Positions 1-56,926 of a DNA stretch of 56,926 nt are shown piece by piece. The position numbers were made by a program, and so were the translations under genes. A model generated the notes under the pieces. That model made no database searches, was not told the DNA's origin, and saw only the letters and a list, made by a program, of their open reading frames with translations. The stretch lies in the IMG/VR virus record IMGVR_UViG_3300025120_000062, positions 1 through 56,926 of that record; one strand, 5' to 3'. The DNA comes from a virus (taxonomy: Duplodnaviria; Caudoviricetes). Numbering within the stretch: position 1 is the stretch's first letter; every line of letters begins with the position of its first letter.

Positions 1-2
1 TC

Positions 3-272
3 ACTACCAAAAAGTGTTTTATTATTTTCAGCTGCTTTTGCAGCTTTTAAAACTTCAAGAGAACCTATGCCATCTTTTTGTCTCGCTTCATCTACAGCTT
101 TTTGTATTAAACTTTCTTTACTTTGATCAAAACCACCTGCAACCGTAGCAGGAGCTCTTCTTAAATCTTTTTCTGTTTTCTTTTTTTGAAAACTTTTAGC
201 TGTTTTAAGAGACTTATCTCTATTTCTCATTTTTTCAGCGCGTGCTGCAATTCTTTCCATCATAGTTGCCAT
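3..272 (-). CDS. hypothetical protein, runs off the left edge (probable virion/ejection-region protein)
   Basis: ATG at 272 overlaps the TAA of the upstream gene; reads MATMMERIAARAEKMRNRDK... with no stop before the window edge. Confidence 0.7.
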   Translation of the reverse strand, partial: MATMMERIAARAEKMRNRDKSLKTAKSFQKKKTEKDLRRAPATVAGGFDQSKESLIQKAVDEARQKDGIGSLEVLKAAKAAENNKTLFGS

Positions 273-3200
273 TAGGGTCTCCTTCTTCCTGCTAAGTTCA
301 TAATTCCATCTCTATATATAGCACCACCACGTTTAGCTGTAGCAATGGCTCCGTAAATATTTCCACCTGCTAAAGCCGCACGCTGTTGTGGGTTTAACTG
401 ACCTCGTTGTGATCCACCCAAAGGTCTAAAAGGAGATGACATATTACTTGCCATAGGTTTAGTTTTAATTTCACCTGATACATTGTTTGATTGATTATTA
501 CTTCTAGGAAAATTAGGTGCATATGTTTTTGGAGGTACAATTTGTTTATTATCCGGTGCCCCTGGTGCAGGAGCTATTTTTTCTTCAACAGGCATTGTAG
601 GCTCTGACCCTACATTTTGATTCTTGAATAAATATCGTAATACTTCTTCAGGATCTTCAAAATCTATACCTTCTAATTCAGGGTCTAGTGATTCATCACT
701 AAATATCACTCGAGATAACTTAATCCAATTAGATCTTCTTACTTTCTGATCAAGTGTGTCGTCCATTACCTTTACCATCCAGTTTAAATTCTCAGGACTA
801 GATAAAATTTTAGAATTTTTTTTAGCAAGTAGGGCTATGGCTAATCCTCCTAAGGGACCTATGCCTGTACTTGTTGCAAGAAATGCTCCACCTATTCCAG
901 AAAAACCTGCAAGAGCGGCACGACGAGCAACGAAAGAAGATGTATCTGCTAATTTAGTTGCAAAACCTACTTCAGCAATCCTAAGTAAATCATTTAAATT
1001 TCTAACAGCAGCTTCACCGCCCTCTTTAGATAGTTTTTTACCATTAGCTGCCATGGTTTGTGCCCATATTTCTTTCATAAATTCTGTGCCATTAAGAGAA
1101 TTTAAACCTAATTTAGCTCTAAATTTAGTTGGATCAAATACATTTACTGTAATATATTCTGGATTAAAACCACTTTGTGCAGAATCTATTGCATAATCTA
1201 AAGAACTTTCAAGACCAATCTTTGAGTTAATGTCTTGTCTACCTTGTAAAACAGCACCCGTTTTTGGATTGTAAGCCACAGGAACAGAAGAAGAGTCGTA
1301 TATTTCACTTAAATATGCTCGAGTTTGTACATTAATAGGATCAAGTTCAGGATTTTTGTAATTTCTAGTTACAATTTTTGATAAATCTTTCAAAGCTTCT
1401 CTACTTGGATTACCACTTTTAAAAGTATCAAAAATATATTTAGACAATTGATCTGAATACATAAAACCTGATTTAGGTAAAGCACCTGCTATAAACATAT
1501 TTTGATCAACTAATTCAAATGCTTTTGCTAGAGGTGTTGTGTAATTATTTGCTCCAAAACCAAAAACTTCGTTTGCCCTTAATAAAGAAGTTTTAACAAA
1601 TTTCATTTGTTGTTCTAATGCTGGATCAGGTAATCCACCTTGACCAACAGGAAGTCTCCATTCTTTAATATCATTCAAACCTTCTTCTAATGCATTTTTA
1701 AAATATCTTGCTTGACTTGCTAAATCATCTCCTTCTTTAACTCCAAATTTTGTTGCATATTCAGCCCATTTTTGATTAAATTGTTTTTGTAAACCTCTAA
1801 ATTGCACTGCTCCAATAAAATCCTCTGTTCTTCCTAAGTCCAATAAAAAAATTTCAAAATCAGTTAAGTTTTTGCCACCACCGATTGTATCTGCACCTGC
1901 TCTACCTTCAGGGTATCCTCTAAGAGGCACTGTACTTGCTTTTATTTGTTCTTCATACGCTTGAGCTAAAGTCTTTATTCTGTAAGTTGGTATGTATCCA
2001 CTAGGCACAGCAGAATCCATTGCCATCGCTTTTTTAAAAAAATCATCATACATTTTAGCCGATACTCTTTCAAAAATTTTAAATTTTTCTTTAGCTTTTT
2101 CTGTTATTAACATTCCTGCATCCATAGCATGAGACATAGGAGCTAACTCATTTAATGTTTCTTGAACACGTTTGTCAGTGTAATACTGTATTTGTGCTCT
2201 ACTTGCACGAATGTCTGTACCAATAAAAGGAAAAACACCTGCTACTTTAGGCCAAGCTTTAACCCAATTAAGAAAACCTCCATCTGAAACATCTTTAATT
2301 CCAAAAGGTATGTTTTGATCTAATGATAATTTTGCTAAGTCTTCAGCATTACTACCAGCTTTAATTCCATAAAAAGCTCTAATACCCTTTTTTCCTGCTT
2401 CAAATAAAGGATATAAACCTGCCGCTCCACCTGTAAACAAGGCAGCATTTCTAGCGTGAATAGCATTGACTACTTTTGGATCTGTTGAAAGTTCAGGATC
2501 TTCAATACCTTCTAGTTCTCTGTATATGGCATTTAATCCATCGTAAGCTGTTGCTGCAGAATAAGCTCCTACACCAGAAAAAGCTGATGCTTCTGCTACC
2601 ATAGTTTTTTTCTTTTTTGGATCTATTGCACTTGCTAAAAGTTTTTTATGACTTGCAAAAAGTAAAGGAAAGGTGGAAATAACATCTCCGAATATACTTA
2701 CATTTTTTTTGTTAATATCAGGAATATATCTCATTGCTGTATTTGATAAACCCATAAAACTGTCATCAAAATAATCTAAAACTTCACTTTCATTTCCTGG
2801 AAACATTTTATCAAAAGGGCCTTGTGGACCGTCTTGTCTTTCACCACTTCTATTCATGCCAAATATTGACTGCCAATTTCTTTTATCATTGTCAAGTTTT
2901 CCTCGCCAAGCTTTATTCTTTGCTTGTATAGGATCTGAAGCATACAGTCTATCCATCTCTGTCATTTTTTGTGCTGCACGTATAGCAGCTCCTGCTTGTA
3001 TTTGTTCCTCAGATAATTGATTGTAAGGAACGTTAGTCAAACCTACAGATTCTCTAATTGCATTTACATTATCAAGAACTAATTTTTTATCAGCTTCGTA
3101 CTTTTCAGCTTTTGTCATTTTATCAGTAAATTGTTCATTATTGAAAGAGAACTCTTTGTTTAAAAAATTTTCTTTATCTTCTACAGTAAACCTAATATCA

Positions 3201-3304
3201 TTACTACCAAACATATCCGTAAGTGTTGTAGCATCTAGACCCCATGTATCTTCAAGATTTAATGTTGGATATTTTTCTTTAAAACTAAATATTTCTTCAG
3301 CCAT
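272..3304 (-). CDS. large internal virion (DNA ejection-type) protein
   Basis: 1010 aa; Gly/Ala-rich hydrophobic segments; at the distal end of the structural operon; C-terminal AKRGG...DGIMNL motif. Confidence 0.6.
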   Translation of the reverse strand: MAEEIFSFKEKYPTLNLEDTWGLDATTLTDMFGSNDIRFTVEDKENFLNKEFSFNNEQFTDKMTKAEKYEADKKLVLDNVNAIRESVGLTNVPYNQLSEEQIQAGAAIRAAQKMTEMDRLYASDPIQAKNKAWRGKLDNDKRNWQSIFGMNRSGERQDGPQGPFDKMFPGNESEVLDYFDDSFMGLSNTAMRYIPDINKKNVSIFGDVISTFPLLFASHKKLLASAIDPKKKKTMVAEASAFSGVGAYSAATAYDGLNAIYRELEGIEDPELSTDPKVVNAIHARNAALFTGGAAGLYPLFEAGKKGIRAFYGIKAGSNAEDLAKLSLDQNIPFGIKDVSDGGFLNWVKAWPKVAGVFPFIGTDIRASRAQIQYYTDKRVQETLNELAPMSHAMDAGMLITEKAKEKFKIFERVSAKMYDDFFKKAMAMDSAVPSGYIPTYRIKTLAQAYEEQIKASTVPLRGYPEGRAGADTIGGGKNLTDFEIFLLDLGRTEDFIGAVQFRGLQKQFNQKWAEYATKFGVKEGDDLASQARYFKNALEEGLNDIKEWRLPVGQGGLPDPALEQQMKFVKTSLLRANEVFGFGANNYTTPLAKAFELVDQNMFIAGALPKSGFMYSDQLSKYIFDTFKSGNPSREALKDLSKIVTRNYKNPELDPINVQTRAYLSEIYDSSSVPVAYNPKTGAVLQGRQDINSKIGLESSLDYAIDSAQSGFNPEYITVNVFDPTKFRAKLGLNSLNGTEFMKEIWAQTMAANGKKLSKEGGEAAVRNLNDLLRIAEVGFATKLADTSSFVARRAALAGFSGIGGAFLATSTGIGPLGGLAIALLAKKNSKILSSPENLNWMVKVMDDTLDQKVRRSNWIKLSRVIFSDESLDPELEGIDFEDPEEVLRYLFKNQNVGSEPTMPVEEKIAPAPGAPDNKQIVPPKTYAPNFPRSNNQSNNVSGEIKTKPMASNMSSPFRPLGGSQRGQLNPQQRAALAGGNIYGAIATAKRGGAIYRDGIMNLAGRRRP

Positions 3305-3305
3305 A

Positions 3306-4118
3306 CTAATTACCCTTCTTTACATAACCAAATTGTGTTAATTTATAATCATCATAATCAGGATGATGAGAAGCGTCACCCCATACAACATCCATTGGAT
3401 CAAGCCAAATATAATCCACACCTTCTATTTCCCCTACTGCTTTACTATCTAGAGCTTTAAAACGAGGATTCCTAGGTTGTGTTTTTCTAAATCTATGTTC
3501 AAAAACATCAGGTTCTTTTTCATCTTTTGGTCTTTCAATATATTTTTTATAAGGCATATGATCTTTCATAAGCTCTCTTACTTTTTTGTAATCAGGTAAA
3601 ACTTGCACAGCTTCTCCTTTATCATTGTAAGTAATTTTAGCTAAAGAACTTTCAATAGCACTTCTTCTTAACATTTCTCTTTCATCAATGGAATTAGGTA
3701 TATTACCTGTTCCAAGTGCATATTGAACACCTTCAACAACGGCTGCTGCTATTCCTGCATATGTTCCAAGTCTTCCTACTTTACCAATAGTTTTTAAATT
3801 TTTATATGGAGTTGAAGGCTTTTTAAATGTAACAGTGTCTTTAATTTTACCACCATATTTTTTATAATATTCATTAGGATAGTTGCTTTTTAACCAAGAT
3901 TTATATGCCGTGTTGCTTTTTTTTGTCCATGTAGATTTATAATCTTTTGGAATAGATTCAGTTTGAAGAACATCTTTTTTTATAGCCGAACCTAAATTTT
4001 TAGTTTTCTTTATTATAGAATCACCTTTTGGAGGAATATAATTTTTTTTATTATAAGTTTCATAATTGGGAAACGGTTTACCAGGTTCCGCTAAAAAATA
4101 AGGTCTAAACTTGCTCAT
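3306..4118 (-). CDS. hypothetical protein (possible internal virion protein)
   Basis: 270 aa ORF coupled to neighbours; Lys-rich N-terminal half and one hydrophobic helix. Confidence 0.6.
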   Translation of the reverse strand: MSKFRPYFLAEPGKPFPNYETYNKKNYIPPKGDSIIKKTKNLGSAIKKDVLQTESIPKDYKSTWTKKSNTAYKSWLKSNYPNEYYKKYGGKIKDTVTFKKPSTPYKNLKTIGKVGRLGTYAGIAAAVVEGVQYALGTGNIPNSIDEREMLRRSAIESSLAKITYNDKGEAVQVLPDYKKVRELMKDHMPYKKYIERPKDEKEPDVFEHRFRKTQPRNPRFKALDSKAVGEIEGVDYIWLDPMDVVWGDASHHPDYDDYKLTQFGYVKKGN

Positions 4119-6121
4119 TTAGGTGCCTCATCAGGAGTTGTCCAATCTGTTATTTGTTTTTTATCTGAGTCCCAAACAACACTAGCATCAAAGGGAGCTG
4201 TAGTAGATATATCTTGATACTCTGGACTGTCTAAGTATGTACCTTTATTGTTTCTGTACAATGATTTTAAGTCTCTATTAGCACTTGCTAATTCTCTTCT
4301 TACCTGTAATAAACCTGCAATAACTGATTTAGAGTCAACAGCACCTGTAACTTTTAAACTTTCATAAGCTCTTTTAATATCATCTAAGTTAAGACGACCC
4401 GATGATTTACGAGAACGAGCCACTGCGTAAGCTATGGCATTAATACGTACTCTATTTTGTGCAAGTTCAGGTTTAAACTCACCCCAAAATGTTTGAGATG
4501 TCGCACTATTTGGATCAAATAATTTATCAATATCAAAAGTATTTAAGTCTGTGTCACTTATATTAATTTGACCATCAGGTATTGCTCTTTCTACTTGATT
4601 TTTAACTTCATCTAAAAGAGCTAACGCTCCCTCTTCATCAGCGGCAATAACATCTATTAACATACCAACACTTCTTTGTTTTAGATCTTGTAGAAATCCT
4701 GGGAAACCTGTTAATGTTTGATCCTTTAATAAAGTGGTAATAACATTATCAATACTTTGCATGTTTCTGTCGTAAAGAAGAATACCACTTAGTTGTTCGT
4801 TTAATTTTGCCGCAGGATACACATCTTCAGATGTTGTAGTCACATCTGCTCCTACAATCAAATCAGTAATTGCTGTTCCAATAGGTATCCATTCAGGATG
4901 ACCATTTTCTTGCAAAATTGGTTTACCGTCTGCTGTTAAATTAGGAATTAAATAATCCCCTCCTTTTAATCTTTTAACTTGTGTCCTTATAGATTTACCT
5001 GTTACAGGATGTGTGTACATTCCATTTTCTACGTCTTCAACTAATGTTGTTTCAGGTTGTATAGGTTTGTACAAATTTGTATCTAAGGGAACATTTTTAG
5101 ATACAAATTCTAAACTACCTGTTTGTTGATTTACCGCCTGTAAATATTCAGTATTTTCAATAGGTGTATGTTGATTTGGATCTAAATCAGACTCTCTTAC
5201 AAAAGTAGCTTTACCTGTATAAGAATCAAAAACTTTTTTCCAAGAATTATCTGCAACTGTTTTTTCATTTGAAAATCTGTCAGGAGATTGATCATTTAAT
5301 TTTGCAAAATCTTCATAGCTAGTAAAAACACGATTATCTCCAAATATTTTGTCATACATAACAAAAGGTTTATCGGGATCAACTACTTTACTAAATAGTC
5401 TTTCTTCTTCAGGTTTTGCCATATCAGCTAACAGAGTTTTTAAATCTACCTCTGTATTTAATCCTGTAACTTTATTTTTAACAAATTGAATTTTAGACTT
5501 TAAGTCTAATTCATTTGCATTATTTTGTTTTGCTATTTCTTGAAAAAACCCTAAATTAGAAAACATTGCTTGACTTATAACATTAGCTCTAGCCATTGCA
5601 TCTTTTTGTGATTCATTCAAAGCATAAGATGCTCTTTGTGTTTTAACTTGAGATTCTGCTTGTGCAAGTTTAGCTTCTTGTCCTCTTGTTTCACGACGCA
5701 TTGCAGATATTTCAGGAACTGTTTGTTGAGCGGCAGTTGCAAATATATCAAGTGCCTTACCTCTTCCTGTTACTAGTCGAGAACCAAAATTAATTAAACT
5801 AGCTGCAAGGTCTTCTTTTTTTTGCTGTTGAATTAAATCTCTTTGACCACCTAAGTCATCAGGAAATAAAGTCACAGCTTGTTTTTCATAAGTTTCTTTA
5901 GATTTAACAGGAAATAAATCATCTGCAAATCCTTGAGCAATCGGTCTAAAATCACTCATACCTTGCATGATACCTTGAAGTTGATTTGTTATTGAAGAAT
6001 TTTTTTCTGTTTGAGGCATGCTACTTATTAATTCACCTGACTCATGATCAATAGATGGATTACCACCATGCTTTAATCTAACCACTCCACCTCTAAATAA
6101 TTTGCGATCTAATACACTCAT
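4115..6121 (-). CDS. internal virion/ejection-type protein
   Basis: 668 aa; N-terminal FRGG/KHGG motifs, coiled-coil, short beta-repeats (xDxxTGxxxFV); C-terminal SGRLNLDDIKR. Confidence 0.6.
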   Translation of the reverse strand: MSVLDRKLFRGGVVRLKHGGNPSIDHESGELISSMPQTEKNSSITNQLQGIMQGMSDFRPIAQGFADDLFPVKSKETYEKQAVTLFPDDLGGQRDLIQQQKKEDLAASLINFGSRLVTGRGKALDIFATAAQQTVPEISAMRRETRGQEAKLAQAESQVKTQRASYALNESQKDAMARANVISQAMFSNLGFFQEIAKQNNANELDLKSKIQFVKNKVTGLNTEVDLKTLLADMAKPEEERLFSKVVDPDKPFVMYDKIFGDNRVFTSYEDFAKLNDQSPDRFSNEKTVADNSWKKVFDSYTGKATFVRESDLDPNQHTPIENTEYLQAVNQQTGSLEFVSKNVPLDTNLYKPIQPETTLVEDVENGMYTHPVTGKSIRTQVKRLKGGDYLIPNLTADGKPILQENGHPEWIPIGTAITDLIVGADVTTTSEDVYPAAKLNEQLSGILLYDRNMQSIDNVITTLLKDQTLTGFPGFLQDLKQRSVGMLIDVIAADEEGALALLDEVKNQVERAIPDGQINISDTDLNTFDIDKLFDPNSATSQTFWGEFKPELAQNRVRINAIAYAVARSRKSSGRLNLDDIKRAYESLKVTGAVDSKSVIAGLLQVRRELASANRDLKSLYRNNKGTYLDSPEYQDISTTAPFDASVVWDSDKKQITDWTTPDEAPK

Positions 6122-7095
6122 TATTGCCCTATTAGTGCATTGGCTCCTTGAGTATTAAAACCTTTGTATGCTCCGAGGCCCATGATCCCTAATCCTGCAA
6201 CCTGTAGGAATGGGTTAGTAGATGGTTGTTGCTGTACCTGCATTTGTGAAGCAGGGGTACCAGTTAAAATACCAGAAGCAAATGACAATCTTTGGAAAGG
6301 CTCTTGATTTTGTAATAGTTGTGTTTGCCTCATAGCTTCTAATGAATTTTGTTGTTGAGATTGTCCCAATGCTCCTGATGTTAATAAGTTCGTAACATCT
6401 TGACCATATAAATTTTGACCAAGCTGACCAAGACCTGCTTGTTGTCCACCTAATTGACCTAGCATTTGACCAGCATTAGCTTGTCTGCCTTGTTGTGCTT
6501 CAAATGATTGTTGAGCTGTTTGTTGTGCTTGTTGAAAATTTCTAGACAAGTCTTCAAATATTCTTTTAGATTTAATATCTGATAAATTTCTACCCATTTC
6601 AGCATTTTGAATACCTGCACGCTCACTTCCAAAAGCACCTGCACTAACTTGTTGTGCATTCATACCTTGTTGTTGTAATATACCTTGTCTATCTAATTCT
6701 GCTAAAGCATTTTGAGTTACATTCTGTTGATAAGGATCCATGTAAGATTGTATGCCTTCTGCAGTTGGGGCAAACATACCTTGAGATCCTGCTATACTTG
6801 AAATACCTTGATCAATTGTTCCTGAAGCTTGATTTAAAAAAGGTTGATATTGACCAATTCCTTGACTAGCCATTGACATGGCTTGTTGTTGCTGAGGATT
6901 AAGTCCTGCAATTTGAAAAGCAGGAATATTTTGAGCTACTGCAGCTCTACCTAGTTTTCTTACTTGAAAATCTTCGTTAGATTCACCTGTTTGTTGAACA
7001 GCATTAGGATCACCAAAGGTAGCTCCCAATAATTGTTTGCCTCTTTCTTCAATATAAGGAGCGAGTCTATTATAGGTAACTATTTCTTCAGCCAT
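6121..7095 (-). CDS. Gln/Gly-rich DNA transfer/ejection (pilot-like) protein
   Basis: 324 aa; Q/G/A-rich; YMDPYQQNV and GAFGSER motifs typical of podovirus ejection proteins; C-terminal hydrophobic helix. Confidence 0.65.
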   Translation of the reverse strand: MAEEIVTYNRLAPYIEERGKQLLGATFGDPNAVQQTGESNEDFQVRKLGRAAVAQNIPAFQIAGLNPQQQQAMSMASQGIGQYQPFLNQASGTIDQGISSIAGSQGMFAPTAEGIQSYMDPYQQNVTQNALAELDRQGILQQQGMNAQQVSAGAFGSERAGIQNAEMGRNLSDIKSKRIFEDLSRNFQQAQQTAQQSFEAQQGRQANAGQMLGQLGGQQAGLGQLGQNLYGQDVTNLLTSGALGQSQQQNSLEAMRQTQLLQNQEPFQRLSFASGILTGTPASQMQVQQQPSTNPFLQVAGLGIMGLGAYKGFNTQGANALIGQ

Positions 7096-8306
7096 TATGC
7101 TACTCCCATTCCTGTTGATGAATCAGGGTCTAATCTGTTCATTAAATTATACATGGCTTGTGGCCCTCCTGCGTTTTCTACAGCTCTAGCTGTCATTACA
7201 AACTCTCCATCACTTAACATTGCAGGTACTAAATCATCCTTAGGTCCACCTGGTCCTGATATCTGACCATTCATTCTTGGAAACTCATCTAGGCTTGACA
7301 GACCTCCGTCCGCATAAGCATCTTCGTAATAAATTTCATTTGGATCTCTCATCATGCCTCCACTTGCAGAACGTTGTATTGTTGCTCCTTGAAACATAAA
7401 AGGATTCTTTGGTGATACTTCATAAAAACTACCATCTAATTTTGAATCTTCGTCTTTATCTCTGTCAAAATAGTTAGCTGCAGCACCAAGAGCCATTGGA
7501 CCAAACACAGAAGCTAATCCTCCTGCTGTTGTTTCAAAGAAAGGTTTCTTTTCTGGTATTATTGGAGCAGCAAATCGTTTTTGAAAAAAGTCAAATGCTT
7601 CCCTTTGATCTTGTGTTTTGATCTCTGAAATATCTTTAACACCTACAGCATCTAAAGTTTTACTTAGAGCAGTATCAGTTGCATTTTGATTAGCCCTATC
7701 AAGGTAATTCTGTTTATATGTTGAAGTTCCACCTAAATTATCTTTTATTTGACCAAACATGCTTTGATTTACAGAACGATCTTTTGCAAGAGCGTATGGA
7801 TTAGGATTTTTATTTAATAAATCTTGAAATGGCAATTTTTTACCCAACTCACCTGTACCAAATGCTTTACCTACACCATAACCACCAAGACCACCTGCAA
7901 GAGCTGTTCCTGCTCCTTGACCCGCTAACAGTGGTGCACCTGCACCAATCAGAGCTGATGCCGCTGGGCCAAGGCCCATGATTCCTGCGATAGTACCTGC
8001 GTAAGGTGCTATTTTTTTAAGTGCCTTCTTAGCACTTTTAAATATCTTTTTAAGAAAAAATTCAGGTTGTCCTGTAACAGGATTAATTGAGTTGAGTTCG
8101 TTACCTACAATGTAACGCTCTGGGTCAATGCCCATAGATAACATTTGATTAAAGAGTAAAGCTTTTAACCGAGGATTAGAATCTAATACATCCATTGGCA
8201 CAACTGTTTCGCCTTCAGCGACGTGTGCAATATAGGTATCTTCGTATCGTCCTAAGTCAGCAATTTTAGATACTTGCTCTTGAAAAACCCCAAGTCCTTG
8301 AGTCAT
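7095..8306 (-). CDS. internal virion protein with two related G..D..A....GE.V domains
   Basis: N-terminal GRYEDTYIAHVAEGETVVP...SINPVTGQPEF; Gly-rich membrane-like segment; C-terminal GPGGPKDDLVPAMLSDGEFVM. Confidence 0.65.
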   Translation of the reverse strand: MTQGLGVFQEQVSKIADLGRYEDTYIAHVAEGETVVPMDVLDSNPRLKALLFNQMLSMGIDPERYIVGNELNSINPVTGQPEFFLKKIFKSAKKALKKIAPYAGTIAGIMGLGPAASALIGAGAPLLAGQGAGTALAGGLGGYGVGKAFGTGELGKKLPFQDLLNKNPNPYALAKDRSVNQSMFGQIKDNLGGTSTYKQNYLDRANQNATDTALSKTLDAVGVKDISEIKTQDQREAFDFFQKRFAAPIIPEKKPFFETTAGGLASVFGPMALGAAANYFDRDKDEDSKLDGSFYEVSPKNPFMFQGATIQRSASGGMMRDPNEIYYEDAYADGGLSSLDEFPRMNGQISGPGGPKDDLVPAMLSDGEFVMTARAVENAGGPQAMYNLMNRLDPDSSTGMGVA

Positions 8307-8308
8307 AA

Positions 8309-8542
8309 TTAATTCGTTCCTCCAAATATATCAGGCAATTTATTGACCGAAATAGCAACATCTCTTTTTATATCAGATTCAGTTGTTTCGGTAGCAGGGT
8401 CATTGACATCTGATGTAGCTTCGTCTTCTGACTCGTACACCTTCCCTGTTGAGGCGTGTTTAATAGTTGTAGAACTTTCTACATCTATAACGTTAGGAAC
8501 CTTCTTCCCAGCGACCACGATTGTATCTTCATTTATACTCAT
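8309..8542 (-). CDS. hypothetical acidic protein
   Basis: 77 aa; AAGGAG RBS upstream. Confidence 0.65.
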   Translation of the reverse strand: MSINEDTIVVAGKKVPNVIDVESSTTIKHASTGKVYESEDEATSDVNDPATETTESDIKRDVAISVNKLPDIFGGTN

Positions 8543-8564
8543 TTATCACTCCTTTTGCAATACA

Positions 8565-8945
8565 TTATGTTATTTCTAGAACACTTACAATCACTGTTAA
8601 ATCACCACCATTTTGTGCCTGAGCTTTTAAAATCTCTGATTCTTTAAAAACTATAGGTGTAGGACTGCCTAGCGATGAATCAACAGATCCAAACCCTGCA
8701 TGAACTGCTCCTGTAGCTAAAATTTCTTGTGATTGTTTAGCTTTTACAGTTCTATCGGTTTCTAAGGGAAAACTAACACCATCAGAGTCAACTAAAAATA
8801 ACGATATATTACAGTTATTATTAACATCTTTGTTAGATATTCTAATAGATTTTAATATTGCAGTTGTAGCAGTGCCTACAGTATAAACTGTAGTCAACGC
8901 TGTTGTTGATAAATTAGCTTTATAATTAGTATATAAGTTTGCCAT
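8565..8945 (-). CDS. small beta-rich structural/tail protein (paralogue-like to 18468..18815)
   Basis: 126 aa; MAN... start, VYTV...TT motif and C-terminal SVLEIT shared with 18468..18815 (SVMEIT). Confidence 0.6.
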   Translation of the reverse strand: MANLYTNYKANLSTTALTTVYTVGTATTAILKSIRISNKDVNNNCNISLFLVDSDGVSFPLETDRTVKAKQSQEILATGAVHAGFGSVDSSLGSPTPIVFKESEILKAQAQNGGDLTVIVSVLEIT

Positions 8946-9116
8946 CTATCCTAAAAACCATGTTATCTGCTCATCTTCATCTCGTAATATTTCAGGTGTG
9001 TAACTGTTATTAAGTAGAAATATCATTTGATCAAGAGTTTGTATCATTGTATTCATTTGTGATTGACTATATTCTTGTGCAGCTTGAGGTAATCTAGGTA
9101 TTTGTATTTTTGCCAT
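8946..9116 (-). CDS. small hypothetical structural protein (56 aa)
   Basis: MAKIQIPRLPQAAQEYSQSQMNTMIQTLDQMIFLLNN...; fills the gap exactly, with TAATG coupling; below the ORF-track cutoff. Confidence 0.7.
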   Translation of the reverse strand: MAKIQIPRLPQAAQEYSQSQMNTMIQTLDQMIFLLNNSYTPEILRDEDEQITWFLG

Positions 9117-10978
9117 TATAGTCCTCTAGTTCCATCAGGTTTAATATCTAATCGAAGTGTTCCATATCTCCAATCATCATCAATAGCATCGCTTTCAACT
9201 CTTATAGCAAGTTGTCTACCTCTAATTCTTGTATCTTTTTTTGTTGTGCTTGTTGTTATATCAAAAGAACCATGAGACTTTTGATTTCCAGCAGGGTAAG
9301 GTCTTGTTTTTAATGTTAGATCTACAATTCCTGATTGTGATTTAAAGTCAGGTATAATTCTAGATATAGACATAAACTGATCACCATCTGCAATATCAAC
9401 ATCACCTGATTCTATATGAGCTAACATTGCAGCTCCATCATCATTTGATCCTACTTCATGTGCATAAATAAAAGTACGTCCTGCTTTTAATCCATTAATC
9501 GTAGAAATAGTTGTTGTTGTATCTTGTGATTCAAACTCTGCGGCATAAGGCTCATCATAAACTCCACGATCTGCCCAAGAACTTCTAGCTAACGTTCCTA
9601 CATACCATAAATTTTCTGCATAATTAAAAGTAACTTGTCTATCTATTTGTGTAGAATTTTTAGAAGGATAAAACCATATAACTTCATTAAAGTCTGTATT
9701 AGCTGCACAAAAGATATCTTGTTTTGCATTTTGATTTAAATCATCAAATACATGATCTTGCACTGTGCAAGGTATTTTTTGTACAGCACCATCAAATCTA
9801 AAAAAAGAATCGGTGCCCATCCAAAACGAGTTACCACCAACATCAACAGCAGCATGTAATCCTATACATCCACAAGCAGAACCAAGTTGATTAAAACCAA
9901 AAGTAAAAGGAGGCCCGATAAATTGCATTTGATATAAAGCTGTGTCTGTCCATACTAGTACAGCACCTCTAGATCTAACTGCTGTTTGAATAAAATTACC
10001 ATCTACTAATCTTTTAGAACCAGCAGTATTGGTTGCAGAAGGTGCCCAAACATTTTGTTGTTCTTGATCAGACCATCTTATAAACATATTATCTTGTGTG
10101 TTTGTTGAACCAATTGTTGTTTCTGTTCCAAAACAAATAACATGCCTGTCATCACCTGACACAAGCATAAATCTGCTTCTTGTAGGAGCTGTCGATACAT
10201 TAGTTACAGCCGCTAAATTACTAGATAATCCACTTGATGTATCCCAATAATAAAGACCACCATTAAATTGTAATGCTAAAGCATCTTCTCCCCAAGTATC
10301 AAGAGACCACTTTGCTGATTCCAACAACACACCTTGTCCTCCTGTTAATCCTGATCTTGTTGAGTTCCAAGTAGATGCTCCCCAGGTACCTGCACCCCAA
10401 CCATATCCAAACAAAGATACAGCAGATCCTGTATTAATTTGATAGGTTGCTGTAGCTGTTGCTCCTGTTGTAGTTGATGTAGCATTTGCAGGAGCCTCTA
10501 TTGTATATGTACTTGTAGAAGGAACTGTAAGAATTTCAAATTCACCTTGTAAATTAGCCTGTGATAAACCACCAATAGCTCCACTAACACTAGATATAGT
10601 AACAAAGTCACCTATTAATGCTCCGTGATCAGCGTCTGTTACAGTAACCGTTGAAGATGTATTAGTAGTGCCAAATTGTGTGATACTACCTGTAGCACGA
10701 GTGGGAGTTATATCAGCATAACTTCCTTCAGAATAAATATAAAGTTTTTTGTTTGTGCCGTACATAGCGTACTTAACACCATTTAGATCTGACCAAGTTA
10801 AAATAGCACGAGTTGCACCAACAAGTGCATCAGTTGTTACTTTTGTCCAACCACCAATTTTTTCAGGAAGTCCGTATCTAAAACGAACATTATCACAATC
10901 TATCCATCGTCCTTCTGCACCGTATTCAGTATTTTGTTTATCTATACCAGGTGCTATTTGCAATTTTGTTAAAGGCAT
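9116..10978 (-). CDS. tail/nozzle (P22 gp10-like head-closure/stabilisation) protein
   Basis: 620 aa beta-propeller-like; IRWSDQE, WTDTAL and FWMG motifs; position in a podovirus tail module. Confidence 0.65.
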   Translation of the reverse strand: MPLTKLQIAPGIDKQNTEYGAEGRWIDCDNVRFRYGLPEKIGGWTKVTTDALVGATRAILTWSDLNGVKYAMYGTNKKLYIYSEGSYADITPTRATGSITQFGTTNTSSTVTVTDADHGALIGDFVTISSVSGAIGGLSQANLQGEFEILTVPSTSTYTIEAPANATSTTTGATATATYQINTGSAVSLFGYGWGAGTWGASTWNSTRSGLTGGQGVLLESAKWSLDTWGEDALALQFNGGLYYWDTSSGLSSNLAAVTNVSTAPTRSRFMLVSGDDRHVICFGTETTIGSTNTQDNMFIRWSDQEQQNVWAPSATNTAGSKRLVDGNFIQTAVRSRGAVLVWTDTALYQMQFIGPPFTFGFNQLGSACGCIGLHAAVDVGGNSFWMGTDSFFRFDGAVQKIPCTVQDHVFDDLNQNAKQDIFCAANTDFNEVIWFYPSKNSTQIDRQVTFNYAENLWYVGTLARSSWADRGVYDEPYAAEFESQDTTTTISTINGLKAGRTFIYAHEVGSNDDGAAMLAHIESGDVDIADGDQFMSISRIIPDFKSQSGIVDLTLKTRPYPAGNQKSHGSFDITTSTTKKDTRIRGRQLAIRVESDAIDDDWRYGTLRLDIKPDGTRGL

Positions 10979-10986
10979 TGTAGCTC

Positions 10987-11994
10987 CTATACTGCTGTTT
11001 CATAAAATCTAATCCAACGATCTGTTCCGCCTATGTTAATTCTTAATGCTCCTGCTTTACTACTAGCTTCAGCAGTTGAAGAAGATAAACTAGCACTACT
11101 ATCACTAGCTGAAGTACCCTCAAAATATAGAAACTCTTGATCTTGATCATCTTGATCTAGAGATAAACAAGCAATAGCTCCTGAAGTATTAGCTTGATTA
11201 ATTTCTACACTTGCATTAGCAGGTGTGTTTGTTCCAAAACCAATTTTGTCTGCAGAACCGTCAATAAAAAATGCGTTAGCTAAAGTATTTGTTTCAGCTC
11301 TGAAATCTACTGAAGCACCTGAATCATTAAAAGTAAATCCACCACCATCAAAGTCAATAGAACCTGTTGCTTTAATACCACCAACAACATGTAGTTCTGT
11401 AGAAGGAGAAGCTGTTTTTATACCTACTCTATCATTACCTGCATCAGTGAAAAATAAGTTTGCATCACCATTACCTTCAATTCTAAAATCTACATCAGCA
11501 CTAGATTCATTAAAAACAAAAGTACCCCCATCAAGAGAAGTGTTACCTGATACTGTTAGTGTTCCATTAGCTTTGACATTGCCTGCGTCAGCCAAAACAT
11601 CAAACATTGTAGAACCGTCGGAATAAAGTATATGCTTAGATCCTGCTACAAGGTTCGTTGCTGTACCACCTGCAGGTTTAAAACCTAGAGTGTGTGTACT
11701 CATACTTGTTGCATTATCAACAATATACCAAGTCTCTACGGCTTCACATTGCATGGTAGTATTACCTGTTAGTGTGCCTGTTAATTTTATAATAGCATTA
11801 CTTTGCTCATCTGCAGTTGTACCATCAGCAACTGTTAAAGCATCAGTCGTACTTGCTACTGCAACAGAGACATAGCCTTTGACCCCTGATTCTACTTTTT
11901 GTAAATTATTATTGGTAATTGTACCCCAAGTTCCAGAGTTTTCACCGGTAGCTTGGATTTCTAAATTAAGTGAGCTTGAGTATGTTGATGCCAT
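10987..11994 (-). CDS. tail fibre/spike protein
   Basis: N-terminal MASTYS...GENSGTWG virion-attachment motif; RVGIKTASP/KIGFGTNTP fibre repeats. Confidence 0.65.
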   Translation of the reverse strand: MASTYSSSLNLEIQATGENSGTWGTITNNNLQKVESGVKGYVSVAVASTTDALTVADGTTADEQSNAIIKLTGTLTGNTTMQCEAVETWYIVDNATSMSTHTLGFKPAGGTATNLVAGSKHILYSDGSTMFDVLADAGNVKANGTLTVSGNTSLDGGTFVFNESSADVDFRIEGNGDANLFFTDAGNDRVGIKTASPSTELHVVGGIKATGSIDFDGGGFTFNDSGASVDFRAETNTLANAFFIDGSADKIGFGTNTPANASVEINQANTSGAIACLSLDQDDQDQEFLYFEGTSASDSSASLSSSTAEASSKAGALRINIGGTDRWIRFYETAV

Positions 11995-12003
11995 GTTTTA
12001 ATC

Positions 12004-12471
12004 CTATCCTACGTCATCCAATAATGCAGCTACGATACAAGTAGCACTTGCATCTCCTGCGTCACCTATATCTGAACTAATAGCATGGATGTCTGCTACA
12101 GTTACGTTAGGTAATCTTCCAAACCATGATTGCTCTGGTCCTATAAATATGCCATCAGCTAAGTTAAAAGCTGCTGTTCCTGCATCTATTGATAACATAA
12201 TGCCGTCCGCAGTGCTAGTATTTTTAACAAATAAAAACTTGACTTTGTCTCCTGTAGCTATAGCTGTCGGAGCTGTATCTTGATCTACTGCTGTATAATC
12301 TAAAAAATGGCCTGCTATGAGATCTGCACTTGTTGTAGTAACAGCAGTCTTCTTATAATACCATTTATCGTTGACATCATCAGGGGTAACTGTCATTGAA
12401 CCACTAATAGTGGTAGCTATCTCATCTGGTAATAATGTTACTGATAAACTTACTGTTGCGTCATTGGCCAT
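12004..12471 (-). CDS. hypothetical structural protein
   Basis: 155 aa ORF in the tail operon, coupled to the upstream gene. Confidence 0.6.
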   Translation of the reverse strand: MANDATVSLSVTLLPDEIATTISGSMTVTPDDVNDKWYYKKTAVTTTSADLIAGHFLDYTAVDQDTAPTAIATGDKVKFLFVKNTSTADGIMLSIDAGTAAFNLADGIFIGPEQSWFGRLPNVTVADIHAISSDIGDAGDASATCIVAALLDDVG

Positions 12472-12863
12472 TAATCTGTGCTCCCTGGTTCTACATCAAT
12501 CCATGTTACAGTTTGAGAATCATCTATCTCACTCCATAAAAAGAAGTTTGGTGTTCCTAAACTAAAGTTAATAATATTTTGAAATGATTCACCAAATGCT
12601 GTCTCATCTCCAATACTAGCAGCAAATTGACTACCTGTAGAGGAAACATTTGCTCCTGCTGTAACTGTTTCATTACCTATACTTGAAGTAATTCCAGGTC
12701 CTGTTGTTGCAAACACAGCAGATCCTGTCATACCTAATGTACCAGAACCCACAGTTCCTATGCTTTGACCTAGAGTCAGTTCAACAGTTCCTGCATTAAT
12801 AACAGTTCCAGGTAGCGCTTCTGCTACTCCAAATTGTCCTATTGCTCCGTGTCCTAATAACAT
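12471..12863 (-). CDS. hypothetical structural protein (Gly/Thr-rich)
   Basis: 130 aa; beta-repeat-like; C-terminal WSEIDDSQTVTW. Confidence 0.6.
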   Translation of the reverse strand: MLLGHGAIGQFGVAEALPGTVINAGTVELTLGQSIGTVGSGTLGMTGSAVFATTGPGITSSIGNETVTAGANVSSTGSQFAASIGDETAFGESFQNIINFSLGTPNFFLWSEIDDSQTVTWIDVEPGSTD

Positions 12864-12865
12864 AT

Positions 12866-13195
12866 TTATCCTTTAGGGTTATCTGATTTAACTTTAGCTA
12901 TTGCGTCTTTCCAAGTAGTTGTTGAGTTAACATTATCCCAATATTGCATATCTAATTGGTCTTGGATTGACGGATATTCTGTTTGCCTTTTGTTTAAGAC
13001 ACCTGATAAAGTTTCTGCTGTATTACCTGCAGATTCATATGATGCTATTTGAGAATCAGTTGGTTTAGTAAAACTATATGTCCATGTTTTAATATAATCT
13101 CCACTACCATCATTTTGTAAAGATACTTTTGTAGCATCCCATGTTGCAGAGTTTGCTTCTATATATAATTTAATTTTTGTAGATAAGTTTGCCAT
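12866..13195 (-). CDS. tail-fibre assembly chaperone (XkdW-like), copy 1
   Basis: LQNDGSGDYIKTW and EYPSIQDQLDMQYWD motifs; follows a fibre gene; paralogue of 17269..17613. Confidence 0.6.
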   Translation of the reverse strand: MANLSTKIKLYIEANSATWDATKVSLQNDGSGDYIKTWTYSFTKPTDSQIASYESAGNTAETLSGVLNKRQTEYPSIQDQLDMQYWDNVNSTTTWKDAIAKVKSDNPKG

Positions 13196-13196
13196 A

Positions 13197-14093
13197 TTAT
13201 ACTCCTATAATTTTAAATCCTGACATGAATGTGTTGGCGGCTGTTGCGTTTTGTGTTCCACCTTCATTGTGATACGCATAACCTTCAACATAGTCATTTG
13301 CATCTAAATAGAAAAAAGATGTAGTTGATAAAAATCTATCTCCATTAGAATCATTACCTTGATGATAATGTTTTCCATACTGATAATCAGAACCATTTTT
13401 ATAAAAACTAATTTGTGCAATCTCAGCACTGTCTACATTAGGTATATAAGTTCCTAATGTTAGTTGATAATAACCTGCTACTGTAGGTGTAAATCTACTA
13501 TTAGCAAATTTACTATCTGAATCTAAAGTTTCTGTTCCAAGTACTAGTTTAGTCCAAGTGTCATGAGATATTGATTGATTAGTGGCTGATACAGCAAAAA
13601 AAGCAGGTGTGTTTGCTAAGTTTGTACTACCTGATACTGTTAATGTTGCACCTGAATCTACTGTTAAGGTTGAGCCTGATAATACATTCATTGCGTTAGC
13701 TGAAAATTTAAAATCGTCTGCTCCTGCAATCTTAACATCTATCTGGTCATCTGTACTTGCATGAAGACTTGTGTCACCATCTGCATCTAATATTAACTCT
13801 GAACCATTAAGGTCAGAACCTAGAGGTCCTCCGACTGCACCAGATATCTCTACAATAAAGATTGATGCTCCACTTGCAGGTGCTGTAGTAAATGTAATTG
13901 CTGTACCACCTGTAGACAAAGTATAGTCTGTTCCTGGTTTCTGTATTACACCATCGTGAGACACGAGGAGTTGTGCAGGGGAACCTACCTGTGTACCTAG
14001 AGCAAAGGCTGTATTAGAACCATTGTAGGTATTACCACTTGTATCTAGTGTGGTAAATGTTCCGTTTTTAATTGATTGTCCTATATATGCCAT
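13197..14093 (-). CDS. tail fibre protein with C1q-like C-terminal head, copy 1
   Basis: MAYIG N-terminus; GVIQKPGTDYT Ig-like module; C-terminal PAFF...RFTPTVAGYY...DANDYVE...FSGF C1q/TNF-like pattern. Confidence 0.65.
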   Translation of the reverse strand: MAYIGQSIKNGTFTTLDTSGNTYNGSNTAFALGTQVGSPAQLLVSHDGVIQKPGTDYTLSTGGTAITFTTAPASGASIFIVEISGAVGGPLGSDLNGSELILDADGDTSLHASTDDQIDVKIAGADDFKFSANAMNVLSGSTLTVDSGATLTVSGSTNLANTPAFFAVSATNQSISHDTWTKLVLGTETLDSDSKFANSRFTPTVAGYYQLTLGTYIPNVDSAEIAQISFYKNGSDYQYGKHYHQGNDSNGDRFLSTTSFFYLDANDYVEGYAYHNEGGTQNATAANTFMSGFKIIGV

Positions 14094-14338
14094 TATTTAT
14101 CCCCTAGTTTATCTGTGTCCCAAACCGCTTTAATTTCATCTACTGTTGTTTTTGAATCTACCTGTGCAGGAAAGTTTCTTAATTCATTTTTTTTAGTTAT
14201 AATAGCAGAGGTATCTGAACCTGCCTCTTGAGCCTTTATAAATTCAATATCTAAAGCTATTAGTTTAGGTTCTCTAGCTGTTCTAATTTTATCTTTCCAA
14301 ATTTCTTTGGCTTTTGTTATATCTATTGTAATACCCAT
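14093..14338 (-). CDS. tail-fibre-associated small protein
   Basis: 81 aa; KAKEIWKDKIR...LD..F.KA.E chaperone-like pattern. Confidence 0.55.
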   Translation of the reverse strand: MGITIDITKAKEIWKDKIRTAREPKLIALDIEFIKAQEAGSDTSAIITKKNELRNFPAQVDSKTTVDEIKAVWDTDKLGDK

Positions 14339-14553
14339 TAGTCTCCTACCCCGTCTGTCAATTCAGATACATCAATAGTCCAAGCATTTCTAAAAGTTCT
14401 ATCACTAGATATATCTGATACATCTACAATTTTATACTTTAATCCTGTGGGTACATCTTTAAGTGCTATTTGTTCTACTGTTAAATCACATTCTGCAGGA
14501 ACTATTATTCCTACTGTTCCGTCTGAATTTTTATATATTATTCTTTTATTCAT
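14338..14553 (-). CDS. tail-fibre-associated small protein
   Basis: 71 aa; RIIY...KDVP...SDRTFRNAW pattern, coupled to 14093..14338. Confidence 0.55.
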   Translation of the reverse strand: MNKRIIYKNSDGTVGIIVPAECDLTVEQIALKDVPTGLKYKIVDVSDISSDRTFRNAWTIDVSELTDGVGD

Positions 14554-14562
14554 ATTTTTAAC

Positions 14563-15021
14563 CTACCTAAGTATAACTACATTTCCATTTTGTACATTAT
14601 TTGTTGCCGCATTTCCACTACCAGAATCACCTATAGCATGACTAAGCCTTATACTACCTACTGCATAAGCTGCATCTCCATCAAATCCACCACCTGTAGC
14701 ACGAGGACCTAAACCTGATATTCTTCTTGCGTTGTCAGTAGAAACGGCACCAATAGCAACAACCGTATAATTAACATCAGGCATATTAGTACTAAAATTT
14801 ACTGAATAATCGCCTGTACCATTGTCTGTGAGACTGCTAACATTTCCACTAGCTCGAATAGCAACTGTTCCTTCACCATTAAAGTTAATAAATGCTCTTG
14901 CAGAGTAACTTGGTGGAGAACCAGTAGCTGTTGATAAACTTGTTACTCCAGTTGTTGTACCTGTAAATGCGAAGGTATCGCTTAAATCTATTCCTGTTGA
15001 ATCTACTTTTGTTTTACTCAT
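14563..15021 (-). CDS. putative receptor-binding/tail tip module
   Basis: shared N-terminal SK...IDLSDTFAFTGTTTG motif, then an ARAFINFNG...SSLTDNGTGDYSVNF fibre-tip-like domain. Confidence 0.6.
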   Translation of the reverse strand: MSKTKVDSTGIDLSDTFAFTGTTTGVTSLSTATGSPPSYSARAFINFNGEGTVAIRASGNVSSLTDNGTGDYSVNFSTNMPDVNYTVVAIGAVSTDNARRISGLGPRATGGGFDGDAAYAVGSIRLSHAIGDSGSGNAATNNVQNGNVVILR

Positions 15022-15030
15022 TTATCTCTC

Positions 15031-15318
15031 CTATGGCTTTGTTGGCCATGTTGCGTTTTCACACTTGGCTACTGTATCTTTACCTGATGGTAAATCTCTT
15101 AATGCTTGTCTATATGTCTTCATGTTATCAGTAAGTGTACTATCTGACAAAGCTAAGTAATCTGTTTCTACAAGGAGTCTATTTCTCTTACTTCTTAATT
15201 CTTCTAAGGCTCTAGCAGGTGCTGCATTTGCCCATGCTGCTTCTTCGTTGTCTCTTGCTGTTTCTTCAGCATCAGTAAACTGTACCTTTACTCCGTTTAT
15301 ATTATGATATCTAGGCAT
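15031..15318 (-). CDS. phage tail assembly chaperone
   Basis: LRSKRNRLLVETDYLALSD...YRQALRDLP...WPTKP pattern. Confidence 0.75.
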   Translation of the reverse strand: MPRYHNINGVKVQFTDAEETARDNEEAAWANAAPARALEELRSKRNRLLVETDYLALSDSTLTDNMKTYRQALRDLPSGKDTVAKCENATWPTKP

Positions 15319-15351
15319 TTTTGACTCCTCTCCATTTTATACCATTAATGA

Positions 15352-15966
15352 TCACAGAACACCATACATTTTTATGGTTCCTGAATCTATGTTTCCACTA
15401 TTCATTTTAAACTGTATGGCATCTATGGCTGATGTTGTATTAAAATATCCCGCAACAAAACCTCCGTAACTGCCTGCCTCACCATAACCATTTGTTTGGG
15501 ATGTAAAATGTTTTACAAAAGTTGTTGAACTAGGGTCAAATAATTGTAATTCTCCCACCATACATTCATCATTGCCATTACCCACATATGGCACTAACCA
15601 TTGAAAACCAGTTCCTTGAGCAAGGTCTTTTCCCGTTTCATAAGAAAGTTGAGTAGGTGAATCATCCTCATCATGCCTTGTTTGAAAAAATGAGGAAGTC
15701 TTTGCAACATTATAATTACTTCCTGTGTCTAAGCTACCATTAAATAATAAGTAAGTACCTGCTGAAGGATGTAAATTTATAAATTTAAATACATAACTTT
15801 GATAGGTATTATCTATACCACTAGTAAAACTTAAAGTAGGACTAGAACTAGCTGTTAATGTTTGAAGTAAAACTAAGTTCCTAGTTACTGTATCTGTAAC
15901 TGTGCCACTAAAAGCATAGGTAGCTGTTAGGTCAATAGATTCTGCTTGTACCTTACTAAGTGACAT
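15352..15966 (-). CDS. putative receptor-binding/tail module, paralogue A
   Basis: 204 aa; full-length similarity to the next two ORFs (LQTLTASSS, FVKHF, TSAIDAIQF, SGTIKMYG). Confidence 0.6.
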   Translation of the reverse strand: MSLSKVQAESIDLTATYAFSGTVTDTVTRNLVLLQTLTASSSPTLSFTSGIDNTYQSYVFKFINLHPSAGTYLLFNGSLDTGSNYNVAKTSSFFQTRHDEDDSPTQLSYETGKDLAQGTGFQWLVPYVGNGNDECMVGELQLFDPSSTTFVKHFTSQTNGYGEAGSYGGFVAGYFNTTSAIDAIQFKMNSGNIDSGTIKMYGVL

Positions 15967-16601
15967 TATAATATTCCATAAAGTTTAATTGTTCCTGAAT
16001 CTACATTACCTGACGACATTTTAAATTGTACTGCATCTATTGCTGCTGTTACATTACAATATCCTGAAACATGAAGATGATTTACATATCCATTAGTTGT
16101 TAAAGTTATACTTTCTGACATAAAATTTTTTACAAAAGTTGTAGATGAGGGATTAAATAAATACATTTCTCCACTAGAACTTTCATCATTATCATTTCCT
16201 AAATATCTAAGTATAGTTTGAAATCCTGTTCCTTGAGCAATATCTAAACCATCTATATAACTAACTTGAGCGGTGCTGTCCCCTTCATCATGAATAGCTT
16301 CAAAATACGTTGTAGTTTTAGTAGCGTCATAGGCACTTCCGCCATCTCTAAATCCTACTTGTAAATCTACTTCATCTCCAGAAGCGTGTATATTAATAAA
16401 TTTAAATAAATATGTTTTATATGTATTATCTAAAACAACACTACTTGCACCATTTACAAAAGTTAAGTCACCACTAGAACTAGCCGTTAAAGTTTTAATT
16501 AACACTAATTGATTTGTACCTGTTGCTCCAGTTGTTGTGCCTGTAAATGCATAGTTGTCTGTCAAATCAAAAGATGCAGGTTTAAATTTACTAAGTGCCA
16601 T
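15966..16601 (-). CDS. putative receptor-binding/tail module, paralogue B
   Basis: 211 aa; same motifs as paralogues A and C. Confidence 0.6.
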   Translation of the reverse strand: MALSKFKPASFDLTDNYAFTGTTTGATGTNQLVLIKTLTASSSGDLTFVNGASSVVLDNTYKTYLFKFINIHASGDEVDLQVGFRDGGSAYDATKTTTYFEAIHDEGDSTAQVSYIDGLDIAQGTGFQTILRYLGNDNDESSSGEMYLFNPSSTTFVKNFMSESITLTTNGYVNHLHVSGYCNVTAAIDAVQFKMSSGNVDSGTIKLYGIL

Positions 16602-17266
16602 TACGCTACTCCAAACAAACTAATTGTACCACCTTGTATTTCTCCAGATGACATTATAAATCTAATATTATTAATAGCAGAAGTTGTATTTGCATATCCT
16701 GTAGTATAGTTATCAATTGCATATCCTGCCGTATTACCATTTGCACTACCAAAGTGATAATATTGATGTCTACATATAAAATGTTTTACAAACGTAGTAG
16801 AACTAGGATTAAACAATCGCATAACACCTGCACCTGCTTCATCATTTCCATTACCTAAATCGTTCATAATGATTTGTTCTCCAGTTCCCTGTGCTGAATC
16901 TTGACCTGTTCTATATTGTAATTGACCTCCGCCACTTTCTACTTGTTCTGACCAAAAAGCAGTAGAAGTTTTTGCAATATTATAATTAGAGCCGTTATCA
17001 ATACTTACATTAAAAGTTAATTCTGCTCCATCAGTTTCAGGGTGTATATTATTGAATATAAATAAATACTCATCAAAAGTAGATGTTATAAGAGAACTAT
17101 TAAATGTTGCATTATCGTCAGAACCATCAGATGTAAATGTAGATAGTAAAGTTAAAGGTGTTTTATCAAATCCTGTTACTGTACCACTAAAAGCAAAAGT
17201 ATCTGCAAGATTAACTGCAGGTGATTTTATTTTAGATAAGGCTGTTCCTACTTCTCCGAAAGCCAT
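16601..17266 (-). CDS. putative receptor-binding/tail module, paralogue C
   Basis: 221 aa; same motifs as paralogues A and B. Confidence 0.6.
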   Translation of the reverse strand: MAFGEVGTALSKIKSPAVNLADTFAFSGTVTGFDKTPLTLLSTFTSDGSDDNATFNSSLITSTFDEYLFIFNNIHPETDGAELTFNVSIDNGSNYNIAKTSTAFWSEQVESGGGQLQYRTGQDSAQGTGEQIIMNDLGNGNDEAGAGVMRLFNPSSTTFVKHFICRHQYYHFGSANGNTAGYAIDNYTTGYANTTSAINNIRFIMSSGEIQGGTISLFGVA

Positions 17267-17268
17267 AG

Positions 17269-17613
17269 TTACCCCTTACTGTTTGCGTCTTTCACTGCTT
17301 TAATATGCGTGTACCAAGAACCTGTTTTATCTAATTTACCATCATCAATATCGTGATATAATTTATCTAATTGTTCCTGCCATGTTAAATACTCTGTTTT
17401 TCTTTTTTTTAAAACACTTATCAAAGTTTCTGCTGTATTACCTGCGGTCTCATACGAAGCTATTTGTGAATCGCTTGGTTTTGCAAGTCCTTCATATGTC
17501 CATGATTTTATGTAATCTCCACTACCATCATTTTGTAAAGATACTTTTTCATCATCCCAAGTTTTAGAGTTTGCCTCTATATATAATTTTACTTTTGTGT
17601 ATAAACTAGCCAT
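17269..17613 (-). CDS. tail-fibre assembly chaperone (XkdW-like), copy 2
   Basis: near-identical N-terminal half to 12866..13195; EYLTWQEQLDKLYHD. Confidence 0.6.
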   Translation of the reverse strand: MASLYTKVKLYIEANSKTWDDEKVSLQNDGSGDYIKSWTYEGLAKPSDSQIASYETAGNTAETLISVLKKRKTEYLTWQEQLDKLYHDIDDGKLDKTGSWYTHIKAVKDANSKG

Positions 17614-17614
17614 A

Positions 17615-18466
17615 TTAAATTCCTATTAATTTGTATGCTCCAAATCCAGATTCTGTATTCCTAACATTAGTGTTTTCTCCAGATGTATGTTGAACAAACA
17701 TTTCTATATAATCGTCTGCATCTAATTCTATAATACCTGTTCCTTCAACTCTCATGGTTTGTGAAGCAGCAGAAGAATAAATTTTTTGTTGTCCAGATAT
17801 TAAAAAATTACTTCCATTTTTACGAAGTCTTACAGCAGCAGTATGACCATCATCTATGTTACTTTCAAAACAAGCTGCCATAAAAAATACATATTTTCCT
17901 ACTATTCCTGGAGTAAAGCGGTAGTTAGAACTATTATCATATTTCCCATCTGAATCCCATTGTTCAACATCAAAGTTTATTCTAGTTAAAGTATTGTTTG
18001 CTACTACTTGGTCACTTGTTAGAGTAGCATAAAAACTAGGTGTATTTTGAAAAAACTGTGCGTCTATTCTTTTTATTGTTCCTGCGTCAGATATTAATAA
18101 CTCATCAGTTGTTGCAGGAATTGCAGCTAAAGCTGTGTGTCCTGATATAACATCATTAGAAAAAGAAGAAGCCTGTACTGTTCCTTCTCCTGCACTAATT
18201 GTAGCTACAGCTTTTGCTTGATGAATGACATAAATATTATTAGTACCATTTCCAGGTGCTGCTGCAAAAGTAAGTGTAACACCACTTAAGCTATAAGCAC
18301 TATTCGGGTCTTGTCTTACATTTTCTACAAAGACTTCTATGTCAAATGTTGAAGTAGGTGCTACATCTAATGTGAAAGCAGTCGCACTGCCATTACCACT
18401 AAACCTTTTACCTTGTAAAGACTGAAAAGTATTGTTGGTATCTATAGGTGTACCAAGATATCCCAT
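17615..18466 (-). CDS. tail fibre protein with C1q-like head, copy 2
   Basis: MGYLG N-terminus; ENVRQDPNSAY module; C-terminal PSFYA...RFTPGIVGKY...DADDYIE pattern. Confidence 0.65.
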   Translation of the reverse strand: MGYLGTPIDTNNTFQSLQGKRFSGNGSATAFTLDVAPTSTFDIEVFVENVRQDPNSAYSLSGVTLTFAAAPGNGTNNIYVIHQAKAVATISAGEGTVQASSFSNDVISGHTALAAIPATTDELLISDAGTIKRIDAQFFQNTPSFYATLTSDQVVANNTLTRINFDVEQWDSDGKYDNSSNYRFTPGIVGKYVFFMAACFESNIDDGHTAAVRLRKNGSNFLISGQQKIYSSAASQTMRVEGTGIIELDADDYIEMFVQHTSGENTNVRNTESGFGAYKLIGI

Positions 18467-18467
18467 T

Positions 18468-18815
18468 CTATGTAATCTCCATTACTGATAAAATTATGTC
18501 TGCTGCTGCTGAAGATGTTAGTGAAAGAGCATCAGTTGTTTCCATCACAACTTTATTTCCCGCTAACAATTCCAAAGTTCCACCAACAGGAACGGGTGCA
18601 TTGGTCACTAATTCAACTGTTTGATTAGCTTCGTTATTTGCTCCTGCTCTATTGGAAGTATCTGAAGCCAAACTAACTGTTACAGTAATTTGACTAGTTG
18701 TTGTGTTACCTATCATAATACCAAGAAGTACGGTTGTTGTACTACTTGCTACTGTATAAATAACGTCAGCACTAGTTACTCCTGCTTTAGTTATTGTTTT
18801 GAACGTATTTGCCAT
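18468..18815 (-). CDS. small structural/tail protein
   Basis: 115 aa; MANTFK...GNKVVMETTD...SVMEIT. Confidence 0.6.
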   Translation of the reverse strand: MANTFKTITKAGVTSADVIYTVASSTTTVLLGIMIGNTTTSQITVTVSLASDTSNRAGANNEANQTVELVTNAPVPVGGTLELLAGNKVVMETTDALSLTSSAAADIILSVMEIT

Positions 18816-18826
18816 CTATCCTCCTA

Positions 18827-20407
18827 TTATCCTAATGCAATCGCTAATGCTGTGGGGTCTTCCAAGTTAGCTGCCATTAATGTTACTACTCTAGATAATG
18901 CGGCTTTTCTATTTGTACCACCTGCACCATCATCCACTACAATTAAATCAGATGTAGTTAAATCTGCTCCAATATCTGCACCACCATCAATATCAACTGC
19001 TGTTAAACTTACTTTGTTAGCTGTTGCTATTGTTGCTAATTTTGTATCTACTATTGCTGCTCCTGATGCCACACTTGCATTGACTACAGCATTTGCTGCT
19101 AACTCATCTGCTCCTACTGCATCATCTGCTAACATGGAATTAACAATACTTCCTGCACCTATAACAAAATCTAAAGTATTATCTGAATCATCATAAGTTA
19201 CTGCAATACCTGTTTCTGTGTTAGAACTAACCATTGCTCCTACAGTGTCAGAAATTGTTTCTGCAAGAGTTACTCCTGCTATTGTAATAGCATCTGCTTC
19301 CAATGTACCATCAATATCTGCATCACCAGAAACATCTAATGAACCTGCATCTAGTTCTCCACTAAGAGTAATATTTCTAAATCCTGATATATCTTTATCA
19401 GAATCTGCAATAACTGCCAACGAAGCAGATACTGTACCTGCTGTAATTCCGTCTAATAAATTTAACTCTGTAGCTGTTGAAGTTACTGCTACATCTTCAT
19501 TAATTTTAGGAGAGGTTAAAGTTTTATTTGTTAATGTATCAGTCGATACTAAAGATACTAATGTTGAACTAGCTCCTGCAGGTAACAACATAGTATTCGT
19601 AACACCTGCTGAATGAGGTTGTGCAATAACAGTTTGTCCATGTGAGTTAGATTCACAATTAAATACTATTGCTCCAGAATTTGTATTGCCTCGTACAACA
19701 ACTGTTCCTGTACCATTAGGTGCTAGGTCAATAGTTGCATTAGAAGTAGTAACAATATCTGAACCATTCATATCTAGATTACCACCTAGTTGTGGAGTAT
19801 CATCTTCTGAAATATTATTTAATGCACTAGATGTAGCTAATCCTGCTACAAGTACACTTCTTGAAACTTTTTTTAAACCTCCACCAGAGGCATCTACTGC
19901 TAATAAAGTATCTCCACTTGCAATAGTAGATATTGCTGATAAATCTGTAACTGCCACAGGATTAAAGTTTGTACCATCAGCAACAAGGATATGTCCTGAA
20001 GTATTTGTACCCATAACAATATCATCACCTGATATTGTTAAATCTCCTGTTACGGTTAAATTACGTCCAATTGTTACATCATTACTAGCATCTTCAAATA
20101 TTAATTTGCTTGCGGGAACTGTACAAAAAATATCTTTAGTTCCTGCAGCAAAGTCAACTGCACTATCACTATTAGAACTTGATATAACAGTCGTACGTGT
20201 AAGATCTGAACTATCACCATCTAATGTTCCAAGACCAACTTCAAACTCATTAGCAGTTTGATGAACAATTGCATAATATGTAGTATTAGAATTACCTACA
20301 CCTGAAGCAAAGGTTTCAAAACCAGTAACAGCACCACCAAGAGCAACTGCTCCTGTGCCTGTAGTTGTAGTAGTTTCTTTTACACGATCATTAATGACTA
20401 AAGCCAT
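18827..20407 (-). CDS. long tail fibre protein
   Basis: 526 aa; MALVINDRVKETTTTTGTG N-terminus; DDTPQLGGNLD, TLTNKTLTSP and TATELNLLDG fibre motifs; C-terminal ALAIALG. Confidence 0.7.
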   Translation of the reverse strand: MALVINDRVKETTTTTGTGAVALGGAVTGFETFASGVGNSNTTYYAIVHQTANEFEVGLGTLDGDSSDLTRTTVISSSNSDSAVDFAAGTKDIFCTVPASKLIFEDASNDVTIGRNLTVTGDLTISGDDIVMGTNTSGHILVADGTNFNPVAVTDLSAISTIASGDTLLAVDASGGGLKKVSRSVLVAGLATSSALNNISEDDTPQLGGNLDMNGSDIVTTSNATIDLAPNGTGTVVVRGNTNSGAIVFNCESNSHGQTVIAQPHSAGVTNTMLLPAGASSTLVSLVSTDTLTNKTLTSPKINEDVAVTSTATELNLLDGITAGTVSASLAVIADSDKDISGFRNITLSGELDAGSLDVSGDADIDGTLEADAITIAGVTLAETISDTVGAMVSSNTETGIAVTYDDSDNTLDFVIGAGSIVNSMLADDAVGADELAANAVVNASVASGAAIVDTKLATIATANKVSLTAVDIDGGADIGADLTTSDLIVVDDGAGGTNRKAALSRVVTLMAANLEDPTALAIALG

Positions 20408-20420
20408 TTAAATTTTTCTC

Positions 20421-20852
20421 CTATGCTAATCTTAATATAGCGTTACTTGCATCTGCAGTTGGAAACTGAATTGTAAATGTTCCGCTTGTAGATGTTTTGT
20501 CTCCACCAAAATCTAAAACAGCTACTGCTTTATTAGAATCAGAACTATTATAAATTAAAGCTCCTCTTGCAGTAATTGTTGCAGATGTAAATGATATATC
20601 AGCAAAATCACAAAGTGCTGTTGTACCTGATGTTGTGGGAGTTACACTTGTTAAAGTGCCTCCTCCAGAACTATACGTTCCTGAGTTTGATACTTCATTA
20701 CTTGTGCTAAATGCTGTTGTTGTGGCATCTAAAGAAGCTGAACTTGTGTAAAGCGCAATTTTGAAAGTGTCACCTGAGGTTGCAGTAAAATTATGCGTAC
20801 CCACAAGTAACTCTTGTTTAAAACTTGTGCAAACAGCTTGAGTTATCGACAT
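20421..20852 (-). CDS. structural (tail) protein
   Basis: 143 aa; FKQELL...FKIALYTSSA...ARGALIYN...VLDFGGDK pattern. Confidence 0.65.
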   Translation of the reverse strand: MSITQAVCTSFKQELLVGTHNFTATSGDTFKIALYTSSASLDATTTAFSTSNEVSNSGTYSSGGGTLTSVTPTTSGTTALCDFADISFTSATITARGALIYNSSDSNKAVAVLDFGGDKTSTSGTFTIQFPTADASNAILRLA

Positions 20853-20864
20853 TTTTTATCCTCC

Positions 20865-21548
20865 TTATGGACTTATTGATTTAATGGGGGTTCTTAAAGC
20901 CCCGTGCATATACTCATCTCGTCGGTGTCGTCCTTGTTGCTCCATAGCTAATTCTTGGACAGCCCTTTGATATGATTGTTCGTTTATTTGCAGCATTTCT
21001 GCTGGGCCCTTTAAATACTTAAAGGCTTCGGCAAGGCATCCGTACAACATAGCTGATTGAGCATTTGTGCTCAACCAAGTCTCAGTGTTTGTACTAGATA
21101 ATCTTGTTGGTAATCTAGTAATTCCTAATTCAACATTATAAGCAGAATCTGGAGTTGGTGCAACTACTAAAGAATTATGATCAAACCATGCCCAATACAC
21201 AGGTGTTCCTGTATCAGTTCTGTCAGGAGCATATTCAGTAATAAAACTAACATCTCTTTGTTCTAGAAAAGTTCTAATAGGAGTTCCTGAAGCAGGAAAA
21301 ATTTGCATAGTTCTAATAGTTCCTAAAGACTCGGGAGTAGGTATAATACCACCTGGTAAACTTAAAAAAGGATTACTAGATGCTAAATTAGCAGATTGAT
21401 TAGATTTAAATACATCTAGATCTACCTCTCTAAATAATCTGTTTTCTACATGTTCTATAAAGTCATTTGTTATTGTAGATGTTAATACATCTGTGCCTAC
21501 TTCTGTATAATCTAAAATTTGTTGTGTTAGTTCTGCATAAGTTGTCAT
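20865..21548 (-). CDS. head-tail adaptor/ring protein
   Basis: 227 aa; MTTYAEL, APTPDSAY and LYGCLAEA motifs. Confidence 0.6.
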   Translation of the reverse strand: MTTYAELTQQILDYTEVGTDVLTSTITNDFIEHVENRLFREVDLDVFKSNQSANLASSNPFLSLPGGIIPTPESLGTIRTMQIFPASGTPIRTFLEQRDVSFITEYAPDRTDTGTPVYWAWFDHNSLVVAPTPDSAYNVELGITRLPTRLSSTNTETWLSTNAQSAMLYGCLAEAFKYLKGPAEMLQINEQSYQRAVQELAMEQQGRHRRDEYMHGALRTPIKSISP

Positions 21549-21868
21549 GATATACTCACTGTTACGTTATTAACTTTCATTCGCATTTTAATTACATTGT
21601 TTGTCTGTGGAACCATACTATTATTATTTTCAAAAAACATTTTCTCTCCTACTAATACTTCTACAGGTTCTACTCTATCAGGACTAGCATCTTGTAAAGC
21701 CTCACCATCTGCTTTGTGTGTAGTAGGTTCTTCTTGAGGATGTTTAGCTTCAAACTCTGATTTGTGAACAAAAGAACCATTCCATTCCGTAATCATTTCT
21801 TTATAGGGAAACTCCATACCACTTCTATCAGAAATTGCTTTTGAATATTTACCACTTGCGTATGCCAT
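21545..21868 (-). CDS. conserved hypothetical virion-module protein
   Basis: 107 aa; AISDRSG...EWNG...EFEAKHPQ. Confidence 0.6.
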   Translation of the reverse strand: MAYASGKYSKAISDRSGMEFPYKEMITEWNGSFVHKSEFEAKHPQEEPTTHKADGEALQDASPDRVEPVEVLVGEKMFFENNNSMVPQTNNVIKMRMKVNNVTVSIS

Positions 21869-22533
21869 TACATAACCCCTATCTTAGGTACTATCTTTAT
21901 ACTAGAGCGAGTGCTATCTTCAGCAGAAGCTCTTTGCCATTCATCTTCATAAACTTGTTTTAATAATTGTATTCTATCTGGTGCTTTTTTCATTGCTATG
22001 TAATAAGACAGGCCTGCAACAAGACAAGGTAAAAACCTAAAAGGAACTTCTGCATTACCACTATAACTTCCTGCATCTTGTATTCTTGTTAATGCATAAT
22101 ATTTGAATGTGTCAGCTGCATCAGGTGTAGGATACAAATATAATTTTGGAGTAATAGATCTTTCCAAATAATATTGAGTTGAAACAGACTGTGTTGTTTT
22201 TTTAGATATATGTAAATACTCAGCACGACTTAATCTTTCTAATTGTTTATCAACAGCAGTATCGTCTGCTGTAAATAAAACTGCTGAAAGTATATCTACT
22301 AAATCTGTATCTAAATCATATGAAGTTGTGCCTGCTGTAAGAGTTTTTGTTCTTTGTTCTATAGTCCAAAGATTTAATCCTCTGTTCGCCCATTCAGCAA
22401 ATAAAAGATTTAAAGATCTTCTAGAAGTTTTTAAATCATAACCAGAACGCACTGAAAGACCACATCTTTCAAATGCTTCTGCAATGATCTCTTCTATACT
22501 TAGATCAAATGATGTTGTGCCAGAAGTAGCCAT
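21868..22533 (-). CDS. head-tail adaptor (P22 gp4-like / tail tubular A-like)
   Basis: 221 aa; EAFERCG...RRSLNLLFAEWANRGLNLW...YPTPD...PFRFLPCLVAGL. Confidence 0.65.
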   Translation of the reverse strand: MATSGTTSFDLSIEEIIAEAFERCGLSVRSGYDLKTSRRSLNLLFAEWANRGLNLWTIEQRTKTLTAGTTSYDLDTDLVDILSAVLFTADDTAVDKQLERLSRAEYLHISKKTTQSVSTQYYLERSITPKLYLYPTPDAADTFKYYALTRIQDAGSYSGNAEVPFRFLPCLVAGLSYYIAMKKAPDRIQLLKQVYEDEWQRASAEDSTRSSIKIVPKIGVM

Positions 22534-22539
22534 ATATTA

Positions 22540-22959
22540 TTAATAAATTTTTTGAAACTCTGCTATTATTGTGTACATATTTCCTGAATCAGCAGCTCCT
22601 GGTACTACAAGATTAACATCACTTTCATTGGTATTATTAGATTTATCAGCAGGTATTCCACCAAACTCTCTAAAATCCCAATATCCAGTTCCTGTTAAAC
22701 CTATTACAGGAATATCTCCATCATCATCTTCTTCATCTAAACGAGCATAAGAGTCTCCTCCATCTCCGCCTTGACATGAGAACCAAACTCTTAATAGTCC
22801 TAAATGTGCTACTGCAGTTCCATCTTGTCTAGCAGTTAATGCTGATACATCACCAAAAACTGTAGTGCCACCTGATCCATCTGATTGATTGACTATTTTA
22901 ATTACGACACGATTGTCGTTTTGTTGTAGGATTGTCGGTCCTGTTACTACGTCTGCCAT
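22540..22959 (-). CDS. hypothetical structural protein
   Basis: 139 aa; AGGAGG RBS; WDFREFGGIP. Confidence 0.6.
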   Translation of the reverse strand: MADVVTGPTILQQNDNRVVIKIVNQSDGSGGTTVFGDVSALTARQDGTAVAHLGLLRVWFSCQGGDGGDSYARLDEEDDDGDIPVIGLTGTGYWDFREFGGIPADKSNNTNESDVNLVVPGAADSGNMYTIIAEFQKIY

Positions 22960-22981
22960 GTTCCCTCCTTAATTAAGAACT

Positions 22982-22999
22982 GTGGGGCCGAAGCCCCAC
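22982..22999 (-). terminator. stable hairpin with cUUCGg tetraloop (terminator or processing site)
   Basis: GTGGGGC-TTCG-GCCCCAC directly after the stop of 23007..23636; weak U-tract. Confidence 0.6.
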
Positions 23000-23006
23000 T
23001 AATTTT

Positions 23007-23636
23007 TTAGTATACTGAATATTCTATTTCAAGTGTTCCACGAAAAGCAGTTAAAGCTGCATCAGCTGCTGCACCAGCACCTAAGTACAAGTGTTTACTT
23101 GCAATAGCTGCGGTAATGTTTGGTGTGAATACGTGAAAAAGACCAGCAGTAGCATCAAGGTCAATATCAACTTCTGTTACTGAATCAGTAGCAGAAATTC
23201 TTGGATTAAATGATGCAACACCTGCTCCTACAATTTCAGTTCCTGAAGATATAGCAGTATTAGTAGCTGTACCTGAAGTTGCAGATAATTGTAAGTTAGC
23301 TAGTGATTGAGCATCACTTGCTGCTGCAGTTGTAATACCAAGAACTACTTTATGAATAAAGAACTTACTTGCTGTTACTAAAGCATCTGGATGATCTGTG
23401 TTTAATTCACCTAGTTCTACTAGAACATCATTATCACCATAAGTAACTGATGCTGCATTTGTTGCAGATAAATCTATTGCGAATGTTTGTATTTTTCTGG
23501 TTCCTAGTGAAATAAGTTGTCCTGTTGAGTTTACAGAGAAACCAGTTTCTGTAATTGCTCCTGTATCATTAGCTTCATTAATTACATTAAATCCAGCTTT
23601 TGATCTTATTGGACCACTAAATGTTGAGTTTGCCAT
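23007..23636 (-). CDS. capsid-associated (decoration-like) structural protein
   Basis: 209 aa; MANSTFSGPIRS N-terminus; strong AAGGAGG RBS; directly downstream of the MCP. Confidence 0.6.
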   Translation of the reverse strand: MANSTFSGPIRSKAGFNVINEANDTGAITETGFSVNSTGQLISLGTRKIQTFAIDLSATNAASVTYGDNDVLVELGELNTDHPDALVTASKFFIHKVVLGITTAAASDAQSLANLQLSATSGTATNTAISSGTEIVGAGVASFNPRISATDSVTEVDIDLDATAGLFHVFTPNITAAIASKHLYLGAGAAADAALTAFRGTLEIEYSVY

Positions 23637-23643
23637 TTTAAAA

Positions 23644-23710
23644 CCTCCTTGGTTATATAGACCTTACCACATAGTCTCTATATCGTCTGCATAAGCAGTC
23701 TATGTAGTTA
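23644..23710 (-). ncRNA. pseudoknotted cis RNA element downstream of the Mu-gpT-like MCP (candidate Mu-gpT-DE-like motif)
   Basis: 9-bp stem 23700-23708/23666-23674; hairpin 23687-23698; crossing 7-bp stem 23677-23683/23655-23661 adjacent to the SD. Confidence 0.55.
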
Positions 23711-23749
23711 TTCTATTTATGTATACAGTTTTAAATGAGATTTGCAATA

Positions 23750-23778
23750 AGAATGGGCGTATTTATTACGCCCATTCT
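23750..23778 (-). terminator. hairpin terminator after the major capsid gene
   Basis: perfect 12-bp stem AGAATGGGCGTA/TACGCCCATTCT with a 5-nt loop, 10 bp after the MCP stop. Confidence 0.7.
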
Positions 23779-23788
23779 ATAAGTTTTG

Positions 23789-24697
23789 TTATGCTCCTGG
23801 TGAGCCGAAAATACCTCTAGGGTCTGAGAATCCAAATGAATATCTCTCTCTAGCTTTGTATCTTACGTTACCAGTATCAAAATCACCTTCCATTGAAGTT
23901 TTAATCGGTGAACGATTAAAATGCTTCAGACCGTTTGGTGCATCTGTCTTTAAGAAGAATGCGTCGGTATCAGTTAAGTAATGATTTATAACGTATCCGC
24001 CAGGGATCATTCCCATGTTACCGATAGCGTTAAGATCATTATCTGATGTGCCAACTCTTAATTGACTCTTCATAAGTCTTTCTGCAACAAACTGAAGATT
24101 GACCGGAATGATCATCTTAGTAGGTTTTACTGCTACTTTTAAACCACGATTGTCAATAAAGCCTGCGATGTCAATTAATGACTGCTCTAATGATGTTTCG
24201 TTTAAATCAGCAGATGTTGATAGTTCGTTAGCGTAGTTACCACCTGACACTGTTAAGTGTGCAGTTGAACAAAGTTCAACACCGTCACCGCCTGTGAAAG
24301 AAGAGTTAAAAGCATTGTTTAAAATGTTTGCACCCTTAATTTCTTTAGCGTTAGACATTGAACGTGCTAGAGCTTTTGTGTATCTAGAGCTAAGGCTATC
24401 GTAAAGGTTATCCTCTACTGCTTCCTCAGTGATCGCAAATGCTAAAGCAATTGTTTCATGTGTGTAGCGACTAGTGTGAGCTTCTGTAGCATCGTCAAAT
24501 TGTACGCCTGCTCCTTCAGCTTTCACTGGTGCTGAACCGAACCCAGATAATTCGACTTCTTCTTCAAAAGCTCTGTCTGAACTTTCGACATCAAATATCT
24601 GTGCCCATTCCTGCTCGTATCTTGCATATTCTAGACCGAATAATGCATTAAGACCAGGTTCCAACTCTTTGACAAGTTGACTTCTTGATATAGCCAT
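23789..24697 (-). CDS. major capsid protein (Mu gpT-like family)
   Basis: 302 aa; MAISRSQLVKELEPGLNALFG...DFDTGNVRYKARERYSFGFSDPRG; follows scaffold and cement genes. Confidence 0.85.
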   Translation of the reverse strand: MAISRSQLVKELEPGLNALFGLEYARYEQEWAQIFDVESSDRAFEEEVELSGFGSAPVKAEGAGVQFDDATEAHTSRYTHETIALAFAITEEAVEDNLYDSLSSRYTKALARSMSNAKEIKGANILNNAFNSSFTGGDGVELCSTAHLTVSGGNYANELSTSADLNETSLEQSLIDIAGFIDNRGLKVAVKPTKMIIPVNLQFVAERLMKSQLRVGTSDNDLNAIGNMGMIPGGYVINHYLTDTDAFFLKTDAPNGLKHFNRSPIKTSMEGDFDTGNVRYKARERYSFGFSDPRGIFGSPGA

Positions 24698-24713
24698 CTA
24701 TTAGTCCTTCCTA

Positions 24714-25298
24714 TTAGATACCAGCAGTATTAGCATAATGAAGACCTTCGTTAATTCTAACGAGATAGTTTCCATTTGCGCTTGCTGTGTCATTGTTTAC
24801 TTCAGTTGTACAAACATCTACGATTCTAAACTGTGCCGTAGCATTAGTAATGGTACTAGAGTCTAGCTCTTGCTTTGAACGTCCTGTTGCTGTGCTACCT
24901 GCGTGAGTAGATACTAAATCAGCATTAGAACCTCTATTGGCAGGCCATGAGGCTCCAATATTTGTGCTATCTTCTTGTGCTTCGTAGACCACGTTTGGGT
25001 CGTCTATTACAAAGGCTACTGCATCAGTTGCTACTGTGCTAGCAGGCCAGTGTTTTGAGAATGTAGGTTCTCCTGCGGAATTAGTAAAAAAACATCCGTT
25101 GAATACGCCTATTAAGTTAGTAGCTGCTGCTGCTCCAACGGTTACTGTACCGTCAGTGTGCAATTCAACTGCATCGCCTGTAAATATATTTGTATTATAT
25201 TCACTTGCAATTCCATAACTTGTTTGGCCACCATTAAATGCTGCTCCACCAATCATCTTTGCAGGTCTAAACCCGAAAGGGGCATCGTTATTTGCCAT
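24714..25298 (-). CDS. capsid cement/minor capsid protein
   Basis: 194 aa; MANNDAPFGFRP...GVFNGC...DDPNVVYE; immediately upstream of the MCP. Confidence 0.6.
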   Translation of the reverse strand: MANNDAPFGFRPAKMIGGAAFNGGQTSYGIASEYNTNIFTGDAVELHTDGTVTVGAAAATNLIGVFNGCFFTNSAGEPTFSKHWPASTVATDAVAFVIDDPNVVYEAQEDSTNIGASWPANRGSNADLVSTHAGSTATGRSKQELDSSTITNATAQFRIVDVCTTEVNNDTASANGNYLVRINEGLHYANTAGI

Positions 25299-25373
25299 GG
25301 TTAAGTCCTCCTATAAAACCAGTTAGGTTTTTATTGTTGTTATAAGTTATAGTGATAGGAGGCATTTTAAGAA

Positions 25374-25844
25374 TTACTTCTTATTTCCTCTACCACCACC
25401 AAAAGTAACCCTACTATTCCTTTCAGAAGAGATGGGCATACTTCGATGCTGCTCTTTAAAAAGATTATTATCAACAGCTTCTTCTTGAGTTTTTGTCTGT
25501 TCGGCAAAATACTCTGCTCTTGATTCAACAATCTCGTTAGGTATACGAGCAAGCACTAATCCACCTACACCTATAATTCCTGCATGCGAGCCATTATCAA
25601 TAGTTGGAGCGGCAAAGTCTGGGTATTCGTCAGCTCGAACTAGCTCAAAACCTTCTCTTAGTCTTGCGGCCATGTTCTTCCTGTCGTCTGTACCTAGAGT
25701 CTCTGCTCTAATCCACCTATGTTTAAATCCTGGCGGTGCTTCAGGCGCTTCTAAGCTTGATGGTGGGCGCCAAGGTTGATTTCTCTTTGTTTTTTCACGA
25801 GAATTATCAGTGCGTGAGGTCTTCTTGGTTGTATTATCTTCCAT
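25374..25844 (-). CDS. conserved head-module protein
   Basis: 156 aa; WRPPSSLEAP...HRWIR...LREGFELVR...GVGGLVLARIP. Confidence 0.65.
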   Translation of the reverse strand: MEDNTTKKTSRTDNSREKTKRNQPWRPPSSLEAPEAPPGFKHRWIRAETLGTDDRKNMAARLREGFELVRADEYPDFAAPTIDNGSHAGIIGVGGLVLARIPNEIVESRAEYFAEQTKTQEEAVDNNLFKEQHRSMPISSERNSRVTFGGGRGNKK

Positions 25845-25849
25845 TGCTA

Positions 25850-26731
25850 TTACTCCTTCACGTATTTAGCGTATTCTTCCAGAGGTACTCCAAGTCTTTT
25901 GGCGATATGAACTTGGCTCGGGGTTAGTCTAACTGTTTTGCGTCCAGATGATTGCGCTGTTGAGCGACCAGCAGATGCTACAGATTGAACGGGCTTTGTA
26001 GCGCCTGTGTTTTGAACCCCATCAAATTTATGGGGAAACTCTTTTCTCATCCTAGAATCAATCTCAGAATAGTAATCATCTGAGTTCGGATCAAAGCCTT
26101 CTTCAACTACTTTTTTATGGACACCAAAACTAGCATAAGTCATTGCTTCGTCTTGACCAAACCAAGTGTTTTTCTCGGCCCAGGCTTCTGCCTTAGGATC
26201 TTTACGTTTAAGAGGTTGTTCAACAGGTATTTCTTGTTGAATTTCCTCTTCTTTAGAAACTTTCCTAGCTTCAGTTGTAGCTAAAACCCTTTGATTGTCA
26301 ATAGCTAAGTTAGCGAGAGACGCCTGTGCTGACACTTGTGCTTCAACATCATTAGACTCAATTGCTCTTTGTAAGTCATCCTTGACTTTAGCTGTTTCAA
26401 TCTCTGTTCTAGCTTTATACTCATCAATATAGCTATCATCTATACTGTTTTTTTCAGCTTTTAACTTTTTGTTTTCTTCTGCAACACGCTTTGCGTATTT
26501 AAAAGAAGCTTCTTCTCGTCTTTCAGTCTCACGAAGTTTTCCTGTAAGTTTAGCTATTCTAGTTTTAACTTTATCACTATAATCTTCTAACTCACCTTCT
26601 TTGGCTTGTGGTTCTTGTATCTCTACTTCAGGCTTATCATCTTGTTTTACTTCAACATCAACGTTATCACCTTCTGTAGGAACATTAACTACAGGCTCTT
26701 CGAATGTCGTATTTATTGCTTGTTCAGGCAT
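25850..26731 (-). CDS. capsid scaffolding protein
   Basis: acidic coiled-coil; WAEKNTWFG; basic C-terminal LTPSQVHIAKRLGVPLEEYAK. Confidence 0.7.
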   Translation of the reverse strand: MPEQAINTTFEEPVVNVPTEGDNVDVEVKQDDKPEVEIQEPQAKEGELEDYSDKVKTRIAKLTGKLRETERREEASFKYAKRVAEENKKLKAEKNSIDDSYIDEYKARTEIETAKVKDDLQRAIESNDVEAQVSAQASLANLAIDNQRVLATTEARKVSKEEEIQQEIPVEQPLKRKDPKAEAWAEKNTWFGQDEAMTYASFGVHKKVVEEGFDPNSDDYYSEIDSRMRKEFPHKFDGVQNTGATKPVQSVASAGRSTAQSSGRKTVRLTPSQVHIAKRLGVPLEEYAKYVKE

Positions 26732-26743
26732 GGTTCCTCCATG

Positions 26744-27175
26744 TTAATATAAATGCAGTATATCCTCAGGATTACTGATTGTTGCTAAAATTTCGTCATC
26801 ATTTAAAATACGAATTTCTCCACCTTCAATTTGAAGACGAGAACCTGCATATCTACCAAAGATAACCCAGTCTTTCTCTTTACACCACGGACCTTCCGGG
26901 AATTTGTTTAAATCTTTATAAGCATCAGGACCCACTGCTAATACATAACCACATGTAGTAGTTACTGATTGCATTTCTACTGTTTGATCTGATAAAATAA
27001 TACCACCTTTAGATTTACCTGTACCTTTGTAAGGTAATATAATTATTCTCCAACCTGTTGGTTTAGGTAGCTTATCTTTTATATTTTCGGGATCTAATTG
27101 TTTTTGTTTGACTTCTTCAGTCGCACCTTTATCAAAGTTTAAAACTCTGTCAGGTATCTTTGTGCTCTTCGACAT
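26744..27175 (-). CDS. groES: co-chaperonin GroES-like protein
   Basis: PTGWRIII...KGGIIL...VLAVGP...VIFGRYAG...ILNDDEILA, the Cpn10 signature. Confidence 0.85.
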   Translation of the reverse strand: MSKSTKIPDRVLNFDKGATEEVKQKQLDPENIKDKLPKPTGWRIIILPYKGTGKSKGGIILSDQTVEMQSVTTTCGYVLAVGPDAYKDLNKFPEGPWCKEKDWVIFGRYAGSRLQIEGGEIRILNDDEILATISNPEDILHLY

Positions 27176-27362
27176 TTATTCTCCTTTTTTGCAAGAAATC
27201 TTGTGTTTCTTGTTCAATATAATCTAATGACTTTAACTGTCCTATTAGATTACTATAAGTATTATAGTCTTGAGCACCACCTGTCAAGATAACTTCGCTG
27301 ATATCTTGTCTCTTATTTCTAATGGTTTTGTTTATAAATTCTAATAATTCTATTGGATCCAT
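27150..27362 (-). CDS. hypothetical protein
   Basis: 70 aa helical ORF overlapping the groES start. Confidence 0.6.
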   Translation of the reverse strand: MDPIELLEFINKTIRNKRQDISEVILTGGAQDYNTYSNLIGQLKSLDYIEQETQDFLQKRRINVEEHKDT

Positions 27363-27365
27363 ATG

Positions 27366-27752
27366 TTACTTTTTAAATAATTTTGCAGCTCCTTGTGCAC
27401 CTTTTATTCCAAAACTTGCACTTATAGCAATGTATAATAAATTGTGGTAATACGATGGTAAATCCTGTAAGGCAACAAAGCCTTTATGAATGTGTTCTTG
27501 CCAAGGTGTGAATACTAGCACGGCAGGTAAAAGTAACACCACTAAACTTACCTCGTCTTTCCACGACCCTTTCATCTGATCTACTGCCGAAGCCTCCCAA
27601 GCAACTTTGCCTGCGATTTGATCTTCTTTTAACTTCTGAGTTGCTTTTATAGTTGTAAGTTTTAATTCTGTCTTAGCTTTTTTAGTTTCTATATATCCAC
27701 TGACGGCGTTGCTAGCAACGCCTATCAATGGCTTTAATAAAAGGGATAGCAT
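27366..27752 (-). CDS. holin-like membrane protein
   Basis: SWKDE followed by hydrophobic helices and a basic C-terminus. Confidence 0.55.
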   Translation of the reverse strand: MLSLLLKPLIGVASNAVSGYIETKKAKTELKLTTIKATQKLKEDQIAGKVAWEASAVDQMKGSWKDEVSLVVLLLPAVLVFTPWQEHIHKGFVALQDLPSYYHNLLYIAISASFGIKGAQGAAKLFKK

Positions 27753-27878
27753 TTAGCTAATAACTTTAGATAAAATAATTATAGCAACTACAGCAACCAC
27801 ACCAGCTTTAATCCAGTCTGACATACCCCAATCGTTCCATTCTTTTATCCATCCCCAAACATCTTTAAGTAGTTTCAT
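27753..27878 (-). CDS. small Trp-rich membrane peptide (41 aa)
   Basis: MKLLKDVWGWIKEWNDWGMSDWIKAGGVAVVAIIILSKVIS; GGAGG RBS; below the track cutoff. Confidence 0.65.
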   Translation of the reverse strand: MKLLKDVWGWIKEWNDWGMSDWIKAGVVAVVAIIILSKVIS

Positions 27879-27890
27879 ATTACTTCCTCC

Positions 27891-27998
27891 TTAGTGTTTA
27901 CAATTATTACAATTGCAATCTGTTATAGGGCATACACTATCATTTGCACAATGGCAATAGTGTTCACAATTTTTACAGTTACAATTTTCGTTTGACAT
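27891..27998 (-). CDS. Cys/His-rich metallothionein-like peptide (35 aa)
   Basis: MSNENCNCKNCEHYCHCANDSVCPITDCNCNNCKH; 9 Cys and 3 His; TAATG-coupled to the upstream gene. Confidence 0.65.
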   Translation of the reverse strand: MSNENCNCKNCEHYCHCANDSVCPITDCNCNNCKH

Positions 27999-28351
27999 TA
28001 TTTAAACTTCACTGTTTTTTTGTAGCCTTTGCCACCTTGTTCTACAACTTCAACGTCTCCGCCGTCCTTATACATCATTCCGCCACCCATCATTTTTTTA
28101 GCGTAACCACCATCTTTATAATTCATCATTCCGCCACCCATCATTTTTTTAGCGTGACCTCCGTCTTTGTAATTCATCATTCCGCCACCCATCATGCCAG
28201 GTATTTGAATCTCTTTTGGCATTCTAATAACTTCGTCAACTTTTACATTACCACCTTTATCATAACCCATTATTTTTTTAGCAACGTCAGGTCTTTTTGA
28301 TGCTAGTGCATTCATTCCTTTGGAAGGATATTTTCCATTTTTATTCATCAT
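27998..28351 (-). CDS. small Met/Gly/Lys-rich repeat protein
   Basis: three MMGGGMM(N)YKDGG repeats; AGGAG RBS. Confidence 0.7.
   Translation of the reverse strand: MMNKNGKYPSKGMNALASKRPDVAKKIMGYDKGGNVKVDEVIRMPKEIQIPGMMGGGMMNYKDGGHAKKMMGGGMMNYKDGGYAKKMMGGGMMYKDGGDVEVVEQGGKGYKKTVKFK
28073..28195. repeat. in-frame tandem repeat, period 51 bp
   Basis: CATCATTCCGCCACCCATCAT exact at 28073, 28124 and 28175. Confidence 0.9.
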
Positions 28352-28358
28352 CTACTCC

Positions 28359-28586
28359 TTAGTGTATTGTTCTTGGTTGATCATCAAATCCTAGTTCTAC
28401 TATTTGTCTAAATAGCATTTTTGTTAAATCTTCACCGAGTGCTTCAGTATATAGTATTTTTGCTGTATTTAAAAACGCATTCGCAACGAAAACTGAATCA
28501 TCAGGATGCTTTGTATTATCTTCGGCTAATTTATAGGCCTTTTTCATAATATCTGCAGTAAGATTGTTTAAATAATCATCTTTCAT
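28359..28586 (-). CDS. hypothetical protein
   Basis: likely start MKDDYL at 28586 (TAATG coupling); the track ORF starts at 28598. Confidence 0.6.
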   Translation of the reverse strand: MKDDYLNNLTADIMKKAYKLAEDNTKHPDDSVFVANAFLNTAKILYTEALGEDLTKMLFRQIVELGFDDQPRTIH

Positions 28587-28867
28587 TAACAATTCCATTT
28601 CCTTAATGCTTTATTAATCCTTGAATTTGGATCATTTGCTGTTTTTTTACTAGTTAACTTCTTTTTCATACCTTTCATTCTAGCACAAAAAGAAGCTCTC
28701 CTACTAGAATCTTTTGATCCTTTTTTTAATTCAGAGGGTTTTTTAGTAACTGCTTTTTTAAGTTTAGAACCAGGATTAGCAGCTCTATATGAAGCAATAC
28801 CTTTAGCATTTAATCCTCCTGATTTACTTTTACCTTCTTTTCTTGTCCATGCAGGTGTCTTTGACAT
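28586..28867 (-). CDS. small basic conserved phage protein
   Basis: GGLNAKG...RRASFCARM...SRINKALRKWNC. Confidence 0.7.
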   Translation of the reverse strand: MSKTPAWTRKEGKSKSGGLNAKGIASYRAANPGSKLKKAVTKKPSELKKGSKDSSRRASFCARMKGMKKKLTSKKTANDPNSRINKALRKWNC

Positions 28868-29151
28868 TATCTCATAGCCATACCATAACCACGTACAGCC
28901 AGCCCTCCTGATTTTGCTTTAAATGTTTTAACATTAGTTGGTTTACCACCTGGGTTACCTGCATCTCTTTTGCGTTTGACTGCTGATGATTTTTGAGAAG
29001 AACTCATTTTTTGAGCTTTAGCTAAAGGAACACATTTAGGGTATTTTCTACCATCTCCTTTTTTTCTTCCACATGGTTGATACTTACCATCTTTTTTAGG
29101 AGCTCCTATATCAACCCACTTTTGATTAACCCACTCTCTAAGACCAGACAT
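28867..29151 (-). CDS. small basic conserved phage protein
   Basis: LREWVNQKWVDIG...PCGR...YPKCVP. Confidence 0.7.
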   Translation of the reverse strand: MSGLREWVNQKWVDIGAPKKDGKYQPCGRKKGDGRKYPKCVPLAKAQKMSSSQKSSAVKRKRDAGNPGGKPTNVKTFKAKSGGLAVRGYGMAMR

Positions 29152-29423
29152 TATGAATAACTAGTTGATTTTCTTTTATTTTCCATTACAGCGCCACATC
29201 CTTTTGCAATACCACCAATATTCATGTTAGAAACTTTTTTTCTAGCTTGTGAAAGCTTATTTCCATCACCAATCATACCACCATCGGCTTTTTTGTTTTT
29301 TTTACCGCCTGGTGTTACCTTGCCTGAACATACTGCAGACGCATACATGTTAGCATAAGCTGAAGGATAAACCTTAAACTTACGTTTTGCTGCAGCTTTA
29401 CCTTTTGCACATAATTTTCCCAT
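29151..29423 (-). CDS. small basic conserved phage protein
   Basis: KRKFKVYPSAYAN motif; KADGG and MNIGG. Confidence 0.7.
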   Translation of the reverse strand: MGKLCAKGKAAAKRKFKVYPSAYANMYASAVCSGKVTPGGKKNKKADGGMIGDGNKLSQARKKVSNMNIGGIAKGCGAVMENKRKSTSYS

Positions 29424-29424
29424 T

Positions 29425-31929
29425 TTATATCCTATCCTTGTTCATCTGTGACTGCTTTATAGCCACATTTTCTCTTTGTTGTTCTTTTTTAAGTAATCTA
29501 TCTTGTGCTCTCTCACTTCTATCCATATTGCGATCTCCTTCAGCTTTGTCAAGAGCTACATTTGCCTTTAACTGAGCTATATCTTCTTGAGATTGCATTC
29601 TTTCTCTGTCAACAGTATCTTTTTGTTGTAGTTTTTTCTCATCTAAAGCTTGTTTTTCGCCTTGTTGCATGGCTTTTAGCTCCAAATCGTTCTTTTTTAA
29701 GTCAATTTCTTGTTGTTTTAGTTGAACTAGTGGATCTGAACCTGTTTCATCAAACATTTCTTGCTCTTCAGCTACCATTTGTTCAATTATTTCAGCTATT
29801 TTAACTGCAACAGCACTTTCTGTTCTTGATTCAATCTGTTGTTGCATTTCAGGAGGTATTTGTCCTCCTGTTTCTTGCATAATCTGTTCTATTTCAGGTC
29901 CCATCTCTTCTTGTACGATGTTTCTAGCCATAAATCCAACGTGTTCTGTTATATGTGCCTGTAACATTGCCATAATTGGAGGTTGTTGCCTTACTAAACT
30001 TGATGACATGAATGCTCTATGACCTCTAATATGTGCAGAATGATCTTGTTCAGGAAATGCTACTGGTTTTTGTGCTGCAAGAGCACCTGCATTTTCCATG
30101 GCTGGATCTTTGGGTTGAGGTTGAGGTGGAGGAGGCAATACTTTTTCAATATTTTGAACTCCAAGAGCTGCATACATTCTTCTGTATGCTTCGTGTAAAT
30201 TATGCATCTCAGGCTTAGACTGAGCAAGTTGTAACTGTGTTTGTGCAAGTGTAACACGTTGTGCCATAGAAAATATGTTTGGATCTGACACAGGTATGAC
30301 ATCAACTCTATCGTCGAAGTCTGTTTGCTTAACTGTTTGATTTCCACCTGCAACCATGTATGGATACTCAGGAGGTAAATACTCTGAAAATACTTTTGCT
30401 AATAAATTAAACTCTACTTTTTGTGCATAATGTAATCTTTTATGAATAGCTGACATAACTTTCATGCCACGCTCTAAAATAGCCATGGTAGTTCCAACAG
30501 GTTGTTGCTGACTTCCACCTTCCCCCATCATCATGTCTGTAACGCCTGCAAATCGTCTGCCTGCTTCTGTTACAAAACCTAATAATTGAAATAATGTTGC
30601 ACTTGGTTCTTTGTATGGAAGAGGCATCAAAGAGTCACGTAAGTTTCCTCCAGGTGCATCAACATCACGCCACTCACCAGGGCTTATTGCTTCATCATCG
30701 TCTCTAACTCTTAGACCTCTTGCTTTAAATCCACCTGGTAAGTTTGATAAAGTTCCTGCATCAATAAGTTGACGTAAAGCTGCTGTAGCGGTTCTTGATA
30801 AACCACCAAGCATGTGAATTAAACCAAAACCATAAAATCCAAGACCGGGTAAAAATTTGTAATGAGTAAAATATTGTTTCTTTTTTCTAAGTGGATCTCC
30901 TTGATTCCAATTTCGATAAATAGATAAAACTTCTCCTGAATCTTGATCAACTGTTACAATGTAAGGTAGCATTATACCTGTATTATTATTTTCAGCATCT
31001 TTATCTTCAAAGCCAGGAATATCTAAATCAACATGCATCTCCAAAAGATTATGTTCTTCTTCACTAAAAGATACTTGTTCAACTCCTGATATTTCATCTT
31101 GTTTTTCTTTTATTTCTGAAACACTTGTTCTAGAAGAACTAACATCAATATCACGATAAAATCCTGATACTTGATTTTTTCTTAAATCGTTGTTTTTCAT
31201 TTTAACAACGTGAGTAATACGCATACAACTTTCTAAGTCCGAAATAAGATAAGGAACTACTAAATCTTCTGCAGGTATAAACTTAGATACGGCACGTTCT
31301 AATGTTCCATCATAATAAATCTTTTTAAAAGCTGAACCTGCAAGAGGTAAATGAAATAACATTTGATCAAGTTCTGGGTCAAACTCTTGCATAACATTAG
31401 TTATTTGATAGTTCATAAAATTCTTAATACGTTCAGATTGTGCTTCAATTTCAGGAGTAGGATCTCCCATGACTTGTGTTCTGACAGGGCCACCTGCAGG
31501 AAGTAATTCTTTATAAGCTTGTGCTTGAAATTGTGTTACAGCTTCTGATAATAATGGATGAGTAACACCTGATGCTCCTGCAAAAGGTTTTGCTCTTTCT
31601 TCATACTTAAATCCAAGTAAATCTAGTCCATTTTTATAACTGTCTTCCCAATCAGCTCTAGAACTTTTGTCATCTTCATAGTTATCTTGTAAATCAGTAG
31701 ATATTTTAGTTAATAAGCTATCATCTAAAAACTCTGATATATTAGCATTAAAATCTGTTTGATCTGTTTTTTGCTGAGAAGGATCAAAATCAAGAGTAAC
31801 TCCTCCATCTTCCTCTGGAATAACTTCTATTCCATTATTCATGTTATCTGGTTTTGGTAATTCTATAGATTGCCCAACTTCTTCTATTTCAAGGTTATCT
31901 TTAAATTGCTGTATTGTTTTCTCAACCAT
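29425..31929 (-). CDS. portal protein (P22-like, long C-terminal coiled coil)
   Basis: 834 aa; HPLLSEAVTQFQA, GSAFKKIYYD and FLPGLGFYGFGLIH; located between terminase and head genes. Confidence 0.85.
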   Translation of the reverse strand: MVEKTIQQFKDNLEIEEVGQSIELPKPDNMNNGIEVIPEEDGGVTLDFDPSQQKTDQTDFNANISEFLDDSLLTKISTDLQDNYEDDKSSRADWEDSYKNGLDLLGFKYEERAKPFAGASGVTHPLLSEAVTQFQAQAYKELLPAGGPVRTQVMGDPTPEIEAQSERIKNFMNYQITNVMQEFDPELDQMLFHLPLAGSAFKKIYYDGTLERAVSKFIPAEDLVVPYLISDLESCMRITHVVKMKNNDLRKNQVSGFYRDIDVSSSRTSVSEIKEKQDEISGVEQVSFSEEEHNLLEMHVDLDIPGFEDKDAENNNTGIMLPYIVTVDQDSGEVLSIYRNWNQGDPLRKKKQYFTHYKFLPGLGFYGFGLIHMLGGLSRTATAALRQLIDAGTLSNLPGGFKARGLRVRDDDEAISPGEWRDVDAPGGNLRDSLMPLPYKEPSATLFQLLGFVTEAGRRFAGVTDMMMGEGGSQQQPVGTTMAILERGMKVMSAIHKRLHYAQKVEFNLLAKVFSEYLPPEYPYMVAGGNQTVKQTDFDDRVDVIPVSDPNIFSMAQRVTLAQTQLQLAQSKPEMHNLHEAYRRMYAALGVQNIEKVLPPPPQPQPKDPAMENAGALAAQKPVAFPEQDHSAHIRGHRAFMSSSLVRQQPPIMAMLQAHITEHVGFMARNIVQEEMGPEIEQIMQETGGQIPPEMQQQIESRTESAVAVKIAEIIEQMVAEEQEMFDETGSDPLVQLKQQEIDLKKNDLELKAMQQGEKQALDEKKLQQKDTVDRERMQSQEDIAQLKANVALDKAEGDRNMDRSERAQDRLLKKEQQRENVAIKQSQMNKDRI

Positions 31930-34900
31930 TAATAAACTCCTATAGGTCTTAGTACATCGTTAATTGATAATAAAGGATTATACACATTTTTTTTCTGTAC
32001 TACACCTCCATCTTTAAAGTATTGTGGATACGGTGTCAACATATCAGGTGTTAATTCAAGTAAAAATGTTTCTACTTTTTCTCCTGCATCTCCAAAATCT
32101 ACAGTTCCAATAGACAATTCTGAATTTTTCATTTTAGCTATTCTTCTAAGAGACTCTTCTGAATTACTTGTAAAGTGTGCTCCTGTGTGATCAACGGCTT
32201 TTGGTCCACCATATTGCATATCATAAGCTACATGTTTACCACTTCTATTGGGATCAGTAGGATCAAGTTTTATGCCTCTTGTAGGATTTGCAGCTTTGAC
32301 TGCTTTAGCAGGTGCTACTGTGTAATGAGAAGGAGCATTTTTATTAATTTGTAAAGCATTATTTTCATCAAAATAAAACCTTTTTTTAGCGGCTTCGTAC
32401 ACATCATTTTTAATTAAAGCATCTACCCAATTTTTTTGGTTTTTAAAAGGTATATTAGGAAATAATTGACTAGGGTCAATTGAATCAATTCTGTTGTTAA
32501 TATTTTTTAAAGCAGTGTCTCTTATTTCAGAAGCTTGATCAAGCATTTTAAACATTGTAGGAGTCATTCTATCTAAATCCATCTTAGATATGTTTTCAAA
32601 AACTTCATCAGCTTTTTTTAACATTTCTATTTCTCCTTGTATTTCTGATAAAGTTGCTGGCATGGGTCTAAATATATTTTCTAGTCGTTCTTGTGTCTCT
32701 TTAAGTACATCTGGTCGTTGTGTTTCAATTTCTGTAAGAGATTGTAAATCTTTCTTGAGTTGTGATTTAAGACTAGCTGCTTTTTGTAAAAAGTCTGATT
32801 GTATTTCATCTGCTGTGTTAACAACAATTTTTTTACCTGTTGCAGCTGTTCCTAGTCTATTACTATTAAGTGACCAACCTATAACATAAGGTTCTCCTCC
32901 TAATTTATTTTTTACATTAAAGTCAAAATCATCTGTAACCTGTCTCATAGAACTATGGTTTTCATACCTTCTTACCTCATCAGGAAGATAACCAACATCT
33001 CCTCGTATGTCTTGAGAATCTATCCAAAGAACTCTTTCTTCTCTACTTCCATTAATATAGTTCACGTGTCGTCCTGAATTACCATACTTTAAATTCTGTG
33101 CATAATCTCCATATTTAGATGACTGTATAAAATTTGAAGGAGAACTACCTGCAAGTTCTGCAATTTCGTCGTATGTAATAGGAGCATCTAATGTAAATTG
33201 TTGTGTTTTATTATTGAAGCCTCCTTTTTTATTTAAATACTGTCGAATATAAGAATCTTGTAGTTCGCTTTCTTTAATTCCAATTGATCTAAAATAATCC
33301 TGCCATTCTTTAGCAGGCATAGCTATACTATCTCTCGAAACATCTTGACCTTTAATAGTAAGATTACCTGTAGGAGAGTTTAAAGCTTGACTAAGTCTTG
33401 AATAGTAAAGTCTATTTGTTCCAGAACCTACGACTGAATCAGGGGTCATGGTAACAGTTAGTTGTGTTCCTGTTTTTTTCTTTTTAACTTTTACAGGAAC
33501 TTCTACTTGTTCTACTCTAAATGTTGAATTTTCTATATTACCTAATTGAAGTGCTTTTTCATTTGCTTCATCATAAGTTTTAGCTTGAAAAACTTTTTGT
33601 CCTTCAGGACCATAAACATTAAAACGTGGTTCTGTTTTTGAAGCTAATCTAGGATTAGCAAGTACCTTTTGTTGAGACTTTTGAATATTGGTAACTGTTT
33701 TAGGTGGATTACCTACCATTGCCCAATCAAAGACTGGTTTAAAAAACCCTTTGAGTCCTGCGGCTTCTACTTGAGGAATAAAGAAGTTTCCTACTTTAGA
33801 TAACATGGACTCGTTGTTAGGGGAGCTTGGCTCTTGGTTCTCTTCTGACATGACTTGGTCTCCTTCTGCATAACCACGGATCTCGCCTCCTTCTGCTTTA
33901 GTTCTAAGTTTATCTTGATAAGCTGCACCTCTTCCACGTTGCCTTGGCATTGGAATCCGTCTTTTTATAAATCCTCTTTGAAGGTCGCCTTCTTTTTGTA
34001 TTTGAGGCTTTGGACCTTTTGCTATCTTTTCAAATTCTCTTCGAGCCGCTTCAATTATAGTTTGAACTCCTGGTTTATCAATAGCTCCAACTTGAAAATC
34101 TTCATAAACATCATCTTTATATTTAGGATTTTTTATTGTAATATTTGTCAAAGCTCCTGTTCTTTGATTTATTTTATCGAACTTAGATATAATTTCTCTT
34201 GCGTCTTCCATAGAAGTTTTACCACTCTCAACGTCTCTTTTTAAATTTACAAGCTTTATTTCAATTTGTCTTTGTGTATCTACATTTGTTTTTCCAAAAT
34301 TTAAACGCATGCTGCTTACAAAGCCACCTACTCCTGGAATTGGATCATCCATTCTAAGAGGAAAATCATGGCTGACATTTAGAGTAAAATCCATTGTTTT
34401 ACCTTTTCCCTCTAATGTCACACCTTTAAATTGTTCAGGATAATTTTCTTTGTACTGTTTTAACATGTCATTAATTTTTCTTTGTGCAAAAACTCTTTGA
34501 TCCTCTAATCTTTTTATTCCTTTTAAATCTTTAGCAAAAGTTTTTTTCCAATTAGGAAATTTTGTTTTAAAATCATTCATATAAAATTCAGCGAATTCTT
34601 CTCTATTCATTGAAGAACTTTTACTAAAATCTCTAGCATTGCTACTTCTAAGGAATCCTTCAAGTAACAGTAATTCAGATCTATCTCCTGGCTTTGTTGT
34701 AGTAGGAGTTCTAGTTTTAGTTAAATTAAAATCAGGATTTTCTCTAGCCCACTTAGTTATAAAAGTTTGTTCTTTAAATGCTGCTTTTGGTACTTTTAAC
34801 TTACCATTTATACTTTCCCATTTTGCAACAGCAGCTTGTACAGTTGCTTTATCTCTTTCAAGAACTCTTGCAAGTTCTGCCATGTTAGGTCTGTTCTCTA

Positions 34901-35945
34901 AATCTTTTAAAACCTCACTAACTTCACCGTAAACAACACCTGGCTTTGTTTGTTTTAATAATACTTTTTCTGCTTCCTCTCTACTAAATTTAAAAGGTCT
35001 TGTAGTAGGATATTGATTTTGTACATAATCATAAAATTGTTTTTTACTAAACTCTTTTATATTGTTTAAACCAGGAGGAGGCTCTCCTGTATCTATATAA
35101 CGTTGAATTGTATCTTCAATTTTTTTTTGTGTTTTATTAGCTGAAGCTAATTGAAATTTTATTCTACCTGCACTTAAACTAGTGTCTTTACTACCACCTC
35201 CACCATCTCCTTTTTCAGGAGCTAGAGTTAACCTACCCTCATCTACTAATTTAGTATTAACAGGAGCGCCACTTGTGTATTTTTTTATGATTTGTAAATC
35301 ATCAAAATGTTTTTCTACTAAATCAGGATTGTTTACTATTTGTCCTATTTTAGATTTAGGTCCTATAGATTTTTGAATATTTTTAACTGCATTTATATAT
35401 TCAGGAGCAGCTTGTACCCCTTTAGCAGCAAAACCACCTATCCAAGCTTCAAGTGGTAATGCAAGTAAACTAAATGAATCCCATTTAGGTAGATCCGTTG
35501 TTCGTGATCCTTCTCTAACTTTTTTACCTGCTTGTACTCCTGGATCTAAAATAAATCCAAATAAAGACGACCATCCTTCTTTGAAGGACAGAGGTTGATA
35601 CATTAATCCAATTTCTTGTTCAGCTTTTCGAATTTGTTGTTCTGAAGGTCTCTCGTTAGGTAATAGTCCTAAATGAGATTCAATTAGTTTATTATTTTCA
35701 AATTTTTCATTTCCACTTTTCATTGAATTTTCGTTATAGAATTGACTTGCTATAGGAGCAACTGTTCTAGCTAATACATCGCCTGCCAAATCAACAGGAG
35801 CTTTGACAACATTAGCCATAAATTCTGACGATTTATCTAATTTATCTTGTTCTTCTTGATTTCTAAATTTTATAATGTCTTTGTATTTAGGTCCTGCTCT
35901 TACAGGCGCAAAACTTGCTAATCTACTATTGTTATTAACGGCCAT
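31929..35945 (-). CDS. large polyvalent-like (probably virion-packaged) protein
   Basis: 1338 aa; HTH-like NMAELARVLERDKATVQAAV; internal KAEGG linker; C-terminal domain with DEIQSD; C-terminal FKDGG. Confidence 0.6.
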   Translation of the reverse strand: MAVNNNSRLASFAPVRAGPKYKDIIKFRNQEEQDKLDKSSEFMANVVKAPVDLAGDVLARTVAPIASQFYNENSMKSGNEKFENNKLIESHLGLLPNERPSEQQIRKAEQEIGLMYQPLSFKEGWSSLFGFILDPGVQAGKKVREGSRTTDLPKWDSFSLLALPLEAWIGGFAAKGVQAAPEYINAVKNIQKSIGPKSKIGQIVNNPDLVEKHFDDLQIIKKYTSGAPVNTKLVDEGRLTLAPEKGDGGGGSKDTSLSAGRIKFQLASANKTQKKIEDTIQRYIDTGEPPPGLNNIKEFSKKQFYDYVQNQYPTTRPFKFSREEAEKVLLKQTKPGVVYGEVSEVLKDLENRPNMAELARVLERDKATVQAAVAKWESINGKLKVPKAAFKEQTFITKWARENPDFNLTKTRTPTTTKPGDRSELLLLEGFLRSSNARDFSKSSSMNREEFAEFYMNDFKTKFPNWKKTFAKDLKGIKRLEDQRVFAQRKINDMLKQYKENYPEQFKGVTLEGKGKTMDFTLNVSHDFPLRMDDPIPGVGGFVSSMRLNFGKTNVDTQRQIEIKLVNLKRDVESGKTSMEDAREIISKFDKINQRTGALTNITIKNPKYKDDVYEDFQVGAIDKPGVQTIIEAARREFEKIAKGPKPQIQKEGDLQRGFIKRRIPMPRQRGRGAAYQDKLRTKAEGGEIRGYAEGDQVMSEENQEPSSPNNESMLSKVGNFFIPQVEAAGLKGFFKPVFDWAMVGNPPKTVTNIQKSQQKVLANPRLASKTEPRFNVYGPEGQKVFQAKTYDEANEKALQLGNIENSTFRVEQVEVPVKVKKKKTGTQLTVTMTPDSVVGSGTNRLYYSRLSQALNSPTGNLTIKGQDVSRDSIAMPAKEWQDYFRSIGIKESELQDSYIRQYLNKKGGFNNKTQQFTLDAPITYDEIAELAGSSPSNFIQSSKYGDYAQNLKYGNSGRHVNYINGSREERVLWIDSQDIRGDVGYLPDEVRRYENHSSMRQVTDDFDFNVKNKLGGEPYVIGWSLNSNRLGTAATGKKIVVNTADEIQSDFLQKAASLKSQLKKDLQSLTEIETQRPDVLKETQERLENIFRPMPATLSEIQGEIEMLKKADEVFENISKMDLDRMTPTMFKMLDQASEIRDTALKNINNRIDSIDPSQLFPNIPFKNQKNWVDALIKNDVYEAAKKRFYFDENNALQINKNAPSHYTVAPAKAVKAANPTRGIKLDPTDPNRSGKHVAYDMQYGGPKAVDHTGAHFTSNSEESLRRIAKMKNSELSIGTVDFGDAGEKVETFLLELTPDMLTPYPQYFKDGGVVQKKNVYNPLLSINDVLRPIGVY

Positions 35946-37405
35946 TAATAATATTCCCCTTGTATTCTTGGTGTAGGCTCATCAACATAGTCAGTACCTA
36001 GTCTAATAAAATTTCCTTGTCTAAATCGCATTACCGCTTGTGTCATGCTGTCCACCAAGTCATCATGATCGCCGTATGGGAATGCAGCGCACTCCTCGAT
36101 GACGTCGTCCGACCACCTTGTTTCAGGTGTCCATATCATACCACTTTCAAACAATGGTGCAACAGAATTAACTCTGACATGTTTATCTTGTCCTTTACTA
36201 GGAGTATAGTTGACAACAGGAATTCCAAGTTGTCTTAACTCGTGTGTAAGAGGTGTTCCTGATGCTTTGGCTTCAATAATAATTGTTTCAGGTTCCCAAT
36301 ATTTATATTCTTTGAAAGCAATTTTTTTAAGCTCTGGAAAATCCCATCTGCCTCGTTTGGCATCTATAAGTATAAGATGAGGAACATTATTGGCTTTAGG
36401 ATAGAAAACTCCCCATGTAGTAATAGCAGAATAGTCTGCTGTTTCTTTTTTACTAAACGCTGTATCATAACTTTGAATAATGTGTTCTAGCTCAGGCATA
36501 GATTCTTCTTCCCACATTTGCCACCACTCTCGTTTAATAATTGAACCTTCTTGAGACACGGGTGATTGTTGCCACTGTGCATTCCACTTAGCTGCAGACA
36601 GAGAAGCTTTAACAGATTCTAATTCATCAATGTTCCAGAACCCTGGCCAAACGGGTTTGTTGCTTGGTAGAATAGCAGGGAACTCTACGACATCCCATTG
36701 ATCCGATTTTAGTTCTCCTTGCTTCTTCATTAACTTACCTGTCAGATCTTTCACGGACCAACGGGTCATAACAATAACAATTGCACCCCCTGGTTGTAAA
36801 CGCTGTCTAGGTCCTGAAGTATACCATTCGTATGCTGAGTCGAGGGCCGTGTCGCTTAGTGCGTCTTGCTCTGAATGTGGATCGTCGATAATTAACAGAT
36901 CAGCACCACGACCTGTTACTGCACCACCTGTACCTGCAGCGAAATATTCTCCACCTTGTAATGTTTCCCAACGACCTGCGGCCATACTATCAGGTTGTAA
37001 CTGAGTTTTGAAAATTTTTTTATACTCTTGAGTATCCATTAAGTTTCTAACTTTACGACCGAATCTAATAGCAAGTTCTCCTGTGTGAGTGGTTTGCATA
37101 ATTTTTGCTTTTGGGTTTTGGCCCACGAACCACGCAGGGAACAAGAAGGATGCAAACTCAGACTTCGTGTGTCTAGGTGGCATGTTAATAATTAATCTTT
37201 TTAATTTACCAGAGGCAATATCTTCAAATTTTTTTGCAATAATTTTATGGTGGGTCCCTTCTTTAAACTCAGGCCAAACATTTCTTACAAATGCTAAAAA
37301 TTTTTTTTGTGATTGCTCTTGAACATTAAATTCTAATTTTTTAATTTTTAATTTTTTTGCAAGGACCTTAGCTTCATCTGTTGTTAAAGTTTCTATAGAT
37401 TCCAT
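35945..37405 (-). CDS. terL: terminase large subunit
   Basis: Walker A-like NMPPRHTKS; Walker B LLIIDDP; motif III VMTRW; nuclease SYDTA...HDDLVDS. Confidence 0.92.
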   Translation of the reverse strand: MESIETLTTDEAKVLAKKLKIKKLEFNVQEQSQKKFLAFVRNVWPEFKEGTHHKIIAKKFEDIASGKLKRLIINMPPRHTKSEFASFLFPAWFVGQNPKAKIMQTTHTGELAIRFGRKVRNLMDTQEYKKIFKTQLQPDSMAAGRWETLQGGEYFAAGTGGAVTGRGADLLIIDDPHSEQDALSDTALDSAYEWYTSGPRQRLQPGGAIVIVMTRWSVKDLTGKLMKKQGELKSDQWDVVEFPAILPSNKPVWPGFWNIDELESVKASLSAAKWNAQWQQSPVSQEGSIIKREWWQMWEEESMPELEHIIQSYDTAFSKKETADYSAITTWGVFYPKANNVPHLILIDAKRGRWDFPELKKIAFKEYKYWEPETIIIEAKASGTPLTHELRQLGIPVVNYTPSKGQDKHVRVNSVAPLFESGMIWTPETRWSDDVIEECAAFPYGDHDDLVDSMTQAVMRFRQGNFIRLGTDYVDEPTPRIQGEYY

Positions 37406-37589
37406 ATTTTTTAACCCCTTGACTGACTGACTGCTACTTATGTTAAGCTTGCCTAGGCAAGTACCTTGTCCGCATTTAGGGGGTAGCCCATGATCTAGAT
37501 ACCATATCTAGTATGCTTTGGCAATAAAGGAAATGTTTGAGATGGTCTACCAGGTCAAAGCCAGGGAGACCAGAGGCTGGATCGGGCAT

Positions 37590-37621
37590 AAAAAAACCCT
37601 CGATCCGTGAAGATCGAGGGT
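37590..37621 (-). terminator. rho-independent terminator
   Basis: 10-bp stem ACCCTCGATC/GATCGAGGGT with a 6-nt loop and a T-tract on the minus strand; follows 37654..37938. Confidence 0.8.
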
Positions 37622-37653
37622 GTAGAGACACGGAGAAGTGTCAACTAGTAGGA

Positions 37654-37938
37654 TTAAGAGTTTAACCTTTCATTAATGTTAAATCTTTCAGCAAGACCTT
37701 GCATGATCTTCTGTCCAAATCTTTTGACTTCAGGCGTATTGGAAGTCATTACAAATTCAAATATCTCATAGTCGAGATACTGACATACGGCTTGATAGTT
37801 AATCACTTCACTATCAGGAAGTTGAATAGAACTATTCTGTTTTAATAGAATGTCCTTCTTCACTTTTTCCATTTCGTGTTTAATCACGAGTTGGATGTCA
37901 CTTAGAGTTAAGTCATTTGACATAGTATATTTCTCCAT
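37654..37938 (-). CDS. hypothetical protein (cassette 1, probably early)
   Basis: 94 aa with its own promoter and terminator; alternative start MSNDL at 37923 after a GGAG. Confidence 0.6.
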   Translation of the reverse strand: MEKYTMSNDLTLSDIQLVIKHEMEKVKKDILLKQNSSIQLPDSEVINYQAVCQYLDYEIFEFVMTSNTPEVKRFGQKIMQGLAERFNINERLNS

Positions 37939-37942
37939 TTCT

Positions 37943-37977
37943 ATCCTAACTTTATAGGAAGAATATCAAAAACACAA
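37943..37977 (-). promoter_or_regulatory. sigma70-type promoter with ATCCTA-N6-TAGGA palindrome over the -10
   Basis: TTGTGT-17bp-TAAAGT; same geometry as 38789 and 39286. Confidence 0.55.
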
Positions 37978-38413
37978 CACCTATTATAAAAAAAGCTGCA
38001 CCTATTATAAAAAAGATTTCTGACAGCATTTGCTTTTGCATTTGCTTTTTCACAGCAACTCTCCCTCCCCCCTTCTCTTATATATATGTTACCACCACAT
38101 CATTACGAATCGAGCCAATGGAGAATGGCACACGCTGTGAATCGCATCTGAGCTTTAGCCGTGGCAACTTCTTATATATATTGGACTTGCAATCTGTAGC
38201 AATCGAGGTAATGCAGAAACTCTGGGCAGGGGACTGGGCTGGGTATTTATATACATATTGCCCATATAATCTGTAGGGATCGAGGTAATGGAGAATGCAA
38301 AACTCTGAGCTGGAGACTGGGTGCTACTTTTATATATACATATTGCCCATATAATCTGTAGGGATCGAGGTAATGGAGATTAAAAAAGAATGTGAAACAA
38401 CAAAAGAAGGTGA

Positions 38414-38437
38414 GGTTCTGCCCAAACGAGCAGAACC
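38414..38437 (-). terminator. probable terminator of cassette 2
   Basis: GGTTCTGC/GCAGAACC stem followed by a T-rich tail on the minus strand. Confidence 0.6.
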
Positions 38438-38457
38438 AAGAAAATTAAATACTTCAC

Positions 38458-38772
38458 TTAGTCGGTTAGCATAGTTTGCATTGTGTGCCAAGCATCGGAG
38501 GTATTATCAACTATAATTTTTGCTCCGTCGTACCAATCCAAGAACCAATACTCTAACCGATGTAATTGTTTGTGCTCGTTTACATATCCTCGCAGCTCAT
38601 CTCCTGGACCACCCCACGAAAATTGCCAACGCCAATACCCTTCGGGTTGACTGTCCCAGGTATGCGGTTCAACATAATCGAACCCGAGAGACTCAAACTC
38701 TGGATCTTTTAAATCTTCTTGTCTGTCGACCCAGTGTCCCTGGACTCTTTGTTCACATGATTTTTGTTTCAT
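38458..38772 (-). CDS. hypothetical protein (cassette 2, Trp-rich)
   Basis: 104 aa; YWRWQFSWGGPGDELR...EYWFLDWYDGA; AAGGAG RBS; own promoter. Confidence 0.75.
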   Translation of the reverse strand: MKQKSCEQRVQGHWVDRQEDLKDPEFESLGFDYVEPHTWDSQPEGYWRWQFSWGGPGDELRGYVNEHKQLHRLEYWFLDWYDGAKIIVDNTSDAWHTMQTMLTD

Positions 38773-38788
38773 TCTTCATTCTCCTTTT

Positions 38789-38823
38789 ATCCTATTAATA
38801 TAGGACATTAACGCAGCTGTCAA
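38789..38823 (-). promoter_or_regulatory. sigma70-type promoter with operator palindrome
   Basis: TTGACA-17bp-TATTAA, with the -10 inside ATCCTATTAATATAGGA. Confidence 0.7.
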
Positions 38824-39094
38824 GCAGCTTATATTACCATCGTAGCTCCTGCCGTGCTGCTTTTATATATAATAGTGCCTAGATCCGTGATAAATCGAGC
38901 CGATGGAGAACGGCTTCTAGACATCACCAAACAGCTGCCGGCTTCTTTTATATAGGATAGTGGTACAAAATGACGATAAATCGAGCCAATGGAGAACGGA
39001 CTTTAACATCTCACACGCATCTTCCAGGGGGGTACTTTTAAATATAGAGTATTAGTATGAAGGGGATTGATTTACGGACAATGGAGATTGATGA

Positions 39095-39285
39095 AGGGGA
39101 AGGGCGATATCATCATTACTGCAGAAACCTTCCCCTAGATCTAGAGTTCCTATTATACAACTATTGTCACTCCTAACCAAATCAGAATACAGATCAACCT
39201 TAACGCTACACAGAGAGGATTGATTAAGTAAATACCCAGCATCAATAAAGATGCGTGTAGTCTTAACATTACATTCTGTATTCAT
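39095..39285 (-). ncRNA. candidate structured small RNA (cassette 3)
   Basis: starts at the predicted TSS; nested stems 39275-83/39185-93, 39255-60/39206-11 and 39250-54/39239-43; 3' stem 39128-36/39095-103. Confidence 0.55.
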
Positions 39286-39320
39286 ATCCTATTAATATAG
39301 GATAATGGAGAACTTGTCAA
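39286..39320 (-). promoter_or_regulatory. sigma70-type promoter with operator palindrome
   Basis: TTGACA-17bp-TATTAA; ATCCTA-TTAATA-TAGGAT inverted repeat. Confidence 0.7.
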
Positions 39321-39518
39321 ATGTTTTTACCTGGAAGCACACCTGAGCTGCCGGTTTCTTTTATATATAGTATTAGTGCAAAAAGATTAGGTCAGCTGTA
39401 ATGGAGAACAGTCAGGATAATCAGCCACGCCACGGGCTTGCGGATCCAGGGGGCTTTTATATAAATAATCAAGGCTATAAGTAAAGTTGCCAAGAGGCAA
39501 TGGAGAAATATGCTTAAC

Positions 39519-39555
39519 ATCTCATTAATATAGGATAAAGAAGTGCAGCTGTCAA
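39519..39555 (-). promoter_or_regulatory. variant promoter/operator with no obvious cargo
   Basis: TTGACA-17bp-TATATT; ATCTCA-TTAATA-TAGGAT. Confidence 0.5.
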
Positions 39556-39584
39556 GCCCCATCCGGCATCTCCTGCAGCTTTTA

Positions 39585-40028
39585 TTATGTATCTATAGCC
39601 ACGGGCGATGATTCCCCGTAATGGAGAACAGGGTCCAGACATCTCAGCAGGAGCTCCTGGTCCCATGGATAAGGTATTATGGCCATGGGAGGAGTATCTA
39701 GTCCCGTAATGGAGATTTCACGGGCATTGGCTCCCGAATATATGTAGAGCCCCCTCCCCCCGAGGGCCTCTGCCATAATGAAGTTATTCCCACCTGCCAT
39801 ATTATAGCTGTAATTCCACGCAATTTGCTTCGGCGTTATACTTATCTTTTTCACACGGGTACATTTTAACTCTGCCCAAAACATGACGGAATCACCCATA
39901 TCATTCTTAAAAACACCGTGTAAATCAGGTACTCCTGGAGAACTTGTAGATTCAATTCTAGTCCAATGTATTCTCGGAGTGACTTCTTTCAGTTTTTTCC
40001 AAAATCTAGTCTCAGGTTTTGCTACCAT
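39585..40028 (-). CDS. VRR-NUC-like / Holliday-junction resolvase-like PD-(D/E)XK nuclease
   Basis: PETRFW...TRIES...GVPDL...FWAELK...PKQIAW. Confidence 0.7.
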   Translation of the reverse strand: MVAKPETRFWKKLKEVTPRIHWTRIESTSSPGVPDLHGVFKNDMGDSVMFWAELKCTRVKKISITPKQIAWNYSYNMAGGNNFIMAEALGGRGLYIYSGANAREISITGLDTPPMAIIPYPWDQELLLRCLDPVLHYGESSPVAIDT

Positions 40029-40170
40029 GCATCACCATTAGCTTTGGTTTACTCAACAATAAATCTTTATGATGCTTATCCCACATCTCATAAAAACCAT
40101 ACTTATTATCTTTTACGTTATTTTTAACTCTGCTTAATTTAGTCAATCGTGTTGTTTTTAGTTTATCCAT
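40012..40170 (-). CDS. small hypothetical protein (52 aa)
   Basis: MDKLKTTRLTKLSRVK...; overlaps both neighbours. Confidence 0.45.
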   Translation of the reverse strand: MDKLKTTRLTKLSRVKNNVKDNKYGFYEMWDKHHKDLLLSKPKLMVMHGSKT

Positions 40171-41167
40171 TTCTTTCTGCCTCCAATATTGATAGTGCTA
40201 TGTAGTAAGGTATTTGTGGTACAAGACTATTACCTAATGATTTAAGTCTGTCCATTGTGTCGGGTAACCCATCAGCCACTCTACCCACGTTGGGTTCAAC
40301 TTTCCACCAGGCGCTCCCTCTTGATATGCCATCTCTGTTTCCAAATACTTCTTGTGTCTCAGTTTTGCCATGTTCTCTGTCAATCTCATATTCATCCCTA
40401 TAGCTGCTCTCGGTGTCGGCCACATTGCCACTTTCTCCTCTAATTTTGCTCCTAGAAAACCTCTCTTCTTTACTCTTTTCTGTGTTGAGTTTAAATTTTC
40501 GTTCATGGCTGCTGATGCTCTCGGTGTCGGCCATAATCTTGGTTCCATCACTTGATCCTGAAGTCGTATCTGTATTTGGTGACCAGAACTCCTCTTCAAA
40601 TGTCCCTGATCTAATGCCTTCTTGATCCCCGGTAGATTGGATCCACCCACCACGTGATCGGGAGTCCTCCACATTTTTGTTTGCAATGATCCAGATTCTT
40701 TCCCTTTTGTGGTTGGCACCGACGCTAGCAGCTGAAATACTAAACGTCCTTGTGGAGTAACCTTCACTCTCCAAGTTCTCGAGGACTGTGTCGAGACCGA
40801 GTTTAATGTGTCCAGCAACGTTTTCTCCAATAACCCAAGTTGGCCTGAGTTCTTTGATAAGTCTAAACATTTCTGGCCAAACGTGTCTCGGATCTTGCTC
40901 ACCTTTTTGCTTACCTGCAACGGAGAAAGGTTGGCAAGGGTATCCTCCTGTGATAATGTCGATTTTATTAATTCCATTTGATTTAAGTTTTTCACTATTT
41001 AACTCCTTTACATCTTCATATATTGGCACAAGAGGCCAATGCTTTCTTAATACTTGTTGTGGAAACTTACTGTAATCACAAAAAGCTACTGTTTCAAATT
41101 CTCCTGTTGCTTCTAGTCCTAAACTAAAACCACCAATACCAGAAAATAGATCTAAATGTTTATACAT
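40163..41167 (-). CDS. DNA (cytosine-5)-methyltransferase, alpha-type subunit
   Basis: motif I LDLFSGIGG, IV GYPCQPFS, VI ENV, VIII RERIW, X DRLKSLGNS; motif IX is missing in this frame; likely start MYKHL at 41167. Confidence 0.9.
   Translation of the reverse strand: MYKHLDLFSGIGGFSLGLEATGEFETVAFCDYSKFPQQVLRKHWPLVPIYEDVKELNSEKLKSNGINKIDIITGGYPCQPFSVAGKQKGEQDPRHVWPEMFRLIKELRPTWVIGENVAGHIKLGLDTVLENLESEGYSTRTFSISAASVGANHKRERIWIIANKNVEDSRSRGGWIQSTGDQEGIRSGTFEEEFWSPNTDTTSGSSDGTKIMADTESISSHERKFKLNTEKSKEERFSRSKIRGESGNVADTESSYRDEYEIDREHGKTETQEVFGNRDGISRGSAWWKVEPNVGRVADGLPDTMDRLKSLGNSLVPQIPYYIALSILEAERNG
40234..40995 (-). CDS. C5-methyltransferase beta-type subunit in an alternative frame (EcoHK31I-like)
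   Basis: 253-aa nested same-strand ORF ending LNPTWVEWLMGYPTQWTD (motif IX-like); WRTP/WPTP/WPTP repeats. Confidence 0.75.
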   Translation of the reverse strand: MKNLNQMELIKSTLSQEDTLANLSPLQVSKKVSKIRDTFGQKCLDLSKNSGQLGLLEKTLLDTLNSVSTQSSRTWRVKVTPQGRLVFQLLASVPTTKGKESGSLQTKMWRTPDHVVGGSNLPGIKKALDQGHLKRSSGHQIQIRLQDQVMEPRLWPTPRASAAMNENLNSTQKRVKKRGFLGAKLEEKVAMWPTPRAAIGMNMRLTENMAKLRHKKYLETEMAYQEGAPGGKLNPTWVEWLMGYPTQWTDLNH

Positions 41168-41561
41168 CTTTGGGTATAAAGATAGGACTGTGTCCACCTT
41201 TAGCCGCAAGTTCTGTATCTATATATTTAAACTCTTCTTTGTTTCTAACAGAGTGTCCTGTGTAAACAATATCCCTTAATTGTATAGGTGAAATCATTTC
41301 ATGTGTTCTATCTGTAAATACAATAACATACACATGAGTTTCACTTGATATTGTTTTAACTTTCCAGCGTTTAAATCGGTGAACAGTTTTGTTATATGAT
41401 TTAGATATATATTCTTCCATTTTAGATTTACCTAAAATGCGTTTATCATCATCTTCAAATAAAACACGCCAAATAGGCTCTTCAAACAAATTTGTTCCTG
41501 GATTAATATCTCCTTCATTATCTTGTAAAATGCCTTTTATTTTTTTACTCATGCTGTCCAA
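41160..41561 (-). CDS. hypothetical protein
   Basis: 133 aa; overlaps the MTase start. Confidence 0.6.
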   Translation of the reverse strand: MDSMSKKIKGILQDNEGDINPGTNLFEEPIWRVLFEDDDKRILGKSKMEEYISKSYNKTVHRFKRWKVKTISSETHVYVIVFTDRTHEMISPIQLRDIVYTGHSVRNKEEFKYIDTELAAKGGHSPIFIPKDV

Positions 41562-41776
41562 CTCGCTCTCTTGATTCTTGCGTCGGAACTAGGCATTCTT
41601 TTTACACTAGCATCTTTCATCCTTTGTATTAACTTGTCACCGAACTTGGAAAAGAATATCTGAAACAAAGGATTATTTTCTGATTTCTTCTTTCCAAAAA
41701 ATGAAATATCGAGTTGATCACAGATCGTCTCGAACTCGGCTTTTGATAAGCCGATTGTTATATAAGGTCTTGCCAT
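41549..41776 (-). CDS. hypothetical protein
   Basis: likely start MARPYITIG at 41776, just downstream of a predicted promoter. Confidence 0.55.
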   Translation of the reverse strand: MARPYITIGLSKAEFETICDQLDISFFGKKKSENNPLFQIFFSKFGDKLIQRMKDASVKRMPSSDARIKRASWTA

Positions 41777-41778
41777 GT

Positions 41779-41811
41779 ATCCCACATTATCCTAATACAT
41801 GGGATTGTCAA
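41779..41811 (-). promoter_or_regulatory. promoter with ATCCCA...TGGGAT inverted repeat
   Basis: TTGACA-16bp-TAATGT; ATCCCA/ATCCTA...TGGGAT half-sites. Confidence 0.55.
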
Positions 41812-41817
41812 ATACTT

Positions 41818-42285
41818 TTATTTGTCAGGAATTTCAGTAACTTCAGCATCTTCTATATTAATGCTAAATTGTTTTTCTATTTCTTTAAGTTTTTCTTCTA
41901 CCTCAACCTTAGATAGTTGATCAATAGATCCTGTCAATATTTCTTTTCTGTCAATATAAAGTCCTGCAGCTTGACCTCTAGATTTCTCAGCTGCCACTGC
42001 TGCCGCCCAATTGCCATCTCCTTCAGCTCCTCTAGACAAATCATCTAATCGTTTAATGTGTCTAGAATAACTAACTTTATACTTTTCTTGCCATTCTCTA
42101 CGAAGTTTTTCAATTTCTTCTACTACAAGAGGAAACATTTTAGGGTTTTGTAAATTTGATGCCTGTTGTTTACAAGCTTTTTCAGAATAGCCTGCTTCTT
42201 TTGCACAATCTGATGCTGACATTCTATCGCCTTTGCTGACAATAAGAGTAGCAAACTTTATTTGTTTTGGTGTTAATTTATTCAT
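41818..42285 (-). CDS. terS: terminase small subunit
   Basis: LTPKQIKFA...AKEAGYS...ASNL HTH followed by a helical oligomerisation region and GLY. Confidence 0.7.
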   Translation of the reverse strand: MNKLTPKQIKFATLIVSKGDRMSASDCAKEAGYSEKACKQQASNLQNPKMFPLVVEEIEKLRREWQEKYKVSYSRHIKRLDDLSRGAEGDGNWAAAVAAEKSRGQAAGLYIDRKEILTGSIDQLSKVEVEEKLKEIEKQFSINIEDAEVTEIPDK

Positions 42286-42373
42286 ATAGTTGTATATACA
42301 ATATATATATTTAAAAATAAATCATTTATTTCTTATACGAGGCATGATAGTAAACTATATGCCTATGGGATAG

Positions 42374-42474
42374 GGTTACCTTGGTTACCTGGTCCAATAG
42401 CCATGAGTAACCAATAAGTAACCGATAAAACATAGTAAATTCAATGAGTTACTTCAAAAGTTACCTCGGTTACC
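42374..42474. repeat. GTTAC(C) iteron-like cluster, candidate replication origin
   Basis: seven copies in both orientations, flanked by very AT-rich tracts, at the minus-to-plus transcription switch. Confidence 0.6.
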
Positions 42475-42605
42475 TCATTTTCAATAAAAAAAGCAAAAGT
42501 AAAAAAGAAAATAATTCCTGAACAACTATAAGATAAAAATACTTCTCTAACTCTTATTTCTAGTGTATTATTTCGCTGTTATAACACAAAATAAAAGGAA
42601 CAAAT

Positions 42606-42851
42606 ATGCCAAATAAAAAAATGTCCCCAGGGGAAATGAAAGCTAGAACAGGTAAAACTAAATCAAGATTTACAGGATCAAAAGGAGTTATGCCATTAGT
42701 TGGAGCTTCAGCAGGATTAACAGCAGGAGTGCTTGCAAAAGCTTTTAAAGCAGCTAAGGAACTAAAACCATCAGGTAGACTAAATCTTGATGATATTAAA
42801 AGACAATTAAAACCAATGAAACCATCAAAACCATTAAAACCAAAGAAATAA
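42606..42851 (+). CDS. small basic protein, paralogue 1
   Basis: MPNKKMSPGEMKARTGK...SGRLNLDDIKR; AAGGA RBS. Confidence 0.75.
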   Translation: MPNKKMSPGEMKARTGKTKSRFTGSKGVMPLVGASAGLTAGVLAKAFKAAKELKPSGRLNLDDIKRQLKPMKPSKPLKPKK

Positions 42852-42860
42852 AAGATTAAT

Positions 42861-43082
42861 ATGCCAAATAAAAAAATGTCCCCAGGGAAAATGAAAGCCA
42901 TGACAGGTAAAGCAACATCCAAAGCAGGAACAACATTAATTGGAGGAGTTGCAGGATTAACAGCAGGAAGCTTAATAAAAGCTTTTAAAGCAGCTAAGGA
43001 ACTAAAACCATCCGGTAGAATAAATCTTGATGATATGCGTCGAGCAGTAAAAAACATGAATAAAGCAAAGAAAAAGGATTAA
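42861..43082 (+). CDS. small basic protein, paralogue 2 (recent tandem duplicate)
   Basis: long identical DNA blocks shared with 42606..42851. Confidence 0.75.
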   Translation: MPNKKMSPGKMKAMTGKATSKAGTTLIGGVAGLTAGSLIKAFKAAKELKPSGRINLDDMRRAVKNMNKAKKKD

Positions 43083-43083
43083 T

Positions 43084-43233
43084 ATGAAGGGCGTAAAACA
43101 TTATACTAAAGATGGCAAAGAGTACAAAGGAAAAACTCATAAACACAAAGATGGAACTTTAATGACAGGTGCCACTATGACTAAAAAAAGTAAAAAACTT
43201 GTTCATTACAAAGACATTAAAAAGAAAAAATAA
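43084..43233 (+). CDS. small Lys/His-rich protein (49 aa)
   Basis: MKGVKHYTKDGKEYKGKTHKHKDGTLMTGATMTKKSKKLVHYKD...; AAGGA RBS. Confidence 0.65.
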   Translation: MKGVKHYTKDGKEYKGKTHKHKDGTLMTGATMTKKSKKLVHYKDIKKKK

Positions 43234-43364
43234 TGCCTATTTCTAGACTACAAATGCCTAAACAACTGAAAGGCAACAGAACTAAGAAACTTAAACAACA
43301 AGCAGCAACAGCCATTGCTATAAAAAAGCGTGGCATTCAACCGAAAAGGAAACAATATGCCTAG
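43233..43364 (+). CDS. small basic protein (43 aa)
   Basis: MPISRLQMPKQLKG...KQQAATAIAIKKRG; TAATG coupling. Confidence 0.6.
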   Translation: MPISRLQMPKQLKGNRTKKLKQQAATAIAIKKRGIQPKRKQYA

Positions 43365-43611
43365 TGATAAAGAACTACAATACCTAAAAATGATTGAAAA
43401 ACTTAAAAAACAAATAAAAGCTGATAAATCTAAAGTTGGTTTTGGTAATACCCCAGGGGAAAGAAAAGCTATAACAGGTAAAGCAGAAAAGATTAAACCT
43501 AAATCTGAAAGAAAGCTTACAAAACCATTAAGACCATTAACAAGACTTGAGATGGAAAGAATGAAAAGGGATAAACCTTTTAGAAGACAACCAAAAAACC
43601 CAAAAAGATAA
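43357..43611 (+). CDS. small basic protein, paralogue 3
   Basis: ATG at 43357 after AAAGGAAACAAT; TPGERKAITGK motif; ends PKNPKR. Confidence 0.65.
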   Translation: MPSDKELQYLKMIEKLKKQIKADKSKVGFGNTPGERKAITGKAEKIKPKSERKLTKPLRPLTRLEMERMKRDKPFRRQPKNPKR

Positions 43612-43621
43612 AGGAAACAAT

Positions 43622-43837
43622 ATGCCAACTAATAAACCAACACTTATAATAAATATTAAAAAAACAGCAAAAAGAAAGCCTGGTACAGGAATGTCACCTG
43701 GTGAGCTTAAAGCTAAAATAGGAAAAAGCGTTATAGGAAAAGCTAAAAAACCAAAAAGCACTCCTTTTCCTGAAAAGTTAAACAACATTATTAAAAAAAG
43801 ATTAAAAAAAATTAAACCAAAAAACCCAAAAAGATAA
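43622..43837 (+). CDS. small basic protein, paralogue 4
   Basis: same leader AAAGGAAACAATATGCC; MSPGELKAKIGK; ends PKNPKR. Confidence 0.65.
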   Translation: MPTNKPTLIINIKKTAKRKPGTGMSPGELKAKIGKSVIGKAKKPKSTPFPEKLNNIIKKRLKKIKPKNPKR

Positions 43838-44188
43838 GTGAAAACACCTAAACTACCAGAATTTGTGGTTATGGGTCCATTTAAAGTCTTTTTAAGGCTC
43901 GTGAGCCACGATCTATCGTACGAGGTAAGTGAACAGCAGGGGTCATTTCACTCCAAACCTCCACTTACCATCGTTCTAGACGAAAATATCATGGCCATGG
44001 AAAGCGAAACTACTTTTAATTTACTAGTACATGAGTTATTTCACCTATGTTATTATCAATACAATCTAGATAAGGACAAAGACGAAGAAGTCTTAGTCAA
44101 CGCTTACGCAAACTTTACAACAGAATTATTAACTAGAAGTAATCTTAAAGAATATTTAACATATCTCATTACAAAGAAAACCCACTAA
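43838..44188 (+). CDS. small HExxH zincin-like metallopeptidase
   Basis: LLVHELFH followed by a distal EE. Confidence 0.6.
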   Translation: MKTPKLPEFVVMGPFKVFLRLVSHDLSYEVSEQQGSFHSKPPLTIVLDENIMAMESETTFNLLVHELFHLCYYQYNLDKDKDEEVLVNAYANFTTELLTRSNLKEYLTYLITKKTH

Positions 44189-44403
44189 TGATTATTAAAT
44201 TTTTCTTAGTAGGATTTTTTTGTGTATCAACTAATGATTGTATTAGAGTATCAGGAGCGTCAGGATTCGATAGCTACGAAGATTGCGTACGATATGCCAA
44301 TGCTGTAGAAAAAAATGTGCTAGACTATACAAAAGGTAAAGCTGTAGAACTAGAACTAAATTGTATTGATGCATACGAACTACCTAGAATAAACTTTATT
44401 TAA
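44188..44403 (+). CDS. small Cys-containing hypothetical protein
   Basis: 71 aa; hydrophobic N-terminus; C...C...FDSYEDC...C. Confidence 0.6.
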   Translation: MIIKFFLVGFFCVSTNDCIRVSGASGFDSYEDCVRYANAVEKNVLDYTKGKAVELELNCIDAYELPRINFI

Positions 44404-44447
44404 ACTAGAACTAAAGAATCGTAAATGTCCTGCCCATATAGGTTTTC

Positions 44448-44639
44448 TCATGATAGATTTCTTCTTTTAAAAGATCTAGGAAATTCATTGTACTGTAGGT
44501 ATTCATTATAGGCCCACTGCCAATCACTACCATACTCTGATCTACAATAATTTTTAAGATCCTCATTAGGATTATTTTTAAAAAAAGTGCTAAAGAAGTT
44601 TAGGAAGTGGTTCTTAGCACTGTTTGTTAGATTCATCAT
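44448..44639 (-). CDS. small hypothetical protein
   Basis: 63 aa; YCRSEYGSDWQWAY motif. Confidence 0.6.
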   Translation of the reverse strand: MMNLTNSAKNHFLNFFSTFFKNNPNEDLKNYCRSEYGSDWQWAYNEYLQYNEFPRSFKRRNLS

Positions 44640-44690
44640 GCCCAGAATATAGGCTAAGAATGATTTTTTTACTTGTGTTATTTTGAGACG

Positions 44691-44864
44691 TCAGGCGTCT
44701 ATTTCTTTTAATCTCTCTTGAACAATTTTAGATATATCTTCGTGTAAAACTTTTAAGATACCTATGTCTATTTCGCAAGGATTACCTTGATTATCTTCAA
44801 GTTCTTTTATTTCATCTTTGGTATGACTGAGATACAGTTTACCATTCATATACAATATTCTCAT
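44691..44864 (-). CDS. small hypothetical protein (57 aa)
   Basis: MRILYMNGKLYLSHTKDEIKELED...; ATGA overlap with the upstream ORF. Confidence 0.55.
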   Translation of the reverse strand: MRILYMNGKLYLSHTKDEIKELEDNQGNPCEIDIGILKVLHEDISKIVQERLKEIDA

Positions 44865-45031
44865 TTATCATCATCACAAAGACATACTTTCTTTGCTTTA
44901 ATATCTTCTAATTCTTTATGAAGTTCACCATTAATTTTTCTATGAAATTCATTCAATTCTTTTTGATCTCGCAGCTGTTCTGTTAGCACAGCAATCGTTT
45001 CTTTTAGTCCATCTTTAGTTTCAATCATCAT
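44861..45031 (-). CDS. small coiled-coil protein (56 aa)
   Basis: MMIETKDGLKETIAVLTEQLRDQKELNEFHRKINGELHKE; GGAG RBS. Confidence 0.55.
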   Translation of the reverse strand: MMIETKDGLKETIAVLTEQLRDQKELNEFHRKINGELHKELEDIKAKKVCLCDDDK

Positions 45032-45047
45032 AATTTATACTCCATTC

Positions 45048-45170
45048 CTAATGTTTAAACTTATCTTTATCAAGTTCGTATTGCCGTGTTCCGATAACCC
45101 ATAACAAAAATAAAACAGCAAAGAGCTGTAAAATCACTACACCAAACAAAACGTAAACTATTACATTCAT
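45048..45170 (-). CDS. small membrane protein (40 aa)
   Basis: MNVIVYVLFGVVILQLFAVLFLLWVIG...; ATGA overlap. Confidence 0.5.
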   Translation of the reverse strand: MNVIVYVLFGVVILQLFAVLFLLWVIGTRQYELDKDKFKH

Positions 45171-45397
45171 AGGTATCTCATTTCTATTTCTGCTTCAGTT
45201 TCAATGACAACACGAGCTCCACAAGACAGTAAAGCTTTGTCATTACCACCATATCTTACACGAGAAGGACCATTGATAATCACCTCATGACAATAAGTAT
45301 TTTTCTTACCTTCTTTAATAGTGATAACAGGTTCATTCTCATTTTTCTTTTTATTACTTCTAATAATATGTTGATTAACGTGTATATATTTTTTCAC
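45167..45397 (-). CDS. conserved hypothetical phage protein
   Basis: KYIHVNQHIIRSN...LLSCGARVVIET. Confidence 0.7.
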   Translation of the reverse strand: MKKYIHVNQHIIRSNKKKNENEPVITIKEGKKNTYCHEVIINGPSRVRYGGNDKALLSCGARVVIETEAEIEMRYL

Positions 45398-46053
45398 TTA
45401 TCAATACCTTTACCAACATCTGTTCCGGGAACCTTGGATCGTAAATGAATATTAAAGGCCATAGATCGTCTTTCCCCTTCACTACGAAAAGGATAAACCT
45501 GGTGCGATAACCAACTAGGAAATAAATAGAGATCACCTATCTGTGGTTTCACGAGCCAAGAGTGTTTTGCAAATGTATTCGCAACACTACCTAAGAACTC
45601 AAGACAACCAACACTAGGATAATGATCTTCTCTTCTGTATTCTTCTTCGTAGTTAGGTGGCATCTTGAGAAAAAGAACTCCAGATAGCTGCGAATCATGA
45701 ATGTGAAGAGGATTAAAGTCTCCTGCATATTGACTAACAACCCATGAACTATAACTCATGATTGTTTTCTCAGGATCAAGTTGATTAGGAACTAATTTCA
45801 TAATGTATTCTGTTGCAAGTTTATTCACAACAACTTCTAGTCCTTTAACCTCAGCTAAAGACAAGGCTACTTCTTTTTTAACATTACCTGCTAAATTAGA
45901 ACTATAATCTAAATCATTAGATTTTTTATTGTCTTGTAAAATGGTATCTGCTTTTTCATTAACGGCATCTATTACCACTTGAGGTACAGAACTTTTTAAA
46001 ATTCTAGGTCCAAACGGAGTATAGATATCATATGATACTTGTTGATCTTTCAT
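45394..46053 (-). CDS. 2OG-Fe(II) oxygenase
   Basis: NPLHIHD...LSGVLFLKMP...LFPSWLSHQVYPF...ERRSMAFN (metal-binding His residues plus RxS). Confidence 0.8.
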   Translation of the reverse strand: MKDQQVSYDIYTPFGPRILKSSVPQVVIDAVNEKADTILQDNKKSNDLDYSSNLAGNVKKEVALSLAEVKGLEVVVNKLATEYIMKLVPNQLDPEKTIMSYSSWVVSQYAGDFNPLHIHDSQLSGVLFLKMPPNYEEEYRREDHYPSVGCLEFLGSVANTFAKHSWLVKPQIGDLYLFPSWLSHQVYPFRSEGERRSMAFNIHLRSKVPGTDVGKGIDK

Positions 46054-46067
46054 GTTATCCTTTCAAT

Positions 46068-46173
46068 GCCTGTCTCTCCAGGCCGTCACACCACTTCCTA
46101 TCTTTTGAGGGGTAAGGATTATCCATCTAGGTGTCAGACTTATGTGTCCCTTGTACTTCGGGATTCGGTCTAA
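46068..46173 (-). ncRNA. candidate multi-stem leader RNA upstream of the oxygenase
   Basis: GCCTG-GAGAGA-CAGGC hairpin plus ACACC/GGTGT, TTAGAC/GTCTGA and TCCC/GGGA pairings. Confidence 0.35.
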
Positions 46174-46642
46174 GAATATCTTCCTTTACAGAAAGAGTCT
46201 CAATTGTGTAATTAAGAGGAGGGATTGGTTTATGAAAGGAATTTCCAGGAGGATACTGTAAAAGTTCAGTCCAATCCCTGCTCTTAATTTTTTCTTGCAC
46301 TTCTTCAATAGCTGCTTGAGAAGATTCATGCAAAACTCTATAAGTATATGTATGTGTTTGTCTAACAACTACACTATACTTATCAATTTTTATTGTATCA
46401 TAAACTTTATCAGAAGGTTTTTTACCTAAATCTTTATATTCTTTTAAAAATTCTACAGCTTCTTGAAAATTATCGTCTGTAGTATCTTTTTCAATGTAGT
46501 GTAAAACACTCTCTATAGCCATATCTACGTTTTTTATTCTATATTCTTTATTCACGTTATTCCTTTCTAAATTAAAACAACCACAGTCCATACATGTCAT
46601 ACCTTTGTGTTCAATATGTAGACACTCAGGACATAAACTCAT
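46127..46642 (-). CDS. hypothetical protein with N-terminal CxxC-CxxCxC
   Basis: 171 aa; possible internal GTG start (VNKEY) after GAAAGGA. Confidence 0.55.
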   Translation of the reverse strand: MSLCPECLHIEHKGMTCMDCGCFNLERNNVNKEYRIKNVDMAIESVLHYIEKDTTDDNFQEAVEFLKEYKDLGKKPSDKVYDTIKIDKYSVVVRQTHTYTYRVLHESSQAAIEEVQEKIKSRDWTELLQYPPGNSFHKPIPPLNYTIETLSVKEDILRPNPEVQGTHKSDT

Positions 46643-46794
46643 TTTATTTTAATGTTTCTATCTTCACACTCTTTGATACATAAATATTCAATAACTTTAC
46701 CTACAGATCTATAATCTTCGGCACCTAGTTTTTGTAACATTTCCCAAATCCCTAGCTTAACAGCTACTGATTTGTATTTTGTTATGTCTGTCAT
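46639..46794 (-). CDS. ribbon-helix-helix DNA-binding protein (51 aa)
   Basis: MTDITKYKSVAVKLGIWEMLQKLGAEDYRSVGKVIEYL; alternating beta strand plus two helices; AGGAG RBS. Confidence 0.6.
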   Translation of the reverse strand: MTDITKYKSVAVKLGIWEMLQKLGAEDYRSVGKVIEYLCIKECEDRNIKIK

Positions 46795-46902
46795 TTATTA
46801 CTCCTAAAATAATATTGTTAATACTATGATGATAAACAATATTGGTTTCCAAAGTAATATACCTAAAGCTAGATACAACAATATATTCATACATCAACCC
46901 AT

Positions 46903-46931
46903 TTTATACTGGATTTTATGGGAGAAGTCAA
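46903..46931 (-). promoter_or_regulatory. sigma70-type promoter
   Basis: TTGACT-17bp-TATAAA flanked by CCCA...TGGGA half-sites. Confidence 0.6.
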
Positions 46932-47104
46932 TGTAAAGTCCTATCTATATCCATATCTGGTTCAAATTCTACTGTTTGTTCTATATAAAGAACAGCATCA
47001 CAAACAGGACAACTGTATAAATTTTTAGATTTATCAATCTTTATAGGTTCAATTTCTTCTTCACAAGCAGCACATTGAGTTATTATTTGTTTATTGTTCC
47101 CCAT
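46928..47104 (-). CDS. small zinc-ribbon protein (58 aa)
   Basis: CAAC...CPVC; overlaps the polA stop. Confidence 0.55.
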   Translation of the reverse strand: MGNNKQIITQCAACEEEIEPIKIDKSKNLYSCPVCDAVLYIEQTVEFEPDMDIDRTLH

Positions 47105-48960
47105 GATTTACCTATCTTTGGTTCTACCTTACTCGGTACTTCTAGTTGTATACAATTTTCCATAATGTCTTTAACTTGTTGTATCATTTTATCATCTGTT
47201 ACAGACACATTCAATTCATCATGAACTTGGATATGTGGTATAATACCTGCTTTATAAACCTCTATCATAGCTTTTTTTGTTTGATCAGCTGCACTACCTT
47301 GTATTAATTTATTCAAAGCTTTGTATATAAATGCTCGTTTTAAATTACTACCATACTTTCTAATAGCATCATCTCTAGGTAATGCTTTATGTACACCCCA
47401 TTTGGTAGGTTCCCACAAATCAAAATGACATATACGACCTAATATTGTTCTTACTTGACCATTATCATTAGCAGATTTACTAGCTAAACCCATAAGTTGT
47501 TTTACAAAAGGCACACGAGAGTGATATTTATTAAACAATTCTTTTGTATCATCTTCACCTATACCAAGTTGACTTCCTAATTTTTTCATACCCATACCAT
47601 AGAACAATCCGAGGTTCACGGTCTTAGCTACCTTTCTCTCTATCCCTGCAATATTACCTGCAATCTGGTGAAAGTCTGTATTAGCATCATTATTATAAGC
47701 ATCAACAAATTCATCAGCACCATCTAATCCACCATGCGTTAGAGCTGCAAAATGTACGACAAGTCTTGGTTCTTGCTGTGAATAATCAAAACTACCCCAC
47801 TTAGTACCTTCCTCTGGAATAAATAAAGATCTTATCATAGGACCAATCTTTTCATTACGTGCGGGTATTTGTTGTAAGTTTGGATTAGACATACTCAAAC
47901 GTCCTGTAATCGTACCACCTTGATCAGATTTTAATTGATTAATCTCACCGTGAATACGACCATTTGTTTCGTGTTTAAGTAGGGAATCTATAAAAGTAGA
48001 ACGAGCTTTAAATAACTCTCTAGCTTCTACGATTTTACTAGAAAATGGATCATTTAGTGTAGCTAAAAAATTTTTATCAAAACTTGGCAAACCACTTGGA
48101 GTTTTGTTATACTGTATACCCTTTTTATCAAACGCTTTAGCAACAGAAGTAGGAGCAAAAACCTCTACTTCAAAACCAACTTCTTTTTTTAAATCACGAA
48201 GAATAATATTCTCTTCTTTTTGTATTTGTTTTTTTAAATTATTTGCTTTTTCTAAATCTATTCTTACACCATTCCATTTCATAGCCACAAGCACAGGTAA
48301 TAGTTCTGTTTCCAAATCAAATATACTGTTAAGTTCTTGTCTATTTATTTCTATTCTTAGTGCTTTCCAGAGCCTAAGAGTCATGGCAGCATCTTGCTCT
48401 GCGTAAGGACCAACATATTGTACAGGTAATTTATACATCTCAGCTTTAGCATCGACTTGCCAGGCTTGTGCAGCTTCATACAATAAAGATTCATCTTTCT
48501 TTTCTTGTATATAATCACGTGCAACCGCATTTAAGTTGTACTGACCTGGCATTCTATTCTCATCAACAACAGCCGCAGCTATCATTGTATCAATACATCG
48601 ACCTTTAACTTCTACACCCCATCTTTTCAACCAACCTAAATCATAACTTGCATTATGAAATATTTTGTCAGCATCATTTTTTAGAAGTTCTGATAATTGA
48701 TTTCTTAAACCTTCTTCGTCAAAGTTACCACCACCTTCGTGTCGTACAGGAAAATATCCCTTCCAACCATCTACAGCGATAGCTACACCTGCTACATGAC
48801 CTCTACCTGTAGCCCACCCTGGTCCGGTGTCCTTTATACCTGGATCGTAAGTTTCTAAATCTATAGCAATTTCTTTAGCATCTGATAAATCAGGCAAGCT
48901 TTGAGGTACTACCCATTCTTTCGGTGGTTCAAATAATGGTCTTTGTGTCGACATACTCAA
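47083..48960 (-). CDS. polA: family A DNA polymerase (3'-5' exonuclease + polymerase)
   Basis: DLET, FHNASYD, YAEQD; motif A DYSQQEPR, motif B KTVNLGLFYG, motif C QVHDEL. Confidence 0.95.
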   Translation of the reverse strand: MSMSTQRPLFEPPKEWVVPQSLPDLSDAKEIAIDLETYDPGIKDTGPGWATGRGHVAGVAIAVDGWKGYFPVRHEGGGNFDEEGLRNQLSELLKNDADKIFHNASYDLGWLKRWGVEVKGRCIDTMIAAAVVDENRMPGQYNLNAVARDYIQEKKDESLLYEAAQAWQVDAKAEMYKLPVQYVGPYAEQDAAMTLRLWKALRIEINRQELNSIFDLETELLPVLVAMKWNGVRIDLEKANNLKKQIQKEENIILRDLKKEVGFEVEVFAPTSVAKAFDKKGIQYNKTPSGLPSFDKNFLATLNDPFSSKIVEARELFKARSTFIDSLLKHETNGRIHGEINQLKSDQGGTITGRLSMSNPNLQQIPARNEKIGPMIRSLFIPEEGTKWGSFDYSQQEPRLVVHFAALTHGGLDGADEFVDAYNNDANTDFHQIAGNIAGIERKVAKTVNLGLFYGMGMKKLGSQLGIGEDDTKELFNKYHSRVPFVKQLMGLASKSANDNGQVRTILGRICHFDLWEPTKWGVHKALPRDDAIRKYGSNLKRAFIYKALNKLIQGSAADQTKKAMIEVYKAGIIPHIQVHDELNVSVTDDKMIQQVKDIMENCIQLEVPSKVEPKIGKSWGTINK

Positions 48961-49207
48961 TTCTCACTTTCATTTTTTTCTGTGTAGGATTTAAATGCCT
49001 ACTAATTTTAGTGCCTTTGTTTTTTCCAGTCTTTCTTCTTGATATACTTTTTACATCTATAAGTTTACATACTCCATTTTTATCTACAACAACTAAATCA
49101 AACGGACATAGAGGATCAGATGATCGAGCTACATAAAAACCTTTACTAATATATTTAATCATAATTAATAGTTCACCGACAACACCTTTAGCTGATTTAT
49201 GATTCAA
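48929..49207 (-). CDS. small PD-(D/E)XK endonuclease
   Basis: GVVGE...PFDLVV...IDVKS. Confidence 0.65.
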   Translation of the reverse strand: MNHKSAKGVVGELLIMIKYISKGFYVARSSDPLCPFDLVVVDKNGVCKLIDVKSISRRKTGKNKGTKISRHLNPTQKKMKVRIEYVDTKTII

Positions 49208-50742
49208 TGAAAGGCCTCGTAAAACTCTCTATCTGTTTCAGATCTAACAAGATGTAAAGCTTTTTTAGCCCTTGTCATACCTACATAAAATACTCTTCTC
49301 TCATCATCTGGATTATTAAAATACGACTCATCAGCTTTTCTAGGTAGATCTGTTAATAACATAACATTGTCAGCCTCTCCACCTTTAGCTCCATGTATTG
49401 TAGATAGGTTGATCCGTGGTTCAAGATTCAAGTTTTCTTTACGACGAAGCAAAGCAATAATATATGCAACCTCTCTTAATGGCATACGATCTAACGCTTG
49501 ATGCCATATTTTATGCTCAGGTATCATTAAACCGTATTTTTTCACTAAGTCTTCATGAGTGTAAAGAGACTCTGGATCTGCGTTAGGCATAGTCTTAAAA
49601 CCATACTTTACACCTCTATTTACAGACATATAATGATAGATAGCATTAACATTATCCAATGATATAGCCTGTTTTCTTTTCGTAAGATCTGTCCAAGCAT
49701 TAATAGCCTTTAATTTTTTAGCACTAACAGAAGGTATACCATACATAGAATAATAAAAACCCCGTAGTCTCATCTCTTCCGCTAATTGTTCTAAAGTGTA
49801 GTTATCTCTTGTCATAACAAGCCATTGTCCCTTATCCATTTTTGCATACACAGCAGCTCTCATGGTATGAAAATGTAACTCACCCTTCTCTTCACCTTTA
49901 GGTTTCCATACCTTAGGGATTCTATTATCTATTTTGTTAATTAATTTTGTAGCAATCTCATGAATACGAGGTGGTACACGATATGACTTATCTAAAATAT
50001 ATCGTTCACCATGTAGTCCTATAAGATCTTGTGGATTAGCTCCTGCCCATTTAAAAATAGATTGATCGTCATCACCTGCTACATAAATCCTAGCAGCTTT
50101 ATCCATTATTTTTTTAACCATAGCCCATTGTATAGGTAACAGATCCTGTGCTTCATCAATAATAAATACATCAAACTTTGGAACTATCTCTTCATTTGTA
50201 CTTTCATTAAATTCTATAATCATGTCAGTAAAATCAAAAAGCTTTCTTGATTTTTTGTAATCTGTAATACCGTCAGCTATATATTTTAACTTCATCCAAC
50301 CACCTTCTAAATGTCCAACTTCTTGAAACTGTTGTTTGAGAGTTATGTTACGAACCCTTGCCATATCTACAATCTTAGCAAAGATATCGTCTTGCAATTG
50401 AAAACCAAATGTATCCATCTTACGATTTGTATTAGAAAGTTTGATACCTAGTAAATCAGATAGCTCTCTAAAATGCTCATCCTTCATAACATCGTTCTTA
50501 GTCAGTCCTAATTGTCTAAACGCTAAACTATGTAATGTTCTAAAATACATAAAATCTTTTTTTTCTAAATGCTGAAACCTACTCATAGCCCTGGTCCGTG
50601 CTTCATTGGCAGCTTTTACTGTATAAGCAAAGTAACCAATACGTGTAGGATCTGTGCCTTCTGCTAATTCTTCTTCTATTCTTCTTAATAAATATTCTGT
50701 TTTACCTGTCCCTGGTGGACCTAAAATTATTTTAGTTTCCAT
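49204..50742 (-). CDS. UvrD/Rep-like SF1 helicase
   Basis: GPPGTGKT, IIDEAQD, AGDDDQSIF, STIHGAKGGEAD, FYVGMTRA. Confidence 0.9.
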   Translation of the reverse strand: METKIILGPPGTGKTEYLLRRIEEELAEGTDPTRIGYFAYTVKAANEARTRAMSRFQHLEKKDFMYFRTLHSLAFRQLGLTKNDVMKDEHFRELSDLLGIKLSNTNRKMDTFGFQLQDDIFAKIVDMARVRNITLKQQFQEVGHLEGGWMKLKYIADGITDYKKSRKLFDFTDMIIEFNESTNEEIVPKFDVFIIDEAQDLLPIQWAMVKKIMDKAARIYVAGDDDQSIFKWAGANPQDLIGLHGERYILDKSYRVPPRIHEIATKLINKIDNRIPKVWKPKGEEKGELHFHTMRAAVYAKMDKGQWLVMTRDNYTLEQLAEEMRLRGFYYSMYGIPSVSAKKLKAINAWTDLTKRKQAISLDNVNAIYHYMSVNRGVKYGFKTMPNADPESLYTHEDLVKKYGLMIPEHKIWHQALDRMPLREVAYIIALLRRKENLNLEPRINLSTIHGAKGGEADNVMLLTDLPRKADESYFNNPDDERRVFYVGMTRAKKALHLVRSETDREFYEAFH

Positions 50743-52286
50743 TAGAACGGTGTCTTTGATGTTAAATCAGGTATAGGTAAATCACTTATATCTTTTTTGT
50801 CTAGCTCCTTAAATTTATTCGGTATGTACCACAAATGATATGACTTACCCCTGATCTTTTTCTTTGTGGAATCACCGTCAAGTTCTCTAATTCTTGCACA
50901 CATTTGTGTGGAACTAAAATTAGTAAAACGTTTTTTATTTAAATAATTTTCTAATGATGTAAGCCTAAAATAAGTTACTTCTTCGTCCTCAGGGGTCCAA
51001 GCTTTGTCTATAAGTATCTCATCAATCGTCATAGCTTCACCCTGATCAGATAAAAAAGATTCTAGGTAGTTATCAAATCTACCTACTTTTGTTACTTCTT
51101 CAGGCATTTCTATAACCTCAACTACTGCAAGTAAACTTTGTATTCGAGCATCCCAATCACGAGCTGCCATTTTATTAGGTAAAACATTTAAAGTATTCAT
51201 ACAAGCTTTTCTAAACTTAGCTTGATCAAAAAACTCATCTGTACCTATACAAAGTCTTCGGCCATCAACATTTAAAAACCAAACAGATTCATCTGACTCA
51301 TACTTTGTTAAATCCGTGACAGTATGATTATAGTCATTCCCAATACCATATTGTCTAGACTTACACAAAGATGCATTACAGACAGAACACATAGGTTGGT
51401 CTTTACATTTAAATTGATAATCTTTTTTTTCATGCTGACTAATTGTTTTTAATACTTGTTTAGAAGGCAGGATAGGGTCCATAAACTTATGATTAAAAGA
51501 ATCTAATTGATCTTGCCATTCTTCAGGCCATTTCTTTTTAGCATAGACAGCGTATTGATACAAAGTATTATCTCTACCACCCTCTGGTATTTTCTCATTC
51601 ATAAGATGCTCTAAACACGGAGGACCATCAAACCCTGTTGAAGTTGCCTTCTTTGTTGTAGAAAGTTTTTTTAAATCAGCTTCTGTCAAAGCATGTGTAT
51701 TATGTAACTTAAAAAATTCTAATAATGTGTATGGTTTACCATCTTTTGTAATTGCAAATCTTTGTGTAATCTCAGGATTACTGCCACCAAAATAAGGCAG
51801 GTTAAGAAAGTTACCTGTATCACCACGATCTGCTCTAATTTCTATTTGTTTGGGAAATATTTCACAGTTAGCAAAACCAAGAAAAGCTGCAAAATCTGAT
51901 AGTTTTTCTCTCATAAGTTGTGCTGTTACAGCTTCCTTAGTAAAAATAAATATATGTGCTCCACCTGACTTAGATCTACAAACTATTAAAGGCAGAGACT
52001 TTGATTGAATTTTTTGTACAAGTTCTTTTAAGTTAAGAGGATACATATCAACATCAATACATCCCCAATAACATTTAGAATCATCCATAATAGGAATGAT
52101 ACCCAAACTAGGTTGTTTACCTTCTAAGTGATCTAACCACATTTGATCTGTAATCTGACCTTTAGTTATGTAAGCTTTACCACCTTGCTTGCCATTTTCT
52201 TTTTGTTCTCCTGCTCTATACTGACCATAGGCTCTGTCTAAGCCTCTAAAAATACTTTTAAATGTAGCAAGATCATATATTTCCAT
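50742..52286 (-). CDS. primase (AEP/prim-pol-like with PriCT-like domain)
   Basis: CIDVD, RSKSGGAH, GNFLNLPY, PPCL...EGGRDN; Cys cluster. Confidence 0.75.
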   Translation of the reverse strand: MEIYDLATFKSIFRGLDRAYGQYRAGEQKENGKQGGKAYITKGQITDQMWLDHLEGKQPSLGIIPIMDDSKCYWGCIDVDMYPLNLKELVQKIQSKSLPLIVCRSKSGGAHIFIFTKEAVTAQLMREKLSDFAAFLGFANCEIFPKQIEIRADRGDTGNFLNLPYFGGSNPEITQRFAITKDGKPYTLLEFFKLHNTHALTEADLKKLSTTKKATSTGFDGPPCLEHLMNEKIPEGGRDNTLYQYAVYAKKKWPEEWQDQLDSFNHKFMDPILPSKQVLKTISQHEKKDYQFKCKDQPMCSVCNASLCKSRQYGIGNDYNHTVTDLTKYESDESVWFLNVDGRRLCIGTDEFFDQAKFRKACMNTLNVLPNKMAARDWDARIQSLLAVVEVIEMPEEVTKVGRFDNYLESFLSDQGEAMTIDEILIDKAWTPEDEEVTYFRLTSLENYLNKKRFTNFSSTQMCARIRELDGDSTKKKIRGKSYHLWYIPNKFKELDKKDISDLPIPDLTSKTPF

Positions 52287-52301
52287 TGTTATAAATTTCT
52301 T

Positions 52302-52323
52302 AAAAAAGGGGGCCGAAGCCCCC
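52302..52323 (-). terminator. rho-independent terminator with cUUCGg loop
   Basis: GGGGGC-TTCG-GCCCCC-TTTTTT after the putative SSB gene. Confidence 0.8.
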
Positions 52324-52333
52324 TAGATCAAAA

Positions 52334-53116
52334 TTAGAATGGTGTGTTGCCATCTGTATTAGAAGTAGAAGCTTGATCCATTTCTGGTTTTGCCTGTACA
52401 GTACCCGCTTTTACACTTTGTGCGAAATCTTTCGCATCATTGTAAGCTTGTTGATCCGTAACAGGTCCTTCAAGTTCTATATTCCAACCAAACCATGAGC
52501 CTTGATTGTTTTTTTCTTTAACAACCGTAAGCTTATAAGTATGACTAAACCAAGGTGGATTAAAGGAACCTTTAGATCCCTGGATTCTAAGATTTAACAT
52601 CGTAGAGTTCCACCTACGGCTTTTCTTTAGCTGTGTGCTCTTCATAGTGATAAGAGCAGGAGTTCCAATGCCTGTCTCTTTGTTATAAAGAATGACAAAA
52701 TAGTTTGCATTTGTCTCAATATAATTACCATTTTCAAGCATATCTTTATTTTTAGAGTTACGAGTAGTCTTAGTTAAGATATCGCTATCTGCCTTAAAGA
52801 TATTAACAGGAGCGCCACTTCCTGTTTCCCTTTCTTCCCATTCTACGTACTGTCTTTCATAGCCACAAGGTATCACCACAATACCTTCTTTGCCATCAAA
52901 GGCTTCGCCTGTAACAGTATTAAAAATCTGACCTGGCTTGAGTGCATCATTAGCATCAAGTTCATCAGAACCATTCATGAGAATTTTCAACCTAGGTGTT
53001 GCTAGATCATCTTGTGTTAACCCTGCTTGAGTTAACGAAGCATCTTCCTCAAAGATATTTGCGGGAAGGCCTGCCTCAGGCTTTTTTGCAACTGCGTTGC
53101 TTTTGGTTTCCGTCAT
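52334..53116 (-). CDS. putative single-stranded DNA-binding protein
   Basis: DDLATPRLKIL...MKSTQLKKSRRWN...GSWFGW; C-terminal tail ending PF; replication-module context. Confidence 0.6.
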   Translation of the reverse strand: MTETKSNAVAKKPEAGLPANIFEEDASLTQAGLTQDDLATPRLKILMNGSDELDANDALKPGQIFNTVTGEAFDGKEGIVVIPCGYERQYVEWEERETGSGAPVNIFKADSDILTKTTRNSKNKDMLENGNYIETNANYFVILYNKETGIGTPALITMKSTQLKKSRRWNSTMLNLRIQGSKGSFNPPWFSHTYKLTVVKEKNNQGSWFGWNIELEGPVTDQQAYNDAKDFAQSVKAGTVQAKPEMDQASTSNTDGNTPF

Positions 53117-53135
53117 TCGTTTGTCCTTTCAACGA

Positions 53136-53690
53136 TTATTTAATTGTCTTTTTTTGCACTAGTTTTGTTTTGTTGGCCACGTGCACTCCAAATTCATCAG
53201 GCAAAGAAACACCTTTTTTGTGTTGCTCTGAGACGAATGCTTTCATAGTTTGGTAGTGTACATCTTCTTTTTCTGTACACGCCATTCCTAAATCTTGTAT
53301 AGCAGTTTTGAGTTTAGCTGCTTCTGCATCTTCACCCATACCAAATGTTACTGCAACATTGTTTTTAATTAAGTCACCATGTCCTTGGTCCCTTAACCAA
53401 CCATATACATACTCTCTATTTTTTACAAGTACGCCTGGTTTAATATCTTCAAAAACTTTTACTTCTGTTCCGTTGTCCAAGGTTACACTTTGTAAACCCT
53501 TTTCAGCTAGGAACTGTGGTATATCTTCTTCAGATAATATTCTAGCCTGCTCTTTATATTTTTTTAATGCTTCTTCAGTACGTTCAATAATACCTTCAAC
53601 ATTCTCAAGAGACTTACATTTTTCTGCTAGTGCTTTTAGTGAAGTATCTGTGACTTCTTGGAAAGAATCTTCCTCAAAGTTTATTGCCAT
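53136..53690 (-). CDS. conserved replication-module protein
   Basis: coiled coil plus WLRDQGHGDLIKN...VHYQTMKAFV; likely start MAINF. Confidence 0.65.
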   Translation of the reverse strand: MAINFEEDSFQEVTDTSLKALAEKCKSLENVEGIIERTEEALKKYKEQARILSEEDIPQFLAEKGLQSVTLDNGTEVKVFEDIKPGVLVKNREYVYGWLRDQGHGDLIKNNVAVTFGMGEDAEAAKLKTAIQDLGMACTEKEDVHYQTMKAFVSEQHKKGVSLPDEFGVHVANKTKLVQKKTIK

Positions 53691-54012
53691 CTTTGTCATT
53701 CTCATTTCTCCTTGTGTTAATTTCTATAGGAAAATACTTTTCTCTTCTCCTATCCCACTTTAAAACTTTAAAGCGTCCCATATTTATATCAGAAGCTACG
53801 GCACATGCAATACCTATTATACTTGGATCACCAATCAATAACAAATAATCATTGTCGTTAAAGTCTTTTAGAACTTTTTTTATTTTTTCAGTTATTGGAT
53901 TTGGACTCAATAATAATTGAAGACCTGGATCTACTACAGCTTTTAAGTCGCCATATTCCTCAGCACTGAGGACATCCTTATAAGGCATTTCTTGGATTAC
54001 ATATACAGTCAT
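53674..54012 (-). CDS. conserved hypothetical protein
   Basis: MTVYVIQE...AEEYG...DYLLLIGDP...LKWDR; likely start 54012. Confidence 0.65.
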   Translation of the reverse strand: MTVYVIQEMPYKDVLSAEEYGDLKAVVDPGLQLLLSPNPITEKIKKVLKDFNDNDYLLLIGDPSIIGIACAVASDINMGRFKVLKWDRRREKYFPIEINTRRNENDKDGNKL

Positions 54013-54029
54013 TCTATTTTTCTTTTTCA

Positions 54030-54068
54030 AACTTAACACTTGATTTTTATTTTTGCAAGGATTATATT
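54030..54068. promoter_or_regulatory. overlapping divergent sigma70-type promoters
   Basis: plus strand TTGATT(54040)-17-TATATT; minus strand TTGCAA(54058)-17-TAAGTT. Confidence 0.55.
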
Positions 54069-54094
54069 TATGGGAGAAATTGGAGAATATAGAA

Positions 54095-55540
54095 ATGACC
54101 GAATATAAATATAAAACGACACCTTTTTTACATCAAGAAACCACATTAAAAAAATCTTGGGAGAGAATCTCTTATGCTTTTTTTATGGAAATGGGTACAG
54201 GTAAATCTAAAGTTTTGATAGATAACATGGCAATGTTATTTGAAAAAGGTAAAATAAATGCAGCTTTAATTATTGCACCTAAAGGTGTGTATAGAAATTG
54301 GATGAACCAAGAGTTACCCAAACATTTACCTGATCGTATAAATGCTAATATAGTATGTTGGACACCAACGCCTAATAAAAAACAAAAAGAAGAGTTTGAA
54401 AGTTTAAAAGTTATTTCTGAAAACTTAACAATATTTTTAATGAATGTAGAAGCTTTGAGCACACTAAAAGGTTATGAAGCTGCTTACAATTTTGTAAAAG
54501 GTCATGAAACTTTAGTAACAGTTGACGAATCAACCACTATAAAATCTCCTACTGCTTCAAGAACTAAAAGCACTGTTAAGTTGGGACTTCATGCAAAGTA
54601 TCGTAGAATACTTACAGGATCTCCTGTAACAAAAAGTCCTTTGGATTTATATACACAATGTCAATTTTTAGATTCAGAGCTATTAGGATTTAGTTCTTTT
54701 TGGGCATTTAAATCAAGGTATGCTTTGATGGCACATAGAAATGCTGCAGGCGGTGCTCACAGTTACCAACACATTATAAAGTATGTAAGATTAGATGAGC
54801 TTAATACTAAATTAGAAAGTTTTTCTACACGTATTTTAAAAGAAGATTGTTTAGATCTTCCAGAAAAAGTATATATGAAAAGAAGTGTAGAGTTAACTTC
54901 TGAACAAGTTAAAGCTTATAATGAAATGAAACAGTTTGCTGTTGCAGAATTAGAAGATAAAACAATGACAGCTTTTTCAGCATTAACACAAATGATGCGA
55001 TTACATCAAATAACATGTGGCCATGTAACAACAGACGATGGCACAGTACAAGAAATAAAAAGTAATCGTTTAAAAGAATTATTAAATTTATTGGAGGAAA
55101 CAGATGGTAAAATTATTATTTGGGCTAATTATAGATACGACATACAATCAATTACCAAGGCTTTGGAGAAAAAATATGGAAAGGAATCTGTTGCTAGTTT
55201 TTATGGGGACACGCCTATGGACCAGAGGGATCAGATTGTATCTAACTTTCAAGACAAAGAAAATTCTCTTGTTTACCTTGTTGCTAATCCTAAGACTGGA
55301 GGTTATGGTCTCACTCTCACTGCTAGTCATACTGTGGTGTATTACAGCAACAACTATGATTTAGAAATCAGATTACAATCAGAAGACAGAGCTCATCGTA
55401 TTGGTCAAAATCATAAAGTAACTTATATAGATCTTATTGCAGAAAAAACAGTTGATGAGGTGATTGTAAAATCTTTAAGAAATAAAATTGATATTGCTAC
55501 AGAAGTTTTAGGTGAAGATATGAAAACTTGGTTAGTATGA
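54095..55540 (+). CDS. SNF2-family (SF2) helicase
   Basis: MEMGTGKS, VDES, LTGSP, GYGLTLT, QSEDRAHRIGQ; ATG at 54095 after GGAG. Confidence 0.9.
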   Translation: MTEYKYKTTPFLHQETTLKKSWERISYAFFMEMGTGKSKVLIDNMAMLFEKGKINAALIIAPKGVYRNWMNQELPKHLPDRINANIVCWTPTPNKKQKEEFESLKVISENLTIFLMNVEALSTLKGYEAAYNFVKGHETLVTVDESTTIKSPTASRTKSTVKLGLHAKYRRILTGSPVTKSPLDLYTQCQFLDSELLGFSSFWAFKSRYALMAHRNAAGGAHSYQHIIKYVRLDELNTKLESFSTRILKEDCLDLPEKVYMKRSVELTSEQVKAYNEMKQFAVAELEDKTMTAFSALTQMMRLHQITCGHVTTDDGTVQEIKSNRLKELLNLLEETDGKIIIWANYRYDIQSITKALEKKYGKESVASFYGDTPMDQRDQIVSNFQDKENSLVYLVANPKTGGYGLTLTASHTVVYYSNNYDLEIRLQSEDRAHRIGQNHKVTYIDLIAEKTVDEVIVKSLRNKIDIATEVLGEDMKTWLV

Positions 55541-56020
55541 TTATTTCATATTAGCCAAAGGATTAGCTAAAGTTTTTTGAATTGTATTTGCAACTTTTTC
55601 TTCTAGTTCAATCATTTCTTCTTTGATGTCTTTGATTGCATTCTTGATATCAGCTTGATTCTCTCTTGAATCTTGTTTCTGATTTTGCTCTACATCTTCA
55701 ATTATAGATTCAACTCTGCGTAAATCTGTGCGAAGGTCATTTTTTAATTCATTGGCTACATCTGATATAAGAGATACTTCACTTAGTAACATAGTCATCT
55801 CTTGCATAATCATATCTACTTCGGTTTGTAAGACTTCTAATTTTGTTTCAAAGCCACTCAAATCGGGGGCCGAATACGATAGCATTACAGATTTCATATC
55901 CTGGTAATCCTTGAAAGCGACAAAGCCGCCATACAGCGACCCTATAAGAGTTCCAAGAGCAAGTAAGATACCAAAGACCTTACCCCCTTTAAATTTTAAT
56001 CCACCAAATTCAGCTTCCAT
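55541..56020 (-). CDS. membrane-anchored coiled-coil protein
   Basis: N-terminal TM helix, long heptad region, C-terminal LANPL. Confidence 0.65.
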   Translation of the reverse strand: MEAEFGGLKFKGGKVFGILLALGTLIGSLYGGFVAFKDYQDMKSVMLSYSAPDLSGFETKLEVLQTEVDMIMQEMTMLLSEVSLISDVANELKNDLRTDLRRVESIIEDVEQNQKQDSRENQADIKNAIKDIKEEMIELEEKVANTIQKTLANPLANMK

Positions 56021-56925
56021 TATTTATATTGTGCATCTACCATTTGATCATAAATGGTTTTGCTTCCTCCAAATAAGACATATCCAGCTATATTATTATC
56101 AGAAATCGCTGTATCAGGCAATGTATCATTGTTAAAAAACCCTTCTATATTAGGTATGCTTTGTTGTACATCAAAAAAATCTTTTGAATTACTTAATATA
56201 TTCATAACTATTAATGTTTTAATTTGATTACCTGCTTCATACCTACCTTTATCACCCATGTTTTTAACTATTTTTGTAGCTGCTTTTTGTTTAGCTGTAG
56301 GTTCTTTTTTAGGTTCATCAACTTCTTTTTCTACCTCTTCAGGCTCGGGTTCTTGTTCTGGTTCGGCTTCAATTTCTTCTGCCTCTTGTTTTGTTTCTTC
56401 AGGTTCAGCCTCTGGTTCGGGTTCCGTGGTCTCTGGCTCAGGTTCCATTTCAGGTTCTTGTATGTCTTCTTGAGTGGTCTCGGGTTCAGGTTCAGTAGGC
56501 TCATTATCCATATTAGTTTCCACAATAGGCTCTTCTGTTGACTCAATATTTACTACCTCCATTTGTTCAGGTTCTGGAATATCCATCTCCATTTCAATAT
56601 CCATTTCTACTGATGCTACTGTAATTTCCATAGGCATTTCCATATCCATATCCATGTTTGTAGGTACCATGACAACATCAGGCATAGGCATTTCCATGTT
56701 CATATCCATATCCATATCCATTTGAAAATCCATTTCAAACTCTTGCATTTCCATTTCTACAGACTCAAAAGAAAATTCTTCTACAGGTGCTTCTATAGTT
56801 TGAAAGGTAAAATCATCTGTAACTTCATTATTATCAAATATCATTTCTGCAACATCGTTAGCATCTTGGCCATAGTCTAATACTAAAAATTCTTCTAACT
56901 CTTGTATCTGTTGATTAACAATTGT
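56020..56925 (-). CDS. acidic Glu/Pro/Met-rich protein, 5'-truncated by the window edge
   Basis: frame is open from 56925; MDMDM and EPEPE low-complexity linker before a C-terminal domain. Confidence 0.7.
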   Translation of the reverse strand, partial: TIVNQQIQELEEFLVLDYGQDANDVAEMIFDNNEVTDDFTFQTIEAPVEEFSFESVEMEMQEFEMDFQMDMDMDMNMEMPMPDVVMVPTNMDMDMEMPMEITVASVEMDIEMEMDIPEPEQMEVVNIESTEEPIVETNMDNEPTEPEPETTQEDIQEPEMEPEPETTEPEPEAEPEETKQEAEEIEAEPEQEPEPEEVEKEVDEPKKEPTAKQKAATKIVKNMGDKGRYEAGNQIKTLIVMNILSNSKDFFDVQQSIPNIEGFFNNDTLPDTAISDNNIAGYVLFGGSKTIYDQMVDAQYK

Positions 56926-56926
56926 A

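Follow-up and report, generated by a model that had tools for sequence, protein, structure and literature searches.

A conserved 101-nt structured RNA module behind a predicted early promoter of an HTVC023P-type pelagiphage

Introduction

The question raised by this locus is what kind of element occupies the minus strand between positions 39095 and 39285 of a viral genome of 56,926 bp, a complete IMG/VR virus record (estimated completeness 94 %) that was analysed over its whole length and is referred to throughout as the window. A preliminary description, made from the nucleotide sequence, had proposed a free small RNA (sRNA) of about 190 nt that begins at a promoter, ends at a 9-bp stem and exposes a CU-rich loop through which host or phage mRNAs might be repressed. 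The conserved element is a structured RNA domain of 101 nt (39185–39285, minus strand), herein termed module A, and it is this domain, with its partly buried CU-rich stretch, that forms the unit to study, not a terminated sRNA of 190 nt.

HTVC023P-type pelagiphages are presented, in the available text of two reports, as the known phage group with the highest abundance in marine viromes (10.1101/2019.12.14.876532, PMC12753301), with a podovirus morphology given in the first of these (10.1101/2019.12.14.876532). Few of their genes have an assigned function. Module A offers a handle on early gene control in the SAR11 host, which possesses few protein regulators, and the module, which is predicted to head early transcripts, travels as a cassette in the company of other structured modules. 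The main text of two pelagiphage papers (PMC9599517, PMC12753301) mentions no non-coding RNA, sRNA, promoter or intergenic features, and that of a third (10.1101/2019.12.14.876532) mentions no promoter or intergenic features. Within the part of the literature on pelagiphage small RNAs and riboswitches that was covered, no description of such an RNA was found.

Results and discussion

The phage and the surroundings of the element

The large terminase encoded by the window displays 66.8 % identity to that of Pelagibacter phage HTVC027P and 58.7 % to that of HTVC023P, and on the basis of this kinship the window is assigned to the HTVC023P-type pelagiphages. An alphaproteobacterial host had been guessed in the preliminary description, and kinship to the Pelagibacter phages is consistent with this, the likely host being SAR11. 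Nearly all large ORFs of the window are carried by the minus strand (the principal features are collected in Table 1). The element itself is situated within a largely non-coding stretch whose G+C content is higher (0.418) than that of its surroundings (0.32–0.39). On one side this stretch is bounded by the gene for a 147-aa protein, named a putative nuclease by virtue of a motif read by eye; on the other, and in this order along the minus strand, lie a 94-aa ORF, the large terminase gene and the gene for a portal-like protein.

Table 1. Positions of features discussed in the text (window coordinates)
Feature	Position	Strand	Remarks
Large terminase gene	35945–37405	minus	
Largely non-coding stretch, ~1.5 kb	38060–39585		between nuclease gene and 94-aa ORF
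77-aa ORF	39052–39285	minus	overlaps the element; not regarded as a conserved gene
99-nt optional insert	39086–39184 (equivalently 39085–39183)	minus	absent in close variants
9-bp hairpin	39095–39141	minus	within the 99-nt insert
Hairpin B	39137–39179	minus	within the 99-nt insert
Module A	39185–39285	minus	101-nt structured RNA domain
P1, 3′ strand	39185–39192	minus	RNA positions 94–101
P2, 3′ strand (GGUUGAU)	39193–39199	minus	positions 87–93
GUGUAG	39206–39211	minus	positions 75–80; partner CUACAC
CU-rich linker (CUCUCU)	39212–39217	minus	positions 69–74; unpaired in the revised model
P2, 5′ strand (AUCAAUC)	39218–39224	minus	positions 62–68; RNAalifold helix
P3 hairpin (GCAUC-UUUAUU-GAUGC)	39239–39254	minus	positions 32–47; pairs 32–36/43–47
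CUACAC	39255–39260	minus	positions 26–31; partner GUGUAG
P1, 5′ strand	39276–39283	minus	RNA positions 3–10
Imperfect palindrome TATCCTAT-ATTA-ATAGGATA	39285–39304		overlaps the −10 region; repeat families D3/D8, inverted pair I2
−10-like hexamer (TATTAA)	39292–39297	minus	17-nt spacer from TTGACA
Alternative −10 (TATATT)	39294–39299	minus	15-nt spacer
−35 hexamer (TTGACA)	39315–39320	minus	read from the sequence
147-aa protein	39585–40028	minus	sole match PHROG 2165 (‘DNA helicase’)
C5 cytosine methyltransferase, 348-aa ORF	40163–41209	minus	Pfam/PHROG matches
Small terminase	41818–42285	minus	Pfam/PHROG matches

Extent of the conserved element

Folding of the entire 39095–39285 region (minus strand) yields a minimum free energy (MFE) structure of −55.3 kcal/mol, with a z-score of −3.29 and 1 of 200 shuffles as good. 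All of this excess stability resides in the first 101 nt (39185–39285; z −5.25), with the last 100 nt folding no better than might be expected from their composition (z −0.41; 63 of 200 shuffles as good). The conserved block comprises the promoter plus the same 101 nt: in locus L002, positions 39375–39185 align at 80 %, and the similarity ends at 39185.

The notion of a single unit of about 190 nt does not hold, as its last 99 nt are an indel cassette that is missing from one phage locus and from one RNA-library contig. In the former (L033), the last base of the outer stem runs straight into a repeat unit, whilst the latter, from metatranscriptome library X1, joins 39184 to 39084. The 9-bp AGGGGAAGG/CCUUCCCCU stem that had been taken to close the 3′ end does form in the MFE structure, but it fails as a terminator, possessing a 24-nt loop and no U-run; no terminator-like site was predicted at 39085–39190, nor was any predicted after module A or after the 9-bp stem. 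Elements of the insert recur elsewhere. The core of hairpin B (39179–39137, 43 nt) is 95 % identical to positions 3011–3053 of L008, an otherwise different contig, in which the GGGGAAGG/CCTTCCCC hairpin is also found with the same stem and a different loop, and with its order relative to hairpin B reversed.

Structure and covariation of module A

Relatives were gathered by pattern scans of viral and metagenome collections and by a search with the nuclease protein. The resulting alignment contains 10 distinct module A sequences from few lineages, and the covariation counts given below overstate the number of independent events, because these sequences share descent. Three helices (P1, P2 and P3) show complete pairing (100 % of cells) across the 10 sequences, and both-sided changes are seen in 6 pairs and 23 cells. 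Neither the observed paired fraction nor the covariation score was reached by any of 500 shuffles, and slid controls were only 24–46 % paired. The structured character that had been suggested for the element is thus borne out in module A, both by its folding score and by helices that covary in relatives.

The outer stem, GAAUACAGA/UCUGUAUUC (P1), was correctly recognised from the window: it is present in the MFE structure and kept in every aligned sequence, with one pair (6/98) changed on both sides (CG in 5, UA in 4 and UG in 1 of the 10 sequences). The GCAUC/GAUGC hairpin (P3) is likewise found in every aligned sequence, with three of its five pairs changed on both sides (CG/UA/GC, GC/AU/GU and CG/UA). 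As for the set of helices said to be enclosed by P1, CUACAC/GUGUAG, GCAUC/GAUGC and UUAA/UUAA are all part of the MFE structure, but UUAA/UUAA does not survive comparison, being available in only 3 of the 10 distinct sequences. The CUACAC/GUGUAG helix is pairable in 100 % of cases with one-sided (wobble) changes only, and it is therefore compatible with the alignment but not proven.

The largest departure from the original model is P2, a helix identified by RNAalifold in which AUCAAUC pairs with GGUUGAU. It is paired in 10 of 10 sequences, with both-sided changes at 63/92 (CG in 5, UA in 5) and 67/88 (UA in 5, CG in 3, UG in 2). The stretch AUCAAUCCUCUCU, previously viewed as an unpaired junction loop, is consequently free only in part: its CUCUCU half is indeed unpaired, but its AUCAAUC half belongs to the covarying helix, such that 7 of the 13 proposed seed bases lie within P2. 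The residues C68–U72 (CCUCU) do not vary in any of the 10 sequences and are left unpaired by the nested and revised models alike. Once P2 forms, CUACAC/GUGUAG, which was nested in the earlier model, would probably become a pseudoknot or loop–loop contact. Part of GGUUGAU has an alternative partner in UAAU at 39268–39271 (the UAAU/GUUG helix of the preliminary description), also 100 % paired; P2 is accordingly favoured but not proven, since UAAU/GUUG is likewise always pairable, and the two helices may alternate. The junction occurs as five different sequences, each matched to its partner. In L051, which is a recombinant, the junction type is matched to the 3′ partner, with an outer stem of the other type. 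Beyond the helices, module A harbours invariant unpaired stretches, namely AAUGUAAU, UUACUUAA, CCUCU and CGUUAAG.

It had also been claimed that the pairing works on the minus strand only. Thermodynamically this is not so (z −3.30 for the plus strand vs −3.29 for the minus), but comparison agrees with it, as 93.3 % of cells are paired on the minus strand vs 85.3 % on the plus, with a value of 81.4 % for P2 when counted on the reverse complement. The strand of module A is fixed as minus because pairing across relatives is lower on the reverse complement. Covariation alone cannot separate RNA from single-stranded DNA, as DNA hairpins tolerate G–T wobble, and this gives some room to an element acting at the DNA level, either as a minus-strand single-stranded fold (a signal for priming or recombination) or as a block conserved only because it is a hot spot at which cassettes are shuffled. 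The location of module A, in a mosaic region rich in repeats and indels, would suit such an element. However, module A keeps a constant orientation and location directly after promoters of three types, it is found in gene leaders of phages that have no repeat units, and it has no recombinase or replication gene associated with it, all of which renders a DNA-level role scarcely probable.

Distribution amongst relatives

A covariance model built from the 10 distinct sequences detects exactly one copy of module A in each of 25 of the 34 sources, with scores of 105–127 bits (120.3 bits for the window); the copy in L040, cut off at the contig end, scores 53.6 bits. These 25 copies represent 11 distinct sequences, one of which contains a 32-nt internal duplication. 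With the same model, module A is absent from six close relatives (L009–L014; 87–88 % nuclease identity) and gives no match in the whole records of HTVC027P, HTVC023P, 023Pt_psg01, DSL-LC04 and G002. Module A is dispensable, since it is missing from the closest relatives and from both cultured isolates.

Two pattern scans of a bacterial and archaeal genome collection returned 0 and 6 stretches, and all 6 are chance matches (best 14.7 bits, E 0.83). A blastn search in distant mode with 37900–40100 produced no match amongst 50,697 GenBank phage records. Rfam 15 gave 0 matches at gathering scores across the whole window, and at E-values up to 10 the region 37800–39800 produced only a chance snoRNA match (37995–38059); ARAGORN detected neither tRNA nor tmRNA genes. 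No described Rfam family fits the element, and module A is, judging by these comparisons, a new RNA family, not represented in Rfam, of a kind already known. An 18-mer of its 5′ end was also encountered in L018–L021 and L024–L029 (10 loci of an unrelated, G+C-richer phage family) and in L022; in the 10 loci it sits inside a different local hairpin, and its recurrence was judged to be due to chance.

Coding potential of the overlapping ORF

The 77-aa ORF that overlaps the element was described as having no recognisable features, and indeed it has no Pfam or PHROG match. Read from the invariant AUG, the ORF spans 34–77 aa in 13 distinct versions, and a 1-nt indel at column 50 of the alignment causes its 3′ half to be read in two frames. 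Variable columns before this indel fall on codon positions 1:2:3 in a ratio of 4:5:5, which amounts to no codon-position bias, and a hand count for L002 vs L023 gives 9 residue-changing codons and 3 silent ones. Homologues thus vary in frame and length rather than conserving a reading frame, and the original view of a non-coding structured RNA, as opposed to a protein gene, is upheld.

These data also bear on the suggestion of a leaderless small protein, whereby the RNA would begin at the AUG and a short peptide would be made from it in leaderless fashion. In its favour, the invariant AUG is the predicted +1 in three promoter types, and the module is uninterrupted by a stop in either frame. 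Furthermore, leaderless starts seem to be used at this locus, since the promoter at 39555 places +1 at the AUG of a membrane-type ORF of 42 aa that is conserved as a protein in L013, L015 and L002. Everything recorded above for the ORF nevertheless weighs against this explanation (its range of lengths, C-terminal halves in two frames, the distribution of substitutions and the absence of Pfam or PHROG matches), as does sequestration of the G of the AUG by P1, making a leaderless product very improbable.

Promoter and predicted transcript start

The TTGACA-17-TATTAA promoter noted in the preliminary description is present on the minus strand, with +1 placed at A39285 by the usual 7-nt rule; this residue is the A of the AUG, seven bases past TATTAA. 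The pattern TTGACA-N17-TATTAAT occurs 2 times in the window vs 0.29 expected, a count of 2 being reached by 5 of 100 shuffles. A generic promoter scan of the window did not list the site, because TATTAA lacks the final T. Promoters of three unrelated types (window, L023 and L048) each have a −10-like hexamer, located by eye, 5–7 nt before the invariant AUG, and the transcript of module A would start at the first base of the module or no more than about 2 nt from it. From its sequence, the promoter before module A reads as a host-type (sigma-70-like) early promoter.

The imperfect palindrome that covers the −10 region has the appearance of an operator. The combination of promoter and palindrome is found twice more in the window, near 38823 and 39555 (palindromes at approximately 38788–38813 and 39514–39543), and only one of these three like promoters carries module A. 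All three near-consensus promoters (38788–38823, 39285–39320 and 39514–39555, minus strand) have a common palindrome, TATCCTAT-N4-ATAGGATA, over the −10, which looks like a shared operator for one repressor. In L048-type phages, a different shared motif, tgggatattatgg, is found at the place of the palindrome.

With regard to expression, five metatranscriptome runs share 5–14 % of sampled words with the window. Contigs assembled from them have a depth of 2–8 (about 3×) and extend over the nuclease gene just as over module A and its promoter, with one RNA-library contig reaching 39350, which lies 65 nt upstream of the predicted start. Due to this low-depth coverage, the contigs show neither start, end, strand nor true transcription, and they may be carried-over DNA; gaps in their coverage carry no meaning.

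Genomic context and module shuffling

Module A is followed by seven different 3′ continuations in the 25 loci: module C (10 loci), the 99-nt insert (4 loci), module E (4 loci), a gene start within 14 nt (3 loci), module D (2 loci), nothing, with a repeat unit following directly (1 locus), and another sequence (1 locus). A Shine–Dalgarno sequence and ATG are situated 13–134 nt downstream, with no repeat unit between, in 11 of the 25 loci, which therefore display the arrangement of a cis-acting leader (promoter, module, then a gene on the same strand); the remaining 14 run into repeat units. The window is not one of the 11, as module A is followed by the 99-nt insert, repeat units and then the next promoter, 413 nt downstream, with no ORF before it. 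In L041 and L051 the promoter and module A are separated by a further module with a P1-like closing stem, and module A is thus not always 5′-terminal.

This additional module, module X, comprises 129 nt (L051 821–949, minus strand; also L041) and, like module A, starts with AUGAAUA and ends with GUAUUC, as if it were a second insert reusing the P1 closing stem. It gives no covariance-model match and folds with a z-score of −0.85. Compared with shuffles, modules C and D show moderately better folding (z −2.0 and −2.9, respectively), which is not the case for modules X and E. In L008 (2660–3210), a leader of approximately 520 nt between promoter and gene is built from the GGGGAAGG hairpin, hairpin B and module D in another order, and in L015 module E forms the 5′ leader of a gene. 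Such arrangements suggest a shared pool of shuffled leader modules.

The repeat units are direct copies of a sequence of approximately 80 nt, with at least 8 in 38060–39600 (minus strand) and others in L002, L013, L015, L033, L045 and L008. Each unit has a head (TTCTCCATTG, about 45 nt, then TATATAAAAG) followed by 35–45 variable, G+C-rich bases, and the head pattern is matched 8 times in the window vs 0.45 expected. The units flank every small cassette, with the head sometimes overlapping the last codons of the preceding gene. They are C-rich, and their folding as RNA does not exceed that of shuffles (z +1.69 and +0.11). Neither the HTVC027P locus (L052) nor the G001-type phages that retain module A contain them. 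A 17-mer motif of the repeat matched 6 stretches in viral contigs, the only relatives amongst them being L002 and L005. Cassette boundaries or recombination sites, or alternatively Rho-loading sites, are guesses as to their function. On informal comparison, a CRISPR-like array, integron attC sites, degenerate tRNA genes and iterons were each discarded for misfits of spacing, make-up or gene content.

The CU-rich stretch and a possible action in trans

A trans-acting sRNA would require that module A, with or without its 3′ insert, be released and that its CU-rich stretch block Shine–Dalgarno regions in mRNAs of the host or the phage. Alphaproteobacteria, to which the likely host belongs, are known to possess sRNAs with CU-rich seeds. 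Module A has a strong, consensus-like promoter of its own (at a predicted position), the CCUCU seen in every sequence is unpaired in both structural models, and 14 of the 25 loci have no directly following gene. There is, however, no intrinsic terminator or conserved 3′ end, with seven sequences found after P1; 7 of the 13 seed bases are engaged in a covarying helix; and in 11 of the 25 loci the module lies within an mRNA leader. When duplexes were computed between the seed and 81 phage initiation regions, values as good as or better than the best of them were obtained with 26, 30 and 23 of 100 shuffled seeds, such that none of these regions stands out and the suggested repression of phage mRNAs finds no support. 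The resemblance to alphaproteobacterial sRNAs with CU-rich seeds is made up of the invariant CCUCU and the likely SAR11 host; unlike them, module A has no terminator, half of its seed paired, no phage target that stands out and no Rfam match. Release of module A as a free regulator is accordingly considered unlikely.

Possible roles of module A

The role favoured here, with about even confidence, is that of a modular cis-acting 5′ leader RNA, whose compact 5′-terminal fold would serve in protection, processivity or both. A leader acting in cis is preferred because of the constant position of module A at the head of the transcript, the free choice of downstream cargo and its presence in mRNA leaders. 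According to this proposal, a sigma-70-like early promoter would give rise to a transcript headed by module A at its 5′ end, in which P1 leaves only two 5′ bases free, P3 forms its hairpin and P2 stacks upon P1, taking half of the supposed seed, with CUACAC/GUGUAG adding a probable pseudoknot or loop–loop contact. Several structured modules, interchangeable with one another, would be lined up behind early promoters, and module A would be one of them. Its compact fold might protect a long, poorly translated early RNA from 5′-end-dependent decay and/or keep transcription going, in either case in cis and on its own transcript, and not as a free, terminated, base-pairing sRNA. Some observations sit uneasily with this. 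A plain hairpin would suffice for 5′ protection, and the many invariant unpaired bases, which point to a specific partner or a tertiary fold, are left unexplained by the mechanism. In addition, the module is not always 5′-terminal (L041, L051), and in the window no ORF follows it.

Those same invariant bases invite the thought of an aptamer or decoy, in which the junction and pseudoknot would bind a small molecule (as in a riboswitch) or a host protein, titrating or sensing it early in infection. A ribonuclease, RNA polymerase, a ribosome component or a defence sensor would be candidates for the protein, and a multi-helix junction with long invariant unpaired stretches, a probable loop–loop or pseudoknot contact, two mutually exclusive partners for GGUUGAU (as in switches) and a location at the start of early transcripts would all be in keeping with such a function. 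Conversely, no expression platform overlaps P1, there is neither a terminator nor a partner that sequesters a Shine–Dalgarno sequence, the 7 different neighbours share no downstream gene class, no Rfam family matches at E-values up to 10, and nothing points to a ligand or protein. This reading is thus held to be decidedly improbable.

A bolder form of the leader hypothesis, and on balance a rather unlikely one, regards module A as a mobile, self-contained RNA device, whose knotted three-helix 5′ fold would resist host decay or termination in the manner of exonuclease-resistant or polymerase-modifying viral RNAs. Were this to be true, interchangeable RNA modules would be swapped between genomes of the ocean’s most abundant phage group, constituting a non-coding counterpart of gene cassettes.

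Comparison with known systems

The ompA leader exemplifies the 5′-terminal stabilising stem–loops of bacterial and phage mRNAs. In common with these, module A opens with a helix 2 nt from the predicted 5′ end, the cargo is variable and 11 of 25 copies are found in leaders. Unlike them, module A is much larger and possesses invariant unpaired bases and a probable pseudoknot, with a stabilising role that is predicted. The put RNAs of phage HK022 are promoter-proximal RNA antiterminators, and as such are structured RNAs of approximately 100 nt that are transcribed first from early promoters and are independent of what lies downstream. Module A is likened to them by this description, rather than by sequence or structure; it differs in that no intrinsic terminators are predicted downstream of it, and in lying behind only 1 of the 3 like promoters of the window.

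For the surroundings of module A, the nearest described parallel is provided by PeSLs, which the available text of two papers on T4-type phages presents as mobile regulatory cassettes consisting of an early promoter and a stem–loop (PMC2839356, PMC4122927). As portrayed there, repeated regulatory sequences flank small variable cassettes within a hyperplastic region, and close relatives differ by insertion, deletion or replacement of whole cassettes; the corresponding elements here are module A, the 99-nt insert and small ORFs. In the window, 38060–39600 contains three promoters of like sequence together with at least 8 repeat units, but the units are not stem–loops. Going by the same portrayal, the differences are that the repeats of the window are C-rich sequences of approximately 80 nt that fold no better than shuffles and are not promoter–terminator stem–loops, that the cargo includes non-coding structured modules, and that the phage is an HTVC023P-type pelagiphage and not a T4-like myovirus.

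Additional features of the region

Two further ORFs on the minus strand merit description. The first is a hydrophobic ORF of 42 aa (MLSIFLHCLL...TVLHYS; 39392–39520), the AUG of which lies exactly at the +1 predicted from a TTGACA-17-TATATT promoter (39555–39527), and which has protein-level relatives in the same arrangement in L013, L015 and L002. Given this exact coincidence of AUG and predicted +1, it likely encodes a leaderless small membrane protein. The second, of 253 aa (40234–40995), lies in another frame and overlaps most of the methyltransferase ORF (40163–41209), an arrangement for which a frameshift and two overlapping genes are both possible explanations. Within this ORF the motif WPTPRA is duplicated, corresponding to direct repeat D9 (40391–40422 and 40502–40533).
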